Source: Candidatus Saccharimonadota bacterium (GTDB lineage Bacteria > Patescibacteriota > Patescibacteriia > 2-12-FULL-60-25). Taken from it: a DNA stretch of 32,000 nucleotides. The notes under the pieces are model-generated. The model ran no database searches. It was not told the DNA's origin and worked only from the letters and a program-made list of their open reading frames with translations. The stretch is taken from contig JALHOH010000001.1 in NCBI GenBank assembly GCA_022843095.1, positions 390,001 to 422,000 on the forward strand. Reading direction: 5' to 3'. The translations under genes and the position numbers were made by a program. Below are positions 1-32,000 of the stretch, one piece after another (the stretch's first letter is position 1; each line of letters opens with the position of its first letter).

Positions 1-63
1 CAGACGGACGAGCCGATCCTCGCGTATCTTGCGCGGGAATGGGGGACGGAAAGGGATTTCTAG
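1..63 (+). CDS. 3' end of an unidentified CDS entering from upstream of the window (last 20 codons, QTDEPILAYLAREWGTERDF*)
   Basis: Frame 1 is open from base 1 to TAG at 61-63. A strong + strand terminator follows 8 nt later. Too short to identify. Confidence 0.3.
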   Translation, partial: QTDEPILAYLAREWGTERDF

Positions 64-71
64 ACGCAAGG

Positions 72-99
72 CCCCGCACCATCTGGTGCGGGGTTTTTT
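72..99 (+). terminator. Rho-independent terminator
   Basis: 9-bp GC-rich stem ccccgcacc / ggtgcgggg with a 4-nt loop (atct), followed by TTTTTT (94-99). The U-tract is on the + strand only, so it serves the upstream + strand gene. It may also act weakly on the convergent - strand gene. Confidence 0.65.
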
Positions 100-102
100 G
101 GA

Positions 103-666
103 TCAAAACGTGAGTGATCCGCGAAATCCACGTGCGGCGTAATACGAGGACGCGCCATTGTGATAGACGAACACCGTATCATACCGACGATCCATGAAAA
201 GCGCGCCCCCTTTTTGGCGGATGCGCGCAGGGGTTTCGATCCAGCTTGATGTTTTCTGATCAAATGCGCCGAGCGTCTGGAGGTACCGATAGTCATCTTC
301 AGAAAGAAGCGTAATCCCGAGGGCGCGCGCGACTTCTGTCGCTGCATTTTTGGGTGGATGCTCTGTGCGTGCGTTGAGCGCGTCGCGATCGTAGCAGAGG
401 CTACGCCGTCCGGCCGGGCTTTCGGCTGCGCAATCAAACCAGCGGAATGCCCCTGTTTTTTTCTCTTTTCCGACCACATCCGGTTCGCCACCCGTGTCCT
501 CCATCTGAAACAGCGACCACGTCCCTTCGGGATGGTCCAGAAGCCGAGCCTCGACCTGGTGCCAGGTGATGCCAGCATGACGTTCCGGATGCGCAAGAAA
601 CCGTCGCTCCAGCGTTTCAAGAAACGATGCTTGCTGTGCGTTTGTGAGCGTTTTTCGTGTGGCCAT
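103..666 (-). CDS. DUF4256 domain-containing protein
   Basis: 187-aa ORF with an ATG start. Recalled family hallmarks: WSLFQMEDTGGEPDVVG, CYDRDAL, SSWIETP, GGALFMDRRYDTVFVYHNGASSYYAARGFRG. Confidence 0.75.
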   Translation of the reverse strand: MATRKTLTNAQQASFLETLERRFLAHPERHAGITWHQVEARLLDHPEGTWSLFQMEDTGGEPDVVGKEKKTGAFRWFDCAAESPAGRRSLCYDRDALNARTEHPPKNAATEVARALGITLLSEDDYRYLQTLGAFDQKTSSWIETPARIRQKGGALFMDRRYDTVFVYHNGASSYYAARGFRGSLTF

Positions 667-674
667 AGCGGCGG

Positions 675-2165
675 TTAGTGAACGAGTTGCGTACTGAGAT
701 ATTCCACCGGGGCATAGCGATCGGTAAACGGGGGGTGGGCATGCGTGACGATTGGATACACCGCTGGTTCGCGCAACACGTCGTTGCGATCGAGGATGGC
801 ACGAATTTCGTCGTCGCTTGGCTCGCGGACGTTCGAGAGGAGTAGGAGGGTGTTGGTGAGATCCTCGGCGTCATCTTTATCGTCGATGCGTGCAAGTTTT
901 GCGTAGCGAAACTGCGTTTTTGCCGCACCGATGATTCCGGACATGAGACGCGCATTTGCGTCACGTTCCAGGTCTTCATGCAGGATAAAATTCATCGCGA
1001 CCAGCGCGTCGTCGGTTACGTGCGCACGAAGATTTGCCCATGCTTCGACGGTGACCAAATGCCACGGAACCGTGAGGTGATCCGCATACGCATCCAACAT
1101 GACCACATCGTAGCGTTCCGTGCGTGGGGTAAGAGCGGCGCGTCCGTCGCCTTCCAGGATGGTGAGCCGAGGGTCGTCCTTTAGATCAAAATAGGTTTTG
1201 GAGGCGGTGATGGCAGCGGGATCCCGTTCGATCACGGTTGCGGTGCGTCCTGGGGCGGAATCGATCCACGCGCGGGCGCCATGAAACGTCCCTCCGCCGA
1301 TGGCAAGAAACGTTTTGGCGTTGGGGGTCAGGAGATCTGTGAAATCCTGAAACAGATCGTAATAGGGAAAAAACGAACGGGACGGGTCTGCGAGCGTGGT
1401 TCCGCCATGCGCAACGCGATCCATCCACAGGATTTTGACGGGCGTCCCAAGATACGTCGAGGTTCCGATCCGCATCGAGCTATAGGCGCTTGGAATAAAC
1501 GTCCCCGGTGGACCGTCTGCGGTTTGTCCGGCGAAGAGCGCGCCCGCGGCAAGGCAGCCGGCCGCTACTTGTTTTGGAAATGCTGGGCGAAGAATCCAAA
1601 GACCCGTGGCGTACAAGATGATGGTGATGACGGCAAGAATCCAATGTGTCGGCCAAATCGCGATAAAGACGTAGCCGGTAAGATACGTCCCCGCAAGACT
1701 GCCGACGGTGCCAATGGCAGAAAGGCGTCCGGCAATGTGTCCCGCGTCGCCAAGCTCATGCAGCGCAAGACGGACGGCGACGGGACTGACTGCGCCAAGG
1801 ATGAGCGCCGCGGGGGTCAGAAGCAGGAGTGCGAGCACAGGAACGGCTGCGCCTTCCGGAAGCCATCCGATGAGCCAGGTGGCAAGGTCGTACGCAAACG
1901 TTAAAAACGACGCCAAAACACCGCCTGTGAAAAGCAGTCCGCCGAGAATCCGGCGATCCGGGCGCTTGTCTGCCACGATGCCTCCGACCCATGCACCCGC
2001 GGCAAGGGAAAGGAGCACGACGCCGATCAAATTCGTCCAGACGAGGACGGAGGTGCCAACGGCGGGCGCGATCAACCGAGAGGCTAAGATTTCGATCCCC
2101 ATGACGGCAAACCCAGACACAAACGACGCTGCATAAATCTCTGGAGCGATGCGGACGCGTGGCAT
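675..2165 (-). CDS. Fused polytopic-membrane / spermidine-synthase-like (class I SAM-MTase fold) protein
   Basis: 496 aa. The N-terminal ~200 aa form multiple hydrophobic helices. The C-terminal half has a spermidine-synthase-like layout (FLAIGGGTF..., VIERDP, VMLDAYAD). Confidence 0.7.
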   Translation of the reverse strand: MPRVRIAPEIYAASFVSGFAVMGIEILASRLIAPAVGTSVLVWTNLIGVVLLSLAAGAWVGGIVADKRPDRRILGGLLFTGGVLASFLTFAYDLATWLIGWLPEGAAVPVLALLLLTPAALILGAVSPVAVRLALHELGDAGHIAGRLSAIGTVGSLAGTYLTGYVFIAIWPTHWILAVITIILYATGLWILRPAFPKQVAAGCLAAGALFAGQTADGPPGTFIPSAYSSMRIGTSTYLGTPVKILWMDRVAHGGTTLADPSRSFFPYYDLFQDFTDLLTPNAKTFLAIGGGTFHGARAWIDSAPGRTATVIERDPAAITASKTYFDLKDDPRLTILEGDGRAALTPRTERYDVVMLDAYADHLTVPWHLVTVEAWANLRAHVTDDALVAMNFILHEDLERDANARLMSGIIGAAKTQFRYAKLARIDDKDDAEDLTNTLLLLSNVREPSDDEIRAILDRNDVLREPAVYPIVTHAHPPFTDRYAPVEYLSTQLVH

Positions 2166-2199
2166 AGTGCAAAAAGCCTAGCGTATGGGGAGGGTTCTC

Positions 2200-3282
2200 T
2201 CAACGACGATGACGTAATCCGTGTGCGATTTCCTCGCATTGAGCGTGGATTTCTTCCGGCGTGAACATCCCTTTCAATAGTTCGCGCAACACCTTTTGTT
2301 TTTGCTCGATGGTCCAGTAAGCATCCGGACCACCCGGGGGCCGTCCGTCTTTTTCCCAATGCGCAAGCGAATCCTGTGCAATGCGCTTTCCAATTTTTAA
2401 TAGGATGATTTCTTGAATACGCTCCTTTTCCTCGCGCAATCGTTCCATACTCAGTGCAAGTTTCCGATGCTTTCCTGCAGCCTTTTTTCCAGTCATGAGT
2501 TGGACGCCTCGTGTCGCGTGGCTTGGTCCGGATGAAATCTTGTCGTCCGGAGAGGATTCGATTTGTACCCCTCGTGTATACGATGTGCGACGAATAATTA
2601 AATCGATTTTCTGTTCTAAGTCATGGTAGATATCCGCATATTCTAAACAGAATAATACGGGAAGATCGAGTGTGATTTTTAGCAAAAAACCATTAATCAT
2701 CCGTTCGGCGAGGTGACCCAGATTCACCGGAGCGCCTCGATCTTTAATGAGAGCGGCATATTTCATTCGATGCCACTTATCTCCGCGCGGACCTTCTTCC
2801 GTCGCGATCTGAACATCCAAATATTTTTCCAATGCGCGTTTGGTTTCTTCGATGGCAAAACGTTTTTGAATCGTCTTTGGGACGTGTGCATCAAGAACGT
2901 ACGGGATATCCCATAAACGATCTGCGCAGATTTCCCCGATGGTGATATGTTCACGCGTTCCATCCGGATGGGCCCACGCGATTCCGTGTGCGTCCGGGAG
3001 AATAATGCGTGCATCAGGCGTGTGTTCAAACGCGGGTTCGCCCCTCGAAATGCGTTGGAGTTGTGAATGTAGCTGCTCCATCCGCAGCATTTTTTCATCT
3101 TGGAGACGAAAGATTTTTTCCTGCCGATCAACGGGGATGCCGGCGGATTCTGCAGCTTTTTCTTTGTGCCATCCAAGAACGGTGCGCAATCGCTCTTCTT
3201 CAAGTGGAGTGATTCCTGGTTTGTGTAGGTCCTTCGCGATCAAGTGATACGTTTCAAGTGTATGTTGAAATTTTGGGCGCAT
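2200..3282 (-). CDS. Hypothetical protein (360 aa), no family recognised
   Basis: Long ORF. I place the start at the ATG at 3282 (MRPKFQHT...), because the track's start at 3393 would overlap the end of polX by ~100 nt. This start lies 14 nt downstream of the polX stop. No catalytic motif identified. The middle of the gene is conspicuously AT-rich. Confidence 0.55.
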   Translation of the reverse strand: MRPKFQHTLETYHLIAKDLHKPGITPLEEERLRTVLGWHKEKAAESAGIPVDRQEKIFRLQDEKMLRMEQLHSQLQRISRGEPAFEHTPDARIILPDAHGIAWAHPDGTREHITIGEICADRLWDIPYVLDAHVPKTIQKRFAIEETKRALEKYLDVQIATEEGPRGDKWHRMKYAALIKDRGAPVNLGHLAERMINGFLLKITLDLPVLFCLEYADIYHDLEQKIDLIIRRTSYTRGVQIESSPDDKISSGPSHATRGVQLMTGKKAAGKHRKLALSMERLREEKERIQEIILLKIGKRIAQDSLAHWEKDGRPPGGPDAYWTIEQKQKVLRELLKGMFTPEEIHAQCEEIAHGLRHRR

Positions 3283-3296
3283 ACATTTTGAAGAAA

Positions 3297-5045
3297 TTAA
3301 GCAGTCCAATGGGGCCGGGGGCGTTTTTTTTCGAGCCAGGCACGCAACTGTGTAAGTGTTTTTGTGTTGATGATGTCTTGCGTGCGCGCCCATCCGCGCC
3401 GCGCGATCGCCTCACCGAAAGAAAGGTAGCCAAGATGTGATCGTGCATGGGCGTCGGTATCGATGACGAGTGGAACACCGGCATCCACCGCCATTCGCAC
3501 ATGCAGATCGTGGAGGTCGCTTCGATCTGGGTACGCGTCGATCTCGAGGGCGACACGGCAGCGTTTTGCCTCGGCCAAGAGTTCCGCAAAATCGATGGCG
3601 TACGGTTCACGCTTACCAATAATACGTCCGGTCGGATGAAACAGGCAGTCCACGTGTGGGTTCTGGATGGCGCGGAGAATGCGCTTCGTCATCGTGGCCC
3701 GCGGAAGGGTGAAGCTGGAATGAACGGAGACGCCGACCCAGTCCAGGGTCGCGAGGGTCGCATCCGGAAGATCCAACGAACCATCCCGTTTGATATCGAC
3801 CTCCGCACCTTTGAGGAGTCGTGCACAGCCCTGGATACGGCGCGTGTTCAACGTATCGATTTCTTTTCCCTGGGCGCGGATCCGTTTTGTATCCAATCCG
3901 CCGATGAAGGCGAGGGACTTGGTGTGATCCGTAATGGCGAGATAGGCGCGTCCGATTCCGTGCGCTTCGCGTGCCATTTCTTCGATGGTCGCCTCTCCGT
4001 CCGTCCAGGTGGTTTGCGTTTGTAAATCTCCGCGCACCGCTCCATAGGGGAGGAGATCGGGGAGTGTGTGGTCAACTGCGGCGGTGATTTCCTCTCCGCC
4101 AACGCGCAGTTCTGGGGGTGGGGTCGCCATCCCGAGTGCAGCATAGATGTCTTCTTCCGTCGCGCAGGCGATGCGGGTTTTTCCGCGGAATAATCCATAC
4201 TCATTCAACGTGAAGCCGCGCGTCCTAGCGTGTTCGCGTAGTAGGACGTTATGACGTTTATCGCCCGTAAAATATTGCAATGTCGCACCGAACACGGCGT
4301 CAGGCACCACGCGCAGATCCGCATCCATCCCATTTTTTAGTCGCACGCTGGCTTTTGTCCCTCCCTGTTCCAACACGGTTTCAACCTCAGGAAAACGGAG
4401 AAATGCTGACAAGACCTGTTTTGGTGCGGGAGAGGTGGCGATTAGATCGATGTCTCCGATGGTTTCTTGCCGTCGTCGCACAGATCCTGCAGTAGTGGCG
4501 CGTATGACATGTGGAATTGCGGTGAGCTGACGGACAAGTGATTCCGCGAGCGGGAGCGCGTCTGCTAAGAGGTGGCGGCCGCTGGATCGTTCAAGGAGCG
4601 CGATCCCACGTGCCAGTTTTTCTTCGCTTTTACTCCCAAATCCCGGCACCGACCGTACGCGTTCCTGTTGAATGGCGCGCTTCAGCTGTTCGCGCGTTTT
4701 AATGCCCAATGCCTGGTAGAGTGTAAAAATGTGCTTTGGACCTAACCCTTCGATGCGAAGCAATTCGGCCACCTCCACGGGAAAACGTTTTCGTAGAGCG
4801 CGCCATTCCGGGATCGCTCCACGCGTAAAATAGTCCTGGAAATGCTGCGCGAGCCCTTCTCCAATGCCGGGAAACGCACGCAAGCCCTTGACCCCTTCTT
4901 TTTTCCAGGCATCACGTAGTTCTTGCTCCCGTGATTCCGCAAGCTCGGCGGCAAACGCATAGGCGCGAGCACGAAACGGAGCGCGTTCGATGGTGTGCCA
5001 AGCGGCCAGTTCTGTGAGTTGAGCGGCAAGTGACGGAGAAGACAT
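3297..5045 (-). CDS. polX: DNA polymerase X family protein with C-terminal PHP phosphoesterase domain
   Basis: 582 aa from the ATG at 5045 (MSSPSLAAQL...). This start avoids overlap with the divergent kinase gene. N-terminal Pol-beta-like region with HhH motifs (GIGEGLA, GLGPK, GFGSK) and palm motif GDIDLIA. C-terminal PHP motifs (AITDHT, SVHSS, IDTDAH). Confidence 0.85.
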   Translation of the reverse strand: MSSPSLAAQLTELAAWHTIERAPFRARAYAFAAELAESREQELRDAWKKEGVKGLRAFPGIGEGLAQHFQDYFTRGAIPEWRALRKRFPVEVAELLRIEGLGPKHIFTLYQALGIKTREQLKRAIQQERVRSVPGFGSKSEEKLARGIALLERSSGRHLLADALPLAESLVRQLTAIPHVIRATTAGSVRRRQETIGDIDLIATSPAPKQVLSAFLRFPEVETVLEQGGTKASVRLKNGMDADLRVVPDAVFGATLQYFTGDKRHNVLLREHARTRGFTLNEYGLFRGKTRIACATEEDIYAALGMATPPPELRVGGEEITAAVDHTLPDLLPYGAVRGDLQTQTTWTDGEATIEEMAREAHGIGRAYLAITDHTKSLAFIGGLDTKRIRAQGKEIDTLNTRRIQGCARLLKGAEVDIKRDGSLDLPDATLATLDWVGVSVHSSFTLPRATMTKRILRAIQNPHVDCLFHPTGRIIGKREPYAIDFAELLAEAKRCRVALEIDAYPDRSDLHDLHVRMAVDAGVPLVIDTDAHARSHLGYLSFGEAIARRGWARTQDIINTKTLTQLRAWLEKKRPRPHWTA

Positions 5046-5084
5046 GGCTAAAGTGTAGCACGCTAGTGAACCGAAGCGATCGTC

Positions 5085-5093
5085 TGGTATACT
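5085..5093 (+). promoter_or_regulatory. Possible extended -10 promoter element (TGgTATACT) for the kinase gene
   Basis: TGGTATACT ends 7 nt before the ATG at 5101, which would imply a leaderless or near-leaderless mRNA. No SD sequence is present. Motif match only. Confidence 0.25.
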
Positions 5094-5100
5094 TATCGGT

Positions 5101-7230
5101 ATGCGGCTGCGAGCAAAAACAATCCTCGTCACCTGTCTCGCAGGGCTGACATTTTTTTTGCTAGTGTTGTCCGTTGAATGGTTTATTATTGCAGGAAGTT
5201 ATACCCAAATTGAAGAAGAGACGGGTCGTCGATCGGTGGAGGCGGCGGAAAACGTGTTGCGTCGTGAGCACGATACGTTGCATGTGTTGGCGCAGGACTA
5301 TGCGGGGTGGGACGATGCCTATCGATACATTCAAGACAGAAACCGCGCCTTCGAAGAAAGTAACCTGGTGGAAGAAGGGTTTTCTGGTCTACACATGTCG
5401 TTCATGGCCTTCCTAAATCAGGAGGGCAGTATCGTATTTGCAAAATGGTTTGATCGAGAGACGGGTAAATTTGCTCCGATCCCACCGGATGTGTTCAACC
5501 ATATTTCAGAACGGGATGGGTTGACCGTTCGGCGGTCTCCGGATGATGCGGTTCATGGCATCTTGGAAACAAGCGAGGGACTTCTCCTTGTTGCATCTGA
5601 GCCGATTATAAAGAGCGATAAGACAGGTCCGGTGATGGGCACGCTGATCATGGGGCGTTTGGTTGATCGGAATCTGGTGCAGTCGTTATCACGGATCTTG
5701 AATCGTGGGGTCGATATCCTTCCATTAAATGGGGGAACAGATCCTGTGTTTCTACGGGAACAAATAATGTTGGATGCATGTCCGTGTAATATTCGGGTGA
5801 ACGACGATGAGATGGTGACCTATTCGGTCTTGCGCGACGTTCATGGTGCTCCAACGCGAATTCTGCGTGTCGCCAGTCAAAGAAGCTCGTTTCAGGTAGG
5901 ACGGTTGAGCTTGGTTACCACCGCCATCGCGTTTGGGTTAGGTGTGGCGGGATACATGCTCCTCATGTTCTTGTTGCTGCGGCGTTTTGTGACCGATCCA
6001 GTAGGTCAACTCGCGAATGCAGTTCATCGGATTCGACCCGGTGCAACACGAATTGACCCCGGCACGTTTCATACGGGAACAAATGACGAGATTGCGACGC
6101 TGGGCGCGGCATTTTTTGATGCCTACACTGAGCTGAATCATCATCGCGTCGAGATCGAGCGTCAGCGTAGCCGTCTTTCGGCTATTTTGAATGCGAGTGT
6201 TGAGGGGATTGTGGTGTTGGATACCAAACGGCACATCGTTCTTGCGAATCCGGCATTTGCACGAATGATCGGATTAAAATTGCCTCAGATTCAAGGACAA
6301 AAGTTTGGTGAATTTATTTCATTTGCAGAAGAAAAAACATTAAATCCCGCAAATGAATTGCTGGATCGCGTCATGCGAACGGGATCACAGATCGCTGCTG
6401 CCGAATCGGGTCCGTTAGTGCTTTTTGGCAAAAAGCAGATCCCGCTCCCAGTCTCCGTTTCGATCGCTCCGTTGAATGGGCAGGAAGAAGCGGTGCAGGG
6501 TTGTGTGCTTTCGATCCATGATGCCACGATCGAGCGCGAGCTTGAGCGAAGGCAATCAGATTTCGTTTCCGTCGCCAGTCATCAACTTCGCTCGCCTCTC
6601 ACCTCGATAAAATGGGGGATTGAGCTGTTGCGTGATGGGTTTCCTTATCAGAAGAAGGCTTTTCATGAGCAGGTTGATGATTTAGAAAAAGTTACCAATC
6701 AGATGGTGGTACTGGTGAATGAGTTGTTGCGCGTTTCACGCATCGACGCGGGCAAGTTGTCGCCCTTAAAATTAGTGAAAACTGATGTCGTGACCTTGCT
6801 CGAGGAGGTTTTGCATGAATTAGAACCGTTTCGAAAAGAACGGAATGTACGGATAAAATTAGATATTGCAGAGAAATCTATGATGGCGAGTGTGGATCCA
6901 ACCCAATTTGCACTCGTGTTTTCGAATATCATCAATAACGCCATAAAATATTCCCCGATCGATTCGGAGGTGCAGGTTTCGCTTCACCTGACCGCACGGT
7001 TAATAAAATTTTCTGTGACGGACGCGGGTTTTGGGATTCCGAAAAAGCAACAGCATCGTATTTTTGATCGGTTGTTCCGTGCGGATAACGTGATGACAAA
7101 AGTAGAGGGAACAGGGCTTGGGCTCTATATCGCAAAAGACATCGTGACACAGCATCACGGAGAAATCTGGTTTGAATCCAAAGAAGGGAAGGGGACGACG
7201 TTTTTTGTCACGATCCCTCGGGGTCACTAG
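5101..7230 (+). CDS. Sensor histidine kinase (TM - CHASE4-like periplasmic domain - TM - HAMP - PAS - HisKA - HATPase_c)
   Basis: 709 aa. N-terminal TM helix, then a CHASE4-like signature (LAQDYAGWDDAYRYI) and a second TM (LVTTAIAFGLGVAGYMLLMFLLL). HAMP region, PAS (LSAILNASVEGIVVLD), H-box SHQLRSPLTSI, and N/G boxes (NNAIKYS, DAGFGIP, GTGLGLYI). Confidence 0.85.
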   Translation: MRLRAKTILVTCLAGLTFFLLVLSVEWFIIAGSYTQIEEETGRRSVEAAENVLRREHDTLHVLAQDYAGWDDAYRYIQDRNRAFEESNLVEEGFSGLHMSFMAFLNQEGSIVFAKWFDRETGKFAPIPPDVFNHISERDGLTVRRSPDDAVHGILETSEGLLLVASEPIIKSDKTGPVMGTLIMGRLVDRNLVQSLSRILNRGVDILPLNGGTDPVFLREQIMLDACPCNIRVNDDEMVTYSVLRDVHGAPTRILRVASQRSSFQVGRLSLVTTAIAFGLGVAGYMLLMFLLLRRFVTDPVGQLANAVHRIRPGATRIDPGTFHTGTNDEIATLGAAFFDAYTELNHHRVEIERQRSRLSAILNASVEGIVVLDTKRHIVLANPAFARMIGLKLPQIQGQKFGEFISFAEEKTLNPANELLDRVMRTGSQIAAAESGPLVLFGKKQIPLPVSVSIAPLNGQEEAVQGCVLSIHDATIERELERRQSDFVSVASHQLRSPLTSIKWGIELLRDGFPYQKKAFHEQVDDLEKVTNQMVVLVNELLRVSRIDAGKLSPLKLVKTDVVTLLEEVLHELEPFRKERNVRIKLDIAEKSMMASVDPTQFALVFSNIINNAIKYSPIDSEVQVSLHLTARLIKFSVTDAGFGIPKKQQHRIFDRLFRADNVMTKVEGTGLGLYIAKDIVTQHHGEIWFESKEGKGTTFFVTIPRGH

Positions 7231-8144
7231 CGTTTGTTTCCACTTTTTAGCAAGCGAATTTTCCGTTTTGCGACTTCGGTCATGAGCGTCATGGCAGGCG
7301 CTAGGATTTTGCGAGGATCGATCACGGAAGGAAAATCCGCCACGGCTTCACGGACGCCGGCAGTGAATGCAAGGCGAAGATCCGTATCGATATTCACCTT
7401 TGCAATCCCGTATTTGATGGCGCTTGCAATGTCTTTATCCAGGACGCCGCGAGCATCCATCAGTTCGGCGCCGTAGTGTTCTGCGAGCTTCACCACATCC
7501 TCCAGAACCCCTGAGGCTCCATGCAACACAAGTGGCGTTTTGACGCGCGTGGCAATTTCTTTAAGTCGGGGAATATCCAGATGGGGCATCCCTTTGAACT
7601 TGTAAGCACCGTGCGCCGTTCCGATAGCCACCGCAAGCGCATCGCATCCCGTGGCACGGATAAATTCAGAGGCTTGGACCGGATCGGTGAGCGAGGCTTC
7701 TCGATCAGTTGCGCTGACGAAGTCTTCAATGCCCGCAAGGACCCCAAGTTCCGCTTCGACGGAAACGCCTTTTGCATGCGCCCATTTCACCACCTGTTTT
7801 GTGATGGTGACATTTTGCGCATACGGAAGTTTGGACCCGTCAAACATGACGCTGGTGTACCCGGCGCCGATGGCCGCTTTCAGGATGGTCAGGTCTTTTC
7901 CGTGGTCAACGTGCAGGACGACAGGGATGCTGGCTTCCGCAGCGACCCGAGCCATCGCAACCAGGTACGGCATCCCGGCGTATTCGATGGCGCCTTCGGA
8001 TGTTTGGATGATGACGGGGGATTTGAGCGCAGTCGCCGCCGTCATGACGGCTTTCAGGATCTCAAGATTGTTCACGTTAAACGCGGGTACGGCGTATTTT
8101 CCGGCGCGAGCGCGTTTTAGGAGGGGGGCGGAAGGGACGAGCAT
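7227..8144 (-). CDS. fba: Class II fructose-bisphosphate (ketose-bisphosphate) aldolase
   Basis: 305 aa. Typical class II FBA motifs: AVPAFNVNN, PVIIQTSEG, LHVDHG, SVMFDGS, VEAELG, GTAHGAYK, LVLHGASG. Substrate (FBP versus tagatose-BP) is not resolvable by eye. Confidence 0.85.
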   Translation of the reverse strand: MLVPSAPLLKRARAGKYAVPAFNVNNLEILKAVMTAATALKSPVIIQTSEGAIEYAGMPYLVAMARVAAEASIPVVLHVDHGKDLTILKAAIGAGYTSVMFDGSKLPYAQNVTITKQVVKWAHAKGVSVEAELGVLAGIEDFVSATDREASLTDPVQASEFIRATGCDALAVAIGTAHGAYKFKGMPHLDIPRLKEIATRVKTPLVLHGASGVLEDVVKLAEHYGAELMDARGVLDKDIASAIKYGIAKVNIDTDLRLAFTAGVREAVADFPSVIDPRKILAPAMTLMTEVAKRKIRLLKSGNKR

Positions 8145-8147
8145 AGA

Positions 8148-9176
8148 TTAGCCAAGTAACGGCACGGAGGTGGGATGAATGCGGGCGAATTTTTTGAGCG
8201 TTTTTGGCATGGTTTGCGTTGTAAGCAGTCCTGCCTGTGGCCCGATCTGTTGCACGACGCTCCAGGAATTTGCCGTTCCCCAGCGCATGGCATCCGGAAC
8301 GGAGTGTCCTTTTTGCAAGGCGGAGATGAAGGCGATGGTATAGCTGTCCCCGGCGCCGGTGCGTTCGACGACGGGGCCTGGAAAGATCGGAAGCGACCAG
8401 AGGGTCTTTCCATCCGTTGCGTAGGATCCCTTTGGTCCATCGGTGATCACCACGTGCTTTGCCCCAAGATGTAAAAAACTCATCAACATGTTCTGGAGTG
8501 GCCGTTCTCCGTCTTCCAAGAGCCGTGCCGCTTCTTCTTTGTTTACGATAAACACGTCCGAACGAGCGATGACGGGTTTTAATGCCTCTAAGCCACGATG
8601 GAGTTGATGGGTGCCGGGATTAAAGCACAGCTTCTGCGTGGGATGTTTTTTGAGATGGGCGAGAAGCTGCGATTCCAGTCGTTCATGTTTTTTGCCGATC
8701 GAGGTGTAATAGATCCACTTTGCCCCATCCAGGGTCGGCAACACGTACGTACGCGGATGATGAAACACAAGAATCGTTCGTTCACCATGAAAGTTCAGCA
8801 CGGTCGAATAATTGGATTCCCGATGCGTGTCGATCGTGACGTACGCGGTGTTTACATGTTCTTTTTTCCATCCCGCGATGATTTCTTTCCCCACCTGGTC
8901 GTTGCCGACGATACTCACAACGGCGGATTTGAGACCTAATCGCGCTCCACCAACCGCTGCATTTGAGGCATTTCCCGCGCCGGGCACTTTGATGACGTGT
9001 TCCACCGGAATTTTTTCGGCGTAATCAAAGCAAAGAAGACACTGCGGTTTGTTGACTTGGCAGGAAAGGGTCGCTTCGTGGATGTGCAAAAAGACGTCCA
9101 ATGTAGAATCGCCGATGGCGATCAGATCCAGGCCACGAGGAATGCGGAGAGGCATAGAGGAGGGTTCATCGATCAT
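8148..9176 (-). CDS. PfkB/ribokinase-family carbohydrate kinase
   Basis: 342 aa. PfkB signatures include the C-terminal GAGDSYTIAFISAL motif and the N-terminal IGDSTLDVF strand. Ends 3 nt upstream of fba, so likely co-transcribed. An alternative ATG start at 9155 is equally possible. Confidence 0.8.
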   Translation of the reverse strand: MIDEPSSMPLRIPRGLDLIAIGDSTLDVFLHIHEATLSCQVNKPQCLLCFDYAEKIPVEHVIKVPGAGNASNAAVGGARLGLKSAVVSIVGNDQVGKEIIAGWKKEHVNTAYVTIDTHRESNYSTVLNFHGERTILVFHHPRTYVLPTLDGAKWIYYTSIGKKHERLESQLLAHLKKHPTQKLCFNPGTHQLHRGLEALKPVIARSDVFIVNKEEAARLLEDGERPLQNMLMSFLHLGAKHVVITDGPKGSYATDGKTLWSLPIFPGPVVERTGAGDSYTIAFISALQKGHSVPDAMRWGTANSWSVVQQIGPQAGLLTTQTMPKTLKKFARIHPTSVPLLG

Positions 9177-9194
9177 GATACACTAGTCCGTGCT

Positions 9195-10445
9195 ATGCTT
9201 CGACGCCGACACGGGATTTGGATGGAGGAATCCACAGGAAAATCGCTTTCCACGCTTGCGGCAAAGCGCCTGCGCGGGCGTTTGCGTACCCTTGCGGAGT
9301 TGGATGGACTCGAAAAAGACGGCTTTCCGTTGGGATGGCGTCGGGTGACCCGGACGAAGGCGGATGAGAAGCGCCTCCGGCGCGTACTCGATGCGACGCA
9401 TGCATATGATACGTTGCTTTTACTTGGGATTGGCGGATCGGATTTAGGGGCACGTGCGGTGTTACAGGCACTTCCGCCCAAAAAGCGAGTGCTATTTGCC
9501 GGAGCGAATACCGATCCAGACGAGCTGGAAGCGTTGTACAGCATGGTGGATTGGAAAAACACCTGCGTGAATATCGTGTCGAAATCAGGTGACACGCTGG
9601 AACCAATGAGTGCATTTTTGGTGGCACGTGAACGGCTAAAAAAGGCGGTAGGCAAAGGCTATGCATCTCGGATTGTGGCGACGACGGACGCGTCGCACGG
9701 AACGTTGGTGCGCTGGGCAGAAGCGGAAGGGTTTTTGCGGTTGGTGGTCCCGTCCGATGTGGGTGGGCGGTTTTCCGTGTTTTCGGATGTTGGGTTGTTT
9801 CCCGCGGCCTGGAGTGGGGTTGATACGCGCGGTCTTTTGCGTGGGGCGGCGATGGCGATGCGCGCGGATTGGCCTGTGCGCTGGGCGGCATTGCATGCAG
9901 AGGCGTATCTCCAAGAAAACCGTTCGGTATGGGTGTGTATGCCGTACGCGGCGCATCTGGCATCGGTTGCCTTTTGGTTTGCGCAATTAATCGGCGAAAG
10001 CCTTGGAAAAACCACAGAGGTCGGACCAAGTCCGCTGCCGGCGCTTGGCGCCACCGATCAGCATTCGCTGGTGCAATTGTTTATGCAGGGGCCGATGGAC
10101 AAGATCCTGACGTTTCTCGAGGTCGACCGTTTTTCCTCGTGTCTTGTCGTGCCACGCGCGCCTTCGGTGGCGGATGCGCTTGCACCGCTTGCTGGGATTC
10201 CTTTTGAGGAGTTAATCCATGCCGAGCGTCGGGCGACGGCGGATGCGCTTTGGGCGGCTGGGCGTCCAAGTGTCACGCTCCACCTTCCGCGTCTGGATGC
10301 GATGGCGGTGGGGGAGCTGTTGCAAGGATTCATGGTTGCGACGGCATATCTGGGGCAATGGTTGGAAGTAAATGCGTATGATCAGCCAGGTGTTGAGGAT
10401 GGAAAACGGCGCTTTAAGGCCTGGCTTGCCGCACGCGCCGGTTGA
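9195..10445 (+). CDS. pgi: Glucose-6-phosphate isomerase (short form)
   Basis: SIS/PGI motifs LLLLGIGGSDLGARAV, VSKSGDTLE, GGRFSVFS, and DQHS in LGATDQHSLVQLFMQGP. The track ORF begins at 8997, inside the divergent kinase gene. I use the ATG at 9195, with 9222 as an alternative. Confidence 0.8.
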   Translation: MLRRRHGIWMEESTGKSLSTLAAKRLRGRLRTLAELDGLEKDGFPLGWRRVTRTKADEKRLRRVLDATHAYDTLLLLGIGGSDLGARAVLQALPPKKRVLFAGANTDPDELEALYSMVDWKNTCVNIVSKSGDTLEPMSAFLVARERLKKAVGKGYASRIVATTDASHGTLVRWAEAEGFLRLVVPSDVGGRFSVFSDVGLFPAAWSGVDTRGLLRGAAMAMRADWPVRWAALHAEAYLQENRSVWVCMPYAAHLASVAFWFAQLIGESLGKTTEVGPSPLPALGATDQHSLVQLFMQGPMDKILTFLEVDRFSSCLVVPRAPSVADALAPLAGIPFEELIHAERRATADALWAAGRPSVTLHLPRLDAMAVGELLQGFMVATAYLGQWLEVNAYDQPGVEDGKRRFKAWLAARAG

Positions 10446-10503
10446 TTGCCGGAAGAGAGCAGAGCTCGTATCATGAAGGGGATTTATTCTTGTTTGATGT
10501 TTT

Positions 10504-10833
10504 ATGAAAGACAGCGCAAAAGTGGGAGCAGGATTGCTCGCGGGTGCCATGCTTGGGATCGCCGCTGGTTTGTTTTTGCAATCAAAAAAGGGGAAGGTCT
10601 TGATCAAAGACGCGTCTAAAAAAGCGCTCGCGTTGCAAAAGCAGGTCATGAAAAAATTGGATGGATTGGAGGATCTGACCAAAGAAAAATACGAAGAAGT
10701 TGTGGAAGATGTGTTGGCGTACTACAAGAAATCCAAGGAACTGGCGGTCAAAGAATTGCCAGAAGCCAAGAAGTATCTGATGAGTCAGTGGAAAAAGGTG
10801 GAAGGGGCGTTGAACGAGGCGAAAGACGCGTAA
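10504..10833 (+). CDS. YtxH domain-containing protein
   Basis: 109 aa. N-terminal Gly/Ala-rich membrane-associating helix (GAGLLAGAMLGIAAGLF) followed by a Lys/Glu-rich helical region, typical of YtxH. Confidence 0.65.
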   Translation: MKDSAKVGAGLLAGAMLGIAAGLFLQSKKGKVLIKDASKKALALQKQVMKKLDGLEDLTKEKYEEVVEDVLAYYKKSKELAVKELPEAKKYLMSQWKKVEGALNEAKDA

Positions 10834-10836
10834 TCC

Positions 10837-11538
10837 ATGAAGGTGCATCGATTCATCGGGGCGTTTGACCTTGGTCGACGCACACAGGTGCTCATTGATG
10901 ACACGTTGGTTCATCAGTTGGTTCACGTCCTCCGTTTGCGCGTCGGTGAGCACATCATCTTGTGTGACGGACGAGGGAATGAGGCAGAGGCGGCGATCAC
11001 GGGGTTGGATCGTCGCTCGGTTGGCGTTTTGCTTGCTGAGCCACGACCGGTTCAGGCAGAGCCTGTGCGCCAGGTGACGCTCGTGGTGGCGATTTTGAAG
11101 CGTGAGAATATGGAATGGGTGGTGCAAAAAGCAACGGAAGTCGGAGTGCATGCCATCCTTCCCGTGATCACCAAGAGAACCATAAAAACAGGGGTAAACA
11201 CTGAACGGTTGCAGGTGATTGCAAAAGAGGCGGCAGAACAATCCGGTCGTGGGCGCGTTCCCGTGATCCAGGAGCCCATGCATTTTCCGGAAGCGTTGTC
11301 CCAAGTGATTGGGTCCTCGGAGACCGTGTGGATGTGTGATGGGTCCGGGGGAGACTTGGCGCCGGGAAAAACAACACACACCGCGATTGCGGTGTGTGTG
11401 GGGCCAGAAGGCGGATGGGATCCTGCGGAGATTGCCTTGGCGCGAAGCCAACGGGCGCAAGTCGTCCGACTGGGAAACACGGTTTTGCGTGGAGAAACGG
11501 CGGCGGTCATCGCCACCTATTTGGCTACCAATACTTGA
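10837..11538 (+). CDS. rsmE: 16S rRNA (uracil1498-N3)-methyltransferase
   Basis: 233 aa. RsmE pattern: MKVHRFI..., HQLVHVLRLRVGEHIILCDGRG, KRENMEWVVQKATEVGV, VCVGPEGGW, LGNTVLRGETA. Starts 3 nt after the ytxH-like stop. Confidence 0.85.
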   Translation: MKVHRFIGAFDLGRRTQVLIDDTLVHQLVHVLRLRVGEHIILCDGRGNEAEAAITGLDRRSVGVLLAEPRPVQAEPVRQVTLVVAILKRENMEWVVQKATEVGVHAILPVITKRTIKTGVNTERLQVIAKEAAEQSGRGRVPVIQEPMHFPEALSQVIGSSETVWMCDGSGGDLAPGKTTHTAIAVCVGPEGGWDPAEIALARSQRAQVVRLGNTVLRGETAAVIATYLATNT

Positions 11539-12517
11539 TCCCGCGCGGGGTGAGATTGGTGCTCATGATGGTGATTTTTTGCTTCCACGGCGTTTCGAAT
11601 CCAACGCGCTGAGTTGCCGGTTCGTAAATCGGTTTCGTGAAATCCGGATAATTCCATCCCGCTTCAGGAGATTCATACTGGCAGGTCACCGTTTTTACGC
11701 CAGAAAAGGGGACATGTGTGCCGTTCACGAGCATCCCGGTTGTGGCCGCGGTGCCTTCTTTTTGACATCCGTCCTTTGGTGCAAGGGTAATTGTGGCCTT
11801 TTTGCCGCCACGTTGAACCTCGATATAGGGCAGGTTGTTCCAGATCGTGGTCATGAACAGCTGGCCAGTGTTCAAGTTGATGTAATCGCGCACTTCTTGG
11901 TGCACCCCTTCCCATTCAAAACCCGTGAGATTAATGAGGAACGCGAAGTGGGTTTTTGTCGCCGGAACAATGCGCGCATCTTGAATGGTTCCCGGACCCG
12001 ACATGTCACGCGTCACGATGAGTTTTGCTGTATTTTCCGGGACATTCACGAGCCACAACTCCTGTTTTTTGACCGCAGGATCGTCGATCGGGCCACGTGC
12101 GGTGGAAAAAAGAGCGCGTTCTCCTTGGAGAATGGGGTACTTGGAGATGATGGTGAGTCCTTTTGGAAGTACACGCTCGGCTTTTGCGAGCAATTTTGCC
12201 TCTGCTTCGTTCCACGTCCGCGCTTCATTCGCTTCCGGAGCCGGAGTTGGGGTTACCGGTGTGGGCGGGGTGGAGCTTGGAGCCGGAGCTGCAGGTTCGA
12301 TAGGTGTATCGGTTGAGACCGGCGCCGGAGGCGGCGTTACCGCTTCCGCGGGTGGTTCAGGAGCAACTGGCGCGGGTGGTTGCGGGATCTGTAGCACGGC
12401 GCCGGGCAGACGCACATTGCGCTCCTCGAGCGCGAGCGAGATTTGATACCCTAGCAGGACGATCAAGACGGCGAGTTCGACGGCGATGACGGCAAGAATG
12501 GCGGCGCGTTTATCCAT
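11525..12517 (-). CDS. Hypothetical membrane-anchored protein with Pro-rich linker
   Basis: Start placed at the ATG at 12517 (MDKRAAILAVIAVELAVLIVLLGY = signal-anchor helix). A ~60-aa Pro/Ala/Thr-rich spacer follows, then a ~230-aa globular domain. The 3' end overlaps convergent rsmE by 14 nt. The opposite-strand ORF 11309-12316 looks like GC-driven noise. Confidence 0.6.
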   Translation of the reverse strand: MDKRAAILAVIAVELAVLIVLLGYQISLALEERNVRLPGAVLQIPQPPAPVAPEPPAEAVTPPPAPVSTDTPIEPAAPAPSSTPPTPVTPTPAPEANEARTWNEAEAKLLAKAERVLPKGLTIISKYPILQGERALFSTARGPIDDPAVKKQELWLVNVPENTAKLIVTRDMSGPGTIQDARIVPATKTHFAFLINLTGFEWEGVHQEVRDYINLNTGQLFMTTIWNNLPYIEVQRGGKKATITLAPKDGCQKEGTAATTGMLVNGTHVPFSGVKTVTCQYESPEAGWNYPDFTKPIYEPATQRVGFETPWKQKITIMSTNLTPRGIKYW

Positions 12518-12573
12518 ACGGGTAAAGGTTTCCCGGTTCTTAGCGCGGGCGCAGGCGATCCGCAAGAGAGATC

Positions 12574-12607
12574 AAAAAACACCCTGCCACAAGGACAAGG
12601 TGTTTTT
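12574..12607 (-). terminator. Rho-independent terminator downstream of clpB
   Basis: Hairpin acaccctg / caaggtgt (one mismatch) flanked by an A-run and a T-run. Read on the - strand, the stem is followed by TTTTTT. Confidence 0.5.
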
Positions 12608-12609
12608 TC

Positions 12610-15255
12610 TTACGCGACGCGAATGTCGATTTGGTCTTTTTTCACGTCCACGGTCACCGAAGCTTCTTCGGGAATCGTTCCTTCCACCATCCGAAGGGCG
12701 AGCGGATCCAGGATCCATGTTTGAATCGCGCGCTTGAGTGGGCGAGCGCCAAAACTTGGATCGTACCCTTTTTCCGCGATGAAGGCCTTTGCTTTTTCGG
12801 TGAAGGTGATGGCGATGCGTTTTTCTGCCAACCGCGCTTTGACCGACGCGAGTTGGAGATCCACGATTTGGCCAAGATGTGCTTTGTCCAGCGCCTGGAA
12901 CATCACAATCTCGTCGACACGGTTCAAGAATTCCGGACGGAAGTGATCCCGCAACCGTTCCATGACGCGTCCACGCATCGTCCCGGCGGTCAGATCATCT
13001 TCCTGTTCATCCTCGGATTTAAACCCAATGTCCCCGCGCTTGGTGCCAAAATCCAGGATCATGTCCGACCCGATGTTCGAGGTCATGATGACCACGGTAT
13101 TTTTGAAGTTCACGGTTCGACCTTTTCCATCTGTCAGACGTCCATCATCCAAGACCTGGAGGAGTACGTTGAAGATATCCGGGTGCGCTTTTTCTACTTC
13201 GTCCAGCAAGATCACGGAGTAGGGTTTGCGACGGATTTTTTCGGTCAGTTGTCCGCCTTCGTCATGGCCGATGTATCCCGGTGGCGAGCCGATCATGCGA
13301 GAAAGGGCATGTTTTTCCATGTATTCCGACATGTCCACGCGCACCATCGCGTCTTCATCGTCAAACAAGATGGCGGCAAGCGAGCGGGCGAGCTCGGTTT
13401 TGCCGACCCCGGTCGGACCAAGGAAGAGGAAGCTTCCAATGGGACGCTTTTCCTCGGAAAGACCCGCGCGCGAGCGGCGAAGCGCGTTGGCGACGGCAGT
13501 GACCGCCTCATGTTGACCGATGACGCGGGTGTGCAGCGCTTCTTCCAATCGCGCGAGTTTCGCGGCCTCGGATTCCAACATGCGTTGGACGGGGATGCCG
13601 GTCCAGCGTGCGACGATCGCCGCAACATCTTCTTCGGTGACCGCATCCTTCAAGAGTCCGCGCTGACCCTGAAGATTCTTCAGCTTTTGTTCCAAGGATT
13701 TGCGTTCCGTTTCCAATTTTGGCATGCGGCCATACCGAATTTCGGAAACCTGTTCCAAATCGCCACGGCGTTCGGCGTTTTCCGCCTCCGTTTTTAGGTT
13801 CTCCCAAGTTTTCTTTGCCGTCTGAATCTCGGAGATCACCTCTTTTTCGGCCTTCCAGGTCAGTTCCAGTTGTGACGCTTTTTCTTGGACTTCAGCCAAG
13901 TGCTTTTCCAGTTCCTGCAACCGTTCTTTGGATTCCTTGTCCTCTTCCTTCAGGAGCGCGCGCTTTTCGATGTCGAGCTTCACCAACTCGCGCTTGAGTT
14001 TATCCAGTTCTTCTGGGAGCGAGTCGATCTGCATGCGAAGCGCGGCCGCTGCTTCGTCGATCAGGTCCACGGCCTTGTCCGGCAAAAAGCGATCGGTGAT
14101 GTAGCGCGTCGAGAGATGGACGGCGGACACGATAGCGTTGTCCGTGATGCGAACCCCGTTGTGAACCTCGTACTTGTCTTTGATCCCGCGCAGAATCGCG
14201 ATCGTGTCATCTTCTGTCGGTTCATTCACGAGCACGGGCTGAAACCGGCGAGCGAGCGCCGCATCCTTTTCGATATATTTTTGGTATTCCTGAAGCGTCG
14301 TCGCGCCAATTGTGCGCAATTCTCCGCGCGCAAGCGCCGGTTTTAACATGTTGGAGGCATCCAGCGAACCGCCTTCTCCCGAGGCTCCTGCGCCGACAAG
14401 CGTATGCAATTCATCGATGAACAGAATGACTTTGCCAGCGGATTTTTCAACCTCCTTTAATACCGCTTTCAACCGTTCTTCAAATTCCCCGCGGAATTTT
14501 GTCCCCGCGATGAGGGCGCCAATATCCAACGCAAGCAATTCCTTTTCTTTGAGTGATTCTGGTACATCCCCGGCGACAATGCGTTGCGCCAGCCCTTCCG
14601 CGATGGCGGTTTTTCCGGTTCCGGCTTCGCCGATCAGCACCGGATTGTTTTTGGTGCGGCGGAGCAAAATCTGCATGACGCGGCGAATTTCATCATCGCG
14701 ACCAATCACCGGATCCAGTTTGCCGTTCTTTGCCTGCTGCGTCAGATTCCGTGCGTATTTTTCTAACGCCTGGTATGCACCTTCCGGTTCCGGGGAATCG
14801 ACCTTCACATGGCCGCGTACGTCTTTCAGCGCTTTCAAAATCGGTTCAATAGCGACGCCAGAACGCGCCATGAGTTCACCGATCTCATCATGCCGATCCG
14901 CGAGCGCCAAAAGAAGATGTTCCGTAGAAATGTAGGAATCCTTAAACTGCTTGGAAACCTGTTCGGCGCCACGCAAAACCTGGGTAAATTCAGGGGACAG
15001 GTACATTTGCTGCAACCCACCCGAAGACGAGGTGACCTTTGGAAGTGCGGCAAGGACATCCTCCGCGTCGCCGCGCAAGGCGTTCACATCCACAGACATT
15101 TTTTTCAGGACGGCCGGAACCACCCCCTCATCCTGCTCAAGTAACGCCAAAAACAGGTGGATGGGTTCCAATTGCTGCTGCCCATTTGTTTGGGCGATCT
15201 GGTGCGCGATCTGAAGCGCTTCTTGCGATTTATGCGTAAAATTTTGTGGAAGCAT
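12610..15255 (-). CDS. clpB: ATP-dependent chaperone ClpB
   Basis: 881 aa. N-terminal Clp repeat domain, two AAA+ modules (Walker A GEAGTGKT and GPTGVGKT; Walker B FIDELH and LLDEVEKAH), and a long coiled-coil middle domain characteristic of ClpB. Confidence 0.95.
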
Positions 15256-15273
15256 AGGTGGCAGAAGAGAGGT

Positions 15274-15300
15274 TTAGCACTCGACACCTGTGACTGCTAA
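15274..15300 (-). promoter_or_regulatory. CIRCE-like inverted repeat (putative HrcA operator) upstream of clpB
   Basis: TTAGCACTC-N9-GACTGCTAA versus consensus TTAGCACTC-N9-GAGTGCTAA (17/18 matches). It ends 18 nt upstream of the clpB ATG. A possible extended -10 (TGgTATGGT, complement of 15305-15313) sits just upstream. Confidence 0.6.
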
Positions 15301-15310
15301 TCCCACCATA

Positions 15311-15341
15311 CCAAACACAAACGCCCCGGTCAACGGGGCGT
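15311..15341 (-). terminator. Probable rho-independent terminator of the upstream lipoprotein gene
   Basis: 8-bp stem acgccccg / cggggcgt (15321-15341) with a 5-nt loop. On the - strand it is followed by the T-rich TTGTGTTTGG. Confidence 0.45.
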
Positions 15342-15360
15342 CATTCTGTGAAAAACGTCT

Positions 15361-16038
15361 TTATTTTGGAGGGTTGAATGGAACGTCTTTGCCGAGATCC
15401 CGAATACGGAGTTCGATTTTGCGCGATAAGCTCGTTCCGGAAAGGAAGGTTGGGAGTCCGTCTTTGATGCAGATTTGCGACGTGTCACGACCGTCGTTGG
15501 ATTCACGCTCCAACACGTACATGCGACACCCGCGATCGTCGCGAACTTCCACGAATTGCGTCCCTTCCGCTAACAACCCCGTATTTTTTCCCAGATACTC
15601 TCGTTGTGCCTTGGTGAATCCGATGGCTTCGACGGTTTCGGGGGTGCTGGTCACTTTTGCCCAGGAAGAGGTGGCGACTTTGAACCAAAGCGTGTCCGGA
15701 AGCTCGTAAAACTCCGTGGAGATCTGTCCCGGAAACAACAGTTTGCCATGTGCGCCTTTTCCTTTGACGTACGCGGTGTCTCCGGTCATAACGCCTGCCG
15801 GGGTTTCGGCGACCAGGGTCACACGATACGAGGGCTGTTCCTCGAGTTTTGTAAGCGCTGCGCGAATGACGGCTGCAACGTCTTCTTTTGGCGCAGAGGA
15901 GTTGGTGGATGGGGGGAGGACCGTTGGCGCCGGATTCAGCGCCTGTGTTGGGCGTGGTGGGAGCGTCGGGTCGGGTTTGCATCCAAAACCAACCACGGCA
16001 AGGAGGCTGAGCGCGAGGAGAAAACGAGAGCGAAGCAT
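15361..16038 (-). CDS. Putative lipoprotein, function unknown
   Basis: Start placed at the ATG at 16038, giving MLRSRFLLALSLLAVVGFGC (signal peptide plus lipobox-like GFGC). Followed by a Pro-rich linker and a ~170-aa globular domain. Confidence 0.6.
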   Translation of the reverse strand: MLRSRFLLALSLLAVVGFGCKPDPTLPPRPTQALNPAPTVLPPSTNSSAPKEDVAAVIRAALTKLEEQPSYRVTLVAETPAGVMTGDTAYVKGKGAHGKLLFPGQISTEFYELPDTLWFKVATSSWAKVTSTPETVEAIGFTKAQREYLGKNTGLLAEGTQFVEVRDDRGCRMYVLERESNDGRDTSQICIKDGLPTFLSGTSLSRKIELRIRDLGKDVPFNPPK

Positions 16039-16076
16039 AGGCGAACGAATGAGCGAGTCCGGGGAGTCGAAGGGGA

Positions 16077-16868
16077 TTACGGACGAACGGCGGCCACGAC
16101 GTTTCCGCATTGCGTCGTATCATCTAATGCAAGTGCGCAGATGCGGTAGTAGGTGGTTTTGCCTTTTTCCGCATTGCGATCGCTCCAGAAGGTCGAACCG
16201 ATGTCGCTGTAAAAAATGCTTACCTGCGTTTTTGGATAATACGGGGAAGAATCCGTTGTGCTTTTCACGATGGCGTATCCCTTGAATTTGTTGCCCAGAA
16301 GGGAACGTGTCCAGCGAAGGTCAATGCCGTATTGCGTGGGCGCGTAGCTCCCCTGGAGGTTATCCGAAACAAAGGTGACCGTTGGAGGTTTTGGTGCCGT
16401 TGGTGTTGGAGTGGGTGTTGTGGTCACGGGTTTTGGTTTTGCGGTTGGCGCGGGTTTTGGCGCTGTGGTACCTGTTGTTGCCGGCTTCGGTTCCGGTTCG
16501 GCTCCGATGATGTTGATTTCCGCGCTGGCGCTCGTCCCGTTTTTTGTTGCTTCTACGCGGACAAAATTATCACCTAAATGAATGGCAAGCGGCATGTTCC
16601 AGGCGCCGTTTTCGATGCGTGCCTGTTTGCCGTTCACCTTCACGACGTCTGCGTCCGTGGTACCTGTGACGGTGACCGTGGTTTCGGTGATCCGCGCCCC
16701 ATTTGCCGGATGCGTAATCGCAAGCACCGGCGCAGACGTAGGCGGCGTTGGCGTTTCGATTGCTTGTGGCGTTGGCTCAGGAGTCGGGGTTGGAGCGCTA
16801 CTTCCGCACCCGGCTCCAAGTAGGATGAGTCCAACCGCGGCGAACACAACAGGAACGCGAGAGTGCAT
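16077..16868 (-). CDS. Putative lipoprotein with Ig-like domain, Pro/Thr-rich linker and C-terminal beta-rich domain
   Basis: MHSRVPVVFAAVGLILLGAGC is a signal peptide with a lipobox. TVTVTGTTDADVVKVNG... resembles a bacterial Ig-like domain. The linker is a long (P/T/A/K)n stretch. Confidence 0.65.
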   Translation of the reverse strand: MHSRVPVVFAAVGLILLGAGCGSSAPTPTPEPTPQAIETPTPPTSAPVLAITHPANGARITETTVTVTGTTDADVVKVNGKQARIENGAWNMPLAIHLGDNFVRVEATKNGTSASAEINIIGAEPEPKPATTGTTAPKPAPTAKPKPVTTTPTPTPTAPKPPTVTFVSDNLQGSYAPTQYGIDLRWTRSLLGNKFKGYAIVKSTTDSSPYYPKTQVSIFYSDIGSTFWSDRNAEKGKTTYYRICALALDDTTQCGNVVAAVRP

Positions 16869-16915
16869 ATGTCAAAACCATAGCAAAAAAGGGACGTTTC
16901 CGCTAGCATGCGATC

Positions 16916-17590
16916 ATGAACGGCACGCTCTACATCGTCGCGACCCCGATTGGCAACCTGGAGGACATGACGCTCCGGGCGGTTCGGATGCTAAAAGAGG
17001 CGGACGCGATTGCGTGTGAAGATACGCGTGTGACGGCAAAATTGCTTGCGCGGTACGCGATCGCGAAGCCATTGCTTGCGTTGCATGAACACAGCAACAG
17101 GGGGCAGATGGAACGCGTGATACAGACGCTTCAGGAGGGGAAAACGGTGGCGTATGTCTCCGATGCGGGGACCCCCGGCGTGAATGATCCTGGCGGGAAA
17201 TTGGTTCAAGTGGCGGTGGAAAAGGGGATTCCCGTGGTGCCGATTCCAGGGGCATCGGCAGTCACGGCGGCGATCTCCGTGTGTGGATTTGCCATGGATG
17301 AGTTTCACTACGCCGGTTTTATCCCCCATAAAAAAGGGCGCAAGACGTTGTTCACGGAGATCGCCGCGCGCGAAGTCCCCACCATCTTTTTTGAGAGCAC
17401 GCATCGAATCCTAAAGACACTGGAGGAATTGCGCGGGGCGCTTGCATCTGATCGACGGATCTTTGTGGGACGTGAGCTTACCAAGCAGTTTGAGACGTTG
17501 TATCGCGGCACCGTTGACGAGGTCCGTGTCGCCCTCCAGGATACGAGCATCAAAGGAGAATTTGTGGTGATTGTTGGCCCAACTGTATGA
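16916..17590 (+). CDS. rsmI: 16S rRNA (cytidine1402-2'-O)-methyltransferase
   Basis: 224 aa. GTLYIVATPIGNLEDMTLRA, IACEDTR, VSDAGTPGVNDPG and ESTHR are RsmI/tetrapyrrole-methylase-fold hallmarks. Confidence 0.9.
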   Translation: MNGTLYIVATPIGNLEDMTLRAVRMLKEADAIACEDTRVTAKLLARYAIAKPLLALHEHSNRGQMERVIQTLQEGKTVAYVSDAGTPGVNDPGGKLVQVAVEKGIPVVPIPGASAVTAAISVCGFAMDEFHYAGFIPHKKGRKTLFTEIAAREVPTIFFESTHRILKTLEELRGALASDRRIFVGRELTKQFETLYRGTVDEVRVALQDTSIKGEFVVIVGPTV

Positions 17591-19179
17591 AATTTACCCT
17601 CACAACCCCCATCTATTACGTAAACGACAAGCCGCACATCGGTCATGCCTACACGACGATTGCGGCAGATGCGCTTGCGCGGTTTCATCGGTTGCGCGGC
17701 GATGACGTCTTTTTTTTGACGGGCACGGACGAAAATAGCCAAAAAAATGTCCAAGCCATGGAAAAAGCGGGGGAATCCGATTTGGTGGCGTATTTGGATC
17801 GGATGGCAAATACCTGGAAATCGACCTGGGCGGAACTGGGTATCTCGATCGATGATTTTATCCGAACCACGGAGCCGCGCCATCTTGCTGGGGTCGAGCG
17901 ATTTTGGCGTGCCGTTGAAGCGAGTGGTGATTTGGAAAAGCGGACGTATACGGGGTTGTATTGCACGGGGTGCGAAGGATTCAAGGTGGAATCGGATTTG
18001 GTGCAGGGGAAGTGTCCGTTGCATCCAAATAAAGAATTGGATCAGGTGGCGGAAGAAAATTGGTTTTTTGCGCTGTCGAAGTATCGTGATGATTTGCTCG
18101 CGTATGTTGACGCACATCCGGAGTTTATCCAGCCGGAAGCACGTCGGAACGAAATTCGAAGCTACATCGCGCAGTTCATGACGGATGTGTCCGTGAGTCG
18201 CGAGGTGAAGAAGGTGTCCGTTGGCATTCCGGTCCCTGGAGATGATTCACAGCGGATTTATGTGTGGTTTGATGCGCTGTTGAACTATATGACGGCGGTT
18301 GGATACGGAACGGATGAGGCGCGTTTCGCGCGTTACTGGCCGGCGGATTTACACCTGGTTGGGAAAGACATCATCAAATTTCACTGCGCCTTGTGGCCCG
18401 CGATGATCATGAGCGCCGCCAAGCACGATCCGATGCTTCGGAATGCGGATGGATCGCCCAAATTGCCCAAGATGGTGTTTGCGCATGGCTTTTTTACGTT
18501 GGCAGGTCAAAAAATCTCCAAGTCGCTTGGGAATGCCGTGGATCCGCGTGAGCTTGCGCCTGGGATTGGGTTTGATGCGGTTCGTTACTTCTTGCTCCGC
18601 GAAATTGCATTCGGTGAAGACGGAGATTTTTCGAAGGAACGGTTGATGGAGCGATACGGCGCGGATTTGGCGAACACGCTTGGCAACTTGGTGAATCGTG
18701 TGGTGGCGATGAGCCGTAAGTATTGCGACGGCGTGCCCAAGGTGGATGGGGCGGCGCCATTGCCGATCGAGACATCCTGGCATGCGGCAGAAGACCTTCC
18801 GGAATTGAAGACGGAAGTGGATGCGGGGTTTGAGCACGCGCGTCCGGATCAGGCGCTTGAAGCGATCTGGAAGAGCCTGTTTCAGGCAAATAAGTTTATC
18901 GAGGAAACGCAGCCCTTCAAGCTCGTCAAAGAACAGCCCGAGGCCACCGCACAGGTGTTGTACGCCGTACTTGAAGCCATTCGTTGGTACGCGTGGATGG
19001 TGACGCCGGTCATGCCTGAAACGGCGCGGAAGATCTTTGCGCAACTTGGACTGGATGCGGATGCGGAATACGCGAAGGGGTGGGATGCGGGGCTCAAATG
19101 GGGCGGATTACCGCCAGGCGCTCCGTTGCCAGAACCAAAGCCTTTGTTCCCGCGAGTCGAGTCCACGGATGCGGTTTAG
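17587..19179 (+). CDS. metG: Methionine--tRNA ligase (short form, no C-terminal tRNA-binding domain)
   Basis: 530 aa. The HIGH motif is present as HIGHAYT and KMSKS as KISKS. Typical MetRS anticodon-binding helices. The start overlaps the rsmI stop (ATGA). Confidence 0.95.
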   Translation: MKFTLTTPIYYVNDKPHIGHAYTTIAADALARFHRLRGDDVFFLTGTDENSQKNVQAMEKAGESDLVAYLDRMANTWKSTWAELGISIDDFIRTTEPRHLAGVERFWRAVEASGDLEKRTYTGLYCTGCEGFKVESDLVQGKCPLHPNKELDQVAEENWFFALSKYRDDLLAYVDAHPEFIQPEARRNEIRSYIAQFMTDVSVSREVKKVSVGIPVPGDDSQRIYVWFDALLNYMTAVGYGTDEARFARYWPADLHLVGKDIIKFHCALWPAMIMSAAKHDPMLRNADGSPKLPKMVFAHGFFTLAGQKISKSLGNAVDPRELAPGIGFDAVRYFLLREIAFGEDGDFSKERLMERYGADLANTLGNLVNRVVAMSRKYCDGVPKVDGAAPLPIETSWHAAEDLPELKTEVDAGFEHARPDQALEAIWKSLFQANKFIEETQPFKLVKEQPEATAQVLYAVLEAIRWYAWMVTPVMPETARKIFAQLGLDADAEYAKGWDAGLKWGGLPPGAPLPEPKPLFPRVESTDAV

Positions 19180-19204
19180 GTCGCGACATCGTCAAAACAG
19201 ATGC

Positions 19205-19232
19205 AAGAATACCCTTCATAGGGTATTCTTTT
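19205..19232 (+). terminator. Hairpin after metG (possible terminator or attenuator)
   Basis: 10-bp perfect stem aagaataccc / gggtattctt with a 6-nt loop, running into TTTT. It lies only 8 nt before the cvpA ATG, so it may be partial read-through or a processing signal rather than a full stop. Confidence 0.4.
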
Positions 19233-19239
19233 GGATACT

Positions 19240-19722
19240 ATGCTCATCGTGGACATCCTGATCCTCGTGATTCTGGCGGTGTTTGTCCTTTCTGGATCGC
19301 GGAATGGATTTATCCAGTCCCTCGGGCAACTCGTGGGCGCAGTGCTTGGGTTTGCCGTTGCGCGTGATTGGTCGCCGTGGCTTGGGACGATCCTGCATTC
19401 TTTTTTGCCGGGCACGGATGGGATGGCGCGGTTCATCGCGTTTGTTCTTATTTTCATCTTTGTCGATCGCATCATCGGACTGCTGTTTGGGATCGCGGAT
19501 AAATTGTTCAGCTTGGTGACACGGCTTCCGTTCGTATCTTCTGTGAACGCGCTGCTTGGGGCGATCATCGGCTTTGCGGAAGGGGTTGTGATCGTCGGGG
19601 CAAGTACGTACTTAGTGCTGGCGTTGCGTGTGGATGCCTCGCTCATGGCATGGCTCGGCGGATCTAAGGTTGCCAAGATGACGGAAGCGATTTTCTTCAA
19701 GTTACTCGGATTTTTGTTGTAG
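19240..19722 (+). CDS. cvpA: CvpA family membrane protein
   Basis: The track ORF starts at a TTG (19231). I prefer the ATG at 19240 (MLIVDILILVILAVFVLSGSRNGFI...). Four hydrophobic helices typical of CvpA. Confidence 0.7.
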   Translation: MLIVDILILVILAVFVLSGSRNGFIQSLGQLVGAVLGFAVARDWSPWLGTILHSFLPGTDGMARFIAFVLIFIFVDRIIGLLFGIADKLFSLVTRLPFVSSVNALLGAIIGFAEGVVIVGASTYLVLALRVDASLMAWLGGSKVAKMTEAIFFKLLGFLL

Positions 19723-19748
19723 GGGCGCGAGTCTGCTAGATTCCCCGC

Positions 19749-20594
19749 ATGCCATTCCTGATTGATACGCATTGCCATCTTCATTTTCCGGCGTACAAGG
19801 ATGATTTGGACGCGGTGCTGTTGCGGTTAGGTGAACGCGATGTATGGGGCATCACGATCGGGACGGCGCTCGCGAATTCTGAGCGCGGGATTCAGTTTGC
19901 CGAGGCGCACGACGGGATTTGGGCGACGGTTGGGATGCATCCGGAGCATTTTACGTCGGATTTTCATGATGAAAATGAAGGTGAGGTCCATGAGGATGCG
20001 TTGGATGTGGAGCGATTACGTGTCCTTGCCACCTCCTCCAAAAAAGTGGTCGGCATTGGCGAAACGGGGTTGGATTTTTATCGCATCGATGAAGGGGTGA
20101 ATACGGTGGAAGCGCGGCAAACGCAGGAGGCGGCATTCCGGGCGCACCTCGCGATCGCGCAAGAAACAAACCTTCCGATCGTCATCCATTGTCGCGAAGC
20201 GTTGGGGCGGTTGGCGGAACTGTTGCAGGAAGAAGCGACGTATGGCCGTCGGTATCGGGGGGTTGTCCATTCGTTTACGGGGACGTGGTCAGAGGCGGTG
20301 CCACTCATCGATCTTGGGTTGCATATCGCCGTAAATGGAATCGCGACGTTTCCAGCGCGCAAGGGCCAAGACCCAGAAACGATGATCGATCGCACGATCG
20401 AACGCATCCCATTGGATCGATTGTTGCTCGAAACGGATGCGCCGTATCTTGCCCCCATCCCGCACCGCGGGAAACGCAACGAACCGGCCTACGTGGAACA
20501 CGTGGCACGCCATGTGGCGAAGGTGCGTGGGATGACGCTTGAGGCGCTCGCAGCGGCCACCACAACCAATGCCCGGACACTGTTTGGGATCTAG
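19749..20594 (+). CDS. tatD: TatD family metal-dependent hydrolase (DNase)
   Basis: 281 aa. IDTHCHL, GETGLDFY, VIHCREA, VHSFTG and LLETDAPYL are the TatD metal-binding motifs. Confidence 0.9.
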   Translation: MPFLIDTHCHLHFPAYKDDLDAVLLRLGERDVWGITIGTALANSERGIQFAEAHDGIWATVGMHPEHFTSDFHDENEGEVHEDALDVERLRVLATSSKKVVGIGETGLDFYRIDEGVNTVEARQTQEAAFRAHLAIAQETNLPIVIHCREALGRLAELLQEEATYGRRYRGVVHSFTGTWSEAVPLIDLGLHIAVNGIATFPARKGQDPETMIDRTIERIPLDRLLLETDAPYLAPIPHRGKRNEPAYVEHVARHVAKVRGMTLEALAAATTTNARTLFGI

Positions 20595-21487
20595 TGTTGC
20601 GGCAACGTTACTTGGTTTTTAGAGACGGTCACGAGGCCGTCTTTTTGCATGCGTGCAACCATCGCGTGGATCCAATCTGTGTCTTCGGCCGCGTTGAACG
20701 TCGGGTCGATGAGGGGGCCAAGCGTGGAAATGCGTACGCCGGTAGGTGCAGCGCGGACCGCTGCGAGAATGCGACCACGAAAAATGCGATCAGGCACCTT
20801 TTTTCCCGGTCGAATCCGTTCATGAGCCTTTTTAACGATTTTTGCCGGTGTTTTTACCCCTCCTGCCAGAAAGGCCGTTGCGCTTTTGCAGTGGTCGCGT
20901 AGCGGACAGGTCGCACAATTCGGCGTTTTGGTGCACACCATCGTCGCCAAATCGAACAGTGCTTGTGGGACGTCGTAGTAGGCGCCTCGACGGGGGAGAA
21001 ACGTCTCAAACACGACGCGGATGCGATCATCATCCGGCAAATCCGGGAAGTGAATGCCCAGAAGGACGCGGCCTAAGACGCGGCGAATGTTGGTATCAAT
21101 GGGAAGCGTCCGCGCATGGAGCGCGAATGCAGCAAGTGCTGCGGCGGTATAGGGGCCGATCCCTTTCAGCGCCCGCCATTCCGCTTCGGACTGCGGAATT
21201 CCTTGTTTCACCACCTGCTTTGCAATGTCGCGTAGCATGAGCGCACGTCGGTTGTATCCAAGTCCGGCCCACGCATGGATCACCTCGGCATTGGTTGCGC
21301 GCGCAAGCGTCTCCCAGGTGGGAAAGGTGGCAAGCCAGCGCGGATAAAAAATCAGCCCACGTGGCACCTGGGTTTGCTGCAACATGATTTCAGAGACCAG
21401 GATGTGGTACGGATCACGCGTGTGTCGCCAGGGCAGGTCGCGGCCATGGCGTCGGTACCAGCGAAGAAGTAACGCGGCGGTGGTCAT
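20591..21487 (-). CDS. mutY: A/G-specific adenine glycosylase (MutY-like), HhH-GPD + 4Fe-4S domain, non-canonical C-terminus
   Basis: LLRWYRRHGRDLPWR, YHILVSEIMLQQTQV, LKGIGPYTAAA, and the cluster CTKTPNCATCPLRDHC. At 298 aa, the last ~90 aa do not look like the usual NUDIX-like 8-oxoG domain. Confidence 0.75.
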   Translation of the reverse strand: MTTAALLLRWYRRHGRDLPWRHTRDPYHILVSEIMLQQTQVPRGLIFYPRWLATFPTWETLARATNAEVIHAWAGLGYNRRALMLRDIAKQVVKQGIPQSEAEWRALKGIGPYTAAALAAFALHARTLPIDTNIRRVLGRVLLGIHFPDLPDDDRIRVVFETFLPRRGAYYDVPQALFDLATMVCTKTPNCATCPLRDHCKSATAFLAGGVKTPAKIVKKAHERIRPGKKVPDRIFRGRILAAVRAAPTGVRISTLGPLIDPTFNAAEDTDWIHAMVARMQKDGLVTVSKNQVTLPQH

Positions 21488-21498
21488 GCCCGCCGAGC

Positions 21499-22209
21499 TT
21501 ACGATGCGAACGAAAAGGTTGCCAGCGTTTGGAGAATTTGGGTTTCATCCACGCCGGGAAGGGTTTTTGCCCAAATCAAATGTGTGGCGACTCCGCCTGG
21601 TTTTTGGACACGAATCAGATACGTGGTGCCGCTCACGCTCGACCAGGTACCCTTGGTTCCCACAATCACGCGGTCCGCGACTTTATACACGACCGTTTCG
21701 GCGTTTTGGAGCGATCGGCGCAATTCTTCCTCGACGGTGGCTTGGTAGGGGGAAATAGTGAGCCATTGTTCAACCGGGGCAGAGTGCTTGGAAGGCGCGG
21801 TTTGGATGACGAACGCACGATCGGTTTGTTGCGATTGCGCCGTTTTTGGGACACGCAACGAAACGCCGAGCGGGATCGAGGCAACTTCCGCCCAGCCTTT
21901 TAGGGTCTTTGCATCCGGTTTGACGAGCGGTACGGCGGAGGCAATAAGCCGGTTTTCTTCGAGAGAACGCTGGAGAATCTGCTGTGCGCGGGCGACTTCT
22001 GCGGCGGCTTCCTGCACTTTTTTGTTTGCCTCCGCGGCCAGCGTCTCATTTGCGGTTTTCGTTTGTGCCAGTTCTGCGCGCGCATCTGCCGCCTCTTGTC
22101 CAAGTCGCGCGCGATCGTGGTTCGCTTCCATCAAAAAATAGCCGAGTCCTGCGCTTGTCGAAAGCGCACCCAGCAAGATCCAAAAAAGAACGGAAAGCGT
22201 ACGACGCAT
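21499..22209 (-). CDS. Hypothetical membrane-anchored protein with coiled-coil segment
   Basis: 236 aa. N-terminal helix LSVLFWILLGALSTSAGLGYFL, then an Ala/Glu/Gln-rich helical stretch and a beta-rich C-terminal domain. In an operon-like array with the flanking - strand genes. Confidence 0.55.
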   Translation of the reverse strand: MRRTLSVLFWILLGALSTSAGLGYFLMEANHDRARLGQEAADARAELAQTKTANETLAAEANKKVQEAAAEVARAQQILQRSLEENRLIASAVPLVKPDAKTLKGWAEVASIPLGVSLRVPKTAQSQQTDRAFVIQTAPSKHSAPVEQWLTISPYQATVEEELRRSLQNAETVVYKVADRVIVGTKGTWSSVSGTTYLIRVQKPGGVATHLIWAKTLPGVDETQILQTLATFSFAS

Positions 22210-22221
22210 AGATCGCGTCCA

Positions 22222-22815
22222 TTATACCCTTGTCAGGTAGTTGTTCAAACGCGCGCGTTGATCGGGGTCGTACACCATGCCAAGAATGGCGAGGGCGACT
22301 TCGGGGCGGCGAATGTGTCCGTTCAGTGCGAGAGACGCGGCTTCTTCTAGAGAAACCGGGTAGAGTTCTACTTTTTCTCCGGCATCCGTGAGGGTGCGCA
22401 CGGCGGGAAGGGTGAACCCTTTTGTGACGTAGATCGCCTCTTCAAAGCGACTTTGTCCGGTAAACGCGACGGTATTCCAAAGCAGTAGCGCAGGGCAGGG
22501 GATGCCGGTCTCCTCTTCAAATTCACGTTTGGCCGCCTGTTCCAGTGTTTCCCCGGGGTCCACGCGTCCTCCGGGCGGATCGATGAACGGCGGACGACCG
22601 GGTTGCTCTTGCCGGGTTAACAAAAGTGTGTTGGTATTGATAAACGGCAGAACCGCGACCGTGTCGTGACGAACGTAGCATTCGAACGTCGCGACAGAAC
22701 CATCAAAACGTGTCTGAGGCCATTGGTAGACATCGGCAAGAATGCCGGAAAACACCTTGGTCGCCTGTGGCGGAGGGGGGACGGGCATAGCGATGGTGGA
22801 AGAGGTCGTCTGCAT
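22222..22815 (-). CDS. NUDIX hydrolase
   Basis: 197 aa. Nudix box GGRVDPGETLEQAAKREFEEETGI. Confidence 0.8.
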   Translation of the reverse strand: MQTTSSTIAMPVPPPPQATKVFSGILADVYQWPQTRFDGSVATFECYVRHDTVAVLPFINTNTLLLTRQEQPGRPPFIDPPGGRVDPGETLEQAAKREFEEETGIPCPALLLWNTVAFTGQSRFEEAIYVTKGFTLPAVRTLTDAGEKVELYPVSLEEAASLALNGHIRRPEVALAILGMVYDPDQRARLNNYLTRV

Positions 22816-22845
22816 GATACGCTTTGAGAGCGTGTTTTTGAACCC

Positions 22846-25491
22846 ATGCTTTTTTCTGATGCGATTTTAAAGAAGCCGGCTGACGCCCCCGTCTGGCAAG
22901 AAGGGGTGCGATTATTTGAGCAGGGGATGATTTTGGGGGCACAGGTAAAGCGCCTGGCGAACGGAAAGTTAAAAGCAGAGGGAAATGTGGTGGGAAAGCG
23001 GGAATATAAGACCTCGGTGACGATCAAAGCCGACGGCTCGGCTGTGGATTTTTACGATTGCTCCTGTCCAACGGCGTGGAGCGGGATGTGTCCGCATGTG
23101 GTCGCCCTTGGACTCAAGGCGCGGACCCTGCAGGCGGGGGAAGCGGCGCCTCAATCACCTGCGTTGCCTCTGCCCGAAAAAAAAGGCGGACGCCGACGCA
23201 AGCAGGGATTGGGCGCAGAGGTGAAGCAGTCGTTGGATGAACGGTTGCAGCAGATTTTTGCGTTAGAAGATGCGATGCCAGACGCCGCCGCACGACGCGC
23301 AGAGCCCAGGGCAAAGCGCGTGGCGCGTCACGGTTTGGACGGTGTACGCTTGGTGCTTTCGTATGACGCCTCTGACGACGCGGTAACCGCGCGGGCGGAG
23401 GTGGCGTATGGGCCGGTGGCCATTCCGTTGCTTGCGGTGCAGGCGCAAGAGCAAGAAGTGCGAAAAGACGGGGTTGCGCACGTGATTTTGCGTGACTTGG
23501 ATGCGGAACGCGAGTTTTATGAAGAGTTGCTGAAGTTCATGCCCGTCTCGTCCCGCGAGGATTTTCATATCTTTCGGGTGAGTGGGGCGGACATCTACGC
23601 TTTTTTGAAGGATATTTTGCCGGAACTGGAATTCCGCTGGGAACTGGTGCGTGAACCGTCGTTTGAGCTGGTCTCCGCCATCGAGGAGGAAGACATTTCT
23701 TCCGAATGGCAGACGCGCCAAGGGTCGGGGATCGATTGGTTTGATTTTTCGGTGGAATGGCACTGCGCCAATACGAAGCTCACCACGGATGAACTGAATC
23801 AGCTGGTGCGCTCGGGAAAGCCCTACGTGCGCAACAAGAAGGGGCAATTCGTCGAAATCGCGAATGTGGGTGAGGCGCAGGCGCTGCTTGAATTCGTGGA
23901 AAAAGCCAAAAAGAACTCAGATGGTTCGCAGTCGTTGCAATTGTTTAACGTGCCAGAGCTCCTTGCGATGCTCCAACGATCCAAGGCGAATCGGATTGCG
24001 GCTAAGGATCAGGCGCTGAAAACATTCTTGAACGAAGAAAAAACAGGGAAGCCGGTCGAAGAGGTAGCGCTCCCTGCGGAATTAGAAAAAACGTTACGTC
24101 CCTATCAAAAAGATGGGGTGGCATGGATGCGTTTTCTCAAAAAATATCACTTTGGTGGGATTTTGGCGGATGACATGGGGCTTGGAAAAACGCTTCAGGT
24201 GTTATCGTTGCTTGCGAGTTTGCCGGAAAAATCTCCTCCGTCGATCGTGGTGTGTCCAAAGACGCTCGTGTTGAACTGGGCGCATGAAGCGCAAAAATTC
24301 GTCCCGTGGATGAAAGTGGTCCCCGTGGATGGGACGACCCTTGAACGCGAAGCGCGTATCCAGGAGGCAAAGGACGCGCGGCTGGTCGTGACCTCGTACT
24401 CGATGTTGCAACGCGATTTGCCATCCTATTTGCGCGCAGGATTGTCGTTTGAGTACGCCATTTTGGATGAGGCGCACTACGTCAAAAACGCAGGGACGGT
24501 GACGGCGAAGGCGGTGAAACTGCTTCCGGCATCGTTCCGTCTGGCGATCACGGGGACGCCGCTTGAAAACGGCGTGCATGAATTGTGGTCCATCTTTGAT
24601 TATTTGATGCCGGGATTTTTGGGGCCAGAAAAAACCTTCCGCACGCAGTACGAAAAGCCGATTGTCGAAAAAACCGGAGAAGAGCAGGCGCTTCGCCAAT
24701 TGAAGGCGCGTGTGCAGCCGTTCATGTTGCGGCGCACCAAGGAATCGCATCTGAAAGGGTTGCCGCCCAAAATCGAGCAGACGAGTTTGTGTGACTTGGC
24801 GCCAGAGCAGCTGATCGTGTACCAGCGCACGCTCGAAGAGGCGCGCGAGGCGGTGTTTAAGGCCGTGGATGAAAAAGGGTTTCAAAAGGCGCGCATGGAG
24901 ATTTTGGCGATGCTGACCAAACTGCGTCGTATCTGTGACCATCCGGCGCTTATCGATCCGCGACTCGCGCGTTCAGAGGAATTATCCGGAAAAATGGAAC
25001 ACGCGATGGAACTCATTCGTGAAGCGGTAAATGGTGGGCACAAGGTGCTTTTGTTTAGCCAATTCACCTCGATGTTGGACATGCTTCGCGAGCGGTTGGA
25101 TGCGGAGGAGATCGGAAGCTGTACGATTGAAGGAAAAACCAAGGATCGCGCCGCAGAGGTAAAGCGTTTCCAAGAAGATCCGAATACGAAGGTGTTTTTG
25201 TTGTCTCTCAAAGCCGGTGGGACGGGGCTCACTCTTACGGCGGCGGACACGGTTATTTTGTACGATCCCTGGTGGAATCCTGCCACCGAGCGTCAGGCGA
25301 TGGACCGTGCGCATCGCATGGGGCAGACCAAGACGGTCAACGTGTACAAGGTGGTGACCAAGGGGACGATCGAAGAAAAAGTTGTCGAACTGCAAAAGCG
25401 GAAACAGGGGATTTTTGACGCCATCATCGAAGAAAATGCGGACGCGATTGCGGCAATGACCTGGGAAGATGTGAAGCAGTTGTTTGGGTAA
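22846..25491 (+). CDS. SNF2-family DEAD/H helicase with N-terminal SWIM zinc finger
   Basis: 881 aa. SWIM CxC...CxH (CSCPTAWSGMCPHVVA). SNF2 motifs LADDMGLGKT, LDEAHYVKN, AITGTPLEN, LLFSQFT, LKAGGTGLTLT and QAMDRAHRMGQ. Confidence 0.9.
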   Translation: MLFSDAILKKPADAPVWQEGVRLFEQGMILGAQVKRLANGKLKAEGNVVGKREYKTSVTIKADGSAVDFYDCSCPTAWSGMCPHVVALGLKARTLQAGEAAPQSPALPLPEKKGGRRRKQGLGAEVKQSLDERLQQIFALEDAMPDAAARRAEPRAKRVARHGLDGVRLVLSYDASDDAVTARAEVAYGPVAIPLLAVQAQEQEVRKDGVAHVILRDLDAEREFYEELLKFMPVSSREDFHIFRVSGADIYAFLKDILPELEFRWELVREPSFELVSAIEEEDISSEWQTRQGSGIDWFDFSVEWHCANTKLTTDELNQLVRSGKPYVRNKKGQFVEIANVGEAQALLEFVEKAKKNSDGSQSLQLFNVPELLAMLQRSKANRIAAKDQALKTFLNEEKTGKPVEEVALPAELEKTLRPYQKDGVAWMRFLKKYHFGGILADDMGLGKTLQVLSLLASLPEKSPPSIVVCPKTLVLNWAHEAQKFVPWMKVVPVDGTTLEREARIQEAKDARLVVTSYSMLQRDLPSYLRAGLSFEYAILDEAHYVKNAGTVTAKAVKLLPASFRLAITGTPLENGVHELWSIFDYLMPGFLGPEKTFRTQYEKPIVEKTGEEQALRQLKARVQPFMLRRTKESHLKGLPPKIEQTSLCDLAPEQLIVYQRTLEEAREAVFKAVDEKGFQKARMEILAMLTKLRRICDHPALIDPRLARSEELSGKMEHAMELIREAVNGGHKVLLFSQFTSMLDMLRERLDAEEIGSCTIEGKTKDRAAEVKRFQEDPNTKVFLLSLKAGGTGLTLTAADTVILYDPWWNPATERQAMDRAHRMGQTKTVNVYKVVTKGTIEEKVVELQKRKQGIFDAIIEENADAIAAMTWEDVKQLFG

Positions 25492-25554
25492 CAAAAGATG
25501 GCCTGTAGGAGGTCGTCTTTTCTGTTTTGCCACGGCTTGATAAGGTCAAACCCT

Positions 25555-26100
25555 ATGAAAGGCATCAACCTCTATCATGAAATCCCGGCAGGAGACGCAG
25601 AGACGTTTCACATGGTCGTGGATCTTCCAAAGGGTTCGTCCAACAAGTACGAATACGATGAAGAAGGCGGATACTTCAAATTGGATCGCGTGTTGCACCA
25701 CCAGATGTTTTATCCGTTCGACTACGGATTCATCCCGCAAACGCACTCCGATGACGGGGATGCAATCGATGTGTGCTTGCTCACGACCTACCCCACGTTT
25801 CCGGGATGTGTCGTGAAGTGCCGCGCGATTGGGATGCTGAAGACCGCGGACGAAAAAGGTGGCGACAATAAGATTTTGGCCGTGCCGGTGTCCAAGGTGG
25901 ACCCGCGTTTCAACGAGATTAACTCGGTGGAAGATCTGCCAAAGCACGTGCAGGAAGAATTGTTGCTGCACTTTAAGGAGATCAAGAAGTTGGAAAAGGC
26001 GAAGTACGACAAGGTCGTGATCAACGGGTTTGGGACGGCGGAAGAGGCGAAAGCGGAAATCGGCAAGGCGATGGACGCCTACAAGGCCAAGCATGCCTAA
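25555..26100 (+). CDS. ppa: Inorganic pyrophosphatase (family I)
   Basis: Start at the ATG at 25555 (MKGINLYHEIPAG...). Motifs SSNKYEYD, YPFDYGFIPQT, DGDAIDV and DNKILAV. Confidence 0.9.
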   Translation: MKGINLYHEIPAGDAETFHMVVDLPKGSSNKYEYDEEGGYFKLDRVLHHQMFYPFDYGFIPQTHSDDGDAIDVCLLTTYPTFPGCVVKCRAIGMLKTADEKGGDNKILAVPVSKVDPRFNEINSVEDLPKHVQEELLLHFKEIKKLEKAKYDKVVINGFGTAEEAKAEIGKAMDAYKAKHA

Positions 26101-26554
26101 ATCCATAGTAAGCACGCGGGTCCTGATCGTTCAGGATGGACGGGTGCTGGTCCTGCGTGAGCGGATGAGTGATGGGCGTTTGAAATGGGGATTTCCGGGT
26201 GGTGGTTTAGAGGCCGGGGAGTTCCCGTGGGATGCAGCAGCGCGAGAATGCGTGGAAGAGCTGGGCGTTCCTGTTGTGCTTGGGGCGCTCGAGGCGATCA
26301 TTTTTGCGGTGTTTCCAGACGGTTCGCACGGCATCCGCTACGGGATCCGCGGAACGCTTGCGTCAGATGCGCCGTTTGTCTTGGAGGAAAAGGCCGAAGC
26401 ACATTGGCTCACCGAGGCCGAGGCGCGTACTGCCGAAGGATGGAAAACGCCGGGGTGGGATACGCTTGTGGAAGTAGCGTTTCATCCAGCGCAAACGCCT
26501 GTGGCGCACTGGTATCGCGATCAGGTGCGGATAGATCCGCCCCAAGGGTTTTAA
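26093..26554 (+). CDS. NUDIX hydrolase
   Basis: Start at the ATG at 26093, an 8-nt overlap with the ppa stop. Nudix box GGGLEAGEFPWDAAARECVEELGV. Confidence 0.75.
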   Translation: MPKSIVSTRVLIVQDGRVLVLRERMSDGRLKWGFPGGGLEAGEFPWDAAARECVEELGVPVVLGALEAIIFAVFPDGSHGIRYGIRGTLASDAPFVLEEKAEAHWLTEAEARTAEGWKTPGWDTLVEVAFHPAQTPVAHWYRDQVRIDPPQGF

Positions 26555-26574
26555 CCAGAACCAGGGGGGACAAG

Positions 26575-26606
26575 ACACGCCCAATGCGGGCGTGTTATTG
26601 TTTTTT
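26575..26606 (+). terminator. Rho-independent terminator
   Basis: 8-bp stem acacgccc / gggcgtgt with a 5-nt loop, followed by TATTGTTTTTT. Confidence 0.6.
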
Positions 26607-26614
26607 CGAACACT

Positions 26615-27343
26615 ATGAGCGTTCTTGATCTCAAAACATTGCACGTCGATGAACTCAAGTGGGAATCCGCGGATGCGTTCACCCTTGAGTTGTATCCAGA
26701 GGAAGGGGAGACGGTCCCTGCGTTTCAGGCAGGGCAATGGTTTTATCTTCATGTGCTGAATGCGGATCGGACGTCCAAGGTCCGGGTCGCCTTGTCCGCG
26801 GCCTCTGCGCCGGAAGAAGCGTCGGGGCGGTTGGAATTTGGGGTGAAGGTATTTGGGGATAAATCCAAAGCGCTTTCCCAGCTCATCCCGGGGGATGTGG
26901 TTGGTATTCAGGGGCCGTTTGGAGTGTTTGTTCCAAAAGAACAGGCAGAGTATCAGGTGTTTTTTGCCGCCGGGATCGGAATCACGCCGTTTCGGAGCAT
27001 GATCAAGTCATGGTTTTTGCGAAAGCATCCGGTGCACGTGGTCCTGTTTTATTCCGCCAAAACGGTGGAGGAGATGGTGTATTTTGAAGAGTTTGAACAG
27101 TTGGCAAAAGATTGGCCCGCGTTTACGCCCGTTTTTACGCTGACTGCTCCGGGTGTCCCGGCAAAGTGGACGTACGAAACGGGTCGCGTGAACGCCGCGA
27201 TGGTGAACCGGTATTTACGAGATGTCTCTCGCGCCGAGTTTTACATGTGCGGACCAGAAGGGTTTATGCAGTCTGTTACGGAACTTTTGCAGGGGATGGG
27301 GGTCGATACGAAGGCAAAGTTGCATAAAGAATTGTTTGGGTAA
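26615..27343 (+). CDS. FNR-like FAD/NAD(P)-binding oxidoreductase (ferredoxin-reductase-type domain pair)
   Basis: 242 aa. Beta-barrel FAD domain, then GPFGVF, FFAAGIGITPFRSM (NAD(P)-binding GxGxxP) and a C-terminal MCGPEGFM. The usual RxYS flavin motif appears as RVALS. Confidence 0.7.
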   Translation: MSVLDLKTLHVDELKWESADAFTLELYPEEGETVPAFQAGQWFYLHVLNADRTSKVRVALSAASAPEEASGRLEFGVKVFGDKSKALSQLIPGDVVGIQGPFGVFVPKEQAEYQVFFAAGIGITPFRSMIKSWFLRKHPVHVVLFYSAKTVEEMVYFEEFEQLAKDWPAFTPVFTLTAPGVPAKWTYETGRVNAAMVNRYLRDVSRAEFYMCGPEGFMQSVTELLQGMGVDTKAKLHKELFG

Positions 27344-27369
27344 TCATTTTGCGTTACGCTAGGTGCATT

Positions 27370-27918
27370 ATGAAACGTTTTTCTTTGTTGGTCGGGGCAG
27401 GGATGTTGGTCATGATGGGTGCGGGATGCAATCCATTCCAGGCGGCGCAAGAACGGGCGCAGCAGGCAATCGGAGAAAAAATTGGCGAACAGATTATCGA
27501 GCGCGCATCCGGTGGCAAGGTGGATGTGGATGTATCTGGGGGCGGGCTGAATATTCGCGATAATGAATCGGGGAACACCGTGAATTTGGGTGGCGCAAAC
27601 GGGACGCAGATTCCATCGAACTTTCCATCGTTCGTCGGTCGGTATCCAAATGGAACGCCGGGTGCGGTTTCGGTGTCCGCGGATGGAAAAACGGGGGCGC
27701 TCTACATTGGGACATCTGATCCGATGGATCGTGTAGTGGCTTGGGTTGAATCAACGTATGCAGGCTGGACGCGTGAGTCCATGACGGATCTGGGAGGCGC
27801 GGGTCGTATCTACTCGTTCATGAAAGATGGTACGCGCGTCAGCGTGGCGGTTTCTGCTAGCCAGGATGCGAGCCAGCCAGGGGCGACCGTGATTACGAAT
27901 TTTGCTCCGGCGCAATAA
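27370..27918 (+). CDS. Putative lipoprotein, function unknown
   Basis: Start at the ATG at 27370, giving MKRFSLLVGAGMLVMMGAGC (signal peptide plus lipobox). 182 aa, Gly-rich. Confidence 0.6.
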   Translation: MKRFSLLVGAGMLVMMGAGCNPFQAAQERAQQAIGEKIGEQIIERASGGKVDVDVSGGGLNIRDNESGNTVNLGGANGTQIPSNFPSFVGRYPNGTPGAVSVSADGKTGALYIGTSDPMDRVVAWVESTYAGWTRESMTDLGGAGRIYSFMKDGTRVSVAVSASQDASQPGATVITNFAPAQ

Positions 27919-27927
27919 AGACGGGTC

Positions 27928-27956
27928 TTGCCAATATAAATCGGGTTCGGTATTCT
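27928..27956 (+). promoter_or_regulatory. Candidate sigma70-type promoter for the tRNA pair
   Basis: TTGCCA (27928-27933), a 17-nt spacer, then TATTCT (27951-27956), ~35 nt upstream of tRNA-Ile. Motif match only. Confidence 0.35.
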
Positions 27957-27958
27957 AG

Positions 27959-27982
27959 CGCCACCTCGGAAACGGGGTGGCG
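27959..27982 (+). other. GC-rich hairpin between the lipoprotein gene and tRNA-Ile
   Basis: 7-bp stem cgccacc / ggtggcg. No clean U-tract follows (tctgtatt). It could be a weak terminator for 27370-27918 or a leader/processing structure of the tRNA transcript. Confidence 0.3.
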
Positions 27983-27991
27983 TCTGTATTC

Positions 27992-28068
27992 GGGCGTGTA
28001 GCTCAGGTGGCTAGAGCGTCACACTGATAATGTGAAGGTCCCTGGTTCGAGTCCAGGCACGCCCACCA
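27992..28068 (+). tRNA. tRNA-Ile (anticodon GAT), CCA encoded
   Basis: Hand-folded cloverleaf. Acceptor GGGCGTG/CACGCCC, D arm GCTC/GAGC, anticodon stem TCACA/TGTGA with loop CTGATAA, T arm CCTGG-TTCGAGT-CCAGG, discriminator A, then CCA. Confidence 0.95.
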
Positions 28069-28069
28069 C

Positions 28070-28144
28070 GCGGGTATCGTATAGCGGCTATTATGCCACC
28101 TTGCCAAGGTGGAGATGGGGGTTCGACTCCCCCTACCCGCTCCA
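28070..28144 (+). tRNA. tRNA-Gly (anticodon GCC), CCA encoded
   Basis: Acceptor GCGGGTA/TACCCGC, anticodon stem CCACC/GGTGG with loop TTGCCAA, T arm GGGGG-TTCGACT-CCCCC, discriminator T, then CCA. The D stem is weak (3 bp plus a mismatch). Begins 1 nt after the CCA of tRNA-Ile. Confidence 0.92.
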
Positions 28145-28178
28145 ACAAGAACGCTTCTCGAAAGAGAGGCGTTTTTGT
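28122..28178 (+). repeat. Left copy of the 57-bp perfect direct repeat (attL-like): 3' 23 nt of tRNA-Gly plus 34 nt including the terminator
   Basis: Identical base for base to 31368-31424: ttcgactccccctacccgctccaacaagaacgcttctcgaaagagaggcgtttttgt. Confidence 0.95.
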
Positions 28179-28180
28179 TT
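28151..28180 (+). terminator. Rho-independent terminator of the tRNA operon (lies inside the attL repeat)
   Basis: 9-bp stem acgcttctc / gagaggcgt (one G-U pair) with a GAAA tetraloop, then TTTTTGTTT. Confidence 0.7.
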
Positions 28181-28195
28181 TGGTGATAATCACCA
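28181..28195. promoter_or_regulatory. Perfect 7-1-7 palindrome TGGTGAT-A-ATCACCA just inside the left islet boundary
   Basis: Seen directly. It starts 3 nt after the end of the left repeat. Function (recombinase or repressor site) is inferred only from position. Confidence 0.25.
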
Positions 28196-28420
28196 TATGC
28201 AATTAGGAATTCACAAAGGCATTTTTTTCAGGATGCTGACGGTAGGTTGACATTGTTTCTCGAGTCTAGATTTTCTGCCCCTTGGAAGGGCTATTTATTG
28301 ATCCTCCTTTGATTTTCTAGTGTAAACATCTTATATTTACTTATGTCTTGATTTGAAAATAAGGGTTCTATCAAGGTCCGTAAGATGGGATGAGGCCGAG
28401 AAAGCCTGAGTGAGATTTTT

Positions 28421-29215
28421 ATGAATTTTTATAAATGCATCAATCGCATTTTTATTGTAGGGCTGATTGCCCCAGTCCTGCTTTTACTCGGCTCCGGTTG
28501 TCAGACCGACCAGATACAACAGCCGATTGTTCCGATCAAAGAAGTCTTGAGTCAGCAGACAGGGGCTCAAGGAACGCAACGGGAGGTAATTTCTCTTGCA
28601 GAACAAGAAAGCTCTAAGGATCTTTTACAAAGGTATTTCAATTTGATCGATCTGAAGAAATACGAGGATGCGTATGATCTGACATCGGAAGCCTTTAGGG
28701 CCAAGCATCCTTTTGAGAAGTGGAGAGATGGTTACAAAAATACACTGAGTCACAGCGTCGATTCTGTTTCTTGTCTCGAATTGTCATGTGTAATTGATTT
28801 AGTAGCAGCTGAGGACGATGAGAATGCGCTTATCAAGCAGCGCTATTCTATTCGATACGGAGTTGTTCGAGATAAATACAGTCGGTTGGTCATTGACACG
28901 GGATCTCTGATCTCAACAAAGCTGATTGAGACGGTGCGGAGCTATGAGGCCGTGACGGAGTCGGCGCCGACAACTAACATTGAATCCCCGGCATTGGTAC
29001 CTATACCAGCGCCGACCTCAAAAGCAGTCGTTCCCAGCAATCCGGCGCCGAACGGTACATATACCAATACTTACGGAAACGAAGTACCTAGCCCTTATTA
29101 CGCACCCTCTGCACCAGCTGGTGCATCAGCTCGGTGCAGGGACGGGACCTATAGCTTTAGCCAGAGCAGAAGGGGGACGTGTTCGCATCATGGGGGTGTC
29201 GAGGAGTGGTTGTAG
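28421..29215 (+). CDS. Islet-encoded lipoprotein with C-terminal DUF3761-like domain
   Basis: 264 aa. Signal peptide plus lipobox (IAPVLLLLGSGC). The central domain has a YFNLIDLKKYEDAYDLTSEAF...W..GY pattern. After a Pro/Ser-rich linker, the C-terminus ARCRDGTYSFSQSRRGTCSHHGGVEEWL matches my recollection of DUF3761. Confidence 0.7.
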   Translation: MNFYKCINRIFIVGLIAPVLLLLGSGCQTDQIQQPIVPIKEVLSQQTGAQGTQREVISLAEQESSKDLLQRYFNLIDLKKYEDAYDLTSEAFRAKHPFEKWRDGYKNTLSHSVDSVSCLELSCVIDLVAAEDDENALIKQRYSIRYGVVRDKYSRLVIDTGSLISTKLIETVRSYEAVTESAPTTNIESPALVPIPAPTSKAVVPSNPAPNGTYTNTYGNEVPSPYYAPSAPAGASARCRDGTYSFSQSRRGTCSHHGGVEEWL

Positions 29216-29453
29216 CGGATATGGGACCTGAGCTGATAATTATAGATAATGTATGGATGTAGATCGCACAGATGCGTAGAGATCGGTAAGCAGATCTGAT
29301 TCAGGGTTTCAAAAACTAGCCAATTTCGGCACAATCGCCAACATATTTTTGATAAGCTTCTATTTTTATTTTTTTCTCTCAGCTGTCCTCGCTGCTCTAC
29401 TAGATAAAGAGCGACATTTTTTAACTCCAGGGTTGTAGGTTTAAGGAAAGCTA

Positions 29454-31121
29454 ATGTTACCCATCAGAGCAAGTCATGATATTAACTTTTTGAATACAAA
29501 GGCGGCCCCGGGAGGCGGTCCTATCTTTGAAAATGAACTTATATCGGTTTTTAAGCGCCGTAGACTGGATGCCACCCTAGTCAGCTTAGGACGAGGTTCG
29601 ATAGGTGTAATTAAGCGTTCCGGCGCAGATCCAGATGTTCCGCATGGAATAGCACGAGATTCTGGAACGGGATTGATGTTTCCTGTTTGGTGTATGGCCT
29701 ACATGGCCAACATAGCGCTAATCTCTGGATCTAATGATTGGAAGGATGCACGGTTCACCGATGGGGAGCTATTGCTTTTAACAAATAACATTTATCCAGC
29801 GCTCGCTGAACCGATCATGCGAGACCATGATCAAATAGAAAGCGCCGAATTCCTCATCCAAAAGGATTTAGAGCAGTTTTCATGGCAACATTTTCCCGGA
29901 TATGAAATCGCGAGATCTTTAGTGCTGTACAATGAATTATTACCCTCAGTCTTTAGGGCTCGGCGCGATATCTTCAAGCACGATCCTGAAGAAGCCCTAG
30001 TGTCTGCAACTGGCCTAGGCATTAGAGAGCATTTGGTTATGGGTATGTGTGTCTGTGCACAAGCTTTAAGCAACGGAGCGATCATTCGACCGAGCCAATT
30101 ATTCAACGCGACCATCCCTTCATTGATGCCGCTCCTCACTCAAGAAAAAGTATTTGCGTATTTACATACGATATCGGGAGAATACGAAGAACTAAGAGAA
30201 ATAGATCAAGCAAGAAATGGAGTGGCCGACCCCTGGTATACAAAGCATCGGTTCAACCCTCTACGCGAGAAGCCATTGGCAAGATCAAAGCGCCTTTCAG
30301 AGGAAGCGCGTGAGGATGTCTACATCGCTCCTAGTTTTCAAATTTTAATGAACCGCGTACTCGCCGGTTTCTACTGGACAATCCATAGCATCCTTGAGAA
30401 AGACGGAAAGAAACACGGCCACTTCAGAGATGGGTTTGGTTACGTTTTTGAGGAGTATGTTGGTGGACTCCTAAAACGGATTAATCCGGACACTTTTTCT
30501 ATCTCTCAAGACAACTATCAATGTTTTGATTGGATAGTGCCTGCGGATGACGGTTTTGTTTTATTGGAAGCAAAAGCACTGCAATTCAATTTGACGAGTA
30601 AGACGTATCCTCAGAGGGAGCAGATAGTCAAAGAAGAGGTGATTCCAAAAATTATTGAAGCTCTTGTGCAGTGTAATAGAACGCTGGATGACATTGAGCT
30701 AAAACCTTCTTTAGCTATGCTGCGAGGGAAGTCATTAGTTCCCTGTGTGGTGGTTTGGGATGTGCCCTTGGTGGAGCAGGGCGGAATGGACAGATTCATC
30801 AAAAAAACACTGGATGATCTTACGCAGGGGGAGGTGTCAGATTCAGTAAAAAAACTATTGTCTCGAAAAAAGATTCAGTCGTACGAAATTGAAGCGCTCC
30901 GTAAGGATCGACCAGCTCTTATTTCAATTCGAGAGTTAGAGCTGCTTGAGGGTGTTGGGGGTCGGATATCGTTACGCAGTTTTCTTGAAAAGAAGAAGAT
31001 CTCGCAGTCAGGTGGACGTACGATACTAGCCACAGAAGTGCCAGACCTCCCTTTGACCTGTCCATATCTAGACAAAAAATACGAACAATACTGGAAAGAC
31101 GTAAGTGAAGGTGAATGGTAG
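29454..31121 (+). CDS. Islet-encoded 555-aa hypothetical protein with a PD-(D/E)xK nuclease-like motif set in its C-terminal half
   Basis: The only long ORF here. AAGGA lies 6 nt upstream of the ATG. Residues ~327-380 read GFGYVFEEYVGGLLKRI...CFDWIVPADDGFVLLEAKALQF: a helix with conserved E, a strand ending in D, and ExK 13 residues later. No Walker A, and no tyrosine- or serine-recombinase motifs seen. Confidence 0.7.
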   Translation: MLPIRASHDINFLNTKAAPGGGPIFENELISVFKRRRLDATLVSLGRGSIGVIKRSGADPDVPHGIARDSGTGLMFPVWCMAYMANIALISGSNDWKDARFTDGELLLLTNNIYPALAEPIMRDHDQIESAEFLIQKDLEQFSWQHFPGYEIARSLVLYNELLPSVFRARRDIFKHDPEEALVSATGLGIREHLVMGMCVCAQALSNGAIIRPSQLFNATIPSLMPLLTQEKVFAYLHTISGEYEELREIDQARNGVADPWYTKHRFNPLREKPLARSKRLSEEAREDVYIAPSFQILMNRVLAGFYWTIHSILEKDGKKHGHFRDGFGYVFEEYVGGLLKRINPDTFSISQDNYQCFDWIVPADDGFVLLEAKALQFNLTSKTYPQREQIVKEEVIPKIIEALVQCNRTLDDIELKPSLAMLRGKSLVPCVVVWDVPLVEQGGMDRFIKKTLDDLTQGEVSDSVKKLLSRKKIQSYEIEALRKDRPALISIRELELLEGVGGRISLRSFLEKKKISQSGGRTILATEVPDLPLTCPYLDKKYEQYWKDVSEGEW

Positions 31122-31367
31122 CTCCGACCTATGAAAAAAACACGTGCTCGGATTAGATAGACGCAAATACTGGACAAGACGTCCGGTATTTCTCTTACCA
31201 ACTTACCCTCTCTCTATGGTTCACGCCCGGCTGACATTAAGGAGTTAGTTTATGCAATACCATGTTTACTTGTGATGAAGATTAATGGTTATTAATCCAT
31301 TGCAGTCATTGAACAATTTTATCCTTTAGCATTCATTAGCCGTCTCCGTTATTACCTTGAATAAGAA

Positions 31368-31424
31368 TTCGACTCCCCCTACCCGCTCCAACAAGAACGC
31401 TTCTCGAAAGAGAGGCGTTTTTGT
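31368..31424 (+). repeat. Right copy of the 57-bp direct repeat (attR-like): tRNA-Gly 3' fragment plus a second copy of the terminator
   Basis: Identical to 28122-28178. The sequence upstream (gaataagaa) does not continue the tRNA, so this is a 23-nt tRNA fragment and not a second tRNA gene. The hairpin plus T-run at 31397-31424 should terminate islet transcripts. Confidence 0.95.
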
Positions 31425-31484
31425 ATCCCGTTTCCTCCCTTGACGTTTTGCAAAAGATCAGGAACGGTGGCGGCGGAGGTTCGC

Positions 31485-31955
31485 ATGATTTCACGTCTGT
31501 TTCTCGAGATTCGTCGCGTGTTGGTTCGTACCGAATGTTTTCTCACGGTGCGCGAGGGATACGTCATCGACCCCGCGACATGGCATCCACTCGTGCCAAC
31601 GGAGGAGGAGCGACCGGTGCTTACTGCGATCGAGCGCGCTCATTGTCGGCAGATCGTCTGGGACGATTTGCTTCTGCCCTTCAAGGAGTATCTGGGACAC
31701 TACTCCGTGCCGCGTCGCGCAGGGGAGCCGATATCCGCGGCAAAGTTCACGGCGCTTCGGTTTCGTGGATTGCGTCATGATTTTCTCCTCGTCCTTGCCT
31801 GGAGTAATCAGGAGACGCGCGAGCCAGAGCATCCGATCGCGGTGTACGCAACGTCGTCGGATCCTGGAGATCGCGATGCGTTCTTCCGCGCCCTGACGGA
31901 GTACATATTCGGTCTTCCTGTGTTCACGGCGCGTCTGCCGGCTTTCGACGCCTGA
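31485..31955 (+). CDS. Hypothetical protein (156 aa)
   Basis: The track ORF starts at a TTG (31440). I prefer the ATG at 31485, which has GGAGG 6 nt upstream. Composition is GC-rich like the core genome. No family recognised. Confidence 0.55.
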   Translation: MISRLFLEIRRVLVRTECFLTVREGYVIDPATWHPLVPTEEERPVLTAIERAHCRQIVWDDLLLPFKEYLGHYSVPRRAGEPISAAKFTALRFRGLRHDFLLVLAWSNQETREPEHPIAVYATSSDPGDRDAFFRALTEYIFGLPVFTARLPAFDA

Positions 31956-31962
31956 TGCGCAA

Positions 31963-31987
31963 AAGCACCCGCCTGGGTGCTTTTTTT
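31963..31987 (+). terminator. Rho-independent terminator
   Basis: Stem aagcaccc / gggtgctt with the 4-nt loop gcct, running into TTTTTTT. Confidence 0.65.
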
Positions 31988-32000
31988 GTACTTCAATCTT

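What the first reader, a model, noticed from the sequence alone, without database searches (positions are those of the whole stretch)
28122..31424. About 3.2-kb AT-richer islet at the 3' end of tRNA-Gly(GCC), bounded by a perfect 57-bp direct repeat, with no integrase
28122-28178 and 31368-31424 are identical over 57 nt. The repeat comprises the last 23 nt of tRNA-Gly (T-loop through CCA) plus 34 nt downstream, including the whole terminator hairpin.

The 3189 bp between the copies differs from the flanks in three ways:
- My hand counts of single 60-nt lines give roughly 37-50% GC inside versus about 47-60% outside.
- Codons are much more A/T-ending.
- Spacers are about 240 bp, versus 3-60 bp in the flanks.

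This is the classical attL/attR footprint of site-specific integration into a tRNA gene. However, neither islet ORF resembles a tyrosine or serine recombinase, and there is no excisionase-sized ORF.

Four explanations are possible:
- a satellite-like element mobilised in trans by an integrase encoded elsewhere
- a decayed island that lost its integrase
- mobility by an unrecognised enzyme
- a non-mobile duplication
Basis: partly seen in the sequence, partly recalled or inferred. Interest (0 to 1): 0.8.

Follow-up and report, generated by a model that had tools for sequence, protein, structure and literature searches.

The report
Integrase-less anti-phage islet at tRNA-Gly
A 3.2-kb piece of foreign DNA carrying a likely anti-phage nuclease sits in the end of a glycine tRNA gene with intact insertion scars but no enzyme to move itself; a sister strain lacks it exactly at the scars, so it is a real but fairly ordinary "stranded" mobile islet.

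Summary
tRNA-Gly(GCC) lies at 28070-28144. A perfect 57-nt direct repeat (28122-28178 and 31368-31424) covers the last 23 nt of the tRNA plus its 34-nt terminator hairpin. The 3,189 bp between the copies are compositionally foreign: GC 0.443 against a background minimum of 0.509, and GC3 0.43-0.48 against 0.57-0.71.

I found the empty site. A public contig from a strain about 99.5% identical reads tRNA-Gly, then one 57-mer, then straight into the right flank.

No recombinase domain, remnant or excisionase-sized ORF exists in the islet, and none was detected in any of the 27 larger window ORFs scanned. The cargo is:
- a lipoprotein-like DUF3761 protein;
- a 555-aa PD-(D/E)xK protein distantly homologous to the GAPS1/GapS1 anti-phage nuclease. 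It scores 66 bits against a curated cutoff of 320, so it belongs to a sister clade and is not a GapS1 member.

Relatives of this cargo gene sit in defence islands that do carry recombinases.

Best reading: this is an att-flanked, integrase-less islet of the CIME (cis-mobilizable element) type. It was inserted by a tRNA T-loop-class site-specific recombinase. It can now move only through a recombinase supplied in trans or in cis, or be lost by recombination between the repeats. It is a new member of a known kind, of modest interest.

The parts
27992..28068 (+). tRNA-Ile(GAT), first gene of the two-tRNA unit (host context)
   Evidence: ARAGORN; Rfam tRNA 71.8 bits
28070..28144 (+). tRNA-Gly(GCC), the intact regenerated integration target; identical in the empty-site strain
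   Evidence: ARAGORN; Rfam 60.5 bits; same sequence in L015
28122..28178 (+). attL copy of the 57-nt direct repeat: tRNA-Gly T-loop to CCA (28122-28144) plus the terminator hairpin (28145-28178)
   Evidence: the repeat finder D1, 100%; hairpin -23.3 kcal/mol, z -7.1
28179..28420 (.). Left non-coding arm of the islet (242 bp, GC 0.376), with a promoter-like site at 28309-28337 upstream of ORF1
   Evidence: no credible ORF; no Rfam family
28421..29215 (+). ORF1, 264 aa: hydrophobic N-terminus ending in ...LLGSGC (lipoprotein-like), unique middle region, C-terminal DUF3761 domain
   Evidence: Pfam PF12587, 5.9e-23, above cutoff. Of 3,032 homologues, nearly all match only the DUF3761 domain; best longer matches are 32-35% over 64-69% of the query and 36% over 97%
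29216..29453 (.). Internal spacer (238 bp, GC 0.391)
29454..31121 (+). ORF2, 555 aa: GapS1-like PD-(D/E)xK protein, the predicted anti-phage effector. Conserved E333/E334, D359, E372-A-K374, Q406
   Evidence: NCBIfam NF047931, E 2.6e-18, 66 bits, cutoff 320; family alignment A2; AF2 model pLDDT 73.6; weak Foldseek hits are PD-(D/E)xK nucleases, with no recombinase among the 50 listed; superfamily of 2,609 cluster representatives, 9 of 10 sampled match only GapS1
31122..31367 (.). Right non-coding arm of the islet (246 bp, GC 0.390)
31368..31424 (+). attR copy of the 57-nt repeat: displaced 3' tDNA fragment (31368-31390) plus the original chromosomal terminator (31391-31424)
   Evidence: the repeat finder D1; hairpin -22.8 kcal/mol; continuous with the right flank in empty-site contig L015
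31485..31955 (+). Host gene immediately right of the islet (unknown function, GC 0.588). It marks the return to host composition
   Evidence: 98%-identical partial homologue P0007 on L013

Best explanation
The islet is an integrase-less, att-flanked integrative element of the CIME (cis-mobilizable element) type.

How it arose (inferred): a circular element recombined site-specifically with the tRNA-Gly(GCC) gene at or near the T-loop. Its attP carried a copy of the tRNA-Gly T-loop-to-CCA segment plus the locus's own terminator. The element-borne copy regenerated the tRNA and its terminator (attL). The original 3' fragment and terminator were displaced 3.2 kb downstream (attR). The catalyst was most likely a tyrosine integrase of the T-stem/T-loop crossover class.

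What it is now (shown): the element has no recombinase of any kind, only cargo. The cargo is a stand-alone GapS1-like PD-(D/E)xK nuclease, predicted to act as a phage-triggered abortive or dormancy defence like GAPS1, and an unrelated DUF3761 lipoprotein-like protein.

How it can move (inferred): both att sites are perfect, so the islet remains a substrate for a cognate recombinase. That recombinase could be supplied in trans by a related full-length element, or in cis after tandem accretion. The islet can also be lost by RecA recombination between the 57-bp repeats, or spread with its flanks by homologous recombination.

Shown: the anatomy, foreign composition, lack of a recombinase, cargo homology, and a precise filled/empty polymorphism within one species. 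Inferred: the recombinase class, the former presence of an integrase, and the defence function.
For: - Signature: an intact tDNA plus a displaced 3' fragment in the same orientation downstream. This is the defining signature of tDNA-integrated islands. The repeat starts at the T-loop, one of the two common crossover classes (Islander paper PMC4383910).
- Empty site: L015, from a strain 99.55% identical, has one 57-mer joined to the right flank.
- Foreign composition: GC, dinucleotide, tetranucleotide and GC3 values all lie outside the window's background range.
- No recombinase: none in ORF1, ORF2, eight small or antisense ORFs, or the other window genes scanned. The ORF2 model gives no recombinase fold.
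- ORF2 is homologous to GapS1 with an intact PD-(D/E)xK triad. Its D-to-K spacing of 15 residues matches GAPS1 D313/K328 (GAPS1 paper).
- ORF2 relatives are island cargo next to recombinases: L001 and L019 (78% identical, directly after a tRNA, with a large serine recombinase) and L006 (MmeI RM, DUF3644, a related serine recombinase).
- CIMEs are defined as elements that lost their integration and transfer genes but kept attL and attR (PMC5704250). Degenerated elements and partial tRNAs are also reported in tRNA-adjacent islands.
Against: - No integrase pseudogene debris exists, and the two arms share no repeated arm-type motifs. Past possession of an integrase is therefore undocumented.
- No cognate integrase or attP was found. 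The 30-nt att probe is absent from the JGI metagenome and IMG/VR collections.
- The empty-site contig extends only 15 nt beyond the repeat. It cannot tell excision from RecA deletion or from never having been occupied.
- The nearest cargo relatives travel with serine recombinases, not tyrosine recombinases.
- The defence function rests on distant homology, 66 bits against a 320-bit cutoff.
Confidence: 0.68

Rival explanations
1. The islet is a purpose-built hitchhiker, or satellite-like att cassette. It never encoded an integrase. It persists because it carries a perfect copy of the att site used by a helper element's tRNA-Gly-specific integrase, which integrates and excises it in trans. This differs from the best explanation in history, and in implying ongoing, selected mobility.
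For: - The architecture is very compact, with no pseudogene debris.
- The repeat is a perfect 57/57 match and includes the host-lineage-specific terminator. This suggests the element cycles within this lineage.
- A filled/empty polymorphism exists among strains about 99.5% identical.
Against: - No helper element, attP circle or second copy was found.
- No arm-type repeats or excisionase-type gene were found.
- Only one instance of the islet is known. ORF1 and ORF2 as exact proteins occur only in this genome.
Confidence: 0.2
2. The islet is the remnant of a large-serine-recombinase element. It would be like the L001/L019/L006 islands that carry ORF2 homologues, and analogous to ccr-less pseudo-SCC elements (own knowledge). 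It would not be a tyrosine-integrase element.
For: - The 78%-identical homologue lies directly after a tRNA 3' end in an island with a 447-aa large serine recombinase.
- A recombinase 68% identical accompanies a distant homologue in L006.
Against: - Serine integrases exchange at a 2-bp core and do not normally generate a 57-bp identity block that regenerates a tRNA 3' end (established knowledge).
- Only tyrosine recombinases were known to target tDNAs as of the Islander paper.
- The conserved motif next to those recombinase genes (CCNGAGYGYCTCAA) has no meaningful match at the islet ends.
- Homology between the window and L001 is confined to the ORF2 coding region.
Confidence: 0.06
3. One of the islet's own proteins is an unrecognised mobility enzyme, for example the PD-(D/E)xK protein ORF2 acting as a site-specific nuclease or recombinase.
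For: ORF2 has an intact nuclease active site. Its N-terminal two-thirds has no assigned function.
Against: - The only NCBIfam family reaching E<=1e-3 for ORF2, and the best for 9 of 10 sampled relatives, is the anti-phage GapS1 model.
- Homologues in L003-L007 have no nearby tRNA, and the L001 and L006 islands have their own recombinases.
- No recombinase fold appears among the 50 listed fold hits.
- ORF1 is an exported DUF3761 protein.
Confidence: 0.03
4. The structure is an assembly or binning artefact, or a non-mobile local duplication.
For: - The host genome appears to be an uncultured, sparsely sampled lineage: every housekeeping protein checked is a singleton cluster.
- Reads could not be inspected.
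Against: - The islet lies inside a 683-kb contig.
- Both junctions have the exact geometry expected of site-specific integration. The tRNA is regenerated and the displaced fragment is joined to the true right flank, as verified independently by L015.
- A local duplication would not bring in 3.2 kb of compositionally foreign DNA.
Confidence: 0.03

Closest known systems
CIMEs (cis-mobilizable elements) of Streptococcus and other Firmicutes, e.g. at tRNA-Lys and fda
   Same: Both are flanked by intact attL and attR derived from site-specific integration at the 3' end of a gene, with no integrase or transfer genes. Both can be mobilised only with a recombinase from another element (definition in PMC5704250).
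   Different: - Described CIMEs are recognised as decayed ICEs or IMEs and often sit in tandem with a functional element. Here there is no tandem partner, no decay debris, and no identified cognate ICE, IME or integrase.
- The host lineage is unknown and sparsely sampled.
- The cargo is a defence gene.
tDNA-integrated genomic islands as defined by Islander (tyrosine-integrase islands in tRNA/tmRNA genes)
   Same: Both show a regenerated tDNA plus a displaced 3' fragment in the same orientation, a T-stem/T-loop-region crossover class, and foreign composition.
   Different: - The islet lacks the integrase gene that Islander requires.
- At 3.2 kb it is very small.
- The identity block (57 bp) extends 34 nt beyond the tRNA through the terminator.
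GAPS1 / GapS1 single-protein anti-phage system (Vibrio GMT islands, Klebsiella, E. coli)
   Same: Both are single large proteins with a C-terminal-half PD-(D/E)xK site and the same D-to-K spacing of 15 residues. Both are carried as mobile-island cargo. The homology is significant (E 2.6e-18).
   Different: - ORF2 scores 66 bits against a 320-bit family cutoff.
- It is about 100 aa longer than the 455-position model.
- It belongs to a separate, large sister clade of 2,609 cluster representatives.
- It is carried by a tRNA att islet, not a GMT element.
- Its function is untested.
Pseudo-SCC / SCC-like cassettes lacking ccr genes in staphylococci (own knowledge)
   Same: Both are small cargo cassettes bounded by direct-repeat att sites at the 3' end of a conserved gene, with no recombinase of their own, and are movable by recombinases of related elements.
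   Different: SCC elements use large serine recombinases and roughly 15-20-bp repeats at rlmH. Here the target is a tRNA gene with a 57-bp repeat, which points to a tyrosine recombinase.
Degenerate elements and partial tRNAs in tRNA-adjacent islands of Prochlorococcus (tycheposon paper)
   Same: Both involve partial tRNA copies marking earlier integrations next to a tRNA gene, with some elements degraded.
   Different: Those remnants lie in large composite islands with fragmented integrases. This is a single, clean, two-gene unit with perfect att sites.

Membership tests
tDNA-integrated genomic island (Islander definition) | Intact (regenerated) tRNA gene at one end | tested here: met
   tRNA-Gly(GCC) 28070-28144, found by ARAGORN and Rfam; identical in empty-site contig L015
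tDNA-integrated genomic island (Islander definition) | Displaced fragment of the same tDNA, same orientation, on the correct side (3' fragment downstream) | tested here: met
   23-nt 3' fragment at 31368-31390 within the 57-nt repeat
tDNA-integrated genomic island (Islander definition) | Integrase (tyrosine recombinase) gene inside the island | tested here: not met
   No Pfam, NCBIfam, PHROG or PADLOC recombinase hit in ORF1 or ORF2, and no Pfam hit in eight small or antisense ORFs; no recombinase fold
tDNA-integrated genomic island (Islander definition) | Unoccupied attB in related genomes | tested here: met
   L015: tRNA-Gly plus one 57-mer plus the right flank, 14/15 matches
CIME (cis-mobilizable element) | Retains both attL and attR | tested here: met
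   Perfect 57/57 repeat at both ends
CIME (cis-mobilizable element) | Lacks integration and transfer genes | tested here: met
CIME (cis-mobilizable element) | Derived by decay of an ICE, IME or other integrase-bearing element | tested here: inconclusive
   No remnants or related full-length element found. Cargo homologues do ride recombinase-bearing islands
CIME (cis-mobilizable element) | Excision or transfer when a cognate element supplies the recombinase (accretion-mobilisation) | not testable with these tools
   Needs reads, PCR or genetics
GapS1 family (NCBIfam NF047931) | Whole-protein score at or above the curated cutoff (320 bits) | tested here: not met
   66.1 bits, E 2.6e-18; sampled relatives score 39-107 bits
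GapS1 family (NCBIfam NF047931) | PD-(D/E)xK active site required for defence (D313 and K328 in GAPS1) | tested here: met
   D359 and K374 are invariant, with E/D at 372, and the spacing is the same 15 residues (paper)
GapS1 family (NCBIfam NF047931) | Protects against phage; triggered by capsid protein | not testable with these tools
   Experimental
DUF3761 (Pfam PF12587) | Score above the gathering threshold | tested here: met
   ORF1 residues 191-263, 81.6 bits against 29
Large serine recombinase element (L001/L006 type) | Resolvase, Recombinase and Zn_ribbon_recom domain gene, with the conserved CCNGAGYGYCTCAA motif at the element end | tested here: not met
   No such gene. The motif is absent from the islet ends, with only 2-mismatch, chance-level hits

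The most novel reading that the evidence does not exclude
The islet may be an actively cycling, obligately trans-mobilised 'defence cassette'. It would be a minimal two-gene unit whose only mobility determinant is a perfect 57-bp att, including the host lineage's own tRNA-Gly terminator. It would be moved between strains by a tRNA-Gly-specific integrase encoded on a separate helper element. This could be occurring in a very sparsely sampled, possibly small-genome lineage where few mobile elements are known. Such an element would be a tRNA-att analogue of integron cassettes or ccr-less SCC cassettes for spreading anti-phage genes.
Probability: 0.18. Interest if true: 0.55.

Novelty: new member of a known kind. 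Interest (0 to 1): 0.3.

Why it matters
This is a clean natural example of how anti-phage genes can sit in a genome as mobilisable units without paying for their own recombinase. The unit has two genes, perfect att sites, and a documented filled/empty pair within one species.

It would be skipped by island finders that require an integrase, such as Islander. It therefore illustrates a class of defence cargo that such tools under-count.

It also flags a large, uncurated sister clade of the GapS1 anti-phage nuclease: 2,609 cluster representatives, none of those sampled reaching the curated cutoff. None of this overturns current understanding.

Tried and rejected
- **Close relatives in species-representative genomes:** a search using the flanking oxidoreductase found only Bacteroidota hits at about 30% identity. 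It gave no synteny and no host identification.
- **att probe:** an exact 30-nt probe from the repeat gave zero hits in JGI metagenomes and in IMG/VR.
- **Islet DNA against phage and plasmid records (blastn):** no match.
- **ORF2 against plasmids (tblastn):** only weak hits of 22-32% to hypothetical proteins.
- **ORF2 family against viral contigs:** none.
- **ORF2 family against metagenome contigs:** only L019, a 91% copy of L001.
- **PDB sequence search with ORF2:** nothing.
- **Arm-type integrase binding repeats shared by the islet ends:** only chance A/T-run k-mers.
- **A third, degenerate att copy indicating tandem accretion:** none.
- **Host taxonomy through protein cluster names:** all clusters are unnamed singletons. 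The only hints are Patescibacteria and Magasanikbacteria names on ORF1 relatives, and these concern the cargo, not the host.
- **Contexts of the ORF1 relatives P0009 and P0010:** ordinary chromosomal neighbourhoods (TrmB, radical SAM), with no island or integrase.
- **Contig ends:** L014 ends 20 nt into the repeat and L013 starts 143 nt right of attR. Neither informs on occupancy.
considered and rejected on the GapS1 homology and on the homologues' contexts.

Full report
**Observation.** The window holds two adjacent tRNA genes on the + strand: tRNA-Ile(GAT) at 27992-28068 and tRNA-Gly(GCC) at 28070-28144 (Rfam 71.8 and 60.5 bits).

A single 57-nt direct repeat at 100% identity lies at 28122-28178 and 31368-31424. 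It consists of the last 23 nt of tRNA-Gly, from the first base of the T-loop through CCA, plus the next 34 nt. The 23-nt tRNA part occurs exactly twice in the 32 kb even with three mismatches allowed, with zero expected by chance. Local alignment finds no degenerate third copy inside the islet.

The 34-nt part folds into a 15-16-bp hairpin followed by a U-tract, at about -23 kcal/mol with z about -7.

**Composition.** The 3,189 bp between the copies have GC 0.443. In 250 same-size windows from the rest of the sequence, GC ranges from 0.509 to 0.579 (mean 0.548, sd 0.015). The dinucleotide (Karlin) distance is 161 against a background mean of 45 and maximum of 79. The tetranucleotide distance is 0.0377 against a background maximum of 0.0175.

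GC3 of the two islet ORFs is 0.48 and 0.43, against 0.57-0.71 for eight of the nine other genes measured; the histidine kinase at 5101-7230 is the exception at 0.51. The three non-coding stretches are 242, 238 and 246 bp with GC 0.38-0.39.

**Empty site.** The upstream 182-aa protein (27370-27918) occurs with an identical sequence on two short public contigs.
- L015 (Logan SRR31864886, 1,137 bp) aligns to window 27057-28178 at 99.55%. Its last 72 bases also align to 31368-31439.
- Read directly, L015 runs tRNA-Ile, tRNA-Gly, one copy of the 57-mer, then ATCTCGTTTCCTCCC. The window's sequence right of attR is ATCCCGTTTCCTCCC.

This is the unoccupied attB in a strain of the same species, although only 15 nt of right flank are covered. 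L014 ends 20 nt into the repeat and L013 begins 143 nt to the right of attR, so neither is informative.

The exact ORF1 and ORF2 proteins are known only from the source genome, which is an NCBI contig of 683,555 bp.

**No recombinase.**
- ORF1 and ORF2 give no recombinase hit in Pfam, NCBIfam, PHROGs or PADLOC.
- Eight small, alternative-frame or antisense ORFs between 28291 and 31248, scanned at E up to 10, give no Pfam family at all.
- No small ORF in the spacers resembles an excisionase, and Rfam finds nothing but the tRNAs.
- The other window ORFs scanned are mostly housekeeping genes: ClpB, MetRS, PGI, class II aldolase, PfkB-family kinase, PPase, a SNF2-family helicase, TatD, PolX and others. 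None has a recombinase domain, and five have no Pfam match at all.
- The two arms share no repeated motifs beyond chance A/T runs.

**Cargo: ORF1.** ORF1 (264 aa) has a hydrophobic N-terminus ending in LLGSGC, which looks like a lipoprotein signal, and a C-terminal DUF3761 domain (81.6 bits against a cutoff of 29). Its 3,032 homologues mostly share only that domain.

**Cargo: ORF2.** ORF2 (555 aa) has no Pfam or PADLOC hit, but matches NCBIfam NF047931 'antiphage_GapS1' at E 2.6e-18. The score is 66 bits, far below the 320-bit cutoff.

The word-indexed search found only six relatives. The exhaustive profile search found much more: 2,609 cluster representatives at 50% identity, 219 of them at E<=1e-30, and most of the top-scoring ones listed are full length. 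Nine of ten sampled members hit only the GapS1 model, at 39-107 bits. ORF2 therefore belongs to a large sister clade of GapS1 and not to the curated family.

The family alignment conserves E333/E334, D359, (E/D)372-A373-K374 and Q406. This is a PD-(D/E)xK signature. Its D-to-K spacing of 15 residues equals that of the residues D313 and K328, which are essential for GAPS1 defence (bioRxiv 10.1101/2023.03.28.534373).

An AlphaFold model (pLDDT 73.6, pTM 0.77) gives only weak Foldseek matches. These are dominated by PD-(D/E)xK nucleases: Upx, Nt.BspD6I, HindIII, HincII and Hjc. No tyrosine- or serine-recombinase fold is among the 50 hits listed. Upx is itself an anti-phage PD-(D/E)xK nuclease (PMC13099982).

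**Contexts of ORF2 relatives.**
- The 78%-identical homologue (L001 and L002, and a 91% DNA copy in L019) lies directly after a tRNA 3' end. It is followed by an Mrr-type nuclease, a 447-aa large serine recombinase, an HTH_17 gene and an HsdM-like gene.
- A 27% homologue (L006) sits with an MmeI-type RM enzyme, a DUF3644 protein and a serine recombinase 68% identical to that of L001.
- Homology between the window and L001 is confined to the ORF2 coding region.

The gene is therefore exchangeable defence-island cargo. ORF1 is not a conserved partner.

**Mechanism.** The geometry is the textbook outcome of site-specific integration into a tDNA: a regenerated tRNA, with a displaced 3' fragment in the same orientation downstream, marks the island ends. 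The T-stem region is one of the two common crossover classes. Only tyrosine recombinases were known to target tDNAs at the time of that paper (Islander, PMC4383910).

The identity block here starts at the first T-loop base and runs through the terminator. The element's attP must therefore have carried this lineage's own tRNA-Gly tail, which suggests the element family circulates within this lineage (inference).

[quoted passage not shown] Comparable degenerated elements and stray partial tRNAs are reported next to island tRNAs in Prochlorococcus.

I cannot tell whether an integrase was lost or never present, because there is no debris. Nor can I tell whether the empty allele arose by excision, by RecA deletion between the repeats, or by never having been occupied.

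**Rivals.**
- A serine-recombinase origin is suggested only by the company ORF2's relatives keep. It fits the 57-bp identity block poorly, and the motif conserved beside those recombinase genes is not at the islet ends.
- A mobility role for ORF2 is unsupported.
- An assembly artefact or plain duplication is hard to reconcile with the exact junction geometry, the independent empty-site contig and the foreign composition. Reads could not be checked.

**Verdict.** What is there is an integrase-less, att-flanked mini-island carrying a GapS1-like defence nuclease. It is a new member of a known kind (CIME or stranded tDNA islet), useful as a clean example but not surprising to specialists.

The host remains unidentified. 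The only hints are Patescibacteria names on ORF1 relatives and singleton housekeeping clusters.

Noticed in passing
L001 1-5215; L019 1-3797; L006 8469-10081: A family of defence islands is defined by a 447-aa large serine recombinase (68% identical between L001 and L006) carrying different cargo. In L001 and L019 the element abuts a tRNA 3' end: the acceptor-stem sequence differs between the two contigs, while the sequence from CCA onward is shared. A 14-nt repeat CC(C/A)GAGTGCCTCAA (L001 203-216 and 4453-4466) brackets GapS1-like, Mrr-like and recombinase genes (about 4.2 kb). L006 has GTCCAGAGCGTCTCAA in the same position upstream of its recombinase gene. This could be a serine-recombinase att core next to a tDNA, which would be unusual, but repeats of this length are expected by chance at about 2 per 5 kb (my own estimate).
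   Followed up: partly
L019 64-1842: The GapS1-like gene of this 91% copy of the L001 element is split into two ORFs (64-1149 and 1258-1842). This is either a frameshift pseudogene or a sequencing error in a 3x-coverage contig.
   Followed up: no
window 28421-29215 (ORF1), especially 28990-29215: The C-terminal DUF3761 domain (about 55 aa) is 91-95% identical to proteins in other genomes (P0025 on a 1.1-Mb contig, and P0037), while the rest of ORF1 finds at best 32-36% identity. GC rises locally to 0.53 at 28800-29199. This suggests domain shuffling or a recent recombination into ORF1.
   Followed up: no
window 27370-27918 and 28421-29215: The host protein just upstream of the tRNAs and the islet ORF1 both have lipoprotein-like N-termini with the same atypical G-[AS]-G-C box (MMGAGC and LLGSGC). 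This hints that the islet's donor used the same export conventions as the host.
   Followed up: no
window 1-32000 (all housekeeping proteins): ClpB, MetRS, a SNF2-family helicase, aldolase, a PfkB-family kinase and others are each singleton clusters at 90% identity among about 15 billion proteins, known only from one NCBI contig of 683,555 bp plus a few short Logan contigs. The host lineage is very sparsely sampled and was not found among GTDB species representatives.
   Followed up: partly
window 5101-7230: The CHASE4/PAS histidine kinase gene has lower GC (0.49, GC3 0.51) than its neighbours (GC3 about 0.6). This is a second, milder compositional outlier in the window.
   Followed up: no
L014 end (= window 28141); L013 start (= window 31567): In two other samples the contigs of this species break inside or near the att region. 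This could reflect strain heterogeneity or the repeat at this site, but the break points do not match a simple k-mer repeat model.
   Followed up: no
window 27992-28144: tRNA-Ile(GAT) and tRNA-Gly(GCC) are separated by a single base and share one promoter-like site (27928-27956) and one terminator. The island's att therefore also supplies the terminator of a dicistronic tRNA unit.
   Followed up: no

Follow-up and report, generated by a model that had tools for sequence, protein, structure and literature searches.

GAPS1, described in 2023-24, is a single-protein anti-phage defence that is protective when cloned alone. In the Vibrio and Escherichia coli versions, the trigger is the major capsid protein and the outcome is dormancy. 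The substitutions D313A and K328A abolish defence by Vibrio GAPS1, and Mahata et al. reported that homologues of as little as 24-29% identity are functional; 833 GAPS1 homologues have been published. Upx, a 1212-aa protein with two nuclease domains (PDB 9wuf), contains a PD-(D/E)xK effector under auto-inhibition by other domains of the same polypeptide; a phage protein (gp16, terminase) relieves this inhibition or activates the effector (PMC13099982, PMC13601566).

The gene described here, whose product is probably a divergent anti-phage defence enzyme of the GAPS1-like, single-protein kind, lies in a window of 32,000 nt (the whole stretch of DNA analysed). The open reading frame proposed in the first-pass annotation is present in the ORF list, where it is intact, starts with ATG and encodes 555 aa. 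A scan for sigma-70 promoters 5′ of the gene gave no signal over background. The gene and its parts are as follows.

29443..29447, plus strand: AAGGA ribosome-binding site, 6 nt 5′ of the ATG (sequence)
29454..31121, plus strand: GAPS1-like gene, including the stop codon (ORF list, NCBIfam, hhalign, dN/dS)
29454..30338, plus strand: N-terminal region, mostly helical, residues 1-295 (AF2 secondary structure, conservation)
30339..30788, plus strand: predicted PD-(D/E)xK nuclease core, residues 296-445 (AF2 models, conservation, GapS1 alignment, Foldseek)
30789..31118, plus strand: C-terminal helical region, residues 446-555 (alignments)

Relationship of the protein to the GAPS1 family

The sole family match of the protein was the NCBIfam model NF047931, antiphage_GapS1 (E 2.6e-18, 66.1 bits), with residues 78-417 aligned to profile positions 36-354 of 455. 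This score fails the curated cutoff of 320 bits, which is that of a subfamily model; 10 members of the clade scanned singly against it scored 55-115 bits, with none above 115. Of 80 family members, 75 matched NF047931, the best of the 80 at E 6.6e-32. An E. coli gene annotated gapS1 (508 aa) reaches 401.6 bits on the same model and over 380 nt shows no difference from EJP5250929.1, a validated homologue of which a fragment matched when compared with E. coli genomes; a fragment of WP_152927281.1 gave no match in these genomes. When the family profile was aligned with this E. coli GapS1 using hhalign, the two matched over 379 columns (probability 99.0, E 4.7e-18), from profile positions 68-477 to residues 53-458 of the 508-aa protein, and the N-terminal region was aligned from GapS1 residue 53 onward. 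BLASTP recovered 25% identity over 168 aa (E 8e-7).

As homology to the GAPS1 family extends over the whole protein, the initial description of it as an orphan, with N- and C-terminal regions that match nothing, is untrue. Homology is full length, the N-terminal region is followed by a PD-(D/E)xK core toward the C-terminus, and the catalytic D and K are retained. Judged by sequence comparison, the protein is related to GAPS1 distantly but over its full length, and it belongs to the GAPS1 family in the broad sense. The two have in common a single polypeptide of ∼500 aa in which a helical N-terminal region precedes the core, the D-(12 residues)-(D/E)-x-K spacing, an FGxVFE helix motif, an IS..E.E C-terminal motif, and an integrase-proximal cargo position on mobile elements. 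However, they differ in that identity is 17-25% and the score is 66 bits against a 320-bit cutoff, in that the 555-aa protein has ExK where the Vibrio and E. coli proteins have DxK, and in that it exceeds them in length by 45-100 residues and has a C-terminal insertion specific to its clade; the distant relatives recovered also do not come chiefly from Enterobacteria or Vibrio. With an identity to E. coli GapS1 of 17-25%, function could therefore have diverged.

Active site and predicted fold

The motif peptide GFGYVFEEYVGGLLKRI...CFDWIVPADDGFVLLEAKALQF corresponds to residues 327-378, and E333/E334, D359, E372 and K374 are located where the first-pass annotation had placed them (D359 at nt 30528-30530, E372 at 30567-30569 and K374 at 30573-30575). 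Their conservation is far beyond chance. Across 133 full-length homologues, the D359/E372/K374 triad is conserved at 94-99%: position 359 is D in 132 (99%), position 372 is E in 128 (96%) and D in 3, and position 374 is K in 125 (94%). Position 333 is E in 84 of the 133 and Q in 39. These homologues were obtained with an exhaustive HMMER search; a word-indexed search gave just 6-7 relatives, even with a 132-sequence profile.

In the alignment with E. coli GapS1, the segment CFD359WIVPADDGFVLLE372AK374 is paired with VVD315FLLPHDEANIFID328AK330, so that D359, E372 and K374 correspond to D315, D328 and K330; GapS1 E283 is also in the core alignment. The mutagenesis primers for Vibrio GAPS1 decode to D313-(12 residues)-D326-A-K328, which is the spacing of the 555-aa protein, with a D-to-K distance of 15 in both (D313/K328 in Vibrio). 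Outside the core, L42, Q141, R154, N268, L270, P274 and P293 of the N-terminal region are near-invariant in the homologue alignment, as is the ISIRELE motif (E496) of the C-terminal region, whose aligned counterpart in E. coli GapS1 is ISFEEFE. An insertion of ∼25 aa in the C-terminal region (roughly residues 458-485) is found in the closest relatives only. By analogy with GAPS1, the N-terminal region may be the sensor or regulatory part of the protein.

The full-length AlphaFold (AF2) model has a pLDDT of 93.8 and a pTM of 0.93. Its predicted core consists of a helix at residues 321-343 (with E333), short bridges at 348-355, D359 followed by a strand at 360-364, another strand at 367-377 (with E372 and K374), a helix at 388-414 and a strand at 427-436. 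This predicted alpha-beta-beta-beta-alpha-beta order around the motif is that of the PD-(D/E)xK superfamily, and a domain-only AF2 model has an identical order of elements. In a Foldseek search of the PDB with the full-length model, Upx was the best match (E 9.3e-5, prob 1.0), followed by HindIII (prob 0.98) and the R.BspD6I small subunit (prob 0.91), with Can2, Card1, Shedu, McrC and Hjc as further matches. With the domain-only model the best E value was 0.2, which is not significant (TM 0.2-0.36), and the top matches were nearly all PD-(D/E)xK enzymes. A BFVD fold search yielded no significant match, and a profile search against PDB sequences gave a weak match on the Can2 nuclease domain. 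Weak PDB profile matches to THP1 and DivIVA were judged spurious, and FAK1 and like phmmer matches against PDB sequences were at chance level only.

In the model, the motif residues follow the helix/strand-D/strand-ExK/helix/strand order of the fold. The near-invariant motif, the canonical fold order as modelled and the homology to GAPS1, in which the equivalent D and K are essential, support a predicted PD-(D/E)xK phosphodiesterase core in the protein, in agreement with the original assignment.

The resemblance to Upx lies in the structural match and in the one-polypeptide, auto-inhibited PD-(D/E)xK logic that we propose for the 555-aa protein. However, the TM-scores are low (0.29, 0.17), the 555-aa protein has one nuclease core, and sequence similarity is absent (the protein has no PADLOC match, and Upx is absent from the results of the PDB profile search). 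HindIII, BspD6I, Can2/Card1, Shedu, McrC and Mrr share the core fold order and the catalytic D...(D/E)xK and recur as structural matches, but the protein has none of the CARF, DUF4263, NERD or Mrr N-terminal modules of the classical PD-(D/E)xK enzymes, and its flanking domains are GAPS1-specific. The NERD, Shedu/DUF4263 or Cap4-type affinity suggested earlier does not hold, because neither Pfam-A (including NERD, DUF4263 and Mrr_cat) nor PADLOC-DB v2 gave a match to the protein, even at E<=10; none of the PDDEXK families that had been named for checking was recovered. Scans of PHROGs (none significant) and IMG/VR (no viral relatives) were also negative, and tblastn against phages gave one marginal match. 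The data are consistent with the absence of a P-loop and of a methyltransferase partner.

The tRNA-Gly islet and the genomic contexts of relatives

The gene is carried on an islet of 3.25 kb with the following features.

27992-28068: tRNA-Ile(GAT), just 5′ of tRNA-Gly (ARAGORN, Rfam)
28070..28144, plus strand: tRNA-Gly(GCC), integration target (ARAGORN, Rfam)
28122..28178, plus strand: left 57-nt direct repeat, attL-like (repeat search)
28421..29215, plus strand: second ORF of the islet, for a predicted lipoprotein of 264 aa that has DUF3761 at its C-terminus (Pfam PF12587, E 5.9e-23)
31368..31424, plus strand: right 57-nt direct repeat, attR-like, islet end (repeat search, 100% identity)

The perfect 57-nt repeat consists of the last 23 nt of tRNA-Gly and a terminator hairpin (-24.6 kcal/mol, z -6.3). 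The GC content of the islet is ∼0.45 versus ∼0.55 outside, and it exceeds 0.5 again past the right repeat, beyond which a gene lies at 31440. The islet holds two ORFs and is without a recombinase, which bears out its description as tRNA-integrated and integrase-less. The DUF3761 lipoprotein is co-cargo and does not accompany the nuclease as a conserved partner: among 103 neighbour proteins at 12 homologue loci, DUF3761 is outside the 25 commonest of 63 Pfam families.

The closest relatives, at four loci (L013, L015, L017 and L018), have 78% amino acid identity to the protein. According to blastn, the DNA shared with these loci does not extend beyond the ORF and its ribosome-binding site (the conserved segment starts at 29442, and AAGGA falls within it), and flanks and repeats are unrelated. 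The relatives are found directly 3′ of tRNA-Asp or tRNA-Ser, at one margin of a prophage-like element (which carries a terminase, QatB and a TA pair of the YoeB type), or on a conjugative element with a T4SS, where no tRNA was found. Separate genes for serine recombinases, a transposase or a T4SS are present on the elements of these relatives, and E. coli gapS1 adjoins a P2-like prophage integrase. We propose that the ribosome-binding site and ORF of the GAPS1-like gene form a self-contained cassette, which moves in those cargo slots of mobile elements that lie close to the point of integration.

The earlier idea that the protein is the islet's own mobility nuclease, cutting the tRNA-Gly repeat for insertion or excision, draws on the perfect 57-nt repeats of an islet without a recombinase, and PD-(D/E)xK enzymes do serve some transposition systems, such as Tn7 TnsA. 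However, duplication of a tRNA 3′ end is a signature of integration by tyrosine integrases, not of nuclease-mediated insertion, and the protein has no recombinase or transposase Pfam domain. The elements of the relatives, at three other sites (tRNA-Asp, tRNA-Ser and the T4SS element), carry their own mobility genes, and the ORF with its ribosome-binding site is all that these contexts have in common, which makes such a role very improbable. Among the 12 distant loci, moreover, L011 is alone in having an RNA gene (a tmRNA) no more than about 1 kb from the homologue; at the remaining 11, the closest tRNA is at least 3.8 kb away or none was found. A search for tRNA- or tmRNA-end repeats around the homologues in L013 and, as the one distant locus covered, L011 found none flanking the gene. 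Homologous GAPS1, finally, defends when cloned alone.

Each of the 78% relatives adjoins an Mrr-like nuclease gene (Mrr_cat/NA-iREase1), although the four loci are not independent. A remnant of an Mrr-like gene or of a serine recombinase was sought in the window, and none was found; the module might therefore be incomplete here, as the Mrr-like neighbour of the close relatives is missing. At the 12 distant homologue loci, retrieved with a 15-sequence alignment, no Pfam or PADLOC family recurs adjacent to the gene, and there is no conserved partner gene. Defence genes are modestly enriched in these neighbourhoods, where housekeeping genes are also present. The gene agrees with the GAPS1 pattern of a stand-alone gene on mobile elements or in defence hotspots that needs no obligatory partner, although the Mrr_cat neighbour is present in all four 78% loci.

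This neighbour suggests a restriction-like module, and together with the missing methyltransferase partner and a core that structurally resembles HindIII, BspD6I and McrC, it could indicate a solitary restriction-type (Type IV/Mrr-like) endonuclease that cuts foreign or modified DNA directly, without phage-protein sensing or host arrest. We consider this unlikely: GAPS1, which responds to a capsid protein and brings on dormancy, is the one family with a significant link to the protein, the ∼300 conserved N-terminal residues match no DNA-recognition domain, and Mrr_cat, NERD and other Pfam families are not matched.

Comparison with the relatives also gave dN/dS values of 0.08-0.09 in four contexts, which indicate sustained purifying selection. 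They bear on whether this is a GAPS1-derived protein whose role has changed or been lost, as a toxin-like stress nuclease or as decaying, non-functional cargo on a dead islet. The score far under the GapS1 family cutoff, the islet's lack of mobility genes, the frameshift in the L015 relative and the missing Mrr-like neighbour would fit such a history. Against them stand the selection in all four contexts and an intact ORF that keeps all catalytic and family-invariant residues, and we regard this course as quite unlikely.

Proposed mechanism and its meaning for the GAPS1 family

Motif conservation, predicted fold order and GAPS1 homology support the first proposal, that of a defence nuclease encoded by a single gene on a small mobile island. 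From the GAPS1 experiments, we infer for the 555-aa protein a defence function, a phage-protein trigger and dormancy as the outcome. In the mechanism that we envisage, the helical N-terminal part, helped by the C-terminal region, would keep the PD-(D/E)xK core inactive, and the same two parts would sense a phage-made protein. Once triggered, the active site E333/D359/E372/K374 would bind a divalent metal and cleave nucleic acid; this cleavage may lead to growth arrest of the infected cell, by which the infection would be aborted. The mechanism would not be new, as GAPS1 and Upx already follow the single-protein logic of a sensor and a PD-(D/E)xK core.

The finding extends the GAPS1 family to a large (roughly 377 clusters) and very divergent clade that is missed by Pfam, PADLOC v2 and the NCBIfam cutoff. 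The more distant relatives recovered here come mostly from Patescibacteria/CPR, Zixibacteria and Dadabacteria MAGs and from Streptomyces, Pseudomonas and cyanobacterial plasmids; most are from small-genome uncultured bacteria, in which phage defence is poorly charted. We tentatively raise the possibility, itself doubtful, that the clade is a sister family that differs from GAPS1 in function, responds to a phage trigger of its own, may also have a substrate of its own and is missed by current defence annotation tools, and that the 3.25-kb islet is a minimal single-defence-gene element mobilised in trans (CIME-like). Three different sites next to tRNA genes, as well as a conjugative element, harbour the ORF-sized cassette, which therefore shows how a single putative defence gene is shuffled among the cargo slots of mobile elements.

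The gene, its family and GAPS1

The gene under study is intact, begins with ATG and is preceded by an AAGGA ribosome-binding site 6 nt upstream of the start codon.

29454..31121, + strand: window gene, 555 aa (ORF list)

A sequence check recovered the peptide quoted in the first-pass annotation, with E333/E334, D359, E372 and K374 at the positions it gave. An exhaustive HMMER search over 1.84 billion cluster representatives returned 377 relatives at an E value of ≤1e-3 and 162 at ≤1e-10, most of them 500 to 560 aa long and aligned end to end. When 133 full-length members were aligned, 132 had D at position 359, 125 had K at position 374, and 128 had E at position 372, with D in 3 others; at helix position 333, E was found in 84 and Q in 39. 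Further near-invariant residues are L42, Q141, R154, N268, L270, P274, P293, F324, F328, G329, F332, Y335, G337, L340, W360 and E496. D359, E372 and K374 are thus retained across the family, and the lack of conservation that the annotation had named as evidence against its nuclease call did not occur.

Pfam, PADLOC-DB v2 and PHROGs gave nothing significant for the window protein. Its sole NCBIfam match was NF047931 (antiphage_GapS1; E = 2.6e-18), spanning residues 78 to 417 against profile positions 36 to 354 of 455, with a score of 66.1 bits that lies below the curated cutoff of 320. The same profile was matched by 75 of 80 family members, and ten members scanned singly scored 55 to 115 bits. 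GAPS1 is a single-protein anti-phage system from Gamma-Mobile-Trio islands of Vibrio parahaemolyticus, with a PD-(D/E)xK domain placed toward its C terminus by HHpred; neither the D313A nor the K328A mutant protects against T7, T7 escape mutations fall in the capsid protein Gp10, coexpression of Gp10 with GAPS1 leads to dormancy, and Escherichia coli homologues of only 24 to 29% identity also protect (bioRxiv 10.1101/2023.03.28.534373).

For a test of residue equivalence, we took 380 nt of the synthetic EJP5250929.1 gene from that paper's supplement and used them to trace a validated homologue. This fragment is 100% identical to a gene on an E. coli chromosome; the gene carries the annotation "gapS1: GapS1 family protein," and its product scores 401.6 bits on NF047931. 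Our family profile aligned with E. coli GapS1 over 379 columns (hhalign probability, 99.0; E = 4.7e-18; GapS1 residues 53 to 458 of 508), and BLASTP aligned the window protein itself at 25% identity over 168 aa (E = 8e-7), with the following motifs paired.

Motifs aligned between the window protein and E. coli GapS1
FGYVFE333EYV with FGRVFE283NAV
CFD359WIVPADDGFVLLE372AK374 with VVD315FLLPHDEANIFID328AK330
ISIRELE496 with ISFEEFE

The Vibrio GAPS1 mutagenesis primers decode to ...GKVV-D313-FLHQRNGTSIFI-D326-A-K328..., so that the D-(12 residues)-(D/E)-x-K spacing is identical in Vibrio GAPS1 and the window protein. On the strength of these alignments, the paired motifs and the equal spacing, we read the window protein as a full-length, very distant GAPS1 homologue that keeps the experimentally essential residues. 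As the NCBIfam subfamily cutoff is not reached, it is not GapS1 in the strict sense and belongs to a large sister clade inside the broader GAPS1 family. The homology supports the earlier suggestion of a defense gene.

Predicted structure

A highly confident AlphaFold2 model built from a 132-sequence alignment (pLDDT, 93.8; pTM, 0.93) shows the canonical restriction endonuclease-like order around the motif.

Elements of the AlphaFold2 model
321-343: long helix bearing E333
348-355: short bridges
360-364: strand directly after D359
367-377: strand bearing E372-x-K374
388-414: helix
427-436: strand

E333, D359, E372 and K374 are predicted to cluster in space. With the motif conserved and the elements in this order, the PD-(D/E)xK fold proposed in the first-pass annotation is supported. 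The only Foldseek PDB match below 1e-3 for the full model was Upx (9wuf; E = 9.3e-5; probability, 1.0), a single-protein defense nuclease. It was followed by HindIII (0.98) and the R.BspD6I small subunit (0.91) and later by Nt.BspD6I, Can2, Card1, Shedu, McrC and Hjc. A profile-based PDB sequence search gave a weak match to the Can2 nuclease domain at the right position (E = 0.017). For a domain-only model (residues 296 to 445; pLDDT, 85.6), Foldseek returned no statistically significant match (best E, 0.2; TM, ≤0.36); the top 50, none of them significant, were almost all PD-(D/E)xK enzymes, including arenavirus and bunyavirus cap-snatching endonucleases, the R2 endonuclease, Hjc, BspD6I and HincII.

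The islet and the mobility of the gene

The window gene lies in a low-GC stretch (∼0.45 versus ∼0.55), in an islet of 3.25 kb that holds one other open reading frame.

Features of the islet and its borders
Directly upstream of the low-GC segment: tRNA-Ile(GAT) and tRNA-Gly(GCC)
28122-28178 and 31368-31424: perfect 57-nt direct repeat bounding the islet
28421-29215, + strand: 264-aa predicted lipoprotein (LLGSGC lipobox) with C-terminal DUF3761 (PF12587; E = 5.9e-23)
31440-31955, + strand: 171-aa protein, first gene past the right repeat

The repeat joins the final 23 nt of tRNA-Gly to a strong terminator hairpin (−24.6 kcal/mol; z, −6.3), and the right end of the islet therefore carries a second copy of the terminator. 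No recombinase, integrase, excisionase or remnant of one was found on the islet, which suggests either a CIME-like element mobilized in trans or a decayed island. The lipoprotein is possibly a surface or exclusion protein; DUF3761 is absent from the 25 commonest Pfam families around 12 scanned homologue loci. The 171-aa protein had no match in Pfam, NCBIfam, PADLOC or PHROGs. Elsewhere the window carries ordinary chromosomal genes, namely those for MetRS, ClpB, PGI, PolX, a histidine kinase, an SNF2 helicase and inorganic pyrophosphatase.

The closest relatives (78% protein identity) form a single 90% cluster on four other contigs, L013, L015, L017 and L018, each with a Mrr_cat/NA-iREase1/DUF8426 nuclease gene immediately 3′ of the relative.

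Mrr-like genes beside the close relatives
L013, 2053-3066
L015, 1864-2919
L017, 4532-5626
L018, 2124-3146

In L013, the gene starts ∼140 nt past tRNA-Asp, and the Mrr-like gene, a large serine recombinase and an HTH_17 gene lie downstream. L015, from a groundwater metagenome, has the same order with the relative frameshifted; the gene is broken into two open reading frames (64-1149 and 1258-1842) and is either a pseudogene or an assembly error. In L017, the relative follows tRNA-Ser, itself preceded by an RHH/YoeB-type toxin-antitoxin pair, and downstream are the Mrr-like gene, a serine recombinase, QatB and ParB, then a further two serine recombinases and a large terminase. The element looks prophage-like. 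With the RHH/YoeB pair, the QatB-like gene, the three serine recombinases and the terminase (2123-2606, 7100-7426 and 12613-14193), it amounts to a small defense cluster beside the integrase. L018 has an IS630-type transposase and type IV secretion genes downstream along with the Mrr-like gene.

The Mrr-like gene is missing from the window, where tblastn found no remnant. It may be a type IV restriction gene in its own right, or it may serve as a functional partner in the subclade that carries it. These neighbors, like the fold, are compatible with a restriction-type nuclease that needs no trigger, a reading that we consider unlikely and that leaves the conserved GAPS1-type N-terminal domain unexplained.

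By blastn, the window resembles the four relatives (76 to 77% nucleotide similarity) only within 29442-31119, the ribosome-binding site and open reading frame, and the flanks are unrelated. The gene has thus passed as a self-contained cassette among the cargo slots of distinct mobile elements. It is tRNA adjacent in three of five contigs (the window, L013 and L017), beside a different tRNA each time. The first-pass annotation had also offered the protein as the mobility enzyme of the islet. Conservation confined to the open reading frame contradicts this, as do related elements, which have recombinases, a transposase or type IV secretion genes of their own, and the tRNA 3′-end duplication, which is typical of tyrosine-integrase integration; we regard the idea as highly improbable, and decay or mobilization in trans accounts better for the islet. 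Compared with its relatives, the window gene has dN/dS values of 0.08 to 0.09, indicating strong purifying selection; together with the intact catalytic set, they make a diverged or decaying function quite improbable.

In E. coli Ecol_AZ147 (L016, 4973-7527), the validated gapS1 lies directly downstream of an integrase and CI repressor in a P2-like prophage, at the prophage-chromosome junction, and shares this integrase-proximal cargo position with relatives of the window gene. Distant relatives (26 to 32% identity) come mostly from Patescibacteria/CPR metagenome-assembled genomes (MAGs), others from Zixibacteria and Dadabacteria; those on plasmids of Streptomyces, Pseudomonas, Sinorhizobium, Arthrobacter and cyanobacteria are annotated as hypothetical. 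Across 12 homologue loci, no recurrent partner gene was found. The neighbors are a housekeeping mix with three resolvases, one integrase and AAA_25 proteins, which fits a stand-alone gene in variable regions, and scattered matches to defense candidates (PDC-M37B, DolB, PDC-S23, viperin-like and Cas4-like) give only modest evidence of defense-island enrichment. At one distant homologue, L011 in a Saccharibacteria MAG, a tmRNA gene lies ∼1.1 kb upstream, and a near copy (95% identical) of its last 20 nt occurs 199 nt downstream, which may mark a small insertion scar at that site (8500-9019).

Proposed mode of action

In Upx, other domains hold a PD-(D/E)xK effector in an autoinhibited state, and phage proteins activate it (PMC13099982, PMC13601566). 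By this analogy and by homology with GAPS1, the window protein is probably a one-protein, GAPS1-like anti-phage sensor-effector. The conserved helical N-terminal domain (∼295 residues) and the C-terminal region would keep the nuclease inactive and would recognize a phage protein made during infection. The activated E333/D359/E372/K374 site would then bind metal and cut nucleic acid, and growth of the infected cell would stop, aborting the infection. What the data show directly is the homology, the conserved active site, the order of the fold elements in the model, the purifying selection and the mobile context; defense activity, trigger and outcome are carried over from GAPS1.

The family has already been described and experimentally tested. 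Mildly new are the size and divergence of the clade, which Pfam, PADLOC v2 and the NCBIfam cutoff all miss, and the recovery of more distant relatives mostly from CPR and other uncultured lineages. Also mildly new are the 3.25-kb islet without an integrase and a clean case of cassette-like shuffling among tRNA-proximal cargo slots.
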